From the NCBI GenBank assembly GCA_035577905.1, contig DATKAP010000095.1, positions 17,153 to 81,152 on the forward strand: DNA of 64,000 nucleotides, written 5' to 3'. The notes under the pieces are model-generated. The model was not told the DNA's origin, did not search any database, and saw only the letters and a program-made list of their open reading frames with translations. Shown piece after piece: positions 1-64,000 of the stretch. How positions within the stretch are numbered: position 1 is the stretch's first letter; every line of letters starts with the position of its first letter. A program made the translations under genes and the position numbers. The DNA is from Candidatus Binatia bacterium (GTDB lineage Bacteria; Acidobacteriota; Terriglobia; Terriglobales; Acidobacteriaceae).

Positions 1-825
1 TGGTTCGCTTCCATCCCTGGTCCGACCATCTGCAACCGCGCCTTCGCGCACTATGGCACTTCCTTTGGACGTGTCGATCTCAACCCGGTCTATCCGCCCG
101 AGAGCATCAAAAGCGTCTACACGCGGCTGATCAACGCCAATCCCAAACGCACGTCGAAGATCTACTACTACGACAAGACCAGCTCGACCATGGAAGTGGC
201 GAACCTGCTGCAGAATGAGCCGGAACTGTTCGGGACCTACAGCCAGTTCCTCGCAGATTGCGACAAGGGGAATCTTCCCGACTATTCGTTCATCGAGCCC
301 AACTACAACGACCACCAGGGCGACAGCGGCGAGGAAGTCGCCAACGACCAGCACCCCGACCACCATGTGCAGCAGGGCGAAGTATTCATCGCCTCGATCT
401 ATCAGGCGATCAAGAACAATCCGGAATTGTGGGAGAGCACGGCGTTGTTGATCACCTATGATGAACACGGAGGCATCTTCGATCATGTCCCGCCGCCGAG
501 ATGCGTGAAAGACAAGTTCAAGGCGGATGGCAATGCCACGGGAACGGGCGCTGAGTTCCTCTTCGACCGCCTTGGCGTCCGCGTGCCCACGATTCTGGTC
601 TCGCCATGGATTCCAAAGGGCACGGTGGTGAACCGGGTGTTTGATCACGCATCCATTCCGGCCACGGTGACGAAGTTTTTTCTGGGCACCTACACCGGCG
701 ATCTGTCTCCGCGAGAAACCTCCGCCGACATTTTTATCGAGCCGCAGGGAGCAAACGTCGATCCCGATAGGAATGTTTTGTCGGAGGATACGATGCGGAC
801 CGATTGTCCGGACTTCGACACGTAG
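1..825 (+). CDS. Phosphoesterase family protein (phospholipase C / acid phosphatase AcpA-like), 5'-truncated by the window edge
   Basis: Frame 1 is open from nt 1, and track ORF 190..825 is its in-frame tail. Motifs DQHPDHHVQQGE and LITYDEHGGIFDHVPPP are typical of the phosphoesterase (PLC/AcpA) family. Confidence 0.8.
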   Translation, partial: WFASIPGPTICNRAFAHYGTSFGRVDLNPVYPPESIKSVYTRLINANPKRTSKIYYYDKTSSTMEVANLLQNEPELFGTYSQFLADCDKGNLPDYSFIEPNYNDHQGDSGEEVANDQHPDHHVQQGEVFIASIYQAIKNNPELWESTALLITYDEHGGIFDHVPPPRCVKDKFKADGNATGTGAEFLFDRLGVRVPTILVSPWIPKGTVVNRVFDHASIPATVTKFFLGTYTGDLSPRETSADIFIEPQGANVDPDRNVLSEDTMRTDCPDFDT

Positions 826-880
826 ACGTCAGCGTACCGAGAAGGCGCGGCAAGATGCCGCAGGGAAGGAGCTTGCCATT

Positions 881-1270
881 ATGGTTCTCATCCACGTGCC
901 GAGGCCAAAAGACGCGTACAACCCGGATCGTCCGATGGGTTCGCTGCTGAAGGCGCAAATCGAACATTTGCGGGAAGCCGAAAGCAAGCTGCCCTTGCGC
1001 TACCGCCTCGAAATCGAGACCTACGTCAAGGCGGTGAGGACCGAAGGGGAAGCCGCCAGCTACATTCGCGCGGTCACCGATGCCATTCACCGGGCGCACG
1101 AAGATGCCCGGAGCGCGCGCGCTCCCAAGAAGCGCGCAGGTGAACGCAAACGCGTGATTGAGATTGCCGCCGTCGCCGACGAGCGCGCAGAGCGGGAACA
1201 GAAGAACGCACGCAAACGGCGCGCCGCAACATCCAAAAAGCGCGGCGCGCGCAAGTCACGGAAGAAGTAG
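881..1270 (+). CDS. Hypothetical small basic protein with a Lys/Arg-rich C-terminal tail
   Basis: Internal ATG at 881 of ORF 773..1270, preceded by GGAAGGA (865-871). The upstream part of the ORF overlaps the previous gene. The C-terminus reads KKRAGERKR...KRRAATSKKRGARKSRKK. No recognisable domain. Confidence 0.5.
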   Translation: MVLIHVPRPKDAYNPDRPMGSLLKAQIEHLREAESKLPLRYRLEIETYVKAVRTEGEAASYIRAVTDAIHRAHEDARSARAPKKRAGERKRVIEIAAVADERAEREQKNARKRRAATSKKRGARKSRKK

Positions 1271-1284
1271 CAGGAGGTCATTTG

Positions 1285-2703
1285 ATGCGCAGGACCGTTG
1301 CGGTTCTTTTATGGCTGGTTTCGGCGGCAGCCGTCGCCCAGGAAAACTGGGTGCATGCAGACTTTCGCCGTGAAGGCGAACGGATCCGCGATGCGTGCAA
1401 GATGTACAGTTTCATGAGTGTGGCTTATTGCGCCTATCCCTTGTTGACCGATCATCCTATGCACATCGCGGTCGGAAGCCTGCCGCCGCAAAACGGGTTC
1501 GGGCTGGGACTGGCGTACGTGGCGACACGGAATACGGAAAACTGGCGCCTGAGCTGGAGTGTCGATGCGGTTGGCGCCACTAGCGCATCGTGGCGCGCCG
1601 GAGGATACCTCACACTGATTCACACCCCCATTCAGCCGATTCACGTGACCATGCCGAGCTCCACCACTCCGGGAGAGCAGCCGCCCAAGCCAAAAAAGCA
1701 CGAAGTGCTGGTTCATCCCTTTACCGTGTTCAACCTGTATGCCCAAGCCATCTCGCTCAACACGGTGAACTACTTCGGACTCGGCAACGAGACGTCTCTG
1801 GCTGGCGCATCCGTGTTCGGGATGACACAGACCATCGTTGGCGGAAATGTGACGAAGCCGGTATTCGAGGTGCCGGCTCTCAGAAAGCTGAACCTGTCAC
1901 TCTTTGCTGAGATGAATGGACGCTTCGTCAGCCTTCGGGACGAACACGGCCAGTCGGCTCCCTCAATCGAGACAATCTATAACGACGCCACCGCACCGGG
2001 CCTGAGCAGCCAGCCGGGAGTAGTGCAATTCGGCCAGGGAGTCCGCATCAAGCCGGTGATCGGCGATCATCTGGAATTGAACTACGCCGCGAGCCTGCAA
2101 GAATTTGTCGCGCCATCCAGTTCACAGGACACGTTCGAGCGTTGGCTGGTCGACCTGAATCACACTTTCTATCTGTATGGCTTCACCGAATCCGCACCAA
2201 AGACGACGAACATGACTGGCCCGAATGAGTGCGCCCCTTCCGGCCAGAAATGCCCTGAGATTTCGCGCTCGCGGAATCTTAATGGATCGATCGGCGTGCG
2301 ATTCCTTGTGTCGGAAACGATGAACTCCGCGTTCAAGGTGCCGTTCTACTTCCAGCCGACGCTCGGCGGGCAGGACATCAACAGCTTCCTGTCGCTCAGC
2401 AGCTATCAAGACTACCGCTTTCGCGCACCCAACTATCTTTTGCTGCAAGAAACTTTCGAGCACTCGATCTGGGGTCCATTCGGTGTGAAGTTTATGGCAG
2501 ACCAGGGACGCGTCGCAGTGGAGCGCAGCGACGTGGGCTTCAGCCACCTGAAGCACAGCTTTGCCGCCGGACTGACGCTGCGAGCTGGAGGATTCCCCAT
2601 GGTGCAGATGATGTTCGCGTGGGGCGGTTCAGAAGGACATCACAACATCTTCAATATGAATTCTTCGCTGCTGGGAGGCGGAGCGCGGCCACTGCTGGAT
2701 TAA
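1285..2703 (+). CDS. Secreted protein, probably an Omp85/surface-antigen(D15)-like outer-membrane beta-barrel
   Basis: AGGAGG at 1272-1277 lies 7 nt before ATG 1285. Signal peptide RRTVAVLLWLVSAAAVAQ. The C-terminal region (TLGGQDINSF...YRFRAPNY...FAAGLTLRAGGFPMVQMMFAWG) resembles the Bac_surface_Ag barrel pattern. Confidence 0.6.
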   Translation: MRRTVAVLLWLVSAAAVAQENWVHADFRREGERIRDACKMYSFMSVAYCAYPLLTDHPMHIAVGSLPPQNGFGLGLAYVATRNTENWRLSWSVDAVGATSASWRAGGYLTLIHTPIQPIHVTMPSSTTPGEQPPKPKKHEVLVHPFTVFNLYAQAISLNTVNYFGLGNETSLAGASVFGMTQTIVGGNVTKPVFEVPALRKLNLSLFAEMNGRFVSLRDEHGQSAPSIETIYNDATAPGLSSQPGVVQFGQGVRIKPVIGDHLELNYAASLQEFVAPSSSQDTFERWLVDLNHTFYLYGFTESAPKTTNMTGPNECAPSGQKCPEISRSRNLNGSIGVRFLVSETMNSAFKVPFYFQPTLGGQDINSFLSLSSYQDYRFRAPNYLLLQETFEHSIWGPFGVKFMADQGRVAVERSDVGFSHLKHSFAAGLTLRAGGFPMVQMMFAWGGSEGHHNIFNMNSSLLGGGARPLLD

Positions 2704-2780
2704 GGAACAAGGAAGTGCTCAATCACCCGAGAGCGGTGGCGAGCGATCAGACGCCTTCCGGAGATCTGGCCTGGGAACAC

Positions 2781-4130
2781 TCACTTCTTGCGCTTTTTCG
2801 CCGACTTTTTCGTACTTGCACTTTTGGTTGAGCGGCTGTTGCCGAAAACACGCGCGAAGATCTTGTCGACATTCTTTAACTGCCGTTGCAGATCAAACGC
2901 GTATTCAACCTGCCTGCGTGGAACCTTGGATATGATTTCCTTGTCAGCGAGGATTTCTTCGTGGAAGTTCAGGCCTTCTTTCCATGAACGCATCGCGTGG
3001 CTCTGCACAAGCCGATAGGCGTCCTCGCGGGTCATGCCGTGTTCGACCAGGTCGAGCAGAAGTTGGCCGCTGAAGATCAGCCCATGGGTCGACTCCAGAT
3101 TGGCAAGCATGCGCTCCGGATAGACGAACATGGTGTCGAGAATGTTGGTCGTCTTGTGCAGCATGTAGTCCATCAGGGTCGTGGAATCGGGCAGGATGAC
3201 GCGCTCGACCGATGAGTGCGAAATATCGCGCTCGTGCCAGAGGGCCACGTTTTCGAATCCGGCTTGCGCGTTGGCGCGCACGACGCGCGCCAATCCGCTG
3301 ATCTGCTCGAGGGTCACGGGATTGCGCTTGTGCGGCATCGCCGACGATCCTTTTTGCTTTTCGCTGAAGAACTCCTCAGCCTCACGAACTTCGGTGCGCT
3401 GCAGATGGCGGATCTCGGTGGCGATCTTGTCGAGCGTGGAGGCGATCACCGCGAGCGTCGCCAGATAATTTGCGTGGCGGTCGCGCTGGATGACTTGCGA
3501 CGAAACTGCCGCGGCCTTCAGCCCCAAGCGGGTACAGATCTTCTCTTCGAGCTCGGGTGTCAGGTGAGCAAAGATGCCGACCGCACCTGAAAACTTGCCG
3601 ACGCGCATGTCTTCGGCTGCCGCCATGAAGCGCGCGATGTTGCGCTGGGTTTCCGAGTACCAGTTGGCGATCTTGAATCCGAAGGTGATGGGCTCAGCAT
3701 GGATGCCGTGTGTGCGCCCGATCATGGGTGTGCTCTTGAACTCCCAGGCACGCCGTTCGAGCACATCGGACAGGCGTTGAAGGTCCTGCGCAATCACCTC
3801 CGATGCCTGCCGGATCAGCAATGCTTGGGCAGTGTCGACGACATCGTTGGAAGTCAGCCCGTAGTGAAACCAGCGCGCGTGGGGGCCGACGATTTCGGCC
3901 ACGGCCGTGGTGAACGCGATGACGTCGTGACGCACTTCGGCTTCGATCTCATGGATGCGTTCGACGCGGAAGTCGGCACGTTCTTTGATCGCCCTGGCGG
4001 CTTCTTTGGGCACGAGGCCGGCTTCGGCCAGGGTTTCGGTGGCGGCGACTTCGACGGCAAGCCACGTGCGGAAACGATTCTCGTCACTCCAGATCCGTGC
4101 AAGTTCGGGGCGCGTATAGCGGGGAATCAC
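2781..4130 (-). CDS. purB: Adenylosuccinate lyase
   Basis: Full-length collinear PurB-like sequence ([20 protein letters not shown]..., [10 protein letters not shown] signature). It carries an extra about 20-aa Lys-rich C-terminal tail. Confidence 0.95.
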
Positions 4131-4253
4131 GTTCGGGCTCCTGTCCGATGTGGACAGAGGATTCTAAATGGGTCGGGTGCGGGTTGCCACTCAACGGGCT
4201 TTTTCACCACCGAGGGTCAGACTGCGAACGCAACACAGGCGACGCAATCGCCA

Positions 4254-4303
4254 TATTATATCGTATTGCGATATAATAAATTAAGACTATCGCGGCACGA
4301 TAG
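4254..4303. promoter_or_regulatory. Two palindromic operator-like sites sharing the core TATCG-N5-CGATA, overlapping a TATAAT -10 box upstream of the MarR gene
   Basis: IR1 is TATTATATCG-tattg-CGATATAATA (4254-4278, 10-bp arms). IR2 is CTATCG-cggca-CGATAG (4287-4303). TATAAT lies at 4272-4277 and TCGCCA at 4248-4253. Confidence 0.55.
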
Positions 4304-4313
4304 AATCATCGGC

Positions 4314-4736
4314 ATGAGGAAACTATCGTTGGCCGATTATCGGGCGCTGGCGGAATTCCGCTATCAGATTCGGGAGTTTCTGTCGTTCAGCGACAGGGCG
4401 GTGCAGGCAGCAGGCCTGGAACGCGGACAGTACCAGTTGATGCTGGCCATCAAGGGTATGCCGGAAGGGATTCGGCCTCGGATTCGGGCTTTGGCCAATC
4501 GTCTCCGTGTGCAGCACAACAGCGCGGTGGAACTGATCAACCGACTTGAGGCTGGAGGGTATGTGCGCCGAGAGCGTGGCGAAGATGATCGCAGAGAGGT
4601 CTTGCTGGCTTTAACACCCAAGGGAGAGAAGGTGCTGGCGGAATTGGCGCTGCATCATCACGAAGAGCTGCAGTCGGCGGCACCACGATTGGTGGCGGCA
4701 TTGCGAGGGGTCATGAAGGGGAAGAAGGAGAGTTGA
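4314..4736 (+). CDS. MarR family transcriptional regulator
   Basis: ATG 4314 lies inside ORF 3699..4736, whose upstream 205 codons are antisense to purB. Winged-helix MarR pattern: QYQLMLAIKG...LANRLRVQHNSAVELINRLEAGGYVRRERGEDDRREVLLALTPKGEKVL. Confidence 0.85.
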   Translation: MRKLSLADYRALAEFRYQIREFLSFSDRAVQAAGLERGQYQLMLAIKGMPEGIRPRIRALANRLRVQHNSAVELINRLEAGGYVRRERGEDDRREVLLALTPKGEKVLAELALHHHEELQSAAPRLVAALRGVMKGKKES

Positions 4737-4878
4737 GGGCCGACTCCCCGGAGTGCAGAAATCGGTTCGATTGGAGGCAGGGATCCTTCGACTTCGCGAG
4801 ATGCCTCGCCACGCTCGGCATTCGACTTCGCCAAGGGATGACGGTTTGCCAAAATACGTTTGAAGAGTACGTAATCGC

Positions 4879-6747
4879 ATGAATAGCAATCACAACCATA
4901 ACTCGCCGCCGAGTGCGATGGAGCCGCTGGCCGCGTCAGGTACCTCTCCGTTGGCGGCCGCTGCTCCGGCTCCTTTCCGAATCGTATTGATCTCGTTCCT
5001 TGCCGCCGGGGTGGGGTTGCTGGCGGGCATCGTCGCCTACATTCTGTATAAGCTTATCGGCCTCTTCACCAACATCTCGTTCTTTCATGACTTCTCCACG
5101 AGCTTTCGCAGCGTGGGCGGGCACCATCTTGGCTGGTGGGTCATTCTGGTGCCGGTGATTGGCGGGCTGATCGTGGGAGTGATGGCGAAATATGGAAGCT
5201 CCAAGATCAAAGGGCACGGCATTCCTGAGGCCATGGAGGCAGTGCTGGTGAATCGCAGCCGGATCGAACCGAAGGTGGCGATCCTGAAGCCGATTTCCGC
5301 AGCGATTGCCATCGGGACGGGAGGTCCGTTTGGAGCCGAAGGTCCGATCATTCAGACCGGGGGAGCGCTGGGGTCCCTAGTCGGGCAGGTTCTGCACACG
5401 ACCCCGGTAGAACGGAAAGTCCTGTTGGCTTGCGGTGCGGCAGCAGGAATGTCAGCAACGTTCAACACACCGATTGCGGGAGTAATTCTCGCGATCGAAC
5501 TGCTGCTGTTCGAATTCAAATCGCGATCGTTCATTCCGCTGGTGATCGCGAGCACACTGGCGACTGCGGTCCATATGCAGTTGCTGGGGCCGGGACCGAT
5601 GTTCCAGGTCGGGCAAGTGGATTTCGGGATCCCGAGGGCTCTGCCGTTTTACTTGCTGTTGGGGCCGTTGTGTGGGGTGGCCGCCGTGATCCTGAGCAAA
5701 GCACTCTACTGGGTAGAAGATCTTTTCGAGAAGCTTCCGGTGGATGAGCTGTGGCGGCCGGCGATCGGAGCGCTGGGGCTGGGCATTATCGGATTCTTTG
5801 TGCCGCGTGTGCTGGGGGTCGGATACGACACGATCGGGGCCATCCTGAATGGCGAACTCGCGTGGAAGGTCCTGCTGGTGGTAATGGTGGCAAAGTTCGC
5901 GGCGCTGGTGATCTCACTGGGGTCGGGCACCTCGGGTGGGTTGCTCGCACCGACATTCATGTGGAGCGCGGCCATGGGCGGGCTGTTTGCCATGATCGGG
6001 AATTCCGTGTTCCCGAATGCTCATCTTTCGCCTGCGGCATTCGCACTGGTCGCCATGGGGGCTGTGTTTGGCGCGGCTTCGCGAGCAACGTTTTCGTTCA
6101 TTATCTTCGCGTTCGAGATTACGCGCGACTACAACTCGGTTCTGCCGCTGATGCTTGTAGCCGTCATTGCGGATGGAATCGCGATGCTGTTCATGCCGCG
6201 GAGCTCGATTATGACCGAGAAGCTGGCGCGTCGCGGCCTGCGCGTGCATCAGGACTATGAAGCCGACGTTCTGACGCAGGTGACGGTTGCAGAAACGATG
6301 GAGAAGAATCCGCCGGTGATCGCAGCAGGCACAAAAACAGGAGAAGTGGCTGAGCGGATCGCACGGCATGATCCGGCGGTGGCGCGCTACGAGGCGCTGC
6401 TGATTTTGGAGGATAGCAAACTCGTCGGGATCGTTACACGAGGGGACATTTTGCGCGCGCTCGACAGGGATTCGACCGGAATGATTACTGTCGAGGACGC
6501 AGGCAGCACGAAGCTGGTGGTGACTTACCCGGATGAACTTGTGTCGGAGGCCGCGGCCAAGATGTTGCATCAGGATGTGGGGCGATTGCCCGTCGTCGAG
6601 CGAGGGGACGAGGGGAAGGCGGTGGGATATCTGGGGAGGGCGGCGATATTGGCGGCACGCACGCGGAGGTTCCACGATGAGCATGTGCGTGAACAGGGCT
6701 GGTGGCGTGGGCCGAGATCGCGCATGGAGAAGGTGGAGGGATTCTGA
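4879..6747 (+). CDS. ClC family voltage-gated chloride channel/antiporter with C-terminal CBS pair
   Basis: ClC selectivity motifs GSSKIKGHGIPE and GTGGPFGAEGPIIQTG, multiple TM helices, and a C-terminal CBS-like region (LVGIVTRGDILRAL, VGRLPVV). Confidence 0.9.
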   Translation: MNSNHNHNSPPSAMEPLAASGTSPLAAAAPAPFRIVLISFLAAGVGLLAGIVAYILYKLIGLFTNISFFHDFSTSFRSVGGHHLGWWVILVPVIGGLIVGVMAKYGSSKIKGHGIPEAMEAVLVNRSRIEPKVAILKPISAAIAIGTGGPFGAEGPIIQTGGALGSLVGQVLHTTPVERKVLLACGAAAGMSATFNTPIAGVILAIELLLFEFKSRSFIPLVIASTLATAVHMQLLGPGPMFQVGQVDFGIPRALPFYLLLGPLCGVAAVILSKALYWVEDLFEKLPVDELWRPAIGALGLGIIGFFVPRVLGVGYDTIGAILNGELAWKVLLVVMVAKFAALVISLGSGTSGGLLAPTFMWSAAMGGLFAMIGNSVFPNAHLSPAAFALVAMGAVFGAASRATFSFIIFAFEITRDYNSVLPLMLVAVIADGIAMLFMPRSSIMTEKLARRGLRVHQDYEADVLTQVTVAETMEKNPPVIAAGTKTGEVAERIARHDPAVARYEALLILEDSKLVGIVTRGDILRALDRDSTGMITVEDAGSTKLVVTYPDELVSEAAAKMLHQDVGRLPVVERGDEGKAVGYLGRAAILAARTRRFHDEHVREQGWWRGPRSRMEKVEGF

Positions 6748-6870
6748 GTAGTGCGAATCCTTAATGAAGTGTGAGAGCTAGCAAGGACATTTAGGATCAC
6801 GAAGAAAATTACCTTCGTTTATGGCGCGGTTCCACGGCGTTTCGGCCATCAGTATAATCAGAACAACTCT

Positions 6871-7173
6871 ATGACTCTGGGCCGGATTGCCTGTGCGCTG
6901 GCGGTAGTAGCGGTATTGTGCGTGCTCGGGATCTTTTTCTTCCCGGGCGCTGAAGGCCCCTACTCTGCGGTACACGGACCGGTGACGGCGTTGCTTTCGA
7001 TCCGGGCAGCAGCCCGTTTGCGAGTCCTCATTCAAGCCGGGGTGGCGGCGCTGCGATGTTGCCTTGCCCTAAGCTGTGTCGCAACGGGTTCGTTGTCACT
7101 CATGTCGCATATTTCTGGCGAGTTCCTGTCACCCAGCCCCGATAACGGAACTCTCGCGGTGCTGCGCTGCTGA
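6871..7173 (+). CDS. Hypothetical small membrane protein
   Basis: 100-aa ORF with a hydrophobic N-terminus (IACALAVVAVLCVLGIFFF). No recognisable domain. Followed by a long imperfect hairpin. Confidence 0.35.
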   Translation: MTLGRIACALAVVAVLCVLGIFFFPGAEGPYSAVHGPVTALLSIRAAARLRVLIQAGVAALRCCLALSCVATGSLSLMSHISGEFLSPSPDNGTLAVLRC

Positions 7174-7216
7174 TCCACTTCCAGATCTCTTCCTCATCTT
7201 TTCACTCTGAGTTGCG

Positions 7217-7260
7217 GCGCAAAAAGAAACGTGTCGCGGGACGCGGCGTTTCTGTTGCGC
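7217..7260 (+). terminator. Long imperfect hairpin downstream of ORF 6871..7173
   Basis: GCGCAAAAAGAAACG (7217-7231) pairs with CGTTTCTGTTGCGC (7247-7260): 6 bp, a small internal loop, then 7 bp. The apex contains CGCG-gga-CGCG. No U-tract follows. Confidence 0.35.
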
Positions 7261-7324
7261 GGTGACGATTGAGCAGGTCTTTCCGCCATTTCAGGCTTAA
7301 CTCGATTCAACGAGGAGGATTCCA

Positions 7325-8056
7325 ATGAAGCATCTAAGGTACGAGTGGTTTACGTCGGCAGCGATTCTGATGGGTGTATTGACATTTTCCGGGTGCAATA
7401 AAAAGGTGGCGCAGGCAACGCCTCCACCGCCGCCTCCGGTGCCCACGCCGACGGCGACTTTGGCCGCGAGTCCAGCAGTCATTGAACAAGGGCAATCCAC
7501 GACATTGACGTGGCAGACGCACAACGCAACGGATATCAACATTGCCGGTCTGGGCAGCGTGATGGCATCGGGGTCGAGAACCGTTACACCGGGCTCGTGC
7601 ATGACTTACACGCTCACGGCAAGCGGACCGGGCGGCACGCAGAACGCTTCTGCTCGGGTAACGGTGAACGCGAAGGTGGCACACACAACAACGCCTTCGA
7701 TCTCTGACGAGGACGTGTTTGCCCGGAATGTGAAGGACGTGTTGTTTGACTACGACAAGTCGATTATCCGGCCGGATCAGGCGGGCAATGCACAGAGCGA
7801 CGCAGCGTTCCTGTCACAGCATCCATCGATTAAGGTTCAGGTAGAGGGGCATTGCGATGACCGCGGATCAGAAGAATACAACCTCGCGCTGGGGACGAAC
7901 CGCGCGGAGTCGCTGAAGAGTTCCCTGGTGCAGCAGGGCGTTTCGGCGGATCGCATCAAGACAGTGAGCTATGGAAAGGAGAAGCCATTCTGCACTGAGG
8001 ACAGCGACGGCTGCTGGCAACGGAACCGGGTGGACCATTTCAGCTTCGCCCGTTGA
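7325..8056 (+). CDS. pal: Peptidoglycan-associated lipoprotein (OmpA-family) with an inserted Ig-like domain
   Basis: GAGGAGGA RBS before ATG 7325. Lipobox LTFSGC, then a Pro-rich linker. C-terminal OmpA domain: VLFDYDKSIIRPDQ...VQVEGHCDDRGSEEYNLALGTNRAESLKSSL. Confidence 0.85.
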   Translation: MKHLRYEWFTSAAILMGVLTFSGCNKKVAQATPPPPPPVPTPTATLAASPAVIEQGQSTTLTWQTHNATDINIAGLGSVMASGSRTVTPGSCMTYTLTASGPGGTQNASARVTVNAKVAHTTTPSISDEDVFARNVKDVLFDYDKSIIRPDQAGNAQSDAAFLSQHPSIKVQVEGHCDDRGSEEYNLALGTNRAESLKSSLVQQGVSADRIKTVSYGKEKPFCTEDSDGCWQRNRVDHFSFAR

Positions 8057-8101
8057 AACAAGCCGGCTTTTCATTGTGATCAGATCGAAGGAAGGCAAAA
8101 T

Positions 8102-8136
8102 CCCCACCCTGTCGCATAGAACGCGACACGGGTGGG
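8102..8136 (+). terminator. CCCCAC...GTGGGG family hairpin downstream of pal
   Basis: CCCCACCCTGTCGC (8102-8115) pairs with GCGACACGGGTGGGG (8122-8136) with one bulge. Preceded by AAAATC, as in the 15264 copy. Confidence 0.5.
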
Positions 8137-8239
8137 GCGCCCTCCAACGTTTCTGTGACTGGCCAGGCTGTGGGTATACCCAGCGATTGAAATTCCCGCA
8201 TGATTCCTCAATAGTAGGGTGAGAGGCAGAAAAGGAAGA

Positions 8240-9385
8240 ATGGCATCCGACATCATCGCCAGGTGGCGCTTCTATTTACGGCAGCGGCCCGTAGTGCTGG
8301 CGGCGCTTACTGTGCTGGCGATTGTTTTCTTTCTGGCCGTCACAGGTTTGTCGCAGGTTCATCAAGCGCAGAGGCGGGCGATTGGGGACAGGTGGTTCAA
8401 TCGCGGGATCGCTGACCTGAATGCGAAGCGCTTTGAGGCGGCGGTCAAGGATTTCCGGGCCGCGCTACTGTATTCGCCGGACGATTATTCCTATCAGCTG
8501 AACCTGGCAGAAGCCTTGATCGGTGAGGGGCAGAGAGGGCAGGCGCTGGCTTATCTGATCAACTTGTGGGAGCGGGAGCCGGAGAATGGAATCGTCAATC
8601 TGGAATTGGCGCGTAGCGCAGCGAACCAGGGTCAAACCGACGATGCCATTCGGTACTATCACAACGCGGTCTATGCGGTTTGGCCTCCAGACCAAGACAC
8701 GATGCGACGGGATGCGCGGCTCGAGTTGATCGAACTGCTGCTGCGGATTGGCGCCAAACAGCAGGCGCAAGGGGAACTTATTGCGCTGGCGGAGCGAGTG
8801 GGGCCGGATCCAGCGCAGCAGGAGCGCGTTGGCGAACTTTTCCTTCGCGCCGGGGATTACGAACATGCGCTGGCAGCTTTCAGTGCTGTGCTGAAGTCTG
8901 ACCGGCATAACGCGGCAGCGTTGGCAGGTGCGGGATATGCGGCGTTCGAGTTGGGGCGATATCCGGAGGGCCAGCGCTATCTGCAGGCCGCGATCGAGGC
9001 GAAGCCAGACGATACGGCGAGCCAGGCACGGCTGAAGACGACACAACTCGTGCTCCAGATGGATCCATTCCAGCGGCAGATCCCGATCGCCGAGCGGGAC
9101 AGAATTGTCGTGCAAGCATTTCAAACTGCGGGAGAGCGACTACGAAGTTGCAAACTGCCCGCAGGTATATCTTCTGCCGGGAGCGCGCCGCTTTCTCTCG
9201 GTGACGAGTGGGAAGGATTGAAGCCACAGATTACGCAACTACGGTTACGGCGAGATCCGGACCTGGTCGAGACGGGGATGGATCTAGTTTTCCGCATCGA
9301 GCGCGCGACTAGCGTTGCATGCGGTTCGCCGACAGGGGCGGATTTGGCACTGTTGCTTATTTCCAACATGCACGAGGGAAGCTAA
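8240..9385 (+). CDS. Membrane-anchored TPR repeat protein
   Basis: ATG 8240 follows AAAGGAAG. One TM helix (VVLAALTVLAIVFFLAV), then TPR-like repeats. Its stop TAA (9383-9385) overlaps the next ATG. Confidence 0.7.
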   Translation: MASDIIARWRFYLRQRPVVLAALTVLAIVFFLAVTGLSQVHQAQRRAIGDRWFNRGIADLNAKRFEAAVKDFRAALLYSPDDYSYQLNLAEALIGEGQRGQALAYLINLWEREPENGIVNLELARSAANQGQTDDAIRYYHNAVYAVWPPDQDTMRRDARLELIELLLRIGAKQQAQGELIALAERVGPDPAQQERVGELFLRAGDYEHALAAFSAVLKSDRHNAAALAGAGYAAFELGRYPEGQRYLQAAIEAKPDDTASQARLKTTQLVLQMDPFQRQIPIAERDRIVVQAFQTAGERLRSCKLPAGISSAGSAPLSLGDEWEGLKPQITQLRLRRDPDLVETGMDLVFRIERATSVACGSPTGADLALLLISNMHEGS

Positions 9386-11160
9386 TGGAGCCGGAGTCGA
9401 ATGGGGAGAAGATGTTGGTGGAGAACGCCAACGCGCGCTCCCAGTCCCCTTGGATTCAGGGCTATTCGCCGCGAACGCTGTGGCGGTCGGTGTTCCGAGA
9501 GGATCGACTATTTCTGGTTCTCTCGGTGTTCATTGGAGTGTTTGCCGGGTTGGCAGTGGTGTGCTTTCGCTTCGCGATCGACTGGGCGCGACTTTACCTG
9601 CTGGGAACGGGGGTTGCTCTGACTCCGGCACGGATGTTGCTTGCGCCTGCACTGGCGGGGCTGCTTATTGCGGTGCTGGTGATTCATTTCTTCCCTGCCG
9701 CGCGCGGCAGCGGCGTCAATCAGACCAAAGCGGCTCTGTACATTTTCAATGGGAATATTCCATTCAAAACGGCGGTCGGGAAATTTATCACGTCCGCGCT
9801 CGCGATTGGCTCGGGACATTCGCTGGGACCAGAGGATCCGTCACTGCAGATCGGGGCGTGTATCGCGTCCGCCTTGGGGCGGGAGATGCGGTTGGAGCGG
9901 GACCGCATGCGGTTGATCGCGCCGGTGGGCGCGGCGGCAGGCCTGGCCGCGGCTTTCAATGCACCGATCTCGGCGGTGTTGTTCGTGATTGAAGAGGTGA
10001 TTGGGCGGTGGACAGCCGGGATTCTGGGATCCGTGGTTCTTTCGGCCGTATCGAGCGTGGTGGTGATGCGGTGGTTTCTGGGCTCTGAATCTCTGTTTCG
10101 TATTCCGGCAGTGGAATTGAAGCGGCCTGCGGAACTGATGGCATACGCCACACTCGGCGTGATCGGCGGACTCGCCTCGGTGGCGTTTGCGAGCGGCATC
10201 GCGTGGTTGCGTCCGATATGCAAGGCGCTTCCGCGGTGGACGCAATATCTTCAACCTGCGATTGCGGGACTGTTGATTGGAGTCATCGGAATGCTTGGCG
10301 CCCCACAAGTGATGGGAGCAGGCTATGAATATATCGATCAGGCGATGCACGGGCAGTTCACCTGGGAGTTTCTGGCGATTCTTGCGGGATTGAAGATTCT
10401 GGCTACGATGTTGTCGTTCGTCAGCGGAACTCCGGGCGGAATGTTCGCGCCGACGTTGTTTGTTGGCGCCATGCTTGGGGCAGCCGTGGGCGGCGCGCAG
10501 CACGCGCTGCTGCCGCATTTGACCGGCTCGGCGGGAACGTACGCGCTGGTGGGGATGGGAGTCTTGTTCGCGGGATTTCTGCGGGCACCCATGACGTCGG
10601 TATTCATGGTGCTCGAGGTGAGCGGAAATTACTCGATCATCGTGCCGGTTATCGTTGCCAATACATTCGCGTACGTAATCTCGCGCGCATTGCAGCCAAC
10701 CCCGATCTTCGACCTGCTCACACAGCAGGATGGGCTTCAATTGCCTTCCATGGAAGAACAGCGGGAAGAGAATATTCTGCGCGTGGAAGATGCAATGCAA
10801 CCGGTCGAGGGGCCGGTACTGGATGCCGAGAAAACGCTCGAGGATGCGGTGAAGATGCTGGATCATTCGGAGATCGAGCAACTGCTGGTGCGCTTGAGTC
10901 CGGTGGGATGGGGGAGTGTGAGCAAGCAGCAACTGCTCACGATGGCGAGCCAGGGGAACGGGGCGACAACGCTGGGAGCGCTGTTGCCGATCGCGCCGGT
11001 GCCGTATCTGCATCCCGATCATCCGCTGGAAACTGCGTTGCGGCATGTGGACCGGTGGCCGTTGGTGCCGGTGGTGAACCGCGCGGACTTTCGGAAGTTG
11101 GAAGGTGTGGTGACGCAGCGGGATGTGCTGGAGCGGTACCGGGAGTTTGGCGAGGGATAA
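9385..11160 (+). CDS. ClC family chloride channel with C-terminal CBS-like domain (second paralogue)
   Basis: ATG 9385 sits in a TAATG overlap with the upstream gene. Motifs GSGVNQ, GSGHSLGPEDPSLQIG and GTPGGMFAPTLFVGA. Confidence 0.9.
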   Translation: MEPESNGEKMLVENANARSQSPWIQGYSPRTLWRSVFREDRLFLVLSVFIGVFAGLAVVCFRFAIDWARLYLLGTGVALTPARMLLAPALAGLLIAVLVIHFFPAARGSGVNQTKAALYIFNGNIPFKTAVGKFITSALAIGSGHSLGPEDPSLQIGACIASALGREMRLERDRMRLIAPVGAAAGLAAAFNAPISAVLFVIEEVIGRWTAGILGSVVLSAVSSVVVMRWFLGSESLFRIPAVELKRPAELMAYATLGVIGGLASVAFASGIAWLRPICKALPRWTQYLQPAIAGLLIGVIGMLGAPQVMGAGYEYIDQAMHGQFTWEFLAILAGLKILATMLSFVSGTPGGMFAPTLFVGAMLGAAVGGAQHALLPHLTGSAGTYALVGMGVLFAGFLRAPMTSVFMVLEVSGNYSIIVPVIVANTFAYVISRALQPTPIFDLLTQQDGLQLPSMEEQREENILRVEDAMQPVEGPVLDAEKTLEDAVKMLDHSEIEQLLVRLSPVGWGSVSKQQLLTMASQGNGATTLGALLPIAPVPYLHPDHPLETALRHVDRWPLVPVVNRADFRKLEGVVTQRDVLERYREFGEG

Positions 11161-11306
11161 GGCTTGGAGAACAGCACGTCGGTGTTTGTGCAGTTCACAA
11201 CAACGTTATTGCTCAGTGATTAGCCCCACTTATTCATTAACCTTCACGGGTTTCTTCCCTTCGCTCAGGGCCCGCAGGTCTTCACTTTTTACGCGGCGTG
11301 CACGCG

Positions 11307-11354
11307 CCCTTCGCTTCGCTCGGGCGCGAGGCGGAAGAGGCGTCCACCCCTACA
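11307..11354 (+). repeat. Degenerate copy of the REP-like element (type A)
   Basis: CCCTTCGCTTCGCTCGGGCGCGAGGCGGAAGAGGCGTCCACCCCTACA. It shares CTTCGCTCGGG, GGCGTCC and the CCCCTACA tail with the copies at 20641, 22738 and 24643, but the left hairpin arm is decayed. Confidence 0.5.
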
Positions 11355-11613
11355 CGAGGCTTGATTGTTACTTCGGTGTGTTTTCTCTCTTGAAAAGCGA
11401 CACTGCAATTCAGTAAGCTCTTGCAAATCTCACGAAGGCATTCATACGGCAGATATGTTCATGAAGACCATGGCAGAGGGAAACCCACCTACGCTGGACA
11501 GGATGATCGGATGCGGACCACGCCTGTCCCTGCCGCGGCATGTACTGCCGAGCTGTTGTTGATGCCATCCATTCAACATTCTTCGTAAATACAACGCGAT
11601 CGTCATTTGGGTT

Positions 11614-14600
11614 ATGGGGGAAATGAGCATGCTGGGTTCTTGGAAGAGGTTCATCTTCAGTAGTGTCGCTGCACTGGCACTTGCTGCCGGCGCGGTTGGG
11701 CAAGGCGGAGCAACCGGGGCCATCGCCGGGACGGTACAGGATCCGAGCGGTGCTTTCATTGCCAATGCGAGTGTCCGCATCACCAATCAGGATACGAATG
11801 TAGTTGAGCGATCTGTGACGACCGGGCCTGACGGGGCGTTCACGGCGCCCTTGCTGCCGGTTGGAACATATGTCGTGAATATCACGGCTCAGGGGTTTGC
11901 TGAGGCGAAGATTTCCAACGTGGTAGTGCGTGTCACTGAGACTACGCGCATGACTACCAAGCTCAGCACACAATCGGTGCAGCAGAAGATCGAAGTGCAG
12001 GCGGAAGTGCAGATGGTCGACACCAGCGATGCGACTACCGGGCAGGCGATTGAAAGCACCACCATTCGCGCCTTGCCGCTGGCGACGCAAAACTTCCAGC
12101 AACTGCTCACGCTCTCGACCGGAGCGCAGGGCGAACTGAATGCGGCGTCACAACTGGGCCGCGGGCAGGTTCATATCTTTGTGAACGGGCAGCGGGAGGA
12201 TAACAACAACTATCTGATCGAGGGCATCAGCACCACCGACTATAACGTGGCGTCGCTGACCAACACTCCCCTGCCTAATCCGGATGTAGTGCAGGAATTC
12301 AAGGTGCAGACTTCGCTTTACGACGCGAGCCAGGGACGCAACGGTGGCGGCAACATCAACGCGATTCTCAAGACCGGCACCAACCAGTTTCACGGCGATG
12401 TGTATGAGTTCTTCCGCAATACCGTACTGGATGCAAACGAATATTTCCTGAAGGGAAGCGGATCGCCGCGTCCAGTGATCCAGCAGAACATTTTTGGCGG
12501 GAGCCTGGGTGGACCGGTGAGTCCGGGTGGCAAGCTTGGGTTCTTCTTCGTCAATTATCAGGGGACGCGGCAGCGCAGCGGAGAATCGCCGGGAACATTG
12601 ATCTCGACCTTCGTGCCATATATTCCGGCCTCGGATCGCGGAACGGACCTCACATCGATGGCGAACCTGGCGAACGACATGCAACTGTCGAGCGTTGGGC
12701 TCTCGCTGGATCCGGTGGCGGCTTCCCTGCTGGCGGTCAAGAGCGACCAGTTTGGGGCACCAGCGAATGGCTACCTGTTTCCCATGCCGAACGCTCCAGC
12801 GGGAACGGCGGCGGGAACTCCGCTGCAGTTCACGGTAAGCCGTCCGGGGAAGTTCGTTGATGATCAATTGACGGCAAACTGGGATCATGAATTCCGTGAC
12901 TCGCGCGATTCGATCGCGGCGCGGTTCTTCTTCTCTAATTCCCAGCAGGACATACCGTTCGGTGCTGGAGGGCTGCAGGCTTCGTTAGGCGCACCGGCCA
13001 GCGGAACGGATCTGAACTTTCCTTACACGCTGCCGGTGAATGACCGCGTTTTCATCGTGTCGGAAACGCATGTCTTCAATCCAAGGCTGGTAAACGACGT
13101 TCGGTTCGGGTTTGTGCACATCAACAACAGCGGCATCAATGTGAATCCGGTGACGGTCGACGACGTTGGTATCAATCGGCCGACGAGCAATCTCTCACAA
13201 TCCATTTACAAGTTCACGCTGCTGCAGTCGGGCTTCCAGTTTGGGCCGACGCCGCCGGCGAATCAGTACCAGACACAGAACAATTACAACTTCGTCGACA
13301 ATCTCAGTTGGGTGAAAGGCCAGCACACGTTCACTGTTGGTGGACTGTTCACGCGGGTGAATCTCGACAAACTCTTCCCGCAAGTGTTCAATGGACAACT
13401 GTTCTTCACGGGCACAACGAACAATCAAGTCCCGGCTACGGACTTCCAGAACATGCTGGGCGGCAATGTGCAGTTCAGCTTCGGCGGTGGAGGAGTCTAC
13501 AACCATAAATATCGCCAGAATGATTCCGCGGTCTTCATTCAGGATGACTGGAAGGCTACGAAGACCCTGACCGTAAACATGGGGCTGCGGACGGAGTTCC
13601 TGGGAGCATGGACCGATGGTGACTGCCACATCGGCAACATCGAATCGGACCTGACGAACTCGGGTACTTATCCGTTCATCTATCCCAAGTGCGTTAACAA
13701 ACTGGGAGTGAGCGGATTGACGGGCAATGCCGCCGGTTCGACCTTCAAGAATGGTGTTGCGACCGGATGGGGGCCGCGCTTTGGGTTCGCATGGGACGTT
13801 TTCGGGCGCCACAGCACGACGATGCGCGGCGGTTATGGCATTTATTACAACCGCGAAGACGTTGGGGCGGTCGACCAACTCAGCTTCCAGTCGCCGTTTA
13901 TCCCGATCGTGTTCTTTCCCGGCACAGGGCTGGCCAACTTCTTTGCCGGAGCTTCACCGCAGGACAACTCTAACGCGGTTCCTACGGCAGGAACGCTCTC
14001 CGGTGCCTGGATTCCTTGCTTAGCGAAGCTAGTCAGCTTCACTCCTGACAACCCGCTAGGGGACGGCAATTACCAGTGCACGGGTGGGCCTGGCGTGAAC
14101 TCTACGCAAAACCTCTTCGTGCTCGAAGTGCCGCGGCACTTCCAAGTCCCCAACACGCAGCAATGGAACCTGACCGTGCAGCAAGAGCTTGGGAAGAAGT
14201 GGGTGCTGGAACTGGGCTACGTGGGGACGCGGGGAATTCATCTGCGCGAAACGCGAGATGGCATCCAGTCGGTGAATGCGACGCCGGATCATCCATTCGC
14301 GGTCACCGACGTAAACGGGACACCCCACCAGATTACGGACAACACCTTCTCCAATGCGATCGCACGGACACCAACGCCTGGGCTGAATGGATACAGCGGG
14401 TATCAGATTTTCGCGAACGATGCGTACTCGATCTATCACTCGCTGCAGACGACGCTGTCGCGGCGGTGGGGGGCGAACTACTTGCAAGCTGCGTACACGT
14501 TCTCGAAGAACATCGACACAACCTCGAGTGGAAACACCGCGTTCAACACCGCTTACAACGATCAAAGCAACATCAATGCATCTCGCGGACTTTCGGATTT

Positions 14601-15243
14601 CGACCGGAAACATCGGCTGTCAGTCAGCTATGTCTACGAGTTGCCTTTCTTCGCGCATGCGAAGGGATTCGCTCATGCGGCACTGGGCGGGTGGTCGGTG
14701 AGCGGAGTTACGATATTCCAATCGGGAACACCGTTTTCTGTGCTTGATTCCGGAGCAGGCGATGCCTTCCTGGGACTGGGCAGCACACCGTTGCTGGGTG
14801 CGAGTCTGGCACCTGGCGCAACTGTCGGCGGCGGGATGACGAGCGGCAGCACTCACGAAAGGCTTGGCGGATATCTAGATCCGGCGGCATTTACGACTGC
14901 TCCCTTGCTATACCCGACCGCATGTGCCGCGGGTGACAGCAATCGCTGCACGACAGGATTTGGCGACCTGGGCCGGAACATATACCGCGGACCGTACGAA
15001 CAGAACTGGGACATTTCGCTGATCAAGTACTTCAAGATCAACGAGCGGAACGAAGTGCGATTCACGGCGGACTTCTTTAACGTCTGGAATCACGCGAACT
15101 TCGCGAACCCGGCAGTGACCGACTACGAGGCGTATCTTGCCTGGGTCAATGCCGGGAACACGGGGAATGGTCCGTTTGGTCAGATCGTGAACTCGACCGG
15201 CACGCCGCGGCTGATCCAGTTCTCGCTGCGCTGGGCTTTCTAG
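11614..15243 (+). CDS. TonB-dependent receptor with N-terminal carboxypeptidase-regulatory-like domain
   Basis: Signal peptide. CarboxypepD_reg-like motif GAIAGTVQDPSGAFIANASVRITN...GPDGAFTAPLLPVGTYVV. 1209 aa. C-terminal ...RLIQFSLRWAF has the terminal aromatic residue typical of OM barrels. The start could instead be ATG 11626. Confidence 0.9.
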   Translation: MGEMSMLGSWKRFIFSSVAALALAAGAVGQGGATGAIAGTVQDPSGAFIANASVRITNQDTNVVERSVTTGPDGAFTAPLLPVGTYVVNITAQGFAEAKISNVVVRVTETTRMTTKLSTQSVQQKIEVQAEVQMVDTSDATTGQAIESTTIRALPLATQNFQQLLTLSTGAQGELNAASQLGRGQVHIFVNGQREDNNNYLIEGISTTDYNVASLTNTPLPNPDVVQEFKVQTSLYDASQGRNGGGNINAILKTGTNQFHGDVYEFFRNTVLDANEYFLKGSGSPRPVIQQNIFGGSLGGPVSPGGKLGFFFVNYQGTRQRSGESPGTLISTFVPYIPASDRGTDLTSMANLANDMQLSSVGLSLDPVAASLLAVKSDQFGAPANGYLFPMPNAPAGTAAGTPLQFTVSRPGKFVDDQLTANWDHEFRDSRDSIAARFFFSNSQQDIPFGAGGLQASLGAPASGTDLNFPYTLPVNDRVFIVSETHVFNPRLVNDVRFGFVHINNSGINVNPVTVDDVGINRPTSNLSQSIYKFTLLQSGFQFGPTPPANQYQTQNNYNFVDNLSWVKGQHTFTVGGLFTRVNLDKLFPQVFNGQLFFTGTTNNQVPATDFQNMLGGNVQFSFGGGGVYNHKYRQNDSAVFIQDDWKATKTLTVNMGLRTEFLGAWTDGDCHIGNIESDLTNSGTYPFIYPKCVNKLGVSGLTGNAAGSTFKNGVATGWGPRFGFAWDVFGRHSTTMRGGYGIYYNREDVGAVDQLSFQSPFIPIVFFPGTGLANFFAGASPQDNSNAVPTAGTLSGAWIPCLAKLVSFTPDNPLGDGNYQCTGGPGVNSTQNLFVLEVPRHFQVPNTQQWNLTVQQELGKKWVLELGYVGTRGIHLRETRDGIQSVNATPDHPFAVTDVNGTPHQITDNTFSNAIARTPTPGLNGYSGYQIFANDAYSIYHSLQTTLSRRWGANYLQAAYTFSKNIDTTSSGNTAFNTAYNDQSNINASRGLSDFDRKHRLSVSYVYELPFFAHAKGFAHAALGGWSVSGVTIFQSGTPFSVLDSGAGDAFLGLGSTPLLGASLAPGATVGGGMTSGSTHERLGGYLDPAAFTTAPLLYPTACAAGDSNRCTTGFGDLGRNIYRGPYEQNWDISLIKYFKINERNEVRFTADFFNVWNHANFANPAVTDYEAYLAWVNAGNTGNGPFGQIVNSTGTPRLIQFSLRWAF

Positions 15244-15263
15244 CTGAGGGTGAAAGTGAAAAT

Positions 15264-15296
15264 CCCCACTTCTGGCAAATTCGGTCAGAAGTGGGG
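15264..15296 (+). terminator. CCCCAC...GTGGGG family hairpin downstream of the TonB-dependent receptor gene
   Basis: CCCCACTTCTG (15264-15274) pairs perfectly with CAGAAGTGGGG (15286-15296), 11 bp with an 11-nt loop. It lies between convergent genes. Confidence 0.55.
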
Positions 15297-15318
15297 CATC
15301 CTCTGAGATCCCTTAAGG

Positions 15319-17547
15319 TCAGTGATCGAGCATCCATACGTTGGCGCTGCTGCTGTGTACATGTAGAGCCAGCAATTTTCCGTCGCGGGAAGGGATCGCC
15401 CAGCTGACACCGACATTCTTCGGGCGCCACACGACGCGGGCGTTTCCCTGCAGGTCGATGCGTAACAACGCGTTCTCTTTCTCGCCGGCGGTTGGTGCCC
15501 AAATGCTTTTGCTATCCGCGGCCCAATCGATCGAAGAAATGCCCGGCCAACCTTGAACTGTCAGCCAGCGGTCGGGACCGCCGTCCAAAGACACAAGACG
15601 GATTCGTGGCTCCTCGTCGTTACCCCACTTGCCCTTGGCGATCGCCAGCGTGGTTCCGTCCGGCGACAGAGTCCAGTTATAGGCTTCAGCCAGTTCGTCC
15701 TTAACTTGAAGGAATTGCGTTTCCCCACCCTGCGATGCAGCAAACCGGAAAAAAGAGAGGCCGGCATGGCTGATCACGCTGTACACGCACACACTTGCGG
15801 GGTCCCGGGCGCATTGAAGATTGCTGATCCATTTGGCCTTGGCCAGTTCACGGGACGGGCCGCCAGCCAGGGGCATGCTCATCAGGCGCACTTCGTAATT
15901 CGAATCTATCCGCTTCGGACTTGATAGATATAGGATCTGTGTTCCATCCGGACTCAACCGGGGCTGCATCCAGTCCTGACTCCCCGACAGCAACATTTCG
16001 GGCAAGGTTTCATTGATGGCCTGCCTGTAAATGCCGAACACTCCAGTGCGATCGGAGGTGAAGATTACCGATTTGTTGTCGGCCGTCCAGTCGTAGGGAT
16101 AGTCTCGCCGGTCATCGAGCGTAAGCCGTTGAGGTTCGTCCATAGCACCGGAAGGCTGGAGTTTTGCAACATAGACATCCGGCTGTGGAACGCCTTTCAC
16201 ATAGGCCACGCGCTTGCCGTCGCTCGCCGCACTGACGGTGAAAATGTACCCTTGGTCATCAGTCAGGCGGATGGGTGCGCCGCTGGCTTTTCCATCGGCG
16301 TTCAGTCGAATTGACCAGAGATTCGAATCGTCCTGTCGCGGCCGTTGTTCCTCGAGCGTGTAAATCAAACGGCCGTCGGGAGCCCACAGCATGGGAGCGC
16401 TGAGCCCGGCTGCGGATAGAACGGTGCTGGCGCTGCGGCGCCCTCGGGCGAGACCAGGCTTGCTAACGTCAGCAACCGCGATCATCCCCTTGGTGCCATA
16501 CCCGTAAGTGTATCTCGCGGTCGTGTAAGCGATCTTCGTGCCTTCGGGCGACCAACTGATCGTGCCAATGAAGTTGCCATCTGCGCCCAGCAGTTCCCTT
16601 GGCGAATCTCCAGAGATTCCAGCGAGCCAAATCCGGCGATGCAGGAGTGGACCTGCGAGGAAGGCGATCTGCTTCCCGTCCGGAGACACCGCAGGCTGGG
16701 AGCCCTGATCGACAATTTTGCGCGCCGCTCCTCCGAGGACGGAAATGTCCCACAGACTGCTGACGCTCTTGGACCCCGCCAGCTCGACAATCATGTGATC
16801 GTTATCGGGTGCCCAACTGATCGCGAATGCCCACATACCTTCCGGTAACGTGATGGCGTGAGTTTCACCCGTCTGGATCTGGCGAAGATAGAACCCAGTG
16901 TCGTCGGAAAATGCAAGGTGGCGACCATCGGGGGAAATGGCGGCAGTGCGAACCGGATCGCCCACCGGGTTAGCCGTGAGGCGCACAGTTTCACCGAGAG
17001 ATGTGGAATGCGATGCAATGTGAAAGCCAATGCTCAGACCAATCAGAACCAGCACAATTCCGGAGACAAGCCCCGCAATCCACCAAAGGCGTGAGTGGCG
17101 GACGGGTGTCACAGTTGGAGCCGGAAGACGCTCCACTTCCATTGGCGCGGAGCCGTTGAGCGGAATGCCGGTCACGGGCGAGAGGAAGCGGTATCCCCGG
17201 CGGGCGATGGTTTCGACAAACACCGGGTTCTCTGCCGAATCTCCTAAGGCGTCACGCAGGCGCCGGATTGCGGCATTCAGGCCATGGTCGAAATCGACGT
17301 AGGTGTCGGCCGGCCAGAGACGGTTGCGCAACTCTTCCCGCGTGACTACCTGCCCTGGACGTTCGATCAGTTCAGCCAGAACCTGGAAGGGCTGCTCTTG
17401 CAGCTTGACCTTGGTCCCATTGCGGCGTAGTTCGCCGGCGCGCAGGTCCAGTTCGAAAACGCCAAAGCGCCTGGTCGAAGGCATACCGTCGCCATTTGTG
17501 TTCCCGCCGATGGGCGAGTTTAGTACTCTGGCGGCCTGATTCCCCAT
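15319..17547 (-). CDS. Winged-helix (OmpR/CadC-type) transcriptional regulator fused to a TM segment and a TolB-like beta-propeller
   Basis: N-terminal trans_reg_C pattern: FELDLRAGELRRNGTKVKLQEQPFQVLAELIERPGQVVTREELRNRLWP...ETIARRGYRF. TM helix WWIAGLVSGIVLVLIGLSIGF. Repeated TolB-type motifs SPDGRHLAF, SPDGKQIAF, SPEGTKIAY and SPDGTQILY. Confidence 0.85.
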   Translation of the reverse strand: MGNQAARVLNSPIGGNTNGDGMPSTRRFGVFELDLRAGELRRNGTKVKLQEQPFQVLAELIERPGQVVTREELRNRLWPADTYVDFDHGLNAAIRRLRDALGDSAENPVFVETIARRGYRFLSPVTGIPLNGSAPMEVERLPAPTVTPVRHSRLWWIAGLVSGIVLVLIGLSIGFHIASHSTSLGETVRLTANPVGDPVRTAAISPDGRHLAFSDDTGFYLRQIQTGETHAITLPEGMWAFAISWAPDNDHMIVELAGSKSVSSLWDISVLGGAARKIVDQGSQPAVSPDGKQIAFLAGPLLHRRIWLAGISGDSPRELLGADGNFIGTISWSPEGTKIAYTTARYTYGYGTKGMIAVADVSKPGLARGRRSASTVLSAAGLSAPMLWAPDGRLIYTLEEQRPRQDDSNLWSIRLNADGKASGAPIRLTDDQGYIFTVSAASDGKRVAYVKGVPQPDVYVAKLQPSGAMDEPQRLTLDDRRDYPYDWTADNKSVIFTSDRTGVFGIYRQAINETLPEMLLSGSQDWMQPRLSPDGTQILYLSSPKRIDSNYEVRLMSMPLAGGPSRELAKAKWISNLQCARDPASVCVYSVISHAGLSFFRFAASQGGETQFLQVKDELAEAYNWTLSPDGTTLAIAKGKWGNDEEPRIRLVSLDGGPDRWLTVQGWPGISSIDWAADSKSIWAPTAGEKENALLRIDLQGNARVVWRPKNVGVSWAIPSRDGKLLALHVHSSSANVWMLDH

Positions 17548-17680
17548 GTCACCCCACTTTGTAACTGTTTGACGCGCGGCGTCTTAGCTCGTCACCCACA
17601 TTTCACCCACGCGCGATGGCTACGGCCTTGAGGTTCGCGCCGCCCAGCCTCACTTTCAAGCAGATACGCGGGGTGGGAAC

Positions 17681-18310
17681 GTGGGGTTCAGAATTAAATC
17701 TTCACTGCGCTTGTTTGTTGTTGTCTTGATGATCAGAGGTCTGGGTTGGACGCAGGACTATGCTTCAAGCCGCATCACTGTATTCGTGAATGACTCTGTG
17801 GGCGTGAAACATTCGGTATTGAGGCATGCGGAGAAGGAGGCCGGGCGCTTGTTGCGTCCGGCGGGGATTGAAATCGAGTGGCGGAACTGCGCGGAAACCA
17901 GCGAGTGCCGCCGGCCTCCGCGGTCGAACGAGTTCGTACTCCACATTGTGGCAAAAGGGAGAGCTCGAAGCGATTTTGTCTTCGGCGAGGCCTTTCTGGG
18001 ACCGGATGGCAAAGGGAAATACGCGGATGTCTTTTTCGATCAACTGAGACGGGAGGCAAATAACGTTGACGTTGGACAATTGTTGGGAGCCGTCACGGCG
18101 CATGAATTGGGACACCTCTTTCTGGGCTCCCACTCGCATTCGCTGATGGGGATCATGCAACCTCTTTGGGGTGTGGAAAGCCTCCGCAGGATTTCGATGG
18201 GAAGCCTGACATTCGTGGCGGAGGAGGAGAGATCGATGAGAAGCCGGTTGCGGTCGGAGACAACGGCTGCTACTTCCCTCGGCGACGCTGCGGGGCTAGG
18301 GCTTCAATGA
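17681..18310 (+). CDS. Secreted hypothetical protein with HExxH zinc-peptidase-like motif
   Basis: GTG start, hydrophobic N-terminus, motif HELGHLFLGSHSHSLMGIM. Its 3' end overlaps the convergent cytochrome c gene by 15 nt. Confidence 0.55.
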   Translation: MGFRIKSSLRLFVVVLMIRGLGWTQDYASSRITVFVNDSVGVKHSVLRHAEKEAGRLLRPAGIEIEWRNCAETSECRRPPRSNEFVLHIVAKGRARSDFVFGEAFLGPDGKGKYADVFFDQLRREANNVDVGQLLGAVTAHELGHLFLGSHSHSLMGIMQPLWGVESLRRISMGSLTFVAEEERSMRSRLRSETTAATSLGDAAGLGLQ

Positions 18311-19264
18311 GGACAGAAACGACGCGATGGCGATCATGTCGTCGATGGTCAATTTGCCTACCTGGCGCCGCATTTGCAACGACGCGGGCCCCGATCGGGC
18401 GCCGGACTGAATGTCGAACATTTGCCGCACAATGTAGCTCGGCGAACGGCCCGCAATCGATGGAACATTCCCGGTCCCGCGGAGGCCGGGACCGTGACAC
18501 TTGGCGCACGGGACTGTCTTGCCGTTGCCGCCGGTGGTGACCAGCCACTTTCCCTGCTTGAGGCTGCCTTCGGGGACGTATGCGATGAATCCAGAGGTAT
18601 CGTCGCGCACTTCGGTGCGTTCCAAGTTTTCCGGTACTTCAACGATGCGCTGCCCGACTGCCTCGGTCGCGGACGAGGTGTCAGGTACCAGCATCCATCC
18701 CGAGATGTGCGTTTTCGGCACGGTGCTGGTTTCGATCACGCGAATCCATGGCTTGGGCGGAAGCTCGGAAAAGTATTTTGCGGCCGCGATGATCTCTTCG
18801 TGGGTCGCTTTCGTCTCGTGGGTGATCATGTTCGTAGTGGGCAGATGCCTGGGATCGGAACTCTTACGCGCGCCACTGCGGAAATCGGTAACCTGATGAA
18901 TCATGTAGCCGGCGGAAAGCCCCGCCAGACTTGCGTTCTCGGGCCGCCCGAGTCCGTTGGGGAGGTGACAATAGCCACACGCGAAAACGTCGGGCTTGCG
19001 ACCATGAGAGACAATTTCCGGCATTGCAGGATGATCCGCGGGATGCCAGTCGGGCACGCGGAAAAGATCTTGCGTCTCGGCGGTGGTAAAAGCTGCGCTG
19101 CTGTTGGGAACGTGGCGAGGAGTACTGTCGGGAGGCGCAGCAGGGTTGGGTGAGCTCGGGTTGATGACGTAGGCCCACGCCGGAGGGCTTGCGTCGAGGT
19201 TTACGGCGATGGCAGTAACCGCGAGGCTAGACAGCACCAACAACAACATCAGCGAGTGGCGCAT
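18296..19264 (-). CDS. Di-haem c-type cytochrome
   Basis: Signal peptide MRHSLMLLLVLSSLAVTAIA. Two CxxCH haem-binding motifs (CGYCH and CAKCH). Confidence 0.8.
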   Translation of the reverse strand: MRHSLMLLLVLSSLAVTAIAVNLDASPPAWAYVINPSSPNPAAPPDSTPRHVPNSSAAFTTAETQDLFRVPDWHPADHPAMPEIVSHGRKPDVFACGYCHLPNGLGRPENASLAGLSAGYMIHQVTDFRSGARKSSDPRHLPTTNMITHETKATHEEIIAAAKYFSELPPKPWIRVIETSTVPKTHISGWMLVPDTSSATEAVGQRIVEVPENLERTEVRDDTSGFIAYVPEGSLKQGKWLVTTGGNGKTVPCAKCHGPGLRGTGNVPSIAGRSPSYIVRQMFDIQSGARSGPASLQMRRQVGKLTIDDMIAIASFLSSLKP

Positions 19265-19400
19265 GCCAATACTCTAGCGGCATTGGGCGCGATTGGCCAA
19301 CCGTGCAGTTGTTGCTGCCAACGGGCAATTCCGGCCAAATGTTTGTGGCAGGAGTGCGGCAGGGCAGCACCATCGGGTGAAAGATCGCCGAAGGAAGTTG

Positions 19401-20396
19401 CTAACGCTGCGCCTGTTGGAGGATGGGACGAAGCGACTCCACCGAGACGCCGAGCGTGCCGCCGGAGAATCCGTCCATGTAGGCGGAGTTGACGCCGATG
19501 ACTTCCCCGTTGGAGTTGAAGACGGGACCGCCGCTGCCGCCGTGAGCGGTGGGCGCGTCGTAGATTAGCTTGTCGCCGACTACGTCGCCGAGGTGACCAC
19601 AAGTCGTGGAGGGACGAATCAGCGAGAGGGCAGCCAATTCGCTGGCCGCATTGATGTCGTTGTGGCGGTAAGCGAGACGCTCGTAGATTCCAGACGGGGA
19701 TTTAGCCACCATGCCGGCAATGCCCATCGGATAGCCGATCACCGTGACGAGTTGTCCGGGGTTCCCGGGTGACTTGGCGAGGGGCAGCGGCGGCAATCCG
19801 CGGACGGCATTCGCGTCTTCCGGACGGAGCACCGCAAGGTCGGAAGTCTTCGACACGGTGCCGGGCACAAGATTCACAGGTGTCGGAGAGCCGGGGAAAA
19901 AGATCACCAAATTCTCAATTGTGCCCAGGGCTCCCTCTTCGATCAGGCGTTGAGCTTCGGAGTCTCCGTACCATGGCTCGGCAACGTGGCGGTTTGTGGC
20001 GACCAAGCCATTACCAATCAGAAAGCCGGTACCCGAAACACGTGCGCGGATGCTGGGGCGATGGTTTGGGAATCCGATCTGATACACGCCGTAGATGTAG
20101 CCGATTGAATTGCGATAGCGATTGAGCACGACGGCAGGCATCGACTGCTCTTGCTTGAGTTGCTCGACTTCGGCCGTAAGTTCGTGCACCCGCTTCTGCA
20201 GATCGTCGGCAGGAATGCCCTGCGTGGCCATCCGCCCGTAGTAGTGAACCATGGCCAGCGCGCCGATCAGCATCATGACCGCGAGAACGCCCTGGATCAT
20301 CTGCTGCCAACTGTCACAAACGATGGTAGATTCCTGCGAAGTTCCGGGGTTCGGGGCAGGGTCGGGAGGAACGGGCTGGTTGTCGTTCTCGGCCAT
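19401..20396 (-). CDS. Membrane-anchored trypsin-like (S1/HtrA-type, no PDZ) serine peptidase
   Basis: TM helix GVLAVMMLIGALAMV plus a short coiled coil. Catalytic-triad contexts LVATNRHV, DLAVLR and GGSGGPVFNSNGEVIGV. Confidence 0.8.
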   Translation of the reverse strand: MAENDNQPVPPDPAPNPGTSQESTIVCDSWQQMIQGVLAVMMLIGALAMVHYYGRMATQGIPADDLQKRVHELTAEVEQLKQEQSMPAVVLNRYRNSIGYIYGVYQIGFPNHRPSIRARVSGTGFLIGNGLVATNRHVAEPWYGDSEAQRLIEEGALGTIENLVIFFPGSPTPVNLVPGTVSKTSDLAVLRPEDANAVRGLPPLPLAKSPGNPGQLVTVIGYPMGIAGMVAKSPSGIYERLAYRHNDINAASELAALSLIRPSTTCGHLGDVVGDKLIYDAPTAHGGSGGPVFNSNGEVIGVNSAYMDGFSGGTLGVSVESLRPILQQAQR

Positions 20397-20640
20397 GAGT
20401 CGGGCAGATGCTATTTGCCTGGAGTCGTTATCATCGCCCGAGGCGAGAGCAAATCGCTACGGTACCGAAGGGGATGTACGGCGGTTATGTAGCCGCGTAC
20501 GTCTCGTCAGGGGTTGCGCGGGGCGCAATGAACACGTCCGAGCCGGGCAGACATCTTGGGCGACCCATCCCGTTGCTGTGCGGCGTTTTACCAGACGCAC
20601 GTGAACCGGGCGTTTGGGGAGCACCCAAGCGTGTGGACTC

Positions 20641-20707
20641 GTCGCTTCGCGACTCGGGGCGGACCCTTCGACTAGGCTCAGGGCAGGCTGAGGCGTCCGC
20701 CCCTACA
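20641..20707 (+). repeat. REP-like element (type A) with hairpin arms split by a 30-nt insertion
   Basis: GTCGCTTCGCGACTC, then GGGGCGGAC (20656-20664), then 30 nt, then GTCCGCCCC (20695-20703), then TACA. It abuts the stop codon of the glutaredoxin-like gene (20708). Confidence 0.6.
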
Positions 20708-20965
20708 TTAGGGGTTGTTTATGCCGAGGATTTCGGCCATTTCCTCGTAGAGAAAGCCTTCGCCGGGGCGGTAGGGCTGGACCCATCGGCCATCAATCAC
20801 GAACTGCGGAATGGCTCTTTTGCCCGTGCAGCGAATGACCTCGTCTGCGGCACCGGGCGTGGTTTCAATGTCGATTTCTTTGAAAGGGATGTTGTGCTTC
20901 GCGAGGAAGCGCTTGGCGGTCCGGCAGTCCGGGCACCAGAAGGCGGAGTAGAGCATGATCTCCAT
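20708..20965 (-). CDS. Glutaredoxin/NrdH-like thioredoxin-fold protein
   Basis: MEIMLYSAFWCPDCRTAKRFLAKHNIPFKEIDIE...AIPQFVIDG contains a CPDC active site. Start placed at internal ATG 20965, but the ORF extends to 20992, so the start is uncertain. Confidence 0.75.
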   Translation of the reverse strand: MEIMLYSAFWCPDCRTAKRFLAKHNIPFKEIDIETTPGAADEVIRCTGKRAIPQFVIDGRWVQPYRPGEGFLYEEMAEILGINNP

Positions 20966-21012
20966 TAGAGGAGATTTAACCACAGAGGGCAAGGAGGGCC
21001 CCAGGGAAATCC

Positions 21013-21375
21013 CTAGACCCTCTCCAGCTCGCGGTGCGTGCGCTCGTTGACTACGTTTCCGGTATTCAAAGTTGAAGCCGGTTCAAACAGAAGGAACCAG
21101 CACTCTTCCTCGGCGACCGGCTTGTGCTCTACGCCGCGGGGGACAACGATGAACTCGCCCTCTTCCACCCACTCATGCGGACGATCGCGAAACTCCATGC
21201 GAAAGCGGCCCTTGACCACCAGGAAAAGTTCGTCTTCGTGGTCGTGATGGTGGAAAACGAATTCGCCCTTGATCTTGTCGAGCTTCACATGCTGGCCGTT
21301 CAGCTCGGCGGCGATGTAGGGCTTCCAGTACTCGGAGATCTTGGAGAATTTTTCGGCGATGTTGATTTTTTGCAT
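21013..21375 (-). CDS. Cupin domain protein
   Basis: Internal ATG 21375 (MQKINIAEKF...). Cupin motifs HHHDHEDELFLVVKG and FIVVPRGVEHKP. Confidence 0.75.
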   Translation of the reverse strand: MQKINIAEKFSKISEYWKPYIAAELNGQHVKLDKIKGEFVFHHHDHEDELFLVVKGRFRMEFRDRPHEWVEEGEFIVVPRGVEHKPVAEEECWFLLFEPASTLNTGNVVNERTHRELERV

Positions 21376-21508
21376 GCCAGTGGGATTGCGGGGATCGCGG
21401 GAAGTCGCAAAGAATTTGCCGGGGGGGCGGGCCGTGTGTCCGGAGTTGCACCAAGGAGGATTGCAGATTGACAGCGTTCCGGGTGACACACGCTGGCGGC
21501 ACAAACAA

Positions 21509-22456
21509 TTAGAACCCTGGGGTGCCTTGGGCTACGTGTCCGCTGTGCAATGAGACGCGCACACCGCGTTGATTGTTTAGCTTGGTTGTTGTTGTCCAGT
21601 CGATGTCGTCGGTGCTGATGACACCCGTGCCGCCACCAACCAGCGTGTATGTGATACGGCTGTCGGAGTAGCCATATCCGCTGACCGACAACGTGGCTCC
21701 GCTGTTCAAAACGAACACCGGCATGCCGGGCGCGCCGTCAACGTTCGAGGGTACATCGCGCGTCACCAGGCTGGCATAGTTGACTTGCGGCCCCGAAGAA
21801 TCGCCTGCCGGGCGAAGCGTCAACTGCTGACGATTGTCGCTGGCCTGAGAGTCGCTCAAACGCTCATTCTGGAAACGTCCAAAGAAGTGCCAGCCAGGGC
21901 CGTAGGTCTGGGCCACTTGCGGGATCTGGACGTCGTCCATGAGTCGCAGGCTCAAGACGGTCTCACCTTTCAGTGTCGGGCGTGGGCCGCGCGCTGGCAG
22001 CATGATGAGCTTCTCCGGCCACAGCGGCGGGAGCATCCATTCCACAACATCGCGCTTGGGATGACCTTTGCCATCGACCTTGCCTTGCTTGTCGACTTTG
22101 TAGCCGCGGGTGGCAATGACCTTGGCTTCCAGGGGAAGATCGCCGCTCGGAACTCCGATGCGATCGAACTGGACTTTGAGATATCCCTTACCGACGAAAT
22201 GGCCAGGATCTTTTTCCGCTTCAATATGGCCAACCAGATAACTTCCGCGCGGGAAGGCTTGCTGGCCGAATTCGGTGAGCGAGCGAAGATGACACAGAAC
22301 GGGATCGCCGATGTCGACCGTGGCGGATGAGAGGTTGGGCTCATTCAAAGTGCACTGCAACAGAGTGCCAGCGGGCACGACGATATCGCGGGCGCCGGCG
22401 CTCAGAGTGAAAGCAAGAATGGAAACCAGGAGAGAGAACAACAACCTATGCTTCAT
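21509..22456 (-). CDS. Hypothetical secreted protein
   Basis: Clear signal peptide MKHRLLFSLLVSILAFTLSAGA. 315-aa ORF with normal composition. No domain recognised with confidence. Confidence 0.6.
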   Translation of the reverse strand: MKHRLLFSLLVSILAFTLSAGARDIVVPAGTLLQCTLNEPNLSSATVDIGDPVLCHLRSLTEFGQQAFPRGSYLVGHIEAEKDPGHFVGKGYLKVQFDRIGVPSGDLPLEAKVIATRGYKVDKQGKVDGKGHPKRDVVEWMLPPLWPEKLIMLPARGPRPTLKGETVLSLRLMDDVQIPQVAQTYGPGWHFFGRFQNERLSDSQASDNRQQLTLRPAGDSSGPQVNYASLVTRDVPSNVDGAPGMPVFVLNSGATLSVSGYGYSDSRITYTLVGGGTGVISTDDIDWTTTTKLNNQRGVRVSLHSGHVAQGTPGF

Positions 22457-22737
22457 ACTTCACCTCTGTCGCACGCCCCTTTGGTTCAGTCGCGCAGCAG
22501 GGCCGAGTGGCGACATGTTTCGGGCATCTCATCACAGCTTTGTTGTCGAGTCAACAAGATTCACGCGGGTTTCCGCGCCCAGCAAGGGTTTCAGACGATC
22601 GACAGTGGCAGACGGCCAGGGGGTGGTTGAAAACCACCACTTTTGGCTTCACCCCGCAGGGGAATTTGACGGCGGACCTTCGTCGAGGTTGCGCGCAAGG
22701 CTGAGACGCCGGCTTGGGCGCGTGGGTGATACACGCT

Positions 22738-22789
22738 CCCCTTCGCTCTGCTCAGGGTCGCGGGGCGGACGAAGGCGTCCGCCCCTACA
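22738..22789 (+). repeat. REP-like element (type A), intact copy
   Basis: CCCTTCGCTCTGCTCAGGGTCGC, then GGGGCGGACG (22762-22771), AAGG, CGTCCGCCCC (22776-22785), then TACA. Perfect 10-bp stem, 8 nt from the stop of the M48-like gene. Confidence 0.7.
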
Positions 22790-22796
22790 AAGTGAT

Positions 22797-24497
22797 TTAC
22801 GGATTCGCCGCTGTGGCGTGCGCTTTTGGTGCGTCTTGTCGCTTGAGGTAGGGAAAAAACGGCGAGACCTCGAATGGTCTTTTCTCGGCGGCCGATTCCA
22901 AGGGTGGCAACTTGGTCTTTGCCATCTCGATTCTGTCGGACCAGGGATCCATCTTGATGCGTGAACCGAGTGGCAGAGCAGCGATCTGATCGGGCTGATC
23001 CATTCGCAGGCGCTTTGGAGCCTTGGAAACGGCCTGCATTCCGACCAGGTGACTGCTACCGAAATCATTGCTGAATCGAGCGCGCAGAAGGTTGGGCAAC
23101 TGCGGAGAGCGCGCCTCGAGAGCTTGCAGAAACAGGGCTACGCTGCCGAGTTGGTTGTCGTACGGTGATTGCGAGAACAGTTCCTGGCCTTTCTTGTCAG
23201 CCTCCGCTTCCTTGACCGGATCGAAATGGAAATCAAGTTTCGTAAAAATCTCCAGGTCGGAAAAGGGCAAGTTGAACTGCGAAGAATTTTCCGCACCGAG
23301 CGAGTGACGCAAAACGATATGCGCAAGTTCGTGCGCGAGAACGGCAGCCAGCGTGGCCTCGTCTGGCAAGACGTCAAGCAGTCCACGACTCACGACGATG
23401 GTTCGTCCGACGACGAACGATTCCAGCGGCGTTGTGAGCAATACGCGGCAGCGAACGCCGGCGAGATCAAGATTGTTGGTGATCAGGAGATTGTTGACGA
23501 CAGTCTCCAGGACTCGGTCAACTTCGCCGTCGGGCGCCATCAGTCCGGCGAGTTGGAGGCGCTCCACTACATCGTCTTCCGGTGTGTAGGTTGTGGCGCC
23601 CAAGCTCAATTGCGGACTCAGACTCTGCGAAGCTTCGTGCCGATTGGGATTGGCCGCGGCGGGATTGTCGGTGAGAGGTTTCGCGTACTCGTGGTGGTCG
23701 CCAGCTTGCTGCACATCGTAGCCCCAGATACGCGTCTGCGCCTTGAACCAGAGGCCCTGGCTGGAAGAGTCATGTGGATCAGACTCCTCGGTATATACGT
23801 ACGCGGGCATCCACGTAATGCCCAGCGTGTTCAAACGCCAGCTATCAAAATGGAATGAGCGCCTGGAATAAGCTTTCGAGGTATAGCTTCCCGTGAAGCG
23901 GACGATGTTATAGTCCTGATCTTCAACCCAGATCCGTCCTAAAAAGCCGCGATTGGAAGAATTCTCGCGTGGCATTACATCGATGACTCCACAACGGACA
24001 TCGCCCAGAACTTCCCAGCGGACGAATTTGAAGAGATAGTTTTGACGGTCGAAATGCTCCAGATCCGGGAAAACTGACTGGGCGAAGCCAACGGCGGCAA
24101 AAGTCTGGTCTCCTCTGAGTAATTTCTTTTCCTTTTCGAACTTCGAGTGCTCTGGATTTTCGAATTCCCGATTGGCCGGAGCGTCGCCGGTCAGGTCGAG
24201 GCGGCTCAAGAAATATTGATCGTTTTTGGGTGAGGTCTGAACCTGCGAGTCGTGCTTTTGTTCCTGGATATAGGTCTCCACCACCGGCTTGAAGTAGCGC
24301 ATCGCTTCGGCCAAGCGTCGCTCCTGCAGGATTGCAGAATCGACAAACTCCTCGAAAGTGACGCCTTTTCGGGGAGGGGGTTGGGGCGATTTCGCCGCCG
24401 GTTGCGATGCAGGTGGCGGGCCTTGCGCTGCGACGGGCCAGGCGAGGAGCAGCCCGAAGAGCCCGCCGAGTGACCTCAATTTCGTCCGCCCGAGCAT
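22797..24497 (-). CDS. Secreted M48-like zinc metallopeptidase domain protein
   Basis: Signal peptide LGGLFGLLLAWPVAAQ. Motif AAVLAHELAHIVLRHS (HExxH in an M48-type context). Confidence 0.7.
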   Translation of the reverse strand: MLGRTKLRSLGGLFGLLLAWPVAAQGPPPASQPAAKSPQPPPRKGVTFEEFVDSAILQERRLAEAMRYFKPVVETYIQEQKHDSQVQTSPKNDQYFLSRLDLTGDAPANREFENPEHSKFEKEKKLLRGDQTFAAVGFAQSVFPDLEHFDRQNYLFKFVRWEVLGDVRCGVIDVMPRENSSNRGFLGRIWVEDQDYNIVRFTGSYTSKAYSRRSFHFDSWRLNTLGITWMPAYVYTEESDPHDSSSQGLWFKAQTRIWGYDVQQAGDHHEYAKPLTDNPAAANPNRHEASQSLSPQLSLGATTYTPEDDVVERLQLAGLMAPDGEVDRVLETVVNNLLITNNLDLAGVRCRVLLTTPLESFVVGRTIVVSRGLLDVLPDEATLAAVLAHELAHIVLRHSLGAENSSQFNLPFSDLEIFTKLDFHFDPVKEAEADKKGQELFSQSPYDNQLGSVALFLQALEARSPQLPNLLRARFSNDFGSSHLVGMQAVSKAPKRLRMDQPDQIAALPLGSRIKMDPWSDRIEMAKTKLPPLESAAEKRPFEVSPFFPYLKRQDAPKAHATAANP

Positions 24498-24642
24498 TTG
24501 GAACTAGTTTAAATCTTTCGGGAGTGCGGGATGTCTCCGGTAGGTCATCGTTCAGGAGGAGCGATGCAGGCGGGCCGGAATCGGTGAGCGACTTTTGGCG
24601 ATGCAGCTTTCGTCACGCGTCGCGTTGCTCCGCGGCTGAACA

Positions 24643-24682
24643 GTCGCTTCGCTCGGGACGGACGAAGGCGTCCGTCCCGACA
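24643..24682 (+). repeat. REP-like element (type A), intact copy with compensatory arm changes
   Basis: GTCGCTTCGCTC, then GGGACGGACG (24655-24664), AAGG, CGTCCGTCCC (24669-24678), then GACA. The stem extends to 12 bp (24653-24680). It ends 5 nt from the clpC stop. Confidence 0.7.
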
Positions 24683-24686
24683 CAAG

Positions 24687-27131
24687 CTAATTTTCGTACA
24701 GCAGGACTCCTTCCGCCTTTTCTGAATCTACCGGGCGGTAGAAGAGCTTGTTGTCTTCAAGGAAGACCTCGATGAACGCGGGGCGGGTGGTGATGGTGCC
24801 CTGGATCAGCGCCTCGGACAGCGGGTCTTCGATGTATTTTTGCAGAGCTCTGCGCAGCGGACGGGCTCCGTAGCTGCGGTCGGTCAAGGTCTGGTTGAGG
24901 ATCCACTTCTTGGCTTCGTCCGCTACCGTGACCGTGATCGACTTCTGCGCCAGGTTCTGATTGAGTTGCGTCACCATCAGTTCGAGAATCTGGATGAGGT
25001 CGGTCTCGCCCAAGGCGTTGAACAGGATGATCTCGTCCAAGCGGTTCAGGAACTCGGGATTGAAGGTGCGCTTGACTTCGTTCTTCACGAGGTCTTCGAC
25101 CTTCTCGGAGATCATCTCTTCCTTCGACGACTGGAAGCCGAGGCCCTCGCGTTTCTGCAAGTGCCGGGCGCCGATGTTCGAAGTCATGATGATGATCGTG
25201 TTTTTGAAATCGACTGTGTTGCCAAGGCCGTCGGTCAGCTGACCGTCTTCAAAGACCTGCAGCAGGATGTTGAATACATCCGGATGTGCCTTCTCGATTT
25301 CGTCGAGCAGGACCACGCTGTAGGGTGCGCGCTTGACACGCTCGGTGAGCTGTCCGCCCTCTTCGTAGCCAACGTACCCCGGAGGCGAGCCGATCAGCTT
25401 CGAGACGGAGTGCTTTTCCATGAACTCCGACATATCGAAGCGGACCAGGGCTTTCTCGGTGCCGAACATGAACTGCGCCAGTGTGCGCGCGACTTCGGTC
25501 TTGCCGACGCCGGTGGGCCCGAGGAACAGGAACGAGCCGATGGGGCGGTTCGGATTCTTCAGGCCGGCGCGCGAGCGGCGGATGGCGCGAGCCAGAGCGC
25601 TGATCGACTTATCCTGCGAAATGATCCGCTTGTGCAGCTCTTCTTCAATGCGAAGCAGCTTCTGCGTTTCCTCTTCCTTGATCGAGGTGACGGGCACGCC
25701 GGTCCACCGCGAGACGACATCTTCGATGTCCTCGCGGTTGACCACCCCGGTGGAAGACTCATCGAGATGATATTTCTCGCGCAGGGCGCGCAGGTTCTCG
25801 CGCTCCTTGCGTTCTTCGTCGGAGTAAAAGCGCGCCTTCTCGAACTCGTGATTCGCAATGGCATTCTCCATGCGGTGCACGATGAACTTGATGCGCTTCT
25901 GGACTTCCGTCAGCTCTTCGGGCAGAGAAGTCTGGCGCAGCTTTACGCGGGCACCAGCTTCGTCGACCAGGTCGATGGCCTTGTCGGGCAGGAACCGGTC
26001 CGGGATGTAGCGATTCGAGTGCGAAACTGCGAAGTTGATCGCCTCGTCGGTGTAGGTGACCGCGTGAAATTTCTCGTAGCGGTCCTTGATTCCGAAGAGG
26101 ATCTTGATCGCATCCGCCTCGTTCGGCGGAGGAACCTTAACAGCCTGGAAGCGGCGCTCGAGGGAACGATCTTTTTCGATCGACTTGCGGTATTCACCCG
26201 GAGTCGTGGCGCCGATGCACTGAATCTCGCCGCGGCTAAGGGCGGGCTTCAGGATGTTGGCGGCATCGAGCGATCCCTCGGCTGATCCGGCTCCGACGAG
26301 CGTGTGCAGTTCGTCGATGAAGATGATGGAATTCTGCGACTCCATCAATTCCTTCATGATGGTCTTCAGCCGCTCTTCGAACTGGCCGCGATACTTGGTG
26401 CCGGCCACAATGAGCGAAAGATCGAGAGCCAGAATTCTTTTATCTGCGAGGAACGAAGGAACTTCGCCGTCGGCGATACGCTGAGCCAAGCCTTCAACGA
26501 TGGCGGTCTTTCCAACACCGGGTTCACCTATCAGCACCGGATTGTTTTTTGTGCGGCGGCACAGAATTTGGATGACGCGGTCGACTTCGCCTTCGCGGCC
26601 CACCAGCGGATCGAGCTGGCTATCCATGGCGGCCTGGGTCAAATCACGCGAAAACTCCGCCAGCAGCGAACTTTCACGCTGCCGCTGCGGCTGAGCTTTC
26701 TCCTGAGTGGTTCGCGCAAGCTCTTCCCGGATGGTGGAAAGCCTCAGGCCCCGCTCGTGCAGGATCTCGGCGGCGAAGCACTTCTCTTCTCGTAATAGAC
26801 CCAAGAGCAAGTGCTCGGTGCCGATGTGGCGGTGCGAGAGCCGTTCCGCTTCCTCGGCGGCGTACGCCAGAACTCGTTTGCATTCATTACTTAGCGGGAG
26901 ATCGACGGAAGTCGAAACCTTCTCGCGAATGGTGGTGTGTCCTTCGATCTGCTTGCGGATCGATTCGACGGAGGCGTGCGAGCGCAGGAAGCGATTGGTC
27001 AGGGCCTTGTCTTCACGCAGGAGCCCTAACAGGAGGTGCTCCGTCTCTATATAAGGAGACCCGAACTGGCTGGCCTCGTAGCGTGCGAAAAAGATGACGC
27101 GCCTGGCTTTCTCCGTATAGCGTTCAAACAT
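24687..27131 (-). CDS. clpC: ATP-dependent Clp protease ATP-binding subunit ClpC (class I AAA+)
   Basis: Clp_N repeats ([20 protein letters not shown]..., [12 protein letters not shown] twice). Two Walker A sites ([16 protein letters not shown]). UVR-like linker. Confidence 0.95.
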
Positions 27132-27406
27132 ATGCCCCTTTGACCTTCCTGGGTGGGGAGGAGGTCTCCCGACCCTGAAGCTGGACCAGAGCGCGCTTAC
27201 ACCCGGTCCGTCCTTATTCTAGTCCCCACATTATGCAATCAAAAGGCCAAGGAACCCAAGCCCAGAAATCCGGGGTCCATCCCTCTGATTACGTTACCGA
27301 AGGAATCCTCCCGATCCCTGCGGGTCTTGCGGCTGAAGCACTGACTTGCACTTTGTCAGACTAAAGTTTCTTCCTAAATAATATTGCGTCTCACGGCCAG
27401 AACGTT

Positions 27407-28141
27407 TCAAGCCGGAAGCGAATCCGGCGAAATCTCCTCTGCGCGGCCTCGCTGCAACCGCAAAACGCGATGACAACGTCTGGCAAATGACAGATTATGC
27501 GTTGCAATGAGGGAGGTAAGCTGGTGCTCGCGATGGAGTCGGGCTATCAATGCAAAAACGGCTTCCGCAGTCTGTCCGTCCAAGTCTCCCGTGGGCTCAT
27601 CGGCTAGCAAAAGCTTGGGACCAGTGATGAGCGCCCGGGCCAGAGCCACCCGCTGCTGCTCACCGCCGGAAAGCTCTCCGGAACGATGATGCGCGCGTTG
27701 CTCCAATCCGACCTCACGCAACCAGCGTGAAGCATGCGGTTCTGCCTGCTGCCATGACTCTCCCCGAAGCAACAACGGCATGGCAACATTCTCCACTGCT
27801 GTGAACTCCGGCAGCAGGTAGTGAAACTGCCATACGAAGCCGGTCTCCCGATTGCGAAAACCCGCGGCTTCGTCGTGGGACAACGAGTTCAATCGCAAGT
27901 TGGCGCAGTATACGTCACCTGCGGAAGCACGATCAAGCGCGCTCAGGATGTGTAGCAAAGTACTCTTCCCCGCACCAGATTCTCCCACAATGGCGAGCAT
28001 CTCTCCTTGCTTCACCTCAAACGACAGATTCTCAAAGAGCACAAGATCCGACTCGCCAGAGCGGAAAACCTTCTTCAAGCCTTCGACTCGAAGCATTGGA
28101 TCGTCATTCTTTAGATGCATAATGTCTGGGTTTCGTTCCAA
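27407..28141 (-). CDS. lolD: Lipoprotein-releasing ABC transporter ATP-binding protein
   Basis: Walker A GESGAGKST, signature LSGGEQQRVALARAL, Walker B LLLADEPTGDLD. It lies next to a LolC/E-type permease. Alternative start at ATG 28120. Confidence 0.85.
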   Translation of the reverse strand: MERNPDIMHLKNDDPMLRVEGLKKVFRSGESDLVLFENLSFEVKQGEMLAIVGESGAGKSTLLHILSALDRASAGDVYCANLRLNSLSHDEAAGFRNRETGFVWQFHYLLPEFTAVENVAMPLLLRGESWQQAEPHASRWLREVGLEQRAHHRSGELSGGEQQRVALARALITGPKLLLADEPTGDLDGQTAEAVFALIARLHREHQLTSLIATHNLSFARRCHRVLRLQRGRAEEISPDSLPA

Positions 28142-28325
28142 GTGGCTGCCACCGTGGGGGTTGGCGGGTTGGAAACTACAGGCCGGGCAGTATTCATCGG
28201 GGTGCTCCCACGATACCCAAAAAACATAGCTTGGGGCGGAACTCCTTTATGTGATGAGGATCACTACAGTTAATGCAGGGACGGACGCCTCGTCCTGCGA
28301 TCCTGAGGAAGGGCTTGGGGAATCC

Positions 28326-28413
28326 TGGGTCCGCCCGCTGAGTTGTGACACGGCGTGCCGTCCTTGTTGGGATTGCGCTTCGCGCAACCCCGGACGAGGC
28401 GTCCGGGGCTACA
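28326..28413 (+). repeat. REP-like element (type B), inside the lolE-lolD spacer
   Basis: TGGGTCCGCCCG...TTGCGC-ttc-GCGCAA (28373-28387), then CCCCGGACG (28388-96), AGG, CGTCCGGGG (28400-08), then CTACA. The core is identical to the 30511 copy. Confidence 0.7.
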
Positions 28414-28437
28414 TCATCTCTACTCATAACGCAATCT

Positions 28438-29784
28438 CTATTCATAGCGCAGTGCCTCGGCTGGGAGGATTCTTGACGCTGACCACGAGGGGTAGAGCGT
28501 CGCTACAAAGGAAATCAACAACGCGAATCCCGCTACCCAGAGTCCGTCGACCATACGCGGCGCGAAAGGAACGTAGTCAATCGAATAGACCTCGGGCGAC
28601 AGCGAAATTACGTGGTAGTGACCGCCGGCATTCGCGATGGCATAGCCGAGGATCAGTCCTATCGCTGTGCCGATTACGCTGATTAACACTCCTTGGGCGA
28701 TGAAGACATTGCGTACTTGCCTGCGTCGCGTTCCCATCGACATGAGCACGGCTATGTCCTTGGTCTTCTCCATCACCATCATGATCAGGCTGATCAGAAT
28801 GTTGAGTGCGGCCACGAAAACGATCAGGCCGATGGTAATGAACGTTACCAGGCGCTCCAGACGTAGCGCGCGGAACAGGGCTTTGTTCTGCTCCATCCAG
28901 TTGGTCGCCATGAAGCCCTTGCCGGCGGCGTCTTCCAGTCCGCGAGAAACTTCCGGTGCTTTGTAGATGTCGTCGATCTTGAACTCAAGGACGGAAATCA
29001 GATCGCCCAAGCCAAACAGGCGCTGCGCATCGGAGAGGCGCGTGAAGGCCCAACTTGCGTCATAGTCGAAAAATCCCGAGTTGAAGATCCCGACGACCCG
29101 GAAACGGTTGTACTTGGGGACCATGCCGAAAGGCGTCAGCTCGCCCTGCGGGCTGGTGACGAGAACGACCGAGCCGACTGTGGCGCCGAGGTTCTCGGCC
29201 ATGTCTTTTCCGAGCACGATTGGCGGCATGGCGGCAACACGCTGCTGCACCCCTTGCAGCGAGTCGAGGGATTGCCCAGGGGCGGGAGCCCCTTCAATCC
29301 CGCTCAGAGCAGGCTGGTCCGTCGTTGTTGGGGGCGATGAAGCTGAGGGAGAGGGTTCCATCTCGAGTTCCGCCGACGAGCCCTGCGTTACCGAGTTCAG
29401 CAGATCTCCAACTTTTCTTTCGTACTTGGGGATCATTCCTTTGAGCACCGCGCCGCGGGCACGAGGCCCGCGTGAAATGAGAACCTGCTCGAAAATGGCT
29501 GGCGCTGCTGCCACCACGTGCGGCTCCTTCGAGAGTCGGTCCATGAGCGGGGGCCAATCTTTGATTCCATCGTCGGCAATGCGCTGCAAGCTGATGTGCG
29601 ACGTCGAGCCGAGCAAGCGCTGTTGCAGGTCCTGGCGAAAGCCATTGTTAATTGCGAGTGCTACGACGAGCGAGGCCACCCCGGCGGCGACTCCAGCAAT
29701 TGAGATCCCGGTGATGATTCCGATGAACGCCTGGCGGCGCTTTGCTCGCAGATATCGGGACGCAATGAAGAGTTCGAAGCGCAT
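28438..29784 (-). CDS. Lipoprotein-releasing ABC transporter permease (LolC/LolE, FtsX family)
   Basis: MRFELFIASRYLRAKRRQAFIGIITGISIAGVAAGV is the typical LolC/E N-terminus. A large periplasmic loop is followed by a C-terminal FtsX-type 3-TM bundle. Confidence 0.85.
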   Translation of the reverse strand: MRFELFIASRYLRAKRRQAFIGIITGISIAGVAAGVASLVVALAINNGFRQDLQQRLLGSTSHISLQRIADDGIKDWPPLMDRLSKEPHVVAAAPAIFEQVLISRGPRARGAVLKGMIPKYERKVGDLLNSVTQGSSAELEMEPSPSASSPPTTTDQPALSGIEGAPAPGQSLDSLQGVQQRVAAMPPIVLGKDMAENLGATVGSVVLVTSPQGELTPFGMVPKYNRFRVVGIFNSGFFDYDASWAFTRLSDAQRLFGLGDLISVLEFKIDDIYKAPEVSRGLEDAAGKGFMATNWMEQNKALFRALRLERLVTFITIGLIVFVAALNILISLIMMVMEKTKDIAVLMSMGTRRRQVRNVFIAQGVLISVIGTAIGLILGYAIANAGGHYHVISLSPEVYSIDYVPFAPRMVDGLWVAGFALLISFVATLYPSWSASRILPAEALRYE

Positions 29785-29802
29785 TGAGCAATGAGCTGGG
29801 AG

Positions 29803-30411
29803 CTATGAGCTTCGAGCCCCGAGCTTTCTGACAAGTCGGATTATAGGGAATATGGTCGGAACTCTGCTTCGATAAAGCAGGAAGTCGCTGCCGAATCTCT
29901 TCGCCAGCTCGGCATCCTCCATTCGAATCATCACCGCGCCCGTCGCGATCGCGAAGGCCGTGAGCATCCAGCACACAACCAGCCCTGTGCCAACGCTCCA
30001 CCCCAGCATCTCACATAAGTGCGCAAGGTACACCGGATGCCGCACGCGGGCGCGAATTCCAGTGGTGATCAGCCGGTCCGCCGAATGATTCGGCCGCACT
30101 TCGGGCAGGCCGCCGAGTTGCGCCCAACTGAAATGCGCACCCGAGCGAAAGTAAAGATACCAGCCGAGGGCAAACAGCACGACCGCAGGAATCCAACTCC
30201 AGGTTGTGGAATAGAGCGCCACAGTTCGCCAATGGTCGGTGATCGCGCCGATGCCGACCCACATCGTGAGCCACGCCGGGATGAGCACGCGAAACGGTGA
30301 TCGCTCCTTCTTCCGCCAGCGATGCGCTCGCGGATGCACCATGAGCCAGAACAGAGGGACCGTGGAGTAGACGACGCAGGCTAGCCATCCCAGTGTTCGC
30401 AACAGGTGCAT
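29803..30411 (-). CDS. Isoprenylcysteine carboxyl methyltransferase (ICMT)/phospholipid methyltransferase family membrane protein
   Basis: Multi-TM protein with LITTGIRARVRHPVYLAHLCEMLGW (RHPxY motif of the ICMT/PEMT family). Confidence 0.7.
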   Translation of the reverse strand: MHLLRTLGWLACVVYSTVPLFWLMVHPRAHRWRKKERSPFRVLIPAWLTMWVGIGAITDHWRTVALYSTTWSWIPAVVLFALGWYLYFRSGAHFSWAQLGGLPEVRPNHSADRLITTGIRARVRHPVYLAHLCEMLGWSVGTGLVVCWMLTAFAIATGAVMIRMEDAELAKRFGSDFLLYRSRVPTIFPIIRLVRKLGARSS

Positions 30412-30510
30412 CGACCAATCTTAGAGCAGGGGCGGACGGTTCGTCAGAATTCGCAGGTCTGAGCGAGCGTCATGTCGCCCGGGACATTTGCAGGCCCGCG
30501 GCCGTACCCA

Positions 30511-30551
30511 TTGCGCTTCGCGCAACCCCGGACGAGGCGTCCGGGGCTACA
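30511..30551 (+). repeat. REP-like element (type B), in a divergent promoter region
   Basis: TTGCGCTTCGCGCAA (30511-25), then CCCCGGACG (30526-34), AGG, CGTCCGGGG (30538-46), then CTACA. Confidence 0.7.
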
Positions 30552-30599
30552 CAACATGGGTAACTATCCGATTCCGGCATCTCCTGCCATAATGAAAAA

Positions 30600-32300
30600 A
30601 TGGGAAGTGGTTTCCTTGGCGAGAATTGGCTTCCGAAGTCCGTCGTTTTATTACGTAACTATGACCGCCACAAATTTCTCCTCGATTTAATCGCCGGCGT
30701 CACCGTTGGTCTTGTCGCGCTTCCGCTTGCGATGGCGTTTGCTATCGCCTCGGGGCTCACTCCGCAAGCCGGCATTTACTGCGCCATCGTCACCGGATTC
30801 CTGATCTCGGCTCTCGGCGGCTCCAAGACGCAGATCGGCGGCCCCACTGGCGCGTTCGTGGTGGTCGTTGCCGGAATCGTCGCGGCCCACGGCGTCGACG
30901 GGCTCTTCATGTGCACGGTAATGGCTGGAGTTCTGCTGGTCATCATGGGACTCACCGGCTTCGGTACGGCGGTGAAGTTCATCCCGCGCCCGGTGGTCAT
31001 CGGATTCACCAATGGCATCGCCGTGCTGATCGCGAGCACGCAGGTGAAGGACTTCTTCGGGCTGCATCTCGACAAGGTTCCCGGAGTGTTCTGGCTCCGC
31101 ATGGAAGCGCTGGCAAAAAACTTTCACACACTTTCTTTCGAAGCGAGCGCTCTCGCTGCTTTCACGCTGCTGACGCTGATCATCTGCCGAAGCTTCTCGG
31201 CCCGCGTTCCCGGGCCTATTGTCGCGTTGGTGCTGGCAACGGCAGCTGTCTATTTCTTCAAACTCCCGATAGAGACGATCGGCACGAAATTCGGCGGAAT
31301 TCCGGGGGGCTTGCCGCACATGCAGATTCCGAAGTTCCGCAGCGATCTTATTCACGGCTTGCTTGGTCCTGCCTTTACCGTTGCCATGCTGGGTGCGATC
31401 GAATCGCTGATGTCGGCTGTTGTATCCGATCGCATGAGCAATGATCGGCATAATCCCAATGTCGAACTCGTGGCGCAGGGGGTCGCCAACGTGTTCTCGC
31501 CTATGTTCGGCGGATTGCCAGCTACGGGTGCGATTGCGCGCACGGCCACCAACATCCGCTCGGGTGCGCAGTCGCCGGTCGCAGGCATGATCCACGCGCT
31601 GACCCTTCTCTGCATCCTCGTGTTCGCGTCCAAGCTGGTCGCTTTCGTCCCGATGGCCGCTCTGGCGGGAATCCTGATGGTGGTCGCCTACAACATGGGC
31701 GAGTGGCGGGAGATCCCGCAACTGCTCAAGCTCACGAAAACCGATATCAGTATCTGGCTGGTGACTTTCGCGCTTACCGTGTTCGCTGATCTCACTGTTG
31801 CCGTCGAAGCGGGGATGATCCTTGCCGCACTGCTGTTCATCAGCCGTGTCGCTTCGACTACGACGGTGTCACAGGTGACCGAGGACTACGTCGAGGACGG
31901 GCGTGTCCACATCCTGCAGGACAAGGACATTCCGTACTATGCGACGATCTTCCGCATTCACGGACCGTTTCTGTTCGGCGCGACCGACAAAATCTCTGCG
32001 GTCACAGAGAACCTGCACAAACTACCACCCGTCGTGATCTTGCGTCTGCGCAACATGACTGCCCTCGACGCTACCGGGCTCTTCGCCATCGAGGAGGTTG
32101 CCAAACAGCTGCATTCGACCAAGCGCACTCTGATTCTTTGCGGCGCCCGCGAGCAGCCATCGCAGCTCATTCATCAGGCGGAGTTCGCTGAAGTAGTCGG
32201 GCAAGAAAATATCTGCGAGAACGTGCAGGACGCTTTGAGGCGTGCGGAGGAAGTCTACGAGCACCTTGAGGTCAATGGCGGCCCTGCTGCCGCCCGATAA
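30600..32300 (+). CDS. SulP family anion (sulfate/bicarbonate) permease with C-terminal STAS domain
   Basis: Sulfate_transp pattern LIAGVTVGLVALPLAMAFAIASGL...QIGGPTGAFVVVV. C-terminal STAS-like region VVILRLRNMTALDATGLFAIEEV. Confidence 0.9.
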   Translation: MGSGFLGENWLPKSVVLLRNYDRHKFLLDLIAGVTVGLVALPLAMAFAIASGLTPQAGIYCAIVTGFLISALGGSKTQIGGPTGAFVVVVAGIVAAHGVDGLFMCTVMAGVLLVIMGLTGFGTAVKFIPRPVVIGFTNGIAVLIASTQVKDFFGLHLDKVPGVFWLRMEALAKNFHTLSFEASALAAFTLLTLIICRSFSARVPGPIVALVLATAAVYFFKLPIETIGTKFGGIPGGLPHMQIPKFRSDLIHGLLGPAFTVAMLGAIESLMSAVVSDRMSNDRHNPNVELVAQGVANVFSPMFGGLPATGAIARTATNIRSGAQSPVAGMIHALTLLCILVFASKLVAFVPMAALAGILMVVAYNMGEWREIPQLLKLTKTDISIWLVTFALTVFADLTVAVEAGMILAALLFISRVASTTTVSQVTEDYVEDGRVHILQDKDIPYYATIFRIHGPFLFGATDKISAVTENLHKLPPVVILRLRNMTALDATGLFAIEEVAKQLHSTKRTLILCGAREQPSQLIHQAEFAEVVGQENICENVQDALRRAEEVYEHLEVNGGPAAAR

Positions 32301-32363
32301 ATGTGGGGGTCGACGCCTTCTCCGCCTCGCGAGCCCTAAGCAAACGGACGCGTAACAGGAGCT

Positions 32364-32446
32364 TGGGTCCGCCCGAAACCACCTGGACGATACCAGCCGC
32401 CATCATAGCGCTTCGCGCAACCCCGGGCGAGGCGCCCGGGGCTACA
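32364..32446 (+). repeat. REP-like element (type B) with compensatory arm substitutions
   Basis: TGGGTCCGCCCG...GCGCTTCGCGCAA, then CCCCGGGCG (32421-29), AGG, CGCCCGGGG (32433-41), then CTACA. The A>G and T>C changes keep the stem. It lies between convergent genes. Confidence 0.7.
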
Positions 32447-32450
32447 CGTA

Positions 32451-34784
32451 CTAGAACCGGTATACGTACGACGCCTTCACGAAAAACTGGCGGCCGTCGT
32501 TGATGTAGCCGTTTGGAGTCGTCACGATGTTTCCTGTTACTGGATCGACGGCCAAGTTGCGGTCCAGATTCGCCAGATCGGTGTTGTAGCCGACGTAAAT
32601 CGCCGTACCAGGATGGATCAGGTAGGTGATGAGGAAATCGGTGTTGAAGTTCTTGGTGCGAGGGAGCGAACTGATCGCCGGATTTGACAGCACGGCGTTG
32701 TATTGCAGGATGAGGCGGGCGGACAAGTTCCGGTTGAACTGGTAGTTCCACTTGGTGCGGAAAATGTGGTTCGTCACCGCGGTCAGATTGGCGTCCCTCT
32801 CGCGGATGTGTTCGAGCAAGTAGGCATTGTCAATCCGCAAACGTCCGGCGGCGTGGACGGTCAGAGTGAAGTTGCCCTGATCTTCATGTCCGATCATGGG
32901 AGGACGTCCTGGGGCCGGGTTGTAGTTCACGCCGGCACCGGAAACGAAGAAGGCCGTGAGATCGAACTGTTTGAACCAGCTGGTCGCGCCATCGATTCCC
33001 CAGAATGGCTGCGGATAGGCCGTAACCCGCGACAGGGTGTTGTAGTCGATGGGGCGGAGACGTACGTCGTCATAGCCGAAGGGATGGAAGTTGACGTAGG
33101 TGCTGCGAATCATGTCGACTCGGAATCCGGGATAGACGAAGTAATCGAGGGCGGTTCCGCTGTGGTCCCAGATGTTGAACTGCTGCAGCGTTGGGCCGTA
33201 CGAGATGAGGAATTTGCCTTCGGGCCGCCAGTAGTAGCTGGCTTTGACAATTTGTTGCCGCAGATCGACGCGGTTCACGAAGCCGGTTTGGGTCTCGAAA
33301 TTGGGGCTGAAGTCGAGATATTGCGATTGCAGGTTGAGTTGGCGTCCTGCTCTTTCGAGGTTGAGCTTGTAGCCGAGCCCGTCGAGGGGCGGGGTTTCCG
33401 CGATTACATCGTGGGTGGAACTGGCCGCCGCCTGTCCCTGCAGGCGCCAGTGCTGGTCCAGCTTGACGTTCGCGTCGATTCCTCCCACACGGTTATACCC
33501 ACCGGCAAACTCACGATCGGTGTAGATGGCCCCAACGGTGGACTGATCGAGGATGTCGCGGCTTACACGAGCGATGGTGAACGCGGCGCGGTCGCCGGCA
33601 TGAGGATCTGTGGGCGGTAATACTTCGCCGGGGGCGCGGTCGTCGCTGGCGAGCACTCCCACAGCCCATGGTCCCGACTTGCCTGTCAGGCGTAATCCGA
33701 ATTCGGGGTGAACGATGTTCCGGGTGAAAACCAGATCAATCGGGCTGGTGAAGTAGTTGCTGTTCTCCAAAAAGAACGGGCGCTTTTCGGGGAAGAAGAC
33801 AGCGAATCGCTGATTCACCGTGATTTGCGGCTGATCGGATTCAATCTGGCTGAAATCAGGGTTGATCGTAGCATCGAGCACGAAGCTGTCGTGCAGGATG
33901 AATTTCGCGTCCAGGCCGATTTCCGGCTGCAATGTCTTGCTTTCGAACGTGGGGTGCGTCGGGTCCCGATCGTCGATATCGCGAAAGCTGCGGAGCAGTC
34001 CGTAGGGAATGAGCTGAATGTTGCGGGCCGGAGAGACGTGATCGACGCCCGTGGCAGTTGCGGCTTGGTTGAACCGCCCCTGGATACGGCTGGAGATTCG
34101 CGGCCAGAACAGATTTTCGTTGGTGCGCGGGATGCTGCGATTCAGAATGATGCGCCACTGCTGCTGGTCGACACGGGGGAACCGCAGACTCTTGAAGGGA
34201 ATCTCCATCAGAAGGATGTAGCCCTGGTTGGTAAGACGGCCCTCGGAGTTCCATACCGTATCGAATGATTGATCGAAACCGCTATAGTCAGCGGGGAGTC
34301 CATTGCCAATGGAACCTTCCGTCCACAGGGCGTCCCATTGGATTCCCAGAGGATTGGCGGCAAAGGCGTATCCACGGCGGGCATCGTCGAAGGTATCGAT
34401 CATGATCTCGGCCGAGTCGTCGGAGAAGATGTCCTCGCGGCGCGTCATGCGGGCTCGGATTTTGTCGGGTTCCTTGTCCCAGCAGATGAAGACTGCGTAA
34501 AGGTTGCGGTCATCGTATGCGAGGTAGACGTCGGTGTCCTGCGTTGGCTGAGCGCCATCGGCGGGCTCGCGGGCGATGAAGCCGCTGACTTTCAGCATTT
34601 GCTGGGAGACGGCAGAAATCGGGTACATAGCTTCGAAATCGGCGAGCGTAGGAGGTTGCTCGATCCGGGGGATTTGAATCGAGGGTGCCGCGGCAAACGC
34701 GCGGGACGCCATGAGCAAAGCCGCGAGCGGACCAATTATTGTTCTGAGGCGCAGATTCCCGAGACTCACGAGGTGAACGAGCAT
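32451..34784 (-). CDS. Large outer-membrane protein of the CBM9-like/DUF5916 type
   Basis: Signal peptide. N-terminal pattern DTDVYLAYDDRNLYAVFICWDKEPDKIRARMTRRED...IMIDTFDDARRGYAFAANPLG, typical of CBM9-like + DUF5916 proteins. C-terminal ...KASYVYRF has a terminal aromatic residue. Confidence 0.75.
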   Translation of the reverse strand: MLVHLVSLGNLRLRTIIGPLAALLMASRAFAAAPSIQIPRIEQPPTLADFEAMYPISAVSQQMLKVSGFIAREPADGAQPTQDTDVYLAYDDRNLYAVFICWDKEPDKIRARMTRREDIFSDDSAEIMIDTFDDARRGYAFAANPLGIQWDALWTEGSIGNGLPADYSGFDQSFDTVWNSEGRLTNQGYILLMEIPFKSLRFPRVDQQQWRIILNRSIPRTNENLFWPRISSRIQGRFNQAATATGVDHVSPARNIQLIPYGLLRSFRDIDDRDPTHPTFESKTLQPEIGLDAKFILHDSFVLDATINPDFSQIESDQPQITVNQRFAVFFPEKRPFFLENSNYFTSPIDLVFTRNIVHPEFGLRLTGKSGPWAVGVLASDDRAPGEVLPPTDPHAGDRAAFTIARVSRDILDQSTVGAIYTDREFAGGYNRVGGIDANVKLDQHWRLQGQAAASSTHDVIAETPPLDGLGYKLNLERAGRQLNLQSQYLDFSPNFETQTGFVNRVDLRQQIVKASYYWRPEGKFLISYGPTLQQFNIWDHSGTALDYFVYPGFRVDMIRSTYVNFHPFGYDDVRLRPIDYNTLSRVTAYPQPFWGIDGATSWFKQFDLTAFFVSGAGVNYNPAPGRPPMIGHEDQGNFTLTVHAAGRLRIDNAYLLEHIRERDANLTAVTNHIFRTKWNYQFNRNLSARLILQYNAVLSNPAISSLPRTKNFNTDFLITYLIHPGTAIYVGYNTDLANLDRNLAVDPVTGNIVTTPNGYINDGRQFFVKASYVYRF

Positions 34785-34863
34785 TTTACATGCAGAGATG
34801 CGCGCAAATGAGCTCGATCAGGATTCACACAGCGAGGGCCCGGGTGGCTGTCACGAGACTGAG

Positions 34864-35442
34864 CTATCTTGATTTGCGCAAGGCGGCCTGCGCCAAACCA
34901 TTGGCTTCGGCATTCTCTTCGCGGCGCACGTGAGAAATGGAGAAGGCCAGCGATCGTGCCAGCTTCCGGCAGGTCCAGTGCAAGGAATAGAGACGGGAAC
35001 TGCGACAGGTATATTCCCCCGTCATCTGCCGCACAACGACTTCGGAATCGGAGTAAACGTGGAGCTTGCGCGCCTTGAAGGCGACGGCGTATTGCAGCGC
35101 TTCCATCAACGCGGCATATTCGGCGACATTGTTGTCCTGGTGACCGATCCACTTGGCGATCCGGACGGGGCCGTCCGTCATGCCCTGGATGACAACGCCA
35201 ATACCCGAGGGTCCCGGATTTCCCAGGCATCCGCCGTCTACATAGGCCACCAGTTCGGGTATCACTTCCTCTAAACTCTCTGCTATTTGAAAGATGCCTC
35301 CATCTACCTGCCCCGTCAAGACGAAAATTTGGTTCCCTTCCAGGCTCTTGCGGTTGTCCGTGGCGCTGTGAATGTTTCTGTGTAAAAGGCGTACTGAATG
35401 AAATGCAACAAGATTAAGTTTATCTATTCCAACCATTTGCAT
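34864..35442 (-). CDS. Ribonuclease H (type 1) family protein; N-terminal boundary uncertain
   Basis: RNase H core VAYVDGGCLGNPGPSGIGVVI...NNVAEYAALMEALQYA...LHVYSDSEVVVRQM...ENAEANGLA (D-E-D-D context). The roughly 65 aa before the core are unrecognised, so the true start may be internal. Confidence 0.7.
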   Translation of the reverse strand: MQMVGIDKLNLVAFHSVRLLHRNIHSATDNRKSLEGNQIFVLTGQVDGGIFQIAESLEEVIPELVAYVDGGCLGNPGPSGIGVVIQGMTDGPVRIAKWIGHQDNNVAEYAALMEALQYAVAFKARKLHVYSDSEVVVRQMTGEYTCRSSRLYSLHWTCRKLARSLAFSISHVRREENAEANGLAQAALRKSR

Positions 35443-35898
35443 TTTCGATTATGCACAGGTTTTGCACTCAGCGTTGCACCAAAACTTTGCGTTGACTTTT
35501 ATGAATGCTCTGTTAACTTTGCTTGCGTCGACGGTCGAAAGGGTTGGCACAATAAAACGAGCCGATCCGAAGTAGACTGAGTGATCAGCCGGGCGGGGCG
35601 ACTCGCAAGGCGACCGAACCTGAAAAAACCGACGGACCTGCGAGGGTCAGTTGGGGTTGGGAACTGCGAAAGCAGTGATCGCATCAAGGGGCTGCGACGG
35701 TACATGCTACCACGCTGTGGGCTCTCTCGCAGGAGCTAGCGGCTAGGGCATAACCAATGTCGCGGCCCTTTCAATTTTTTCCCGCTTTTCCTTTTCTCGA
35801 AGTTTCTCAAGGAATCGTCAAGTCAGATTCTGTCTGAGCCTCAGGTTGCTGCTAGTTCTGCCAGTAGCCTGCAGCCGTGTTTCTCCTACCCTTGACTC

Positions 35899-37611
35899 GT
35901 GGGTTTCACGATGCCTGAAAGATCATTATTGATGGTGATTGCGCGCAGGTTTGGGCTGGTTCTGCTGCTGGCGTTGATCTTCGAAAGCCTTGATGTCCTG
36001 ACTGGCATTGGCCCAGAGCGCACCGATGCCGGTTCACCCCCAACCAGTGCCCGTCTGAGCGAGATCGTGACGAGCGGGCATTTGGCAGATCTCCGTTGGC
36101 CCGATTTCTCCGACTATAAGGCCCATGTCGCCGAGTTCTACGAGTCCAACGGCAACGCCGTCGCCTGGGTACAGGGCCGCCAGCCATCGTCTCAAGCTTT
36201 GGCCCTGATCGAAGACTTCAAGGGGGCTTGGAAAAATGGCTTGCAGCCGGAAGACTACGACGCTTCCCGTTGGGACGCCCGTATCCGTGAACTGGAAAAT
36301 TCCGAACCCGATGCGGCTCCGTTTGACGTAGCCATGACCGTTTGCACCATGCGGTTCGTTTCGGACCTGCGTATTGGGCGCATCAACCCCAAGCACTTCC
36401 GTTTCGGACTGAGCGTCGAGCAGAAGAAATACGACCTGGCGCAATTCCTGCATGACCGGCTGTTGCACGCATCGGACGTTTCGACGGTGCTGGACGGCGT
36501 GGAGCCTCCCTTTGCCGGATATCGTCGTACGGAGGCTGCATTGCTTCGCTACGCTGAACTGGTCAGCAAAGACGATGGGGAGCAACTCCCTCCGTCCGCC
36601 AAGCCGATCGACCATGGGAAACAATATGCAGGAGTGCCGCGCCTGGTGCGATTGCTGAAGCTGGTTGGTGATCTACCTTCCGACGCGACGCTCCCATCCG
36701 ATCCCGAACTCTACGATGGAGCGCTGGTGGATGCGGTGAAGAGTTTTCAACGCCGTCACGGCCTGCAGGATGACGGCCGACTGGGTGCCGAGACTCTCAA
36801 GCAGCTCAACGTACCTTTGTCAGATCGTGTTCGCCAATTGCAGCTGACGCTGGAGCGATGGCGCTGGGCGCCGTCAGAGTTTTCCGCTCCCCCGATCATT
36901 GTGAACATTCCGGATTTTCGCCTGCGTGCTTTGGACGAGGCGAACAATGTCACCTTGAACATGCGCGTTGTTGTGGGGAAGGCTATGCGCACCCAGACGC
37001 CAGTTTTCTCGCGGGACATGACTTACGTTGTTCTGCGTCCCTACTGGAATGTTCCTCCCAGCATTCTGCGAGGCGAGATCGTGCCCGCGATCCAGCGCAA
37101 CCGGGACTACATTGCCAACAAGCGCTACGAGGTCACCACGCACGACGGCAAGGTGGTCACCGATGGAACGATCTCCGACGAGGTGCTAGCGCAGTTGAAG
37201 GCAGGAAAGTTGGCAGTCCGGCAAAAACCGGGTCCAGCGAATGCGCTCGGCCTGGTGAAGCTGATGTTTCCTAACGAGTTCAACGTATATCTGCACAGCA
37301 CTCCGGCTGCCGAGTTGTTCTCGCGAAGCCGGCGCGACTTCAGCCATGGCTGTATCCGCGTGGAGAAACCCGCCGAACTTACCGCGTGGGCATTGCGCAA
37401 CAACCCGGGTTGGAGCCTGGAGCGGGTGAAGGAATCAATGACCGGGGAAAAGGACAACGTGACGGTTTCGCTGAGCCGGCCCATACCGGTCTTTATCGTC
37501 TACGCGACGGCGCTAGCTTACGAGAATGGAGAGGTTCACTTTTACCCGGACATCTACGGGCACGATGCCTCCCTCGCACAAGCCTTGGCCAAGGGATACC
37601 CCTATCCCTGA
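35899..37611 (+). CDS. L,D-transpeptidase (YcbB/LdtD-like) with peptidoglycan-binding domain
   Basis: PG_binding_1 pattern LVDAVKSFQRRHGLQDDGRLGAETLKQLN. YkuD catalytic region NVYLHSTP...SHGCIRVEKP. GTG 35899 or ATG 35911 as start. Confidence 0.85.
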   Translation: MGFTMPERSLLMVIARRFGLVLLLALIFESLDVLTGIGPERTDAGSPPTSARLSEIVTSGHLADLRWPDFSDYKAHVAEFYESNGNAVAWVQGRQPSSQALALIEDFKGAWKNGLQPEDYDASRWDARIRELENSEPDAAPFDVAMTVCTMRFVSDLRIGRINPKHFRFGLSVEQKKYDLAQFLHDRLLHASDVSTVLDGVEPPFAGYRRTEAALLRYAELVSKDDGEQLPPSAKPIDHGKQYAGVPRLVRLLKLVGDLPSDATLPSDPELYDGALVDAVKSFQRRHGLQDDGRLGAETLKQLNVPLSDRVRQLQLTLERWRWAPSEFSAPPIIVNIPDFRLRALDEANNVTLNMRVVVGKAMRTQTPVFSRDMTYVVLRPYWNVPPSILRGEIVPAIQRNRDYIANKRYEVTTHDGKVVTDGTISDEVLAQLKAGKLAVRQKPGPANALGLVKLMFPNEFNVYLHSTPAAELFSRSRRDFSHGCIRVEKPAELTAWALRNNPGWSLERVKESMTGEKDNVTVSLSRPIPVFIVYATALAYENGEVHFYPDIYGHDASLAQALAKGYPYP

Positions 37612-37621
37612 TTGAGGGCGG

Positions 37622-38191
37622 CTACCAGCGTCGAACGCGTCCGACATCGACGTGGACGAACGCGGATTTTTCGTAGTATCCGACTCCACCGCGATGCAAC
37701 TGGAGCGCGGCATCGCGAAGCTCGGTCGTCGACACTCCCGGTACGCGGATGTCAATCGCCATCGCCTGCATATGCAGGCTGTGTCGAGCCACGCCGTGCC
37801 CGTGGGTCCGCAGATACTCGTTGGTGCGCGGCGTGCGATAGCCGCAGACAACGTCGATCTCTGCGTCAGGGCGTCTCAGCGAAACCAGCAAATCATGCAG
37901 CAGGTCGAGGAGGCGCGGGTCGTATTCGTGAACATCGCCCGTCCGGTAGTCGCCCAGGTATTCGTTGATGCGCGCAAGGGCATCCGGATCGTAGCCCGCT
38001 CCGTCACGATAAACCACATCAAGGCGTTGTCCGGTATGGGTATGGAAGAAGCGAAGGCGAAAGGGAGCGTCAGTTGCCTTAGAAGCATTTGTGCCGGTCG
38101 CCAGGAACAAAGCGGCGAGCACGCACACGGTTCGCCCGGCACTCCGAAGCAAGGCAGAGTTTCGGTCTGGGGTGGATGAGGTACGGATCAT
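37622..38191 (-). CDS. DUF882/peptidase M15A family protein (YcbK/MepK-like murein endopeptidase)
   Basis: LRFFHTHTGQRLDVVY...VVCGYRTPRTNEYL...SLHMQAMAIDIRVPG...GGVGYYEKSAFVHVDVGRVRRW is collinear with the YcbK family. Signal peptide present. Confidence 0.8.
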   Translation of the reverse strand: MIRTSSTPDRNSALLRSAGRTVCVLAALFLATGTNASKATDAPFRLRFFHTHTGQRLDVVYRDGAGYDPDALARINEYLGDYRTGDVHEYDPRLLDLLHDLLVSLRRPDAEIDVVCGYRTPRTNEYLRTHGHGVARHSLHMQAMAIDIRVPGVSTTELRDAALQLHRGGVGYYEKSAFVHVDVGRVRRW

Positions 38192-38450
38192 TTGATTATA
38201 GGATGCGACGCGCCTTTTGGGATCAGGCTATTTAGCCTACGATTAGCCCGGATTCAGCCTTGTTTCACGGACCTTGCGGACAGTGGGCCGACAACAATCC
38301 ATTGTAAGTCGAAGCAGCACTCCATGACGTTGCCTTGAAGCAATGTCTGCCGGCCGTTTCGCTTGTCAAAGTGACTCTGGGGAACACGCCCACAAAAAAG
38401 CCTCCGTCGCAATATCTGCGAGGGAGGCCACACGAAACGCTGGGACGAAT

Positions 38451-40613
38451 TTATGGATGGAACGAGTCCGCGAATGCCTGTGCGTTCGGAACTCCCACAC
38501 CGGTAACGTTATCCCAACCAACTTTCGTCCTGAGCGCGGTTGGAGTGGTACAGAGAGTGCCGAAGAAGTCGGCGGGCCCTTCCGCAGAGCAATCCATGCC
38601 AAACGAAACGACGACACCCGTGGACTGGATTGGGGCATAGTCCCAGATCGCGCTGACATATTTGCCTGGAACTGCGGCGGTATCTCCGAGAACATGTGCC
38701 GCGTTAAACGGGACCTTCACCGTGGCCGACTCCTGAATCGAACCGGTCACACTGTGCGTCGATCCGACGGGGACGATATCGGTGACGGCACCGGCTGGCA
38801 GCGAATACAGATAGGGAGCGGCCAAACCGAGTGGAGAACCCGCTTCCTGGTTTGCGATGGCCCACAACGCGGAGAACATGGGGCATGCGAGGCTGGTACC
38901 GCCCCACACCTGCCAGGTCAGAGACGGAATCTGGAATGGGACAGAGATTGCAATGACTCCGCCGGTAAAGGGATCTGCCAGCCAGCCGACATCAGGAACC
39001 TGGCGCCATTTTCCCGGCAGCTTCTTCTGATACGCGGGCTTGGGAAATCCGGCGAGGCAGTTGAAGTTGGAATCCTGCACGGCGCAGTTGCTCGGCCCGC
39101 CGCCCGAACCGCCAATAAACCCAAAGTACAGCGGCGGATCGAAGACGAATCCCTCTTCGGCCAACAGGGTCTCGTTGTTTCCCCACCCTGCCTGCCAGGC
39201 AATCGAGTTGTCGGCGTTGAGGGCCAGAGCCACGCCACCAACCGCCGTTGCGTAGGGGGAATCCGCCGGCGCCGATACTGTCGGCGGAATTCCAAAGAAG
39301 GAGAAATCTCCGTCATCACCCGAGGAGAAGTTGGCCGAGACCCCTGAGATCGCAGCGATCTGATTAATCAGGTTCTCGGTGTCGAGGATATTGGATGGAG
39401 TAAAGGACTCCACCGAGCCATAGCTTCCGGAAAGCACGTTTGCCAATCCATAAGCCACAGCCGTGAACTCGGCTTCGTCCACGTCGGCAAAGCTCGCCGA
39501 TGGCGGGACGATCAGGTTGATGTTTGCTCCCGGCGCAATGGCGTGGGCCCATTCGACGTCGATGTTGATCTCCGTCTGATCCATGGCCTGGCAGGTGCTC
39601 ACGACCGGGACGTAGGTGATCGCAAAGTTCGACGACGTCAACTGCGGCAAGCCAAACATGGCTGAGAAGGCATTGGCGTCATCTTGAATCGTCAGGGAGC
39701 CGCACCAATCGATGATCCCGATCGTCTGCCCCGTGCCATCGAATCCTTCGGCGTACAGTCCATTCAAACCATAGGCCTTCTGGATCATGGGCGGAGTGTA
39801 TCCACAGCCAGCGCTCGTCAGGCTCTGCAGGTTGAGGTGGTTGCCTTTGTACGTACCGATGGGGAACTCTCCGTCGTTGTTCGTCGAGAAGACATCGGTT
39901 TCGGTCCCATCGAAGCAGTTATTGGAATAGAAGCTCGTGTCGGCGGGAGCGGCGGCCATCGCGCTCATCGCAGTTCCGGAGGTCGAGGCCCCCGCAACCG
40001 GATTCGGCCGTGCTTTCATCGGGTGGGTGTAAGCGCCGCTGTCCAGCCCAGAAATCGCTCGCACCAGTGGGCCAGCAGATCCCTCGACGTAAGGATCGCG
40101 GTCGTTGGCGCGCATCACCTGGTTGCCCACCTGATAGTGATTGAGCTGCACGTGCAGCGCGGTCTCGATATCGGCAACCGTTCCTTTGACATGAACGAAG
40201 AAGTTCATCGGGCCGACATGCGTCACCTTCAGATTGTTTGCTTGCAGATACTGCCGCACAATCTGCAGTTGTGCCGCAGTCGGCGCGTATGTGGTTGCGA
40301 TTTGCTTCCGCGTCAGGAAATGCCGAAAGCGTGGCGACGTCGGGTCGTAGATCTGGCTGGTGAGTGAATCCAGTGCTTTCCGGTTGCGAGGTTGAAGCCA
40401 AAAACTGAGCTCGATCACCTTCGCAGGATCCTCAGTGCCGACATTTTGGGCAGTACCCACATAATTCGGCGTGTTGTGCGCAATGAATTTTCCACTGGCA
40501 GCAAGACCCTGTGAGGCCAGACCCGCGATGACCACCAGGGCAAACGAACCTGCCCACATGACCTTCATTCCTTCCCTTCTGAAGGGGACGACCATTCGTT
40601 TACTGAAAAGCAT
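38451..40613 (-). CDS. Secreted S53 (sedolisin/kumamolisin-like) serine peptidase with pro-kumamolisin activation domain
   Basis: GGAGG lies 7 nt before ATG 40613. Signal peptide. Propeptide pattern SPRFRHFLTRKQIATTYAPTAAQLQIVRQYL...VHVKGTVADIETALHVQLNHY. Catalytic Ser context WGGTSLACPMFSALWAI. Confidence 0.85.
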   Translation of the reverse strand: MLFSKRMVVPFRREGMKVMWAGSFALVVIAGLASQGLAASGKFIAHNTPNYVGTAQNVGTEDPAKVIELSFWLQPRNRKALDSLTSQIYDPTSPRFRHFLTRKQIATTYAPTAAQLQIVRQYLQANNLKVTHVGPMNFFVHVKGTVADIETALHVQLNHYQVGNQVMRANDRDPYVEGSAGPLVRAISGLDSGAYTHPMKARPNPVAGASTSGTAMSAMAAAPADTSFYSNNCFDGTETDVFSTNNDGEFPIGTYKGNHLNLQSLTSAGCGYTPPMIQKAYGLNGLYAEGFDGTGQTIGIIDWCGSLTIQDDANAFSAMFGLPQLTSSNFAITYVPVVSTCQAMDQTEINIDVEWAHAIAPGANINLIVPPSASFADVDEAEFTAVAYGLANVLSGSYGSVESFTPSNILDTENLINQIAAISGVSANFSSGDDGDFSFFGIPPTVSAPADSPYATAVGGVALALNADNSIAWQAGWGNNETLLAEEGFVFDPPLYFGFIGGSGGGPSNCAVQDSNFNCLAGFPKPAYQKKLPGKWRQVPDVGWLADPFTGGVIAISVPFQIPSLTWQVWGGTSLACPMFSALWAIANQEAGSPLGLAAPYLYSLPAGAVTDIVPVGSTHSVTGSIQESATVKVPFNAAHVLGDTAAVPGKYVSAIWDYAPIQSTGVVVSFGMDCSAEGPADFFGTLCTTPTALRTKVGWDNVTGVGVPNAQAFADSFHP

Positions 40614-41240
40614 TTATTCCTCCTTTGTCCTTCTCAGGGGCCCATCGGACTGGATCAAATTGCCAGCGAAAGTCGTTGCGCTCATGGCGCCCGGTCCGAC
40701 CAGTGCAAGAACAAAACAACAGTGACGGTACTACGTCTGGGTTTTGGGAAACGGTTGGAAGAGCTGACAGTTGTTGGTTGTGGCTGCTGAAACGCGGCAA
40801 TCCTAGCCGCATTTCGGGCGACTGGTCAAGAAAGAAAGGAATTTACTCGAAAGTTTCCTTGATATACCTTATCCACTCTTTCAGAACCCCTCGCCAGAAA
40901 ACGCGACCGTTGGGGATATTGTGCCAGGCAAATCTCGGGAGTGTGGTCAGAGTTCGCCGCACGCGACGTCCCCGAGCAGTGTGGTGAAATACAACGAGCC
41001 ACTTGCCGAGCGAACGTTCAGCAGTCAGACTGAGGCTGACGGCAAGCGGTTCAGGATCGGTCTCTTCCCTGACAACTCGTCGATTCCCTTTTCAGTACGG
41101 GCGCAACCAGGTTTAGAAAATCGATTTACTAAATCATCTTGCGCTGTGGGATAATTCCTGACCGTACATAGTTTTCCGGAAGCGGCTGGAACGCCGCCCG
41201 GCCAAAATCACTTCAGCACTCGTGAGGGCGAAAAACTCCC

Positions 41241-42605
41241 ATGTCCAAAGATCCCCTGTCTCGCCGCCAATTCATGCAAATCGGTTCCGGCGCCCTGGTC
41301 GCCACTACTGTTGCTAAATCCGTTCTGCAACCCCGGACTCTGTATGCCGCGCCGCGCCCGGTTGCACCCAGTGACACTGTGCGCTTTGCCTCGATCGGTA
41401 CGGGCATCCGCGGATGCGAGCACCTTCAGGCATCGCTCGCTGTTCCCGGCGTTCAGTGCGTCGGAGTCTGCGATCTCTATGACAGCCGTCACACCGCTGC
41501 CCAGGAAGCTGTGAATAATCCGAACTGCCCGAGCACGCGCGACTATCGTTCAATTCTCGACCGCAAAGATGTCGATGCGATCATCCTCGCCACCATGGAC
41601 CACAATCATCGCCGCATCTTTCTTGATGCCTGTGCCGCCGGCAAGGACGTGTATTGCGAGAAGCCGATGTCGCACACCGTCGAAGACGGATTCGCCATGC
41701 TCGAAGCTGCCCAGAAGAACAAGCGCATGATTGCCGTCGGCAGCCAGCGCGTCAGTTCAATTCTTTATGCCAAGGCAAAAGAAATCTACGATTCCGGCAA
41801 GCTCGGAGAAGTGTTCTGCATCAATGCTTACTGGGACCGCAACTCGCCCTCAGGAGCGTGGGTGTATCCGATTCCGCCTGATGCCAGCGAGAAGACCATC
41901 GACTGGAACGCGTTCCTTGGCGATGCTCCAAAGCACTCCTTCGACCCCGTGCGTTTCTTCCGCTGGCGCTGTTTCACCGACTACGGCGAGGGACTCGGCG
42001 GGGATCTTTTCGTCCACTTGCTCTCAGGCATTCATTTCATCACGGGCACGAATCAACCGGCGTCCCGCGCCGTCTCCGCCGGCGGACTCTATCATTTCAA
42101 GGATGGCCGCGAGTTCCCGGACCTCATCGAGACGATGTATGACTATCCCAACTTCCGCGTTACCGTCCGCTGTAACCTGAACAACGCTGGAGGAGAATTC
42201 ATCGCCTTTTACGGCACCAAGGGCACGCTGATCATCAAAGACTCCACCCTCAGCTATAAGCCCGAGGACACCACTCCCGAACCCGAAGACTACTCCGTCT
42301 ACGGATGGCCCAAGGAACTGCGCGATCAGTACTACAAAGACTGGGAGAAGGAACATCCGCCCACTCCAGCGCTGGAGTCAAAGATCAAAGGTGAAGGGGA
42401 AAGCTACACCGTGCCGCGCGGCTACAGCGATACGGTTGATCACCAGACCAACTTCTTCAACGCGGTGCGAACGCGCAAGCCGGTTGTTGAGAATGAAGTC
42501 TTCGGAAATAACACCAGTATCGGATGCCACCTGGCCAACTTCGCCTACTTCAACAAGTGCGTTGCGGTCTGGGATGCTTCGGCCAAGAAAATCGTCAAAG
42601 GCTAA
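41241..42605 (+). CDS. Gfo/Idh/MocA family oxidoreductase with Tat signal
   Basis: Twin-arginine signal SRRQFMQIGSGALVA. Rossmann region VRFASIGTGIRGCEHL...DVDAIILATMDHNH...DVYCEKPM. Confidence 0.9.
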   Translation: MSKDPLSRRQFMQIGSGALVATTVAKSVLQPRTLYAAPRPVAPSDTVRFASIGTGIRGCEHLQASLAVPGVQCVGVCDLYDSRHTAAQEAVNNPNCPSTRDYRSILDRKDVDAIILATMDHNHRRIFLDACAAGKDVYCEKPMSHTVEDGFAMLEAAQKNKRMIAVGSQRVSSILYAKAKEIYDSGKLGEVFCINAYWDRNSPSGAWVYPIPPDASEKTIDWNAFLGDAPKHSFDPVRFFRWRCFTDYGEGLGGDLFVHLLSGIHFITGTNQPASRAVSAGGLYHFKDGREFPDLIETMYDYPNFRVTVRCNLNNAGGEFIAFYGTKGTLIIKDSTLSYKPEDTTPEPEDYSVYGWPKELRDQYYKDWEKEHPPTPALESKIKGEGESYTVPRGYSDTVDHQTNFFNAVRTRKPVVENEVFGNNTSIGCHLANFAYFNKCVAVWDASAKKIVKG

Positions 42606-42622
42606 ACGGTTAAGAATAGATA

Positions 42623-42666
42623 CCCCACCCATATCGCACTCTTGCGATAGGTGGGGTTCTTCTTTG
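42623..42666. terminator. CCCCAC...GTGGGG family hairpin with T-rich tail, between convergent genes
   Basis: CCCCACC-ca-TATCGCA (42623-42638) pairs with TGCGATA-GGTGGGG (42643-42656): 14 bp with a 2-nt bulge. Followed by TTCTTCTTTG. Confidence 0.65.
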
Positions 42667-42705
42667 AGACGACAGAGCCGAACTATGGTGGGAAGACGGC
42701 CGAGG

Positions 42706-43041
42706 CTATCCCGTCTTGCGGTCTTCTCGCAGCACTTCATCGAGCGCATGAACGAGTTGATGCGCTCGCTTCTGGTAATCGGTTGGCGCGGAATCCTGCT
42801 TTTTCTTAAGCATGTGGTATTCGTCAGCGATGTTCAGGGCAGCCAGTACGGCGAGCCGAACCGTATCGACGGTATTGGTAGCTGCAGCGACCGAGCGCAT
42901 TTTGGAATCGACATACTCGGCGAGTTTGAGCAGGTATTGGGGATCGGGGAAACGCAGGTTGTATGCCTGGTCGAAGATCTCCACGCGTACACTGGCGTTC
43001 TGTGCGTCTTTGACTACGGGGTCTTTCGTCGCTGTCGCCAT
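42706..43041 (-). CDS. zapA: Cell division protein ZapA
   Basis: VRVEIFDQAYNLRFPDPQYLLKLAEYVDSKMRSVAAATNTVDTVRLAVLAALNIADEY matches the ZapA pattern. Confidence 0.8.
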   Translation of the reverse strand: MATATKDPVVKDAQNASVRVEIFDQAYNLRFPDPQYLLKLAEYVDSKMRSVAAATNTVDTVRLAVLAALNIADEYHMLKKKQDSAPTDYQKRAHQLVHALDEVLREDRKTG

Positions 43042-43083
43042 GGAAAATTCTCCGCGGAGAAATAGACTTCTGCCAGTCAGCCG

Positions 43084-43407
43084 TTAGCTGGCTTCTGCCA
43101 ATGATTCGATCTGCGCCAGCATCTTCTCGACCCGGCCGCGAATATCCTCACGCTCTTTCTTTAATTGCACGCTCTCGCGGCGCAAACGGACCAGTTCTTC
43201 TTCACGCTCTTCCAGTTGCTGCCGCAGGCGTTGCGCATCACGTTCCGCCGTTGCCTGGGCCTGTCGAGCAGACTTGTACATCTCTATGGTGCGATAAATC
43301 TTCTCTTCCAGCGCCTGAAAATCGTCGGCTGGAACCTGATCCGACAAGGGTTCGACAGCTTTAGAAGCCATAAAAGCACTTTCCCCGAAAAGAAGTTGAT
43401 CTTTCAT
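43084..43407 (-). CDS. ZapB-like coiled-coil protein
   Basis: Start placed at internal ATG 43407 (or 43371). Continuous heptad-rich sequence FQALEEKIYRTIEMYKSARQAQATAERDAQRLRQQLEEREEELVRLRRESVQLKKEREDIRGRVEKMLAQIESL, immediately upstream of zapA. Confidence 0.6.
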   Translation of the reverse strand: MKDQLLFGESAFMASKAVEPLSDQVPADDFQALEEKIYRTIEMYKSARQAQATAERDAQRLRQQLEEREEELVRLRRESVQLKKEREDIRGRVEKMLAQIESLAEAS

Positions 43408-43580
43408 CGCAGTATACTCCACATTGCTGTGGACACTGCGCCGCAGACCGGCACTTTTTGGCGCTCCCCTGAGCCAGCTCTCGTGTACCTTCGTGTTTTT
43501 TGGTCGATACCTGACGGACCGGAGTTTTCGAGCGTCAACCCGCGAGCCAAACCCGACATCCAATCCTGAGGAATGTTGCA

Positions 43581-44069
43581 ATGCTGTCCTGCAGTTTCAA
43601 AGCAAAGGATTTCCGATCTCTCACCTGGCTAATCATCATCGTGGGATTGGCAACGCTCAGCGTGAGCGGCCGACTGCGGGCAAGTAGCCAAAGCCCACAC
43701 CCAGCAAGATCAGCGTCGAGCGAAAGCCAGATTGCCCGCGGAAAGTACATCGTGGAAGGCGTCGCGATGTGCGGTATGTGCCACACGCCCCGCACTGACT
43801 CTGGAGAGGTCGATTCCGGCCGCTCACTGGAGGGTGCGGCAGTCTGGCTTATGCCGGCGCATCCCACCGGGAACTGGCCTTTGAAGGCTCCACGCATTGC
43901 AGGCACTCCCCCCGCCAGTGACGATGACATGGTCCGCCTGTTCATGACCGGGATTTGGACCGATGGCAACCGTCTGCGCCCTCCCATGCCGCAGTTCCGC
44001 ATGAGCCGGGAAGATGCGGAGTCGGTTGTAGCCTATCTGAGATCGTTGCGGCCCGGCCCTGGTGATTAA
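43581..44069 (+). CDS. Mono-haem c-type cytochrome
   Basis: Signal/TM segment LTWLIIIVGLATLSV. A single CGMCH haem-binding motif. Confidence 0.7.
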   Translation: MLSCSFKAKDFRSLTWLIIIVGLATLSVSGRLRASSQSPHPARSASSESQIARGKYIVEGVAMCGMCHTPRTDSGEVDSGRSLEGAAVWLMPAHPTGNWPLKAPRIAGTPPASDDDMVRLFMTGIWTDGNRLRPPMPQFRMSREDAESVVAYLRSLRPGPGD

Positions 44070-44121
44070 TCCGCCGTCAAAACTATTAGCTATAATTCGT
44101 TTCAAATTTCCCGGAGGCTCA

Positions 44122-44631
44122 ATGAAATCCCTTCCTCTTCTCGCATTCGTGGTTGTTGCAGCTCTCGGTCTGCCGTCCACGAGTGTCGCCAAAACCAAAG
44201 TGGAACTGAAAGACGCGCAGGGAAAAGATGTGGGCAGCATTCTCATCTGGGATAAGGGCCCGGGTGTAGCCCTGCAACTGGATTTGCACGATCTCACGCC
44301 CGGAGAACATGCTCTGCACTTTCACCAGGTTCCCAAGTGTGAGGGGCCGGACTTCAAATCTGCCGGAGGGCATTTCAACCCGGCAAGCAAGAAGCATGGA
44401 TTCGACAATCCTGATGGGCATCATGCCGGCGACATGAAGAATTTCACGGTAGGGGCCGATGGCAAGGCGAAAGCGAAGTTGGAAAATCCCGATGCCACGC
44501 TGAAAGACGGCCCACATTCGCTGTTGACGAATGGCGCAGCAGTGGTAGTCCACGCGAAGGCGGACGACTACAAGACCGATCCCACGGGGAACGCAGGAGA
44601 CCGCGTCGCCTGCGGCGTGATCACGAAATAG
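44122..44631 (+). CDS. sodC: Periplasmic Cu/Zn superoxide dismutase
   Basis: GGAGG lies 4 nt before ATG 44122. Signal peptide. Metal ligand contexts HALHFHQVPKC, GGHFNP, HHAGDM, VVVHAKADD and GDRVACGVI. Confidence 0.9.
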   Translation: MKSLPLLAFVVVAALGLPSTSVAKTKVELKDAQGKDVGSILIWDKGPGVALQLDLHDLTPGEHALHFHQVPKCEGPDFKSAGGHFNPASKKHGFDNPDGHHAGDMKNFTVGADGKAKAKLENPDATLKDGPHSLLTNGAAVVVHAKADDYKTDPTGNAGDRVACGVITK

Positions 44632-44700
44632 ACGGGGTACAGGGTAGGAATCGATTCATGTGGGCCCGCGGCCATCCGTTGTCCAGCGATGGCGGAGCGG

Positions 44701-44832
44701 TCAGCGGGTGGCCTGGTCGTGATGACCCGTGGCAATAATCGCCCGAACGACAGATCCGATAATGCAAATGGGCATTACCAACGCAAGCCCGACTAGCAAC
44801 ACTGCGCTGAAAAACGCAACCAAGTTGGGCAC
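44701..44832 (-). CDS. Candidate 43-aa hydrophobic membrane peptide (below the ORF-track length cutoff)
   Basis: My own translation of the minus strand: GTG 44832 preceded by TAAGGAG with a 6-nt spacer. VPNLVAFFSAVLLVGLALVMPICIIGSVVRAIIATGHHDQATR, stop at 44701-03. Confidence 0.4.
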   Translation of the reverse strand: MPNLVAFFSAVLLVGLALVMPICIIGSVVRAIIATGHHDQATR

Positions 44833-45026
44833 GCAAAACTCCTTACCAGGAACTTCGGTCGATGCGGACGAAGACTTCAATTCTTAAGAGCACCCGTGAT
44901 GCCTCCCGGTTGCGCGAACTTCCGTAAAGATTCGTAGAAATTCGTGCGGTCTCTTAGATCTCCAGCTGGTAACTCGCAGTTTTGCGGGTGCAGAACCGGT
45001 GGAAGAAGGGCAGAGCAACTCCAAGG

Positions 45027-46295
45027 CTACCTTGCTTTTCTGCCGGCTAGCCGGGAAAACCTGAGTGCCGCCTCATCCAACGTCTCTGGCTTCTTGCAGA
45101 ATGCGAACCTCACTTGCCTCGCTCCGTCTCGCGGATCGCGGTAAAAACTCGATCCCGGTACGCACGCCACTCCGATTTCCTGAACCAGATATTTCGCAAA
45201 CGAGACATCGTCCTTAAAGCCGAACACCGAGATGTCGGTCATCACGTAATAGGCGCCACGAGGGCGAAAACACCCGAATCCAGCAGAAGTGAGAGCAGGC
45301 ATGAGACGATCGCGACGGATGCGATACCCTTCGGCGAGCTTCGCGTAGTATTCCGGCGAAAGACTCAGGGCAGCTGCGCCGGCTTCCTGCAATGGAGCAG
45401 GGGCGCCGACTGTCAGAAAATCATGCACCTTCCGGATCGCATTCGTGATCTTTTCGGGCGCAACAGCCCATCCCACGCGCCATCCCGTCACACTGTAAGT
45501 CTTGGACATTCCGTTGATCGTTACCGTCCGATCGCGCATGCCGTCGAGCGAAACGATCGAAATGTGCTCGGTTCCGTCGTAGAGGATGTGCTCGTAAATT
45601 TCATCCGTAATCGCCAGCACGTTGAACTCAACGCAGAGGTCGCGAATCAGTTCCAGTTCTGGGCGCGTAAAGACTTTACCCGTGGGATTGTTCGGGGTAT
45701 TGAGAATGATTGCCTTGGTGTGCCTGTCGAAAGCGCGCCGGAGTTCCTTCTCGTCAAACGTCCACTCGCAGGAATCGTCTTTCGGCGGCCGCAGCTTGAC
45801 GAACTTTGGCTTGGCGCCGCTGAGCACGGAATCCGGTCCGTAATTTTCATAGAACGGTTCGAAGATCACGACTTCGTCGCCGGCGTTGCAGACGGCAATC
45901 AGGGTCGAAATCATCGCCTCGGTCGATCCGCAGCAGACGGTAATCTCTTTTTCCGGATCGACGGTGATTCCCTGCCAGACTCCCATCTGACGGGCGATCG
46001 CATTACGAAGATTCCTGGCTCCCCAAGTGATGGCGTATTGATTGATGTCGGACGCGACGGCTTGCTGCGCGGCCTTTTTGATCTCCTCAGGAGCTGAGAA
46101 ATCAGGAAATCCCTGCGCGAGATTTACGGCGCCATACAGCATGGCCTGGCGCGTCATCTCGCGGATTACGGATTCGGTGAAGTGCGAGACTTTGTCGCTC
46201 AGGAAGTGCTTGGCGGGGGGCGCGGCGTTCTTCGAAGGCCGGGAGTTCCCGGATGAACGCTTCTGATCTTTGATCTTAACGGACCTAGTTGCCAT
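45027..46295 (-). CDS. PLP-dependent class I/II aminotransferase (methionine/aspartate/kynurenine aminotransferase-like)
   Basis: VNLAQGFPDF, ...YENYGP..., NTPNNPTGKVF, and PLP-lysine context NGMSKTYSVTGWRVGW. About 30-aa basic N-terminal extension. Confidence 0.9.
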   Translation of the reverse strand: MATRSVKIKDQKRSSGNSRPSKNAAPPAKHFLSDKVSHFTESVIREMTRQAMLYGAVNLAQGFPDFSAPEEIKKAAQQAVASDINQYAITWGARNLRNAIARQMGVWQGITVDPEKEITVCCGSTEAMISTLIAVCNAGDEVVIFEPFYENYGPDSVLSGAKPKFVKLRPPKDDSCEWTFDEKELRRAFDRHTKAIILNTPNNPTGKVFTRPELELIRDLCVEFNVLAITDEIYEHILYDGTEHISIVSLDGMRDRTVTINGMSKTYSVTGWRVGWAVAPEKITNAIRKVHDFLTVGAPAPLQEAGAAALSLSPEYYAKLAEGYRIRRDRLMPALTSAGFGCFRPRGAYYVMTDISVFGFKDDVSFAKYLVQEIGVACVPGSSFYRDPRDGARQVRFAFCKKPETLDEAALRFSRLAGRKAR

Positions 46296-46835
46296 GAAAT
46301 GCAGACTAGCACACAGGTCGTCGGCGCGGAGTTGATCTCGCCGGTTGGATCCAGGACACGATCATGTCATAGCGGCGATTCTTGAAACCACTGATACGAC
46401 CGGCATCGATTTGCAAGGCATTCCGCACAAGGCTTACCCACATGGATTGGGCAGTCATCCACTTGCGGATTCACTCCTTACCAGCCAGACCATTTTCTTG
46501 GTACGCCGTGGCAGGCATAACTTGGGCGTTACAAGACAACTTATTGGGACAATAAGTCCTTCTTAGTGACTGGATTATGCGTGAGGTTACATGCAGCCTC
46601 ATAACTAAAAGAACGTAACTCGAAATTGTTCTCGGAATTTACATTTTTTCTATTGCAAAAAATTAGAAGTCATGGCATCTTCAGTCATCCCCTACGAAAG
46701 GACGCCCAAATTGGTGAGATTTAGGAACAAAACGCTAAGCGGGCAACATCAGCCGATTATTCGACTGAGTTGCGTATGGGCGTCGCTCCGGTCGCGCTAA
46801 CCGATCCTTCGGCGCTCTTTCCGCAAAACTAAAGT

Positions 46836-46910
46836 TTAGCTGGATGGCGCAGGCCGCGGTTCCTTCGACTGCTAATCGACTATACCGTTGCCGCTCGTTC
46901 CCCCAGCTAA
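46836..46910 (+). ncRNA. Candidate short Y-RNA-like module (module 0)
   Basis: Perfect 8-bp closing stem UUAGCUGG (46836-43) with CCAGCUAA (46903-10). The 3' strand carries CGUUCCC, as modules A/B carry GUUCC. Inner stem GCGG/CCGU. No T-arm. Confidence 0.3.
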
Positions 46911-46917
46911 CTCACTC

Positions 46918-47025
46918 GGTCAGTGGTGATTGGCCACGGATACTTCTCTGATGAAACAGCCTTCGGGCTGTGAGGTTCGACTCCTCGCGGGCGCAAGCCC
47001 TGCCGTGACCATACGTTCCCTGACC
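46918..47025 (+). ncRNA. Candidate tRNA-like Y RNA (module A, YrlA-like)
   Basis: Closing stem GGUCAG (46918-23) with CUGACC (47020-25). Second stem CACGG (46935-39) with CCGUG (47003-07). T-arm UGAGG-UUCGACU-CCUCG (46971-87). UUCG hairpin at 46957-70 and GCAA hairpin at 46989-47000. Confidence 0.55.
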
Positions 47026-47070
47026 TCGCTGTATTTGAATGTGGAAGAAATACGGCCCCTCGACAAGATT

Positions 47071-47163
47071 CAGTCAGTGGTGATATTCGCGGCAACTTCG
47101 TGGCGCGCCTGTTGACCCAGGCCGGGGTTCGAGCCCCCAACCGTGATTCGAGTTCCCTGGCTG
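47071..47163 (+). ncRNA. Candidate tRNA-like Y RNA (module B, YrlA-like)
   Basis: Closing stem CAGUCAG (47071-77) with CUGGCUG (47157-63). Second stem CGCGG (47088-92) with CCGUG (47141-45). T-arm GGGG-UUCGAGC-CCCC (47124-38). It shares UGGUGAU and GUUCC strings with module A. Confidence 0.55.
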
Positions 47164-47172
47164 CGACGTAGT

Positions 47173-47202
47173 TGCAGCGCGGGTAATTGTGCCCGCGCTG
47201 CA
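47173..47202 (+). other. Perfect 11-bp GC-rich hairpin between the Y-RNA-like modules and the rsr ribosome-binding site
   Basis: UGCAGCGCGGG (47173-83) pairs with CCCGCGCUGCA (47192-202), with an 8-nt loop UAAUUGUG. No U-tract follows. Confidence 0.6.
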
Positions 47203-47268
47203 TGAACGGGATATTAGTGCCCTTGGGATAGAGGCTGAGAATTCGCCGGTCGCGAAAGGAGGCCATCA

Positions 47269-48591
47269 ATGGCTCGACTGAACACACTGAACCTCACCTT
47301 TGGACTTCGCACGCACGAAGGAGGTCCGGCTCGGCACATTTCTCCTGAATTGCAGCTGCGGCGCTCGGTGTTGGCATGCCTGCTGTGGGAGTCGCAGTTT
47401 TATGAAGACGGGGTCGAGATCGCGGGGCGCATCGCCGAACTGGTGCCCAAGGTCGCCTGCGAGAAGGTGGCCGCGCTTGCCGTGGAGACTCGCGAGCGGA
47501 TGAAGATGCGTCACGTACCGCTCCTGCTCGTCCGCGAAATGGCGCGTCACAAGACGCACCGCGAACTGGTTTCGGAGACACTTGTTCGCGTGATTCAGCG
47601 TGCCGACGAACTCGCGGAGTTTGTCGCCATCTACTGGAAGGACGGACGTGTTCCACTTTCGGGCCAGGTTAAGAAGGGGCTCGCGGGCGCGTTCCCGAAG
47701 TTCGATGAGTATCAGCTCGCCAAGTACGATCGTGGCGGACCGATCAAACTGCGGGACGTGCTCTTTCTCTGCCACGCCAAGCCCCGTGATGAGGCTCAGG
47801 CGGGGGTGTGGAAGAAACTGATCGCGGGAACCTTGACCACGCCGGACACGTGGGAGGTCGCACTCTCCTCTGGCGCCGACAAGCGGGAGGCGTGGGAGCG
47901 TCTGCTTCGCGAGCAGAAGCTGGGCGCGCTCGCATTGCTCCGCAACCTGCGCAACATGCGTGAGGCCGCGGTCGACGAATCGCTTGTGCTGTCTGCATTG
48001 GGCTCGATGAGCACAGCGCATGTTCTTCCATTTCGCTTCCTGGCGGCGGCGCGTCATGCTCCGCAGTGGGAAGAGGCGCTTGAGCAGGCAATGCTGAAGT
48101 CTGTGGCTGCGTCCGAGAAGCTGTCGGGCAAGACCATCGTACTGGTCGACGTTTCCGGGTCGATGACGGCGCCGCTGTCTCGCCGTTCTGAGATGCAGCG
48201 CACGGATGCGGCTTATGGTTTGGCGGTACTTCTGCGCGAAATTGGAGAGAAGGTTACGGTATTTTCATTCTCCGATAACCTCGTGGAAGTGCCGGCGCGT
48301 CGTGGTTTTGCTTTGCGCGATGCCATCGACGTGTCTCAACGCCACAACGGAACCTGTCTCGGCAAGGCGGTCGACGAACTGAATGGCAAGGAGAAGTACG
48401 ACCGTCTGATCGTGATCACCGACGAGCAGGCGCATGATACTGTGCCCGCGCCGAATGGCAAGGGCTACGTGATCAACGTCGCCAGTTACAAAAACGGCGT
48501 CCGCTACGGCAAGGGGATCCATATCGACGGCTGGTCGGAGTCTGTCATCGAGTATCTCCGCGCGCTCGAGCAGACACCTTGGGTCAACTAA
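47269..48591 (+). CDS. rsr: Ro60-related TROVE domain protein with C-terminal vWA/MIDAS domain (Rsr-like)
   Basis: AAAGGAGG lies 6 nt before ATG 47269. TROVE-type N-terminus THEGGPARHISPELQLRRSVLACLLWESQFYEDG. vWA MIDAS motif IVLVDVSGSM...VITDEQAHD. Confidence 0.85.
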   Translation: MARLNTLNLTFGLRTHEGGPARHISPELQLRRSVLACLLWESQFYEDGVEIAGRIAELVPKVACEKVAALAVETRERMKMRHVPLLLVREMARHKTHRELVSETLVRVIQRADELAEFVAIYWKDGRVPLSGQVKKGLAGAFPKFDEYQLAKYDRGGPIKLRDVLFLCHAKPRDEAQAGVWKKLIAGTLTTPDTWEVALSSGADKREAWERLLREQKLGALALLRNLRNMREAAVDESLVLSALGSMSTAHVLPFRFLAAARHAPQWEEALEQAMLKSVAASEKLSGKTIVLVDVSGSMTAPLSRRSEMQRTDAAYGLAVLLREIGEKVTVFSFSDNLVEVPARRGFALRDAIDVSQRHNGTCLGKAVDELNGKEKYDRLIVITDEQAHDTVPAPNGKGYVINVASYKNGVRYGKGIHIDGWSESVIEYLRALEQTPWVN

Positions 48592-48596
48592 CCGGC

Positions 48597-48623
48597 CAGG
48601 GCGGGCAATCGACGCCTGCCCTG
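48597..48623 (+). terminator. Hairpin 5 nt downstream of the rsr stop
   Basis: CAGGGCGGGC (48597-606) pairs with GCCTGCCCTG (48614-23): 10 bp including one G-U, with a 7-nt loop. No U-tract; an A-run follows. Confidence 0.4.
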
Positions 48624-49256
48624 TCACTAGCCCCTTCCTCGAAAAAAAAGACTTCCATCGATCAGTTGCAGTGCCGGCGGAACGTCTCTCCACGTTTCAA
48701 TCAACTTAGACACGATATTAGTGCTCGGTATGCAGTTTCTCCGGCAGCTCGTTCGCAGAAAGTACGATTTGTGTTAGGCTCAGGCACCGGTCCGGTGAGC
48801 AAGTACGGGAAAGATGGAGCTTTCGACGTTCTTTCAGATATTCGCAGGGGCTACCGCAAGTACCCGCCAAGCGATCGTAATCGCAGCAACAATACTCTGA
48901 CTTTCGAGCAGAACCAGGAACCGGGCACCAGCTTCGGTTCACTTCACAGGCCATGCAACACCCCGCGCAGGTGCATTCCCTTCCAGAAACACTCTAAGAC
49001 GGCACAATCGAGGCAGACACGAACTCAGCAGGCTGATTTGCCTTGATCGGGAGATCCGAGAGACGGCTAGCTCTCAACTTAACCTGCCAATAATCTTCGC
49101 AGGTTGCGTGACCTGTTTCGGAGAGTCGTTTCCGCCTTTAGAAATAGGGGACATTCCGCAAGGGTCACCGTAGGGCGTGACCCGCCAGTGTCGACAGCAA
49201 TGGGATCAGTCCGGCAGCTCGCCCGCGATTGCGGACGTATTCAGAGGGGTGCAGGC

Positions 49257-51488
49257 ATGCGAGACGCGTCAAAGAGTGGCGGGGCGGTACGAAACGGCTG
49301 GGCTTTCGTGAGAGTGCAGCGAATTGCGTTGGGAGTGTTGGTCGCGAGCGTGGCGGCAACTGGTGCCGCGGGGCAAACACCCGCCTGCGACGCATCGCGC
49401 TGGGCAGGCTCACCTACGATCTCGGGAAACCTGACCATTAATGCGCACGCGAGTGCAAGTGGGTCCGATGGCTCATCACTGACCTTGAACGAAACGGTCA
49501 GCACCGGGCCGGTGATGTCGGCGCCGCCGGGAGGGACCCCGTACGGATGGTCGGGACCGATGAATGCAAACGTGAGCTACACGCTGGTCACGACGGATTC
49601 GCTGGGCCAAACCACGACGATTGATGGAGCGGGCGACGCCTTGAGCGGGCTGGGTACGCCAGGGCAGATGTATTTGTCCATCGACCCGATTGGGTGCACA
49701 TACACGCTAGCGTGGGATGGATTCGTAAACGCGCAGGTGACGAACTCCAGCGGAACAACTTCGCAGACGGTGAACTTTGTGGGGACTTCAGCCGACGCGC
49801 AGCCCCTGCCGGCGACGGGAACGACCTTGAGCGGCACTTACTCATACACCGATTCCATATTGGGAACCGTGCCGATTCCGGTAACGATCACATGGACCCT
49901 TTCGCCGGGGGCACCAAACTTGGACTTGGCTGTGAAGATCACAAACTATACGACCTGGGTGCCGAGCGCAGGAGCCACGGAGAAAGATACTGGGCTTACG
50001 AAGACCGGCCAGAAGAATTATCTGCTGGTTCAAGCAGTGCTTGAGAACCCGGATGGTAGCACTTCGTTGGTGGCACCGGACTCGGTGGTATTCGAACTGG
50101 TGAGCGGGTCGTCGGAGCCGGGTGTCAGTATGAACTGGCCAAAGGCGGGGACGAATGATCCAGACCTGACTTTCGAGGCGGTCCAGTCATTGCCAGGGTA
50201 CGTATCCCTACCAGCGCCGACTTTGTCCCAAAACAACACCGTGGCGACATTTTCGAATATTCAATCTCCGCCGCTGTTGTTTGTGAACGTTGCGCCTCAT
50301 GACTGGGGAGGGTGGGCCACGCTGAACGTGAGAGCGACAATCGGCACGCAACAGATAACCGGTCATCTGGATGGCGACAAAACCATGACGGACATTCTGT
50401 TGCCGAAGCGGTCGAGTGCGAGCGCGCACATCGCTGCCGCCTGGCTGTCGGCAATGGGGATTTCAGCAACGGCAGACGACGCTGCGGACGCAGAGACGAC
50501 TCCTTCTAACTCGAACGATGGGGATGGTCTGACGCTCTACGAGGAATATCGCGGATTTGCAGTGCAGTGTCCTTCTCCGGAAGCGCCGGCCGGACCGCAA
50601 TGTGCGGGCGGAGTGGGGCACATTTACGGAAACCCGAACAAAAAGGATTTATTTGTGGTGGTGGATCCACAGTTAGGGAGTGAAGTGACGCCCGGCATTC
50701 TTAATTTCAAGGCGAAAACGAAATTGCAGGTGCACTACGCCGGGCTGACGACAGACCAGATAAACAGCTCGAACGTGATCAATTTCAATCACAACGAGGG
50801 TGCGCACCTGGTGGATCAGCACGCAGTGCAGATGAAGTTGAACGGCAAACCCATGGGATGCACGCTGAACGGACCCGGAACGCCGATGGATGTAAAGGAG
50901 ATTCGAATTCCGCACTTGAGCACGCTCGTGAGTGCTGCGCAAGCGATCGGGAGGACACCTGCGCAGATTGCCATCTACACACAGGGATACCCACAGATGG
51001 CCTCACACGAATTGGGGCACGCAGTGGATATCTCGCACCACGGGTCAGGAGATCCGGGAGCCGTGACGTGGTCCTCGCCGGACGGAACGCTGGTTACGGA
51101 GAACGGAAACAGCGTGCTGGTCCTGACGGAGCATAGTGACCTGTTGGATGCGGCCGCTCTGGGGATTAAGCCAGGCCAAACGAAAAGCGTCTACGTCGGC
51201 AAAACGGGTGGCCAACACAGCGGTGATACGAAATGCATGATGCGATATGGGTCGTCGATGGCTTACATCGCGACTGCAGACACTTCCATCCGATACTACG
51301 CACAAGAGAATTTCGGGTTCGATTTGACGAATACCAGCGCGGGAACTAACACAAATGCGGCCCGCAGTCCGCAGCCGCGATATGGCGATTCGGCAAGCGG
51401 ATGGGGAGACTGCCAAGCGCAACTGTGTGTCAGCGATAAGGTGCATGCGCCGCCGAGAGAAAAGGACCTGACAACGAGCTGTCCGTAA
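49257..51488 (+). CDS. Secreted metzincin-like zinc metallopeptidase with beta-rich N-terminal region
   Basis: Start placed at ATG 49257 (signal peptide VQRIALGVLVASVAATGAAGQ; the ORF opens at 49104). HELGHAVDISH at 51006-51038 fits HExxHxxxxxH spacing. Candidate Met-turn CMMRY at 51234-48. Calcium-binding-type DGDGLTLYEEYRGF at 50517-58. Confidence 0.75.
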   Translation: MRDASKSGGAVRNGWAFVRVQRIALGVLVASVAATGAAGQTPACDASRWAGSPTISGNLTINAHASASGSDGSSLTLNETVSTGPVMSAPPGGTPYGWSGPMNANVSYTLVTTDSLGQTTTIDGAGDALSGLGTPGQMYLSIDPIGCTYTLAWDGFVNAQVTNSSGTTSQTVNFVGTSADAQPLPATGTTLSGTYSYTDSILGTVPIPVTITWTLSPGAPNLDLAVKITNYTTWVPSAGATEKDTGLTKTGQKNYLLVQAVLENPDGSTSLVAPDSVVFELVSGSSEPGVSMNWPKAGTNDPDLTFEAVQSLPGYVSLPAPTLSQNNTVATFSNIQSPPLLFVNVAPHDWGGWATLNVRATIGTQQITGHLDGDKTMTDILLPKRSSASAHIAAAWLSAMGISATADDAADAETTPSNSNDGDGLTLYEEYRGFAVQCPSPEAPAGPQCAGGVGHIYGNPNKKDLFVVVDPQLGSEVTPGILNFKAKTKLQVHYAGLTTDQINSSNVINFNHNEGAHLVDQHAVQMKLNGKPMGCTLNGPGTPMDVKEIRIPHLSTLVSAAQAIGRTPAQIAIYTQGYPQMASHELGHAVDISHHGSGDPGAVTWSSPDGTLVTENGNSVLVLTEHSDLLDAAALGIKPGQTKSVYVGKTGGQHSGDTKCMMRYGSSMAYIATADTSIRYYAQENFGFDLTNTSAGTNTNAARSPQPRYGDSASGWGDCQAQLCVSDKVHAPPREKDLTTSCP

Positions 51489-51511
51489 GAAGGTGACAAG
51501 GAGAACTGCCC

Positions 51512-53857
51512 ATGCTCACTAAGCAAAATTCGCTCCTGATGACGATGGTTGTTCTGCTTGGCGTGTTGGAGTTGTTGAATACTGCCGGAGTTGACGCGCA
51601 GACGACGCCGATACCCGCACCGGTCGTGATGCTTTCGGTTAACCAACCGAGCGGGGGAACGAGCTACAACGGATGGCCACTGGTGATCCAAGTGGATTTA
51701 TACAATCCCGATTTCGCTGTGGATGACGCGACGGTGACGGCGATCCCAGTGAGTATGACTTCGGGAAGCTGGGCTGACGCGGTAACAGTTACAGTGACCG
51801 ACAGCACAGGCGCGCAAGTGAATTGGCCAGTTCACCAATTACTGCGACCCACTGGGACAGATGCGTCGATTACGCTGGACGCGCAAACATCGGGACACTT
51901 GGTCTGGTGGGTGGCTCCGGAGGACACGGCGGGATTGTCGGCAGGCAATTATCAGATTGCGGCGGTGCTGGATACGACAACTGTTACGGACCCGACTGTG
52001 TTTCAAGGACAGTCGTACAGCGCGCCAGTGACGACGACGCTCGGAACGGAGCCATCAGTGCTAACGTCAGACCAACAAGAATCCAAGTATTTGCTCACAG
52101 CCTTCTATGACACGCTGGCGGGAAACAGTGCCCAAGCGATGACGGATGTGAGCACGCTGCTGACGTCCCAGCCCCAGAATATTCGAGGACTTATGGCGAA
52201 GGGAGAATTGCTGGAAGCGAGTGGAGACGCTGTGAACGCGCTGGCGTCCTATGACGCAGCGGTCGATGCGTTTTACGTGACGATACCGAATCCCCCGGAG
52301 CCTCCAGTCGAGTTGCTGGAGCGCAGCGCGTCGCTGCGAAACGCCGCGATCAGCCAGGCGGCCACTCTTCCGTCGCCTCAGGTGGGTCTGCAATTGCAGA
52401 ACTTCACGCAATCATCGCCTGGAATTTACGGGCTGGATTTGCAGGTGACGAACAACGGAGCCGGCGTGGCCAACAATCTGGCAATCTCGCAGGTCACTTT
52501 TGACACGGAAAGCGGAAGCGGGCAAGTGTCATTGGACTCGAGTATGCCGTCACAGTTGCCGGCATCTGTAGACACGCTGGCAGCAGGAGCGAGCACGATC
52601 CTCCATTTTTCGTTGAGCGTGCCTTCGGGAGTCAACACGTTCACGGCAACCGAGGGGGGCACGGTACAAAACGTGATTGGGAGTTCGTCGAACGTCTCGG
52701 GGAAAGAGACGGTCTACGTGGCGACACTCAGTCCGAGCTTCACGAGCGCAAACACGACGACTTTCCAGGCCGGGAGTCCGGGGACGTTCGCGGTGACGAC
52801 GACGGGTGCTCCACCCCCGTCGATTACCGAAACAGGAACATTGCCGAATGGGGTGATGTTTACGGATAGCGGAAATGGCTCGGGTATGTTGGCGGGAACA
52901 CCCGCCGTTGGAAGCGGCGGGTTCTACGGGCTCGCCCTGCAGGCGACGAACGGAATAGGAACCGCAACTACTCAAAATTTCACGCTTATGGTGAACGAAG
53001 GGGCCACGATCACGAGTGGAAATTCAACAACGTTTACGGTGGCAACTCCTGGAACGTTTTCGGTAAAGGCGACGGGATATCCACTGCCGACATTGAGTGA
53101 GAGCGGGGCCCTCCCAACCGGAGTGTCATTCGCGGCTGGAGTATTGAGCGGAACGGCAGCGGCGGGGACTGGGGGCGTGTACCCGATGACCTTCAATGCC
53201 AGCAATGGAGTGACAACAGCATCACAGAACTTCGCGTTAACGGTGAACGAGGCAGCTCATTTCATGAGTGCAGCGGCAACCACGTTCAGTCAAGGGACGG
53301 CGGGCAGTTTCACGCTCGTGTGTGCTGGATTCCCGACGGCGACGATAAGCGAAAGTGGCGCTTTGCCGGCGGGAGTGACTTTTGTGAACAATGGAAATGG
53401 AACCGCAACACTTGCGGGCATACCAACGGTGGCGGGAACGTTCAACCTGGTATTGACAGGCAGCAATGGGGTAGGCGCGAATGCGACTCAGAACTTCACG
53501 CTAACGGTGAACGGAGGAAGTGGAGGAGGGGCGACGCTCATCATTTCGCCCACGAGTATCAACTTCGGAAACGTGAAATTCGGGCGACATGCAACGCAAA
53601 TAGTGACGCTGACGAATAACGGAACGTCGGTGCTGATCTTCGATCGGGTATATCTGACTTACGGCGCGCACACCGATAAGGATGATTTCGAACTCGAGCG
53701 GAACTGCTCAGGACGCCTTGGTCCGGGGAAGAGTTGCACCCTGCGAGTGGTGTTTGAGGCGGACGATCCAGGGACGTCGAGCGCAGTCCTGAGCATCGTG
53801 GACAATGCGCCGGGAAGTCCGCAGACGGTCGCAATCACGGCGACAACGGTGAAGTAA
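51512..53857 (+). CDS. Secreted protein with three tandem putative-Ig repeats and a C-terminal choice-of-anchor-D/ASH-like domain
   Basis: AAGGAG lies 8 nt before ATG 51512, which is 23 nt after the upstream stop. Signal peptide. Three roughly 85-aa repeats ending QNFTLMVNE, QNFALTVNE and QNFTLTVNG (52739-53515). C-terminus ISPTSINFGNVKFGRHATQIVTLTNNGTSVL...SCTLRVVF. Confidence 0.8.
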   Translation: MLTKQNSLLMTMVVLLGVLELLNTAGVDAQTTPIPAPVVMLSVNQPSGGTSYNGWPLVIQVDLYNPDFAVDDATVTAIPVSMTSGSWADAVTVTVTDSTGAQVNWPVHQLLRPTGTDASITLDAQTSGHLVWWVAPEDTAGLSAGNYQIAAVLDTTTVTDPTVFQGQSYSAPVTTTLGTEPSVLTSDQQESKYLLTAFYDTLAGNSAQAMTDVSTLLTSQPQNIRGLMAKGELLEASGDAVNALASYDAAVDAFYVTIPNPPEPPVELLERSASLRNAAISQAATLPSPQVGLQLQNFTQSSPGIYGLDLQVTNNGAGVANNLAISQVTFDTESGSGQVSLDSSMPSQLPASVDTLAAGASTILHFSLSVPSGVNTFTATEGGTVQNVIGSSSNVSGKETVYVATLSPSFTSANTTTFQAGSPGTFAVTTTGAPPPSITETGTLPNGVMFTDSGNGSGMLAGTPAVGSGGFYGLALQATNGIGTATTQNFTLMVNEGATITSGNSTTFTVATPGTFSVKATGYPLPTLSESGALPTGVSFAAGVLSGTAAAGTGGVYPMTFNASNGVTTASQNFALTVNEAAHFMSAAATTFSQGTAGSFTLVCAGFPTATISESGALPAGVTFVNNGNGTATLAGIPTVAGTFNLVLTGSNGVGANATQNFTLTVNGGSGGGATLIISPTSINFGNVKFGRHATQIVTLTNNGTSVLIFDRVYLTYGAHTDKDDFELERNCSGRLGPGKSCTLRVVFEADDPGTSSAVLSIVDNAPGSPQTVAITATTVK

Positions 53858-54545
53858 TCGAATGTCAACGTTCGAGCTTTAGTGAGACATCTGATGTGCC
53901 ATGTGGCATGGAGAAGCTCCGAGAGCTCTAGCGTAGCGGAGTGACGAGTCCCGACTGGTAGCACCAGCCAATTTTCGTGCCCGATAGTAAGAGGATCGAG
54001 CAGCGGCGACTTGTTCCAACGAGGCGTCGCGCTAGAGATCTTTTTGCCGGCAGTTTGCACTGCAAGCAGTGGCGGACGGTTGTTTCCGCCCAGTCGTGGC
54101 ACTTTAGGTACCTCCGCTGAACCGTCTGTTCCGAAAGACTCACGGCGCCAAGACTCCTTCCGAAAGAACTCATGCAATGTCCGGAACTGGTGTCGAACTT
54201 AGGCTAGTGCATTCCACAGGAGGACTCATCGACGAAGTCCGTTTTGATGTCGAAGTACTGATGGGCCGACCTTCGTCTTCAACCCGTGGAGGAACTTGCC
54301 GAGGTTCGTTCGCGCATCGAAAGCAGTGACGACACTCCCGTCATTCATAAACTCTCTATGTCGATTCGCTAGAGTGCACAGTTCCTCTCGAATCACTGTC
54401 GACGGGACCACCCGTCAATGCGGTCTCGGAGTCACGAGCCATCAAGGCCGAAATTGCCATGTTTTGGACGGTTGAGCATAAAAATCATGGTTCGAGGTGG
54501 CATCAAAGTTTGGAGGTGCTTTAGAATCAATTCTGCTGATCATGT

Positions 54546-54622
54546 CGGGGCGTAGCGCAGCCTGGTAGCGCACCTGCCTTGGGCGCAGGGGGTCGTAGGT
54601 TCAAATCCTATCGCCCCGACCA
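54546..54622 (+). tRNA. tRNA-Pro (anticodon UGG), CCA encoded
   Basis: Hand-folded cloverleaf. Acceptor CGGGGCG/CGCCCCG, D arm GCGC-AGCCTGGTA-GCGC, anticodon arm CCTGC-CTTGGGC-GCAGG, variable loop GGGTC, T arm GTAGG-TTCAAAT-CCTAT, then ACCA. Confidence 0.95.
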
Positions 54623-54724
54623 ATATCTGTTTCGATCCTTCGTAGTGCAGTTGAGAAATGTCTCGCCTCAATGAAGGTGTTGCTCAAGGGCAACACCGCA
54701 AACCGTGTGACTTAGATCTTGTTT

Positions 54725-54978
54725 GAATGCCTGCTGTTCGCAACCGAGCCGCCCAAGGATGGCATCATCGCATACCTTGCCGACTACAAGGAGCAGGGCA
54801 AGGGCAACTGCCACGCTCAGCAATAAACTCGTTCGCGTGAAGGCATTCTACGCGGCACAGCTTGATTTGAGGATCACGCGCAAGGACGTGCCGCGCCCGA
54901 CCTGTGGAGATGATCCCGAAAATCTACAGCGCGGAGGATTTAGGGAAGTTCTTCGCTGACTGCGATGCACGCCAGCGC
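54725..54978 (+). pseudogene. Frameshifted, truncated tyrosine-recombinase (phage-type integrase) N-terminal remnant
   Basis: Three successive frames read ...DGIIAYLADYKEQGKG / ATLSNKLVRVKAFYAAQLDLRITRKDVPRP / IPKIYSAEDLGKFFADCDARQR. This resembles the SAM-like N-domain and the start of the catalytic domain of integrases. No catalytic RHRY region follows. Confidence 0.5.
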
Positions 54979-55016
54979 CCCGCTACCCGAATCACCCGTG
55001 CTTGGCGCCAATCCGG

Positions 55017-55421
55017 CTACGCAGGCGCTTGACCCTTCTCTTTCATCTCCGGGGTCAATTCGGGGCCAAAGTCTTCAGCATCGAATAGTCGCCGGATCTC
55101 GATCTCCGATTCGCCTTCAGGCGGTTTGGGGCTGCGCTTCACCCACTCGACAGCCTCTTCCATGGACCGGACCTGCCAAATCATGTAGCCGGCAATGAGT
55201 TCCTTGGTCTCGGTGAACGGGCCGTCAATTACGGTGCACTTGTCTCCGGAAAGTCGAACCCGTTTGCCTTTCGAGGTGGGCTGGAGCCCCCCGAAATCCA
55301 ACATCACCCCCGCCTTCATCAGTTCCTCGCTGAATTTGCCCATATCCTCCAGCGCCTCTTGTTTCGGCATAACGCCGGCTTCGGAATCTTTCGTGGCCTT
55401 GCCGATTACCATGACTCGCAT
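55017..55421 (-). CDS. YciI/DGPF-like family protein
   Basis: MRVMVIGKATKDSEAG...DGPFTETKELIAGYMIWQVRSMEEAVEWVKR matches the YCII-related pattern. AAGGAGG RBS. Confidence 0.85.
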   Translation of the reverse strand: MRVMVIGKATKDSEAGVMPKQEALEDMGKFSEELMKAGVMLDFGGLQPTSKGKRVRLSGDKCTVIDGPFTETKELIAGYMIWQVRSMEEAVEWVKRSPKPPEGESEIEIRRLFDAEDFGPELTPEMKEKGQAPA

Positions 55422-55659
55422 GAACAGCCTCCTTTTGGGGCTCAGTTTTCTGAGCTTCTACTGTAACGTCGAATGAGAGGTGCCGAAATCGACAGAGCTT
55501 TTTATTTTTTGGATTGGCTTTTGTGGGGATGAGGGGTCTCGTGGCTGTCAGCCGGCGGAAGTTGTCGGAGCGCGGGGCAAATCCGCTTACGTGCTAAAAG
55601 GAGCAGGCGATTGAGGTACGGCTGGCAATTTCGACCTCCGAGTCGCTAGTCTACTATTC

Positions 55660-57201
55660 ATGAAAGGGTGTCGCTCGAGGTTGTACGCCAATTCGACTTG
55701 GGCGAGAAGTATGTCTGTTCGCTTCGTTCATGGAGTTGTCATTCTGGTGCTGCTTGCGTCACCGCTTCCCGGCCGTGGGCAGACCGCTAGCGAACAGGTC
55801 GCGTCGATCGTATCGTCCCTGCGAAACCGGGAATTTGATCGCGCACTGCAATTGCTGCAGCCCGCATTGCAACAGTCTCCCACGAACCCGCAATTATGGA
55901 TGCTGAAGGGGCTGGCTTATGCCGGGAAAGGCGACAACAAGACTGCACTCACGTCGTACCAGAACGCGCTGAAAGTCTCTCCTGACTATCTCCCTGCTCT
56001 CAAAGGCGCAGCGCAACTGCAGTACGACGCCGGCGACACGGCAGCGATTCCTCTCCTGCAACAGATCCTGCGCCTGCAGCCGAAGGATGCTACGAGTCAT
56101 GCAATGCTGGCTGTGATGCGGTACAAAAGCGGGGACTGCGAGTCCGCGGTTGATCATTTTGGGGAAAGCGAAGCGCTTCTCAGTTCACAACCGGCCGCAA
56201 TGCAGGACTACGGCATTTGCCTACTGAAACTAAAAAGAATGGATCAAGCCATTGCAGTATTTCGCGTCCTTCTGAATTCTCATCCGGACGACGCGCGTGC
56301 GATGCGAGCTTTATCCTCCGTGCAGCTAGACTCCGGGAAGGCACAGGATGCCTTGGCGACCTTGCAGCCGCTGCTCAGGGCGGACCCTGACTCAAGGACT
56401 ATGCAGCTCGCGGCAGCGATTTACGAGGCAAATGGAGATACTCCCAACGCCGTCAAATACCTGAGAGAAGCGATTGTGAAGGATCCGCACGATGTTTCCC
56501 TGTATGTAGATTTTGCGAACCTGGCAATGAATCACCAGTCGTTTCAGGCGGGAGTCGAGATGATGAACGCAGGCATCAACGTGCAGCCTGAGGCTGCCGC
56601 ACTCTTCCTGGCTCGAGGCGTGTTGTACGTGCAGCTCGCAAACTTCGAGGCGGCGGAAGCGGATTTTGAAAAGGCCGAGGAATTAGACCCAAAGGAATCC
56701 ATCAGCGCTGCCGCACAGGGCATGATCGCGGAGGAACAGAATCAGAATGAGCCGGAGAAAGCGTTGGCGACGGTGCGGATGAAGCTGAAGAAGAATCCAG
56801 GAGACGCTTTCCTCTGGTATCTGCAGGCGGCGATCCTGTCGCAAAAAGCACCGGATCCGGGTTCCCCAGAATTTCAGGAGGGGTTGGACTCTGCGAGAAA
56901 GGCTGTGACACTGCAGCCTTCCCTTACGGCTGCGCATGATGTGCTGGCGAAGTTCTATCTACAGTCGGGCCAGAACACTTTGGCCATCAAGGAGTGCCGC
57001 CTGGCCCTGCAGAACGATGAGAACGATCAGACCGCGCTGTACCACCTTGTTCTGGCGCTGCGCAAGACGAAGGATCAGGCCGAGATCCCCGAGTTGCTCA
57101 AGCGCCTGGCAAAGGCTCGACAAGAGGCGGCAAAACAAGAGGGGGAACGCAACCGCTATAAGCTGGTGGTATCGCCACGCGATGCGGACAAAACTGAGTA
57201 A
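55660..57201 (+). CDS. Secreted TPR repeat protein (paralogue of 62786..)
   Basis: Signal peptide VVILVLLASPLPGRGQ (the start may be ATG 55711). TPR repeats throughout. Collinear with the partial ORF at the window end. Confidence 0.8.
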   Translation: MKGCRSRLYANSTWARSMSVRFVHGVVILVLLASPLPGRGQTASEQVASIVSSLRNREFDRALQLLQPALQQSPTNPQLWMLKGLAYAGKGDNKTALTSYQNALKVSPDYLPALKGAAQLQYDAGDTAAIPLLQQILRLQPKDATSHAMLAVMRYKSGDCESAVDHFGESEALLSSQPAAMQDYGICLLKLKRMDQAIAVFRVLLNSHPDDARAMRALSSVQLDSGKAQDALATLQPLLRADPDSRTMQLAAAIYEANGDTPNAVKYLREAIVKDPHDVSLYVDFANLAMNHQSFQAGVEMMNAGINVQPEAAALFLARGVLYVQLANFEAAEADFEKAEELDPKESISAAAQGMIAEEQNQNEPEKALATVRMKLKKNPGDAFLWYLQAAILSQKAPDPGSPEFQEGLDSARKAVTLQPSLTAAHDVLAKFYLQSGQNTLAIKECRLALQNDENDQTALYHLVLALRKTKDQAEIPELLKRLAKARQEAAKQEGERNRYKLVVSPRDADKTE

Positions 57202-57262
57202 ACCTTTACTGAAACTATTCCACCCGACGATAATTGAAGGCGCACTTGCATAGGCCCCAGGA

Positions 57263-59026
57263 ATGACGATCAGCCGGCGTTCTTTTCTGTTGTTTTCCCT
57301 TTGCGCTTCCGCGCAACGACTCCTCGGGCAGACGCAGGGTATCGCGACCCGTGACGTGAAAGCCCTGCCCAAACCGGCGCCTTCAGGTCGGCCGTTCTAC
57401 GCGCATTTCACAGATATCGCCAACGAAGCTGGGCTGCGCGCTCCGACAATTTATGGGGGGATTGAGTCGAAGAAGTACATCATGGAGGCCAATGGCTGCG
57501 GATGTGCCTTCATTGACTACGACAATGACGGGTGGATGGACATTTTCATTCTTTCCGGCACTCGCATCGAGGGTGATCCGCCGGAGGCGACGAATCGTCT
57601 TTACAGAAACAACCGCGACGGAACGTTCACCGATGTGACCGAGAAGTCTGGACTGAAAGCCGTCGGGTGGGCAAATGGGGTCTGCGTTGGTGACTACAAC
57701 AACGACGGTTTTGATGACATCTTCTGCAGCTACTTCGGACAAAATCGGCTGTATCGCAACAATGGGGACGGAACGTTCACCGATGTGACCAAGCAGGCCG
57801 GCTTATTGGAGCATGGCCCGGCCCGCTGGGGAGCAGGCTGCGCGTTTGTGGACTACAACCGTGACGGTCACCTCGATCTCTTCGTTTCCAACTACATCCG
57901 CTTCTCATTCGAACACGCTCCCGTACCTGGAGAGAACTCGACTTGCAATTGGAAAGGGATTCCGGTGAACTGCGGACCACGAGGTCTGCCTACCGGCCGT
58001 CATTCTCTTTATCGCAACAACGGCGATGGAACGTTTACTGACGTTACGAAACAATCTGGTATTGCGGGCGCGACGGAAAGCTATGGCATGACTGTTGTGA
58101 CCGCCGATTTTGACGAGGACGGATGGCCCGACATCTTCGTGGCTTGCGATTCCACGCCCAGTCTGCTCTTTATGAACAATCATGACGGCACGTTCCGCGA
58201 GGAGGGTGTCATGCGTGGCGTGGCGTTGAGCGACGACGGAATGGAGCAGGCGGGTATGGGAGTGGGAATTGGGGATTACAACCTTGACGGACATCTCGAC
58301 TTGTTCAAGACCCACTTCATTGGCGACACGTGCGGCCTCTATCGCAATGACGGAACCGGAAACTTCGACGAGATGACGCGGGCGGCCAAGGTCGCAGTGG
58401 AGACGCGCTTTACCAGCTGGGGAGCCGGTCTCTTCGACCTGGACAACGACGGCTACCCGGATGTGTTCTTTGTCACCGGAAGTGTATATCCCGAAATCGA
58501 GAAAAAGCTGCCGCAATACCCATACAAGACGCCGAGAGTTTTGTTTCGCAACCTGGGCAACGGAGCGTTTGAAGAGATTGAATCGGAGGGCGGCGAAGGC
58601 GTCTTGACGCCTCATAGCAGCCGCGGGTGTGCGTTTGGCGACTTCGATAACGACGGCGATATCGACATTCTCGTCGTCAACATGAACGAGCCGCCGTCGC
58701 TGCTGCGGAACGATCTGAAAGAAAAACAGAACTGGCTCAAGGTGAAACTGGAAGGGGTGAAATCGAATCGAAGTGCGATCGGCGCCAGAGTTCTCGTACG
58801 TTTTGGGACGAAGGTGCAAGCGCAAACGGTTCTCAGCCAGTCGAGCTACTATTCGTGCAATGATCCCCGCCTGCACTTTGGCCTCGGTTCCACTTCATTC
58901 GCCGATGTGGATGTGTATTGGCCGAATGGGCTGCATGAACAATATAAGAAGATCTCCGCCAATCAACTGGTGACGATTCGGGAGGGGGTAGGAATCACGA
59001 AGAACAAAGGTTGGAGCCGCTCCTGA
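57263..59026 (+). CDS. CRTAC1-family protein (FG-GAP/VCBS repeats plus ASPIC/UnbV C-terminal domain), Tat-like signal
   Basis: TISRRSFLLFSL. Repeated DYDNDGWMDIF, DYNNDGFDDIF, DYNRDGHLDLF, DFDEDGWPDIF and DFDNDGDIDIL. C-terminus NRSAIGARVLVRFG...YYSCNDPRLHFGLG. Confidence 0.85.
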   Translation: MTISRRSFLLFSLCASAQRLLGQTQGIATRDVKALPKPAPSGRPFYAHFTDIANEAGLRAPTIYGGIESKKYIMEANGCGCAFIDYDNDGWMDIFILSGTRIEGDPPEATNRLYRNNRDGTFTDVTEKSGLKAVGWANGVCVGDYNNDGFDDIFCSYFGQNRLYRNNGDGTFTDVTKQAGLLEHGPARWGAGCAFVDYNRDGHLDLFVSNYIRFSFEHAPVPGENSTCNWKGIPVNCGPRGLPTGRHSLYRNNGDGTFTDVTKQSGIAGATESYGMTVVTADFDEDGWPDIFVACDSTPSLLFMNNHDGTFREEGVMRGVALSDDGMEQAGMGVGIGDYNLDGHLDLFKTHFIGDTCGLYRNDGTGNFDEMTRAAKVAVETRFTSWGAGLFDLDNDGYPDVFFVTGSVYPEIEKKLPQYPYKTPRVLFRNLGNGAFEEIESEGGEGVLTPHSSRGCAFGDFDNDGDIDILVVNMNEPPSLLRNDLKEKQNWLKVKLEGVKSNRSAIGARVLVRFGTKVQAQTVLSQSSYYSCNDPRLHFGLGSTSFADVDVYWPNGLHEQYKKISANQLVTIREGVGITKNKGWSRS

Positions 59027-59115
59027 ACAGTAGGGTGTGGAGTGAAACTCAGCAGCCCGAGTTCTAAATCGCCTGGCACCTACTCGATCCAGAAAACGAA
59101 TTCGGAAAAAAGTTC

Positions 59116-59172
59116 TTGACAGTGAATTATTCCTAGTCTTTATATATTAGAACACTTGAGAAAACGTTTTCT
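59116..59172 (+). promoter_or_regulatory. Sigma70-like promoter followed by a perfect 14-nt LacI-type palindrome upstream of the TonB-dependent receptor gene
   Basis: TTGACA at 59116-21. An AT-rich -10 candidate in TTTATATATT (59139-48), 17-19 nt downstream. AGAAAACGTTTTCT at 59159-72. A matching half-site CCAGAAAACG at 59089-98. Confidence 0.5.
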
Positions 59173-59211
59173 GGGGCGGCTCACAACACCGTTATTTGAC
59201 GGGAGGAATCC

Positions 59212-62200
59212 ATGGCCCGTAGCAAGATATTTCGACGTAATTCTTGTCTGTGCTCTCTATTCGTTCTCTTGACCGCGGCGGCATTCGCCCAATTCACCGC
59301 CAGCATTCAGGGAGTTGTGCAGGACCCAACGGGAGCCGGTGTCCCGAAGGCATCTGTTCAACTGGTAAATACGGCGACGTCAATCACCGCCGTCGCGACC
59401 ACTGATACCGCCGGCAACTACCGCTTTGTCAGCCTTGCCCCGGGTAGCTACCGAATCACCGTGGAAGCCACAGGCTTCGCGAAAGCGGAAGCAAATGTGA
59501 CATTGCTCACGGAACAGAATCTGAACGTTCCGATCAGTGTCAAGGTGGGCTCGGTCACGGAGTCCATAGTCGTGAGCACTGAAGCTCCGGTGGTTGACAC
59601 TGCGGAGAGCCGGAACCAAATGACGCTGGAGAACTCCGGCGTAGCCGAGTTGCCGGTCGCAGGCAGAAATCTGGTGACGCTGACGACCCTGGCGGCTGGA
59701 GTGTCTGGCCTGGGAACAATGGGTGGTGGCCAGCCCGGAAAGGCGGGAACTCCCGGTTCCGGTGTCGACAACTACTCAACCGAAACCCAAGTGGATGCGA
59801 GTGCCAACGGTCAGGGCCAGATGTCGAATATGTATGTGATCGACGGCTTGGATGTGACCAGTGGAATTCGACAGGGCGTATTGAACCTGACGCCCAATCC
59901 TGAGTCCATCCAGGAAACAAGCATTCAAGTCAATACGTTTTCACCGGAATACACCCGCGCAACCGGCGTTCAGGAGGTACTGACCACCAAATCTGGCACG
60001 GAGCGGTTCCACGGTTCGGCAGCGGATTGGTACTACTACCAGGATATGTTCGCCACGACCCACTTCTCCGGCCCGAAATATCTCGCCTTTCACGGCAACA
60101 ATATGTCGTTCTCGGTAGGTGGGCCGATTATCCCTCACAAACAGTTCTATTTCTACTTTGCAGTCGAGCCGCTGCGGTCATCGCTGGCGACAAACTCGGC
60201 CATTACATTTTCAGACCCGCAGTTTATTTCCTGGGCTCAGCAGAACCTTCCCAACGGCACGGGAATCCATGTGCTGTCCACGTACACTCCCGTGAATGTG
60301 TCATCGATCGCGGTCGCCAATAACGGGACTGCCGCGGGAGTTCTGGGCACGGGAGCCAGCGGGTGTAACACGGCTGCCACGGCGTTCATCCCCTGCAACC
60401 TACCGATGATCGACGTGGGCAACTTCAGCGCTCCACAAATCCGGGATGGCACGCAGTACTTCGTGCGCGTAGACAAGAATTTCAGCAAAGATCGAGTCTA
60501 TGGAAGCTTCTATCGAACTGTGCTCACTTATGGTGCAGCCTCAGCGATACCAGCCTTCTCGGCTCTCAACAATAACTGGCAGCGGGCCTTTCAGGTCAAT
60601 TACACGCATACGTTTTCCCCCAACACCCTGAACGAGGCGATATTCGGCGCAAACCGAGTGGAAGGTGTGCTCGGCAGCGGGGCGAAGGATTACAGTATCC
60701 CGTCCATCGCCGTCAGCGGCATCAGCACGGAGGCCGGACAGGCCTTTGGGGTGGGGTTTGCACAAGGGGACTTCATACAGCACAACTACCACTGGCGTGA
60801 TGTACTGACGCACGTTCGTGGAGCGCATACCTTGAAGTTCGGTTACGAAGGATGGTACGGCGATGACGTGGAACCGTTCCAGGGTCCGTGGTCCCAGCCG
60901 ACATTCAATTTCGATAATCTGCTAACACTCGCCCAGGACTCTCCTCACACGGAGGGCCATGTGATGTACGACCCGATTGCTGGACAGCCAGTGCTCTGGT
61001 CTTGGGATGCCGCATCACGAACCTGGGGGTTGTTCGCGGAGGACACGTGGAAAGCGAGAAAGAACCTGACGCTTACGCTCGGCCTGCGCTGGGACGATAG
61101 TGGGAACCCGTGGTCGAAGAGTGCGACCACGGTTTTTGGCAATTTCTATCTCGGACCAGGTCAGACCCATGAGCAGGAAGTAGCGAATGGATTTGCGAAG
61201 GCTACCCACAATGCCCTGAACCACTCAGTAAATAACCTTTTGAGCCCGCGCATTGGTTTTGCCTGGGACGTGACGGGGAAGGGCAACACGATGCTGCGAG
61301 GCGGGTTCGGCGTGTACAACAACTGGCTTACGCAGGCAAACGTGCAGGAGGAATTCCGCGGCAGCCCGCCCGGCCCGATCACTCCAACATTTACGGCCGG
61401 GACAGCGACTCCTCCACTGTTCGTTCTTGGGACAGGGGGAAAGCCGCCGTTCGGATTCACGTATCCGCCATTGGCCGGGTCGCCGATATGTCCCACCCTC
61501 GGTGCGAGCGGCTGTCTGGACTCCAAAGGAGGTATTGTCGGTGCCAACGCCGGGATCGGCGCAATCAATCCAAACCTAAAATCACCGAAAGCGAACATTT
61601 GGTCACTGACATTGGAGCAAAAACTGGGGTCGAGATACTCCGCTGCCGTTGGTTATGCGGGATCCCATTCCTACAACGTTGTCGGCGGAGGCAACCAAGC
61701 CGGCGTTGTCAGTTACGGGCAGGACATCAATGCCTTTTCGGGAGACCTATTGACTCGTGCTGCTCCCATTCGATTGAACTCGAGCTTCGGTTCGATTGCG
61801 TATACCGACAATGATCGATACGGAAACTACGAGAGCATCTTCTTTGAGTTCAAGGGGAGATTCTCACGGCGCGGATTCTTCAATGCTTCATACACCCGTT
61901 CGCGTTCGCAAGACGATGCCGGCGTGTATCCAGCCGAGGTGAGCCCGTCGCAGTATTACGGTCCGTCGCCATGGGATGTTCCAAACCGGTTCTCGCTCAC
62001 GCTGAACTATCAATTACCGGGGCTGAACAAGGGAGAGGGTCTGATCGGCCGACTAACCGGGGGCTGGGGTATCAGCGGAACAAGCATTTTCCAGAGTGGG
62101 TATCCGGCGATGGTCTACACAGGTGCTCCATTCCTCGCTCTGTGCGCGTCTGGCGCTGTCAGCCCGTGCACGGCCGCCGATCCCGCGGTTTCGTACCGGG

Positions 62201-62586
62201 CGGGAAGCGGCGATTTCAATGCAGACGGGGACAACAATGACTATCCTGACGCGCAGAGCTACCATCAAGGAAATTCAAAAAGCGAATTCCTCAATGGAGT
62301 TTTTGCGTCCGGGCAGTTTACGTCTCCTGCGAGCTTTGGTGGCGAGGGTAACGAAAAGGCAAATCAATTCCGACAGCCTAACTTCGCCGAGACCGACGTC
62401 AACTTCTACAAAGTCACTCATCTCGCCGAGAGAGTTGACTTGCAACTGCGGTTTGAATTCTTCAATGTCTTCAATCGCGTAAACCTGACGGGATTCGACA
62501 GCAACTTGGCGGATAGCACCTTCGGGAAAGCAACCGCTCAGCAGTTGCCGCGCAACTGGCAGTTCGGTGCAAGGATCACATTCTAA
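59212..62586 (+). CDS. TonB-dependent receptor with N-terminal carboxypeptidase-regulatory-like domain (second copy)
   Basis: GGGAGGA RBS. Signal peptide. GVVQDPTGAGVPKASVQLVNTAT...TDTAGNYRFVSLAPGSYRI. 1124 aa. C-terminal WQFGARITF. Confidence 0.9.
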   Translation: MARSKIFRRNSCLCSLFVLLTAAAFAQFTASIQGVVQDPTGAGVPKASVQLVNTATSITAVATTDTAGNYRFVSLAPGSYRITVEATGFAKAEANVTLLTEQNLNVPISVKVGSVTESIVVSTEAPVVDTAESRNQMTLENSGVAELPVAGRNLVTLTTLAAGVSGLGTMGGGQPGKAGTPGSGVDNYSTETQVDASANGQGQMSNMYVIDGLDVTSGIRQGVLNLTPNPESIQETSIQVNTFSPEYTRATGVQEVLTTKSGTERFHGSAADWYYYQDMFATTHFSGPKYLAFHGNNMSFSVGGPIIPHKQFYFYFAVEPLRSSLATNSAITFSDPQFISWAQQNLPNGTGIHVLSTYTPVNVSSIAVANNGTAAGVLGTGASGCNTAATAFIPCNLPMIDVGNFSAPQIRDGTQYFVRVDKNFSKDRVYGSFYRTVLTYGAASAIPAFSALNNNWQRAFQVNYTHTFSPNTLNEAIFGANRVEGVLGSGAKDYSIPSIAVSGISTEAGQAFGVGFAQGDFIQHNYHWRDVLTHVRGAHTLKFGYEGWYGDDVEPFQGPWSQPTFNFDNLLTLAQDSPHTEGHVMYDPIAGQPVLWSWDAASRTWGLFAEDTWKARKNLTLTLGLRWDDSGNPWSKSATTVFGNFYLGPGQTHEQEVANGFAKATHNALNHSVNNLLSPRIGFAWDVTGKGNTMLRGGFGVYNNWLTQANVQEEFRGSPPGPITPTFTAGTATPPLFVLGTGGKPPFGFTYPPLAGSPICPTLGASGCLDSKGGIVGANAGIGAINPNLKSPKANIWSLTLEQKLGSRYSAAVGYAGSHSYNVVGGGNQAGVVSYGQDINAFSGDLLTRAAPIRLNSSFGSIAYTDNDRYGNYESIFFEFKGRFSRRGFFNASYTRSRSQDDAGVYPAEVSPSQYYGPSPWDVPNRFSLTLNYQLPGLNKGEGLIGRLTGGWGISGTSIFQSGYPAMVYTGAPFLALCASGAVSPCTAADPAVSYRAGSGDFNADGDNNDYPDAQSYHQGNSKSEFLNGVFASGQFTSPASFGGEGNEKANQFRQPNFAETDVNFYKVTHLAERVDLQLRFEFFNVFNRVNLTGFDSNLADSTFGKATAQQLPRNWQFGARITF

Positions 62587-62785
62587 CTGCTGTTTTCAGA
62601 GGGGGACGCCCTGCCGCTTTAGCCGAAGCGGCGGGGCTTTGTATTTGTAAGGCTGCTGGTTGTGATCTGCCGTGGGGGCTTGCTCATGTCGTATGCTGCC
62701 GGTGGCGTAAGATCATTGAGCCTACTCTCGGGCAACATCTGTCATCAGCGGAAGTGGCGAGGCCGCCAGAGTGGCCGATTGCAGG

Positions 62786-64000
62786 ATGCATTTTTTCCGG
62801 AAACATGAATTCCTTCTTACGGCGATTCTCTTTCTGTCCTGTGCGTGCGCACAAACGACGGATCAGATCGACGCGATCGCCTCCGCGCTACGCAACAGAG
62901 AATTCTCAACAGCGCTCGGATTGCTTCAGCCGGCCCTTCGGCTGTCGCCTGCCGACGCGAGGCTTTGGGCCATGCAAGGCACCGCGTACGCCGGGAATGG
63001 TAGGACGAAGGAAGCGCTAGCGTCGTTTCTGACGGCCCTTAAAATCGCTCCTGACTATCTACCGGCGTTGCAGGGGGCCGCTCAGATCGAATTCGCGAAA
63101 GCTAGTCCCAAGGCCATTCCTTTGCTCCAGAGACTGCTTCGCATACACCCTGACGATGCGGTGGCACACGGTATGCTGGCAGTGCTTCAATACCAGCGCG
63201 GGAACTGTCCGGCGGCGGTTCCTCATTTTCAAAAGGCAGGCGCGCTATTCGATGCCAAACCGGACGCTCTGCATGCATATGCGACATGCCTGGTTCGGCT
63301 CAAACAAGCTGACAAGGCGGTAATCGTTGAACAGCGTGTGGTGGCCTTGAATCCCGACGATCCGCGCGAGCGTCAGGTTTTGGCATCCGTTCAACTGATG
63401 GCTCACACGCCGCAGGAAGCGCTGATGACGCTCGATCCGCTATTGCGTACCAACCCTGATGCCGCGACGCTGGAACTGGCTTCCTCTGCGTACGAAGCGG
63501 CACACGACACCGACAAAGCAGTGGATGCCCTGCGGCAGGCCATCCTGCTGGATCCCCACAACGTTAGTCTCTACGTGCAATTCGCCATGATCGCGGCGAG
63601 GCACCAGTCCTTCCAGGTCGGAATCAACGTCGTAAATGACGGGATCAGTCTTGTGCCGAATGCTGCACCGCTGTTTTTTGCGCGCGGCGTCCTTTATGTG
63701 CAACTCGCGGAGTATGACAAGGCAGAGGAAGACTTCGAGAAGGCGTACGAACTAGACCCCAGTCAATCTCTCACTGTGGCGGCGCAGGGACTAGCCGCGG
63801 TACAGCGAAATGATCTCTCGCACGGGCTAACCGAGGTTCAGGAGAAACTGGCTCGAAGACCCGATGATCCAATCCTCCTTTACATGCAGGCGGATATCCT
63901 CACGCAGCAGGGGGCGACACCGGGCAGTCCTGAATTTCAAACGGCCATGCGTTCGGCGAAGAGGGCGGTTGCGCTGCGGCCTTCGCTTGGTCCCGCTCAC
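62786..64000 (+). CDS. Secreted TPR repeat protein, 3'-truncated by the window edge (paralogue of 55660..57201)
   Basis: Not in the ORF track because no stop falls in the window. My translation from ATG 62786 reads MHFFRKHEFLLTAILFLSCACAQTTDQIDAIASALRNREF...; it is collinear with the 55660 protein (shared RNREF, SPDYLPAL, ARGVLYVQLA, GSPEFQ). Confidence 0.8.
   Translation, partial: MHFFRKHEFLLTAILFLSCACAQTTDQIDAIASALRNREFSTALGLLQPALRLSPADARLWAMQGTAYAGNGRTKEALASFLTALKIAPDYLPALQGAAQIEFAKASPKAIPLLQRLLRIHPDDAVAHGMLAVLQYQRGNCPAAVPHFQKAGALFDAKPDALHAYATCLVRLKQADKAVIVEQRVVALNPDDPRERQVLASVQLMAHTPQEALMTLDPLLRTNPDAATLELASSAYEAAHDTDKAVDALRQAILLDPHNVSLYVQFAMIAARHQSFQVGINVVNDGISLVPNAAPLFFARGVLYVQLAEYDKAEEDFEKAYELDPSQSLTVAAQGLAAVQRNDLSHGLTEVQEKLARRPDDPILLYMQADILTQQGATPGSPEFQTAMRSAKRAVALRPSLGPAH

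What the first reader, a model, noticed from the sequence alone, without database searches (positions are those of the whole stretch)
46918..47163. Two tandem tRNA-like structured RNA modules directly upstream of a Ro60/TROVE gene: candidate YrlA-type Y RNAs
Seen: modules A (46918-47025) and B (47071-47163) share one architecture on the + strand. The closing stem is GGUCAG/CUGACC in A and CAGUCAG/CUGGCUG in B, so the sequence differs while pairing is kept. Both then carry the same 5' string UGGUGAU and the same 3' string GUUCC. A second stem follows: CACGG/CCGUG in A and CGCGG/CCGUG in B (an A-U pair replaced by G-U). Each interior holds a canonical T-arm. In A it is UGAGG-UUCGACU-CCUCG (46971-87) and in B it is GGGG-UUCGAGC-CCCC (47124-38). 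Both 7-nt loops fit the tRNA T-loop pattern UUCRANY. The conserved AGUGGU resembles a tRNA D-loop. Module A also has UUCG- and GCAA-capped hairpins (46957-70, 46989-47000). Established: bacterial Ro60 orthologues (Rsr; Deinococcus, Salmonella, mycobacteria) bind Y RNAs that are normally encoded next to rsr, and the YrlA class contains a tRNA-mimicking domain. Inference: these are two paralogous Y RNAs. ORF-based annotation misses them entirely, and duplication of the tRNA-like class beside rsr would be notable.
Basis: partly seen in the sequence, partly recalled or inferred. Interest (0 to 1): 0.8.

Follow-up and report, generated by a model that had tools for sequence, protein, structure and literature searches.

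The report
Y RNA-like modules beside compact Ro60 gene
The two structured RNAs are real and conserved, and are best read as shortened Y RNA-like partners of the neighbouring Ro60-type protein; they belong to a larger tandem array of such RNAs in soil Acidobacteria and phages, so this extends a known system rather than revealing a new one.

Summary
Module A (46918-47025) is conserved in 35 other Terriglobales species-level genomes and module B (47071-47163) in 24. A covariance model built only from YrlA-type RNAs of sister genomes gave three significant hits in the 64-kb window: A, B and an overlooked third module, Z (46839-46907).

All three share one outer frame with the YrlA-type RNAs of relatives: closing stem, bulged U, GG:CC, a GGYGAAG-like motif, a second stem and YUACUUC. 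This frame covaries strongly across 80 bacterial and phage modules.

A and B are not YrlA in the strict sense. They keep the variable hairpin and T-arm but lack the D-arm, and they miss Rfam YrlA, Deinococcus Y RNA and tRNA.

Relatives carry Z-A-B-C-YrlA-(AAA ATPase)-YrlA-TROVE. The window lineage has deleted everything from C through the proximal YrlA, in three independent contigs.

The protein (440 aa) is not canonical Rsr. It is a compact TROVE+vWA protein closest to the Y-RNA-binding phage phiLo Ro60.

Verdict: new truncated Y RNA subfamilies, a variant of a known kind. RNA expression and binding are untested.

The parts
46640..46682 (+). Promoter-like block: an A/T-rich stretch, TTGCAA (46653-58), a 17-nt spacer, then TGGCATCTT (46673-81)
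   Evidence: Nearly invariant in 43 Terriglobales loci. It was identified from the alignment; the generic sigma-70 scan did not call it. The transcription start is inferred, not shown.
46690..46838 (+). Conserved structured leader: GACGCCC/GGGCGUC closing helix, a covarying inner helix and hairpins. It is not a Y-like module.
   Evidence: Alignment A4 of 22 loci shows compensatory changes in the inner helix. No Rfam hit. MFE z = -0.36. A second copy precedes a BCS1-like AAA ATPase gene in L030 and L038.
46839..46907 (+). Module Z: a minimal hairpin-type Y RNA-like module with no T-arm. It has closing stem GCUGG/CCAGC, bulged U, GG:CC, motif GGCGCAG, second stem GGCCGCGG/CCGUUGCC and apical hairpin UCGA-CUGCUAA-UCGA.
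   Evidence: Best R1 hit in the window: 31.8 bits, E = 9.5e-6. 36 homologues form cluster 2. Orthologue folds have the same outer architecture as A. The window copy has an A.C mismatch at 46844; the near-identical contig L081 has G there.
46918..47025 (+). Module A. In order:
- closing stem 46918-23/47020-25
- bulged U 46924
- GG 46925-26 : CC 47018-19
- motif GGUGAUUG
- second stem 46932-39/47003-10
- AUACUUC 46940-46
- variable hairpin 46957-70
- T-arm 46971-87
- GCAA hairpin 46989-47000
There is no D-arm.
   Evidence: In one search, 96.4% of cells are paired and 5 pairs have changes on both sides. The variable hairpin is extended by insertions that keep pairing. R1 gives 25.9 bits, E = 2.3e-4. 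The weak full-length match to RF01053 is 18.4 bits.
47071..47163 (+). Module B. In order:
- closing stem 47071-77/47157-63
- bulged U 47078
- GG 47079-80 : CC 47155-56
- motif GGUGAUAU
- second stem 47087-92/47141-46
- CAACUUC 47093-99
- invariant GUGGCG
- variable hairpin 47107-22
- T-arm 47124-38
There is no acceptor-like hairpin and no D-arm.
   Evidence: In one search, 99.1% of cells are paired and 2 pairs have changes on both sides. R1 gives 23.6 bits, E = 7.6e-4. The tRNA-like mascRNA model gives a weak match of 19.2 bits.
47173..47202 (+). 13-bp GC-rich hairpin that follows B, with no U tract. It is probably a 3' protecting, processing or termination element of the RNA array.
   Evidence: z = -5.3. 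A hairpin sits at this position in all 27 loci that have B, and its sequence covaries. No intrinsic terminator was called.
47242..47250 (+). Deletion scar: UUCGCCGGU, the 5' closing strand of module C / proximal YrlA, is fused to the ribosome-binding region of the TROVE gene.
   Evidence: Alignments with L013, L019 and L084. L084 carries GCCGGT both at the 5' end of its YrlA and about 20 nt before its RBS. The same junction occurs in three independent contigs, L081-L083.
47269..48591 (+). Compact (440 aa) TROVE + vWA protein with the MIDAS motif DVSGS. It is a Ro60 homologue of the phage phiRo60 type.
   Evidence: Pfam TROVE 56.7 bits; vWA_Ro60 26.1 bits, just below its cut-off. Full-length phmmer match to 9KOP/9L5Y, E = 1.6e-30. 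Not the Rsr equivalog. More than 8000 homologues, Acidobacteriota/Terriglobales where a source names them, and 40 homologues on viral contigs.

Best explanation
Z, A and B are three distinct small non-coding RNAs of the Y RNA kind.

Proposed expression (inferred): they are transcribed on the + strand, probably as one precursor from the conserved promoter and leader about 190 nt upstream of Z. They are then processed into RNAs of about 70, 108 and 93 nt.

Proposed binding (inferred): each RNA closes with a helix made from its 5' and 3' ends. That helix carries a bulged U, a GG:CC step and an internal loop holding a GGYGAAG-type motif. This is the local version of GNCGAAN0-1G / CGAA, the site bound by Ro60-type proteins. 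The motif docks the RNA on the ring-shaped TROVE/vWA protein encoded 105 nt downstream.

Proposed apical function (inferred): the apical ends differ. Z has a hairpin only, B has a variable hairpin plus T-arm, and A has a variable hairpin, a T-arm and a GNRA hairpin. These ends would present different surfaces to effectors such as PNPase, or to tRNA-recognising enzymes such as TruB, and may protect the RNA from exonucleases.

By homology, A and B are YrlA relatives that kept the variable and T arms and lost the D-arm; B also lost the acceptor-like arm.

Shown here: conservation, strand, shared architecture, covariation of the outer helix, linkage to the TROVE gene in bacteria and phages, and the homology of the protein. 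Inferred: transcription, processing, protein binding and effector recruitment.
For: 1. Outer frame. Independent MFE folds of A, B, Z, C and both YrlA-type RNAs all give the same outer pattern, ((((((.((....(((.

2. Model hits in the window. R1 was built from 49 YrlA-type sequences, with no A, B or Z among them. Its only three hits below E = 1e-3 in the window are Z, A and B, all global.

3. Covariation. In 80 modules from Terriglobales and IMG/VR phage contigs the modelled helices are 94% paired, against 59% in shuffles. There are 478 cells with changes on both sides against 141 in shuffles. The covariation score is 0.629, against 0.147 in shuffles and <= 0.117 for slid controls. All 9 closing-helix pairs covary.

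4. Strand and linkage.
- The descriptor scan gave 236 hits on the TROVE strand, 7 on the opposite strand and 6 in reversed sequence.
- All 70 phage hits and all 110 strong Terriglobales hits lie on the TROVE strand, mostly upstream of the gene.
- G.U pairs, such as the U.G at B pair 4/92 in 23 of 25 sequences, fit only the + strand.

5. Within-family conservation. Every helix is conserved with some compensatory changes, and the variable hairpin of A is extended by paired insertions.

6. Motif. The YrlA-type RNAs of sister genomes, which hit RF02553 at 28-59 bits, carry the same UGGUGAAG / UGGCGAAG motif and UUCC 3' strand.

7. Protein. The closest solved protein, phiRo60, binds two Y-like RNAs encoded upstream of its gene through a CGAA stem-bulge, and forms ternary complexes with PNPase (PMC12135203).

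8. Precedent. Multiple Y RNAs next to rsr, some with only a T-arm, are documented in M. smegmatis and D. radiodurans (PMC4201824).
Against: - There is no expression or binding data of any kind.
- The window copies depart from the motif consensus: A has GGUGAUUG, B has GGUGAUAU and Z has GGCGCAG, against GGYGAAG. In phiRo60 each single CGAA substitution costs 3-4 fold in affinity.
- B alone is not unusually stable (z = -0.9).
- Within-family covariation is thin because the sequences are 75-90% identical.
- Alignment A6 was fitted to the model, which inflates pairing.
- The protein is remote from the experimentally studied Rsr proteins.
- Without a D-arm, the T-loops of A and B have no obvious partner for a tRNA-like elbow.
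Confidence: 0.75

Rival explanations
1. The modules act in cis. They stay in the 5' leader of the TROVE mRNA and serve as autoregulatory operators: the TROVE protein binds its own leader and alters translation or stability. They would then not be free Y RNAs.
For: In the window B ends 105 nt before the start codon, and no promoter or U-tract terminator was called in between. The array and the gene are always on the same strand.
Against: In most relatives A and B lie 1.5-2 kb from the TROVE gene, with other genes in between (an AAA ATPase, and a SpoU methylase in L084). A strong conserved hairpin separates B from whatever follows. In M. smegmatis and D. radiodurans, upstream Y RNAs are processed from precursors into free RNAs. 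The two roles do not exclude each other.
Confidence: 0.1
2. The modules are decaying remnants. After the deletion that removed C, the distal YrlA, the ATPase and the proximal YrlA, the remaining Z, A and B have no function in this lineage.
For: The window lineage has no YrlA-type RNA anywhere in the 64 kb searched. The window copy of B has lost the GGUGAAG consensus, and Z has an A.C mismatch in its closing stem.
Against: All helices of A and B are intact. The differences among the three near-identical contigs fall in loops or strengthen pairs: 46971 U to C turns a U.G pair into C-G, and 46844 A to G restores a pair. The TROVE ORF is intact, with only 1-2 nucleotide differences among contigs. 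The variant motif GGUGAUUG of A is the commonest form of A, found in 18 of 39 copies.
Confidence: 0.07
3. The modules are tRNA-derived elements unrelated to the TROVE protein, such as tRNA pseudogenes, integration sites of a mobile element, or processing signals recognised by RNase P/Z.
For: Both have canonical T-arms. B gives a weak hit to the tRNA-like mascRNA model (19.2 bits). tRNA gene clusters flank the TROVE gene in L001 and L013. The protein family is common on phage contigs.
Against: ARAGORN and Rfam tRNA find nothing here. The conserved outer frame with the GGYGAAG motif is not a tRNA feature. That frame is shared with modules that have no T-arm at all (Z and C). The order, strand and linkage to the TROVE gene hold across bacteria and phages.
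Confidence: 0.04
4. The region codes for protein: ORF 46907..47287 (-) or ORF 46930..47115 (+).
For: Both ORFs are open in the window.
Against: No reading frame spans A-B on either strand in 19 of 21 relatives. Indels of 1, 2 and 8-16 nt fall within the modules. The (-) ORF would run across the TROVE start and the deletion junction, which are specific to this lineage.
Confidence: 0.01

Closest known systems
YrlA (Rfam RF02553; Chen et al. 2014, PMC4201824; crystal structure 6CU1, bioRxiv 10.1101/312249)
   Same: - Encoded next to, and on the same strand as, a Ro60-type gene.
- The 5'/3' closing stem carries a GNCGAA-like motif on the 5' strand.
- A conserved Y-U-A-Y element sits at the start of the variable region.
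- A variable hairpin is followed by a canonical T-arm.
- Sister genomes have true YrlA-type RNAs with the same outer frame.
   Different: - No D-arm, so no D/T elbow and no complete tRNA mimic.
- B also lacks the acceptor-like stem-loop; in A it is reduced to a 4-bp GCAA hairpin.
- The motif has U (or C) at the C position.
- RF02553 gives no hit at E <= 10.
M. smegmatis YrlB and D. radiodurans RNAs a/b and Yrn1 (PMC4201824)
   Same: - They are additional Ro60-associated RNAs encoded in tandem upstream of rsr.
- They are made from a common precursor.
- Some have a T-arm but no full tRNA-like domain.
- A gives a weak full-length alignment to the Yrn1 model, sharing CACGG...CCGUGACC and the T-arm (18.4 bits).
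   Different: - The score is far below the RF01053 threshold of 80 bits.
- The phylum and the protein clade differ.
- Here up to six or seven modules from five distinct conserved families stand in a fixed order.
Thermus phage phiLo Yrl1/Yrl2 with phiRo60 (PMC12135203; PDB 9KOP, 9L5Y)
   Same: - phiRo60 is the closest solved homologue of the window protein (E = 1.6e-30, full length).
- Two Y-like RNAs are encoded directly upstream of its gene.
- Binding goes through a stem-bulge with a CGAA motif.
- Homologues on IMG/VR phage contigs carry 2-5 tandem modules of the same frame.
   Different: - The phiLo RNAs were described as simple hairpins without T-arms.
- The window protein is chromosomal, in Terriglobales, and about 60 aa shorter.
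- I did not have the Yrl1/2 sequences, so no direct RNA comparison was made.

Membership tests
Bacterial Y RNA (Ro60-associated ncRNA, general definition) | Encoded within a few kb of a Ro60/TROVE gene, on the same strand | tested here: met
   B ends 105 nt and A 243 nt upstream of the TROVE ORF, on the same strand. The same linkage holds in 80 genomes and 40 phage contigs.
Bacterial Y RNA (Ro60-associated ncRNA, general definition) | About 80-130 nt, with a long stem formed by pairing of the 5' and 3' ends | tested here: met
   A is 108 nt, B 93 nt and Z 69 nt. The closing helix covaries across 80 modules.
Bacterial Y RNA (Ro60-associated ncRNA, general definition) | Ro60-binding motif on the 5' strand (GNCGAAN0-1G; CGAA) | tested here: inconclusive
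   The family consensus is GGUGAAG. An exact GGCGAAG occurs in 10 of 91 YrlA-type copies. The window copies read GGUGAUUG (A), GGUGAUAU (B) and GGCGCAG (Z), each 1-3 positions away from the published motif.
Bacterial Y RNA (Ro60-associated ncRNA, general definition) | Stable small transcript that is physically bound by the Ro60 protein | not testable with these tools
   Needs RNA-seq or Northern blots, and co-immunoprecipitation or EMSA.
YrlA (RF02553) | Match to the family covariance model at its gathering score (69 bits) | tested here: not met
   No RF02553 hit in 46700-47300 at E <= 10, nor in the whole window at E <= 1. For comparison, the full YrlA-type RNAs of relatives reach only 28-59 bits.
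YrlA (RF02553) | T-arm with a tRNA-like T-loop | tested here: met
   A has UGAGG-UUCGACU-CCUCG and B has GGGG-UUCGAGC-CCCC. The loop sequence is nearly invariant across homologues, and the T-stem of A shows compensatory changes in two sequences while that of B varies only between G.U and G-C.
YrlA (RF02553) | D-arm 3' of the acceptor-like stem-loop, giving the D/T elbow of a tRNA mimic | tested here: not met
   In A the GCAA hairpin is followed directly by the 3' strand of the second stem. In B the T-arm is followed directly by that strand. The relatives' YrlA-type RNAs do have UAGCUCA..GG.UAGAGC at that place.
YrlA (RF02553) | [quoted passage not shown] | tested here: not met
   A has only a 4-bp GNRA hairpin at that position and B has nothing. 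The relatives' YrlA-type RNAs have 6-7 bp stems there.
Deinococcus Y RNA (RF01053) | Match to the family model at its gathering score (80 bits) | tested here: not met
   A scores 18.4 bits, E = 1.3, as a full-length alignment.
tRNA | Cloverleaf detected by ARAGORN or Rfam RF00005 | tested here: not met
   The only tRNA in the window is tRNA-Pro at 54546-54622. There is no tRNA hit in the region at E <= 10.
Rsr (canonical bacterial Ro60; NCBIfam NF041674) | Equivalog-level match of the neighbouring protein | tested here: not met
   14.6 bits against a cut-off of 900. The protein does meet Pfam TROVE (56.7 bits against 23) and matches phiRo60 over its full length.

The most novel reading that the evidence does not exclude
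Compact phiRo60-type TROVE proteins of Terriglobales and many phages may work with a fixed, graded set of three to seven different Y RNA adaptors rather than one or two. The set would include a full tRNA mimic, T-arm-only forms and hairpin-only forms. The adaptors would be made from one array under a dedicated conserved promoter and structured leader, and that promoter/leader also controls a BCS1-like AAA ATPase. The window lineage would then show that the full tRNA mimic (YrlA) and the ATPase are dispensable, and that T-arm-only adaptors are enough.
Probability: 0.3. Interest if true: 0.6.

Novelty: new variant of a known kind. Interest (0 to 1): 0.5.

Why it matters
Bacterial Y RNAs have been studied in only a handful of species. 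Why they mimic tRNA is still an open question.

This locus offers natural dissection material: a series of paralogous modules share one protein-binding frame but carry progressively fewer tRNA-like arms. It also includes a lineage that has lost the complete mimic while keeping the protein.

Current Rfam models miss these RNAs. Even the full YrlA-type copies in the relatives examined score below the gathering threshold. The modules accompany a very abundant soil protein family (more than 8000 homologues) and its phage relatives.

Covariance models for the A, B, Z and C families would improve annotation of Acidobacteria and phage genomes. They would also give defined substrates for binding and effector-recruitment experiments.

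Tried and rejected
- Rfam at gathering and at permissive thresholds: nothing usable in the region. There were only weak hints from Deinococcus_Y_RNA and mascRNA.
- ARAGORN: no tRNA in the region.
- Generic promoter/terminator scan: no better than shuffles. The conserved promoter-like block was seen only in the alignment.
- Folding Z-A-B as one 367-nt RNA: the MFE structure mixes strands of A and B because they share sequence, so it is uninformative.
- Cross-family test of the second stem: a module's own partners pair better than partners from other families (6.2 against 4.9 bp). The stem has a conserved CGG/CCG core, so this is weak evidence.
- PADLOC: the TROVE protein matches no defence family. 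The relatives' ATPase gives only generic AAA hits.
- R1 hit at 54214-54289 (-), E = 0.033: by eye it lies inside a short open reading frame (MNDGSVVTAFDARTNLGKFL...) and folds unremarkably (z = -1.0). I rejected it as a chance match.
- Supplementary tables of Chen 2014, and the Wolin reviews, which might list Acidobacteria or arrays, were not available.
- My first coordinates for Z (46844-46910) were off by 4-5 nt. They were corrected to 46839-46907.
Full report
OBSERVATION

- Module A (46918-47025) folds on its own into the proposed architecture (-46.6 kcal/mol, z = -3.6).
- Module B (47071-47163) gives a related fold, but as a single sequence it is not unusually stable (z = -0.9).
- The ORF 47269-48591 (+) matches Pfam TROVE (56.7 bits) and weakly matches the Ro60 vWA domain.
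- ARAGORN finds no tRNA in the region. Rfam at gathering thresholds finds no RNA family there.
- At permissive thresholds, A gives a full-length but weak match to Deinococcus_Y_RNA (18.4 bits; threshold 80).
- B gives a weak match to the tRNA-like mascRNA model (19.2 bits).
- The YrlA model RF02553 gives nothing.

CONSERVATION AND CONTEXT

The protein has more than 8000 homologues at E <= 1e-10; the 120 best are 87-100% identical and, where a source names the organism, come from Acidobacteriota/Terriglobales, including 'Ca. Sulfotelmatobacter'. I fetched 80 species-level loci.

- A recurs in 35 of them and B in 24, at 72-91% identity.
- In the relatives, A and B are not adjacent to the TROVE gene.
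- L019 reads Z - A - B - YrlA - TROVE.
- L013 reads Z - A - B - hairpin - C - YrlA - (BCS1-like AAA ATPase) - YrlA - TROVE.
- The YrlA-type elements hit RF02553 at 28-59 bits, below the gathering score of 69.

All these elements share one frame. It consists of a 5-7 bp closing stem, a bulged U, GG paired to the CC of a 3' UUCC, a 5' internal-loop motif UGA(A/U), a second stem, and (A/C/U)UACUUC.

I wrote a simple descriptor of this frame and scanned 505 kb of loci.

- It found 236 instances on the TROVE strand.
- It found 7 on the opposite strand.
- It found 6 in reversed sequence.

The instances cluster into five families:

- YrlA-type: n = 91, with T-arm and D-arm.
- A: n = 39.
- Z: n = 36, 63-81 nt, no T-arm.
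- B: n = 27.
- C: n = 26, 154-199 nt, no T-arm.

The families stand in the order Z-A-B-C-YrlA-YrlA.

HOMOLOGY TEST THAT IS NOT CIRCULAR

I built a covariance model, R1, from 49 YrlA-type sequences of sister genomes. No A, B or Z sequence was included.

- Over both strands of the 64-kb window, its only hits below E = 1e-3 are Z (31.8 bits), A (25.9 bits) and B (23.6 bits).
- All three are end-to-end alignments with interior deletions.
- The next hit (E = 0.033) appears to lie inside a short open reading frame and was rejected.

STRUCTURE

Within families the sequences are too similar for much covariation.

- A has 96.4% of cells paired and 5 pairs with changes on both sides.
- B has 99.1% of cells paired and 2 such pairs.
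- The variable hairpin of A is lengthened in several lineages by insertions that keep pairing.

Across families and phages the signal is strong. In 80 modules aligned to R1:

- The modelled helices are 94% paired, against 59% in shuffles.
- There are 478 double-sided changes, against 141 in shuffles.
- The covariation score is 0.629, against 0.147 in shuffles and <= 0.117 in slid controls.
- All nine pairs of the closing helix show 3-6 pair types.

This alignment was fitted to the model, so the pairing figures lean towards that structure.

G.U pairs, the orientation of the T-loop, and the fact that every model hit is on the + strand all fix the strand.

No reading frame spans A-B in 19 of 21 relatives. 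The overlapping ORFs are therefore not genes.

WHAT A AND B ARE

Compare A and B with the YrlA-type paralogues. In L013 the proximal copy reads: variable hairpin, T-arm, 7-bp acceptor-like stem, then D-arm UAGCUCAG..GAGC.

- A keeps YUACUUC, the variable hairpin and the T-arm. Its acceptor-like hairpin is reduced to a 4-bp GCAA hairpin. It lacks the D-arm.
- B keeps YUACUUC, an invariant GUGGCG, the variable hairpin and the T-arm, and nothing more.

So A and B are T-arm-bearing, D-arm-less relatives of YrlA. They are not YrlA by its defining features (PMC4201824; 10.1101/312249).

The motif GG(U/C)GAAG is the local form of the published GNCGAAN0-1G / CGAA Ro60-binding motif. An exact GGCGAAG occurs in 10 of 91 YrlA-type copies. 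The window copies deviate further: A reads GGUGAUUG, B reads GGUGAUAU and Z reads GGCGCAG.

THE PROTEIN

The protein is not the canonical Rsr. NCBIfam Rsr scores 14.6 bits against a cut-off of 900.

Its only solved relatives are 9KOP and 9L5Y, the Ro60 homologue of Thermus phage phiLo. The match covers the full length (E = 1.6e-30), and the MIDAS motif DVSGS is conserved.

That phage protein binds two Y-like RNAs encoded upstream of its gene. Binding goes through a CGAA stem-bulge, and the protein and RNAs form ternary complexes with host PNPase (PMC12135203).

Forty IMG/VR viral contigs encode 29-62% identical homologues.

- R1 finds 70 modules on these contigs at E <= 0.01.
- All 70 are on the TROVE strand, and most lie within 600 nt upstream of the gene.
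- There are up to five in tandem.
- They include full YrlA forms, forms with a variable hairpin plus T-arm only (analogues of B), and hairpin-only forms (analogues of Z).

Mixed arrays are thus usual for this protein clade.

THE WINDOW LINEAGE

R1 finds strong YrlA-type RNAs (E <= 1e-10) in 68 of 80 species loci and in L084. It finds none in the window or in its three near-identical contigs.

Those contigs come from three different samples. They share the 973-nt intergenic region at 98.5-100% identity.

The junction at 47242-47250 is UUCGCCGGU. This is the 5' closing strand of module C / YrlA, fused to the ribosome-binding region. A GCCGGT direct repeat in the closest full-length relative, L084, could have mediated the deletion.

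Differences among the near-identical contigs fall in loops or strengthen pairs. The TROVE ORF is intact.

OTHER PARTS OF THE UNIT

- Promoter-like block. An A/T tract, CTTGCA, a 17-nt spacer and TGGCATCTT form a nearly invariant block at 46640-46682.
- Leader. A conserved structured leader with compensatory changes follows at 46690-46838.
- Second copies of the leader. The same promoter plus leader also precedes the BCS1-like AAA ATPase gene where that gene lies elsewhere, in L030 and L038. This suggests common regulation.
- Hairpin after B. A GC-rich hairpin without a U tract follows B in all 27 loci that have B, and it covaries.

MECHANISM

The most likely mechanism is as follows (confidence 0.75).

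- One precursor is transcribed from the conserved promoter.
- It is processed into Z, A and B.
- Each RNA docks on the TROVE ring through the bulged helix and motif.
- The different apical domains (hairpin, or T-arm with or without a GNRA hairpin) recruit or exclude partners such as PNPase or tRNA-recognising enzymes, and stabilise the RNA.

Conservation, architecture, covariation, linkage and protein homology are shown. Transcription, processing, binding and effector recruitment are inferred from the studied systems.

Rival explanations and their weights:

- A cis-acting autoregulatory leader (0.10).
- Decaying remnants after the deletion (0.07).
- tRNA-derived elements unrelated to the TROVE protein (0.04).
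- Protein coding (0.01).

NOVELTY

Several Y RNAs next to a Ro60 gene are already described, and some of them have only a T-arm. Examples are M. smegmatis YrlB, D. radiodurans RNAs a/b and Yrn2, and phiLo Yrl1/2.

What I found in none of the papers I could search or read:

- The A, B, Z and C families themselves.
- Their fixed order in arrays of up to six or seven modules.
- Their link to a compact phiRo60-like protein clade in Terriglobales and phages.
- A lineage that retains only the truncated forms.

I rate this a new variant of a known kind, with interest 0.5.

Noticed in passing
window 46839-46907 (+): A third Y RNA-like module, Z, lies 10 nt upstream of A. It is hairpin-only with no T-arm and has the same closing stem / bulged U / GG:CC frame. 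It is the best hit of the YrlA-type model in the window.
   Followed up: yes
window 46690-46838 (+): A conserved structured leader with no Rfam match. It has a GACGCCC/GGGCGUC closing helix, a covarying inner helix, and two mutually exclusive hairpins (GGUCG/CGAUC and GCGCU/GGCGC) that both show compensatory changes. This may be a regulatory switch.
   Followed up: partly
window 46640-46682 (+): A nearly invariant promoter-like block in 43 loci: an A/T tract, CTTGCA, a 17-nt spacer, then TGGCATCTT. The TGGCATCTTC element is far more conserved than a typical -10 region.
   Followed up: partly
L030 2000-2180 and L038 4880-5060: Second copies of the same promoter plus leader stand in front of a gene whose product begins MTKMLE.., read by eye as the N-terminus of the BCS1-like AAA ATPase, located downstream of the TROVE gene. 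This suggests the RNA array and the ATPase are co-regulated.
   Followed up: partly
window 47173-47202 (+): A 13-bp GC hairpin with no U tract follows B (z = -5.3). A hairpin with a different, covarying sequence sits at this place in all 27 loci that have B.
   Followed up: yes
window 47242-47250 (+): A deletion scar. The 5' strand of module C / YrlA (UUCGCCGGU) is fused to the TROVE ribosome-binding region. Relative to sister genomes, this lineage has lost C, the YrlA copies and the AAA ATPase (plus a SpoU methylase relative to L084).
   Followed up: yes
L084 1630-3824; L013 990-2261: Some relatives carry extra genes between the RNA array and the proximal YrlA. L084 has a SpoU-family RNA methyltransferase, and both have a BCS1_N + AAA ATPase. 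The ATPase is split into two ORFs in L084.
   Followed up: partly
L085-L124 (IMG/VR viral contigs), mostly 2400-2980 of each locus: Forty phage contigs encode 29-62% identical compact TROVE proteins. They carry 1-5 tandem Y-like modules upstream of the gene, all on the gene's strand. The modules include full YrlA forms, T-arm-only forms and hairpin-only forms.
   Followed up: partly
L001 and L013, 3885-4344 (-): A cluster of five or six tRNA genes, including a tRNA-Sec-like hit, lies immediately downstream of the TROVE gene on the opposite strand. It is absent from the window.
   Followed up: no
L013 2265-2396 and other proximal YrlA copies: The proximal YrlA-type RNAs have a 7-bp acceptor-like stem. 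[quoted passage not shown]
   Followed up: no
window 54214-54289 (-): A marginal hit of the YrlA-type model (16.5 bits, E = 0.033). By eye it lies within a short ORF (MNDGSVVTAFDARTNLGKFL...) that looked antitoxin-like, which was not tested; the Pfam check of the neighbouring ORF failed on a coordinate error. Judged a chance match.
   Followed up: partly
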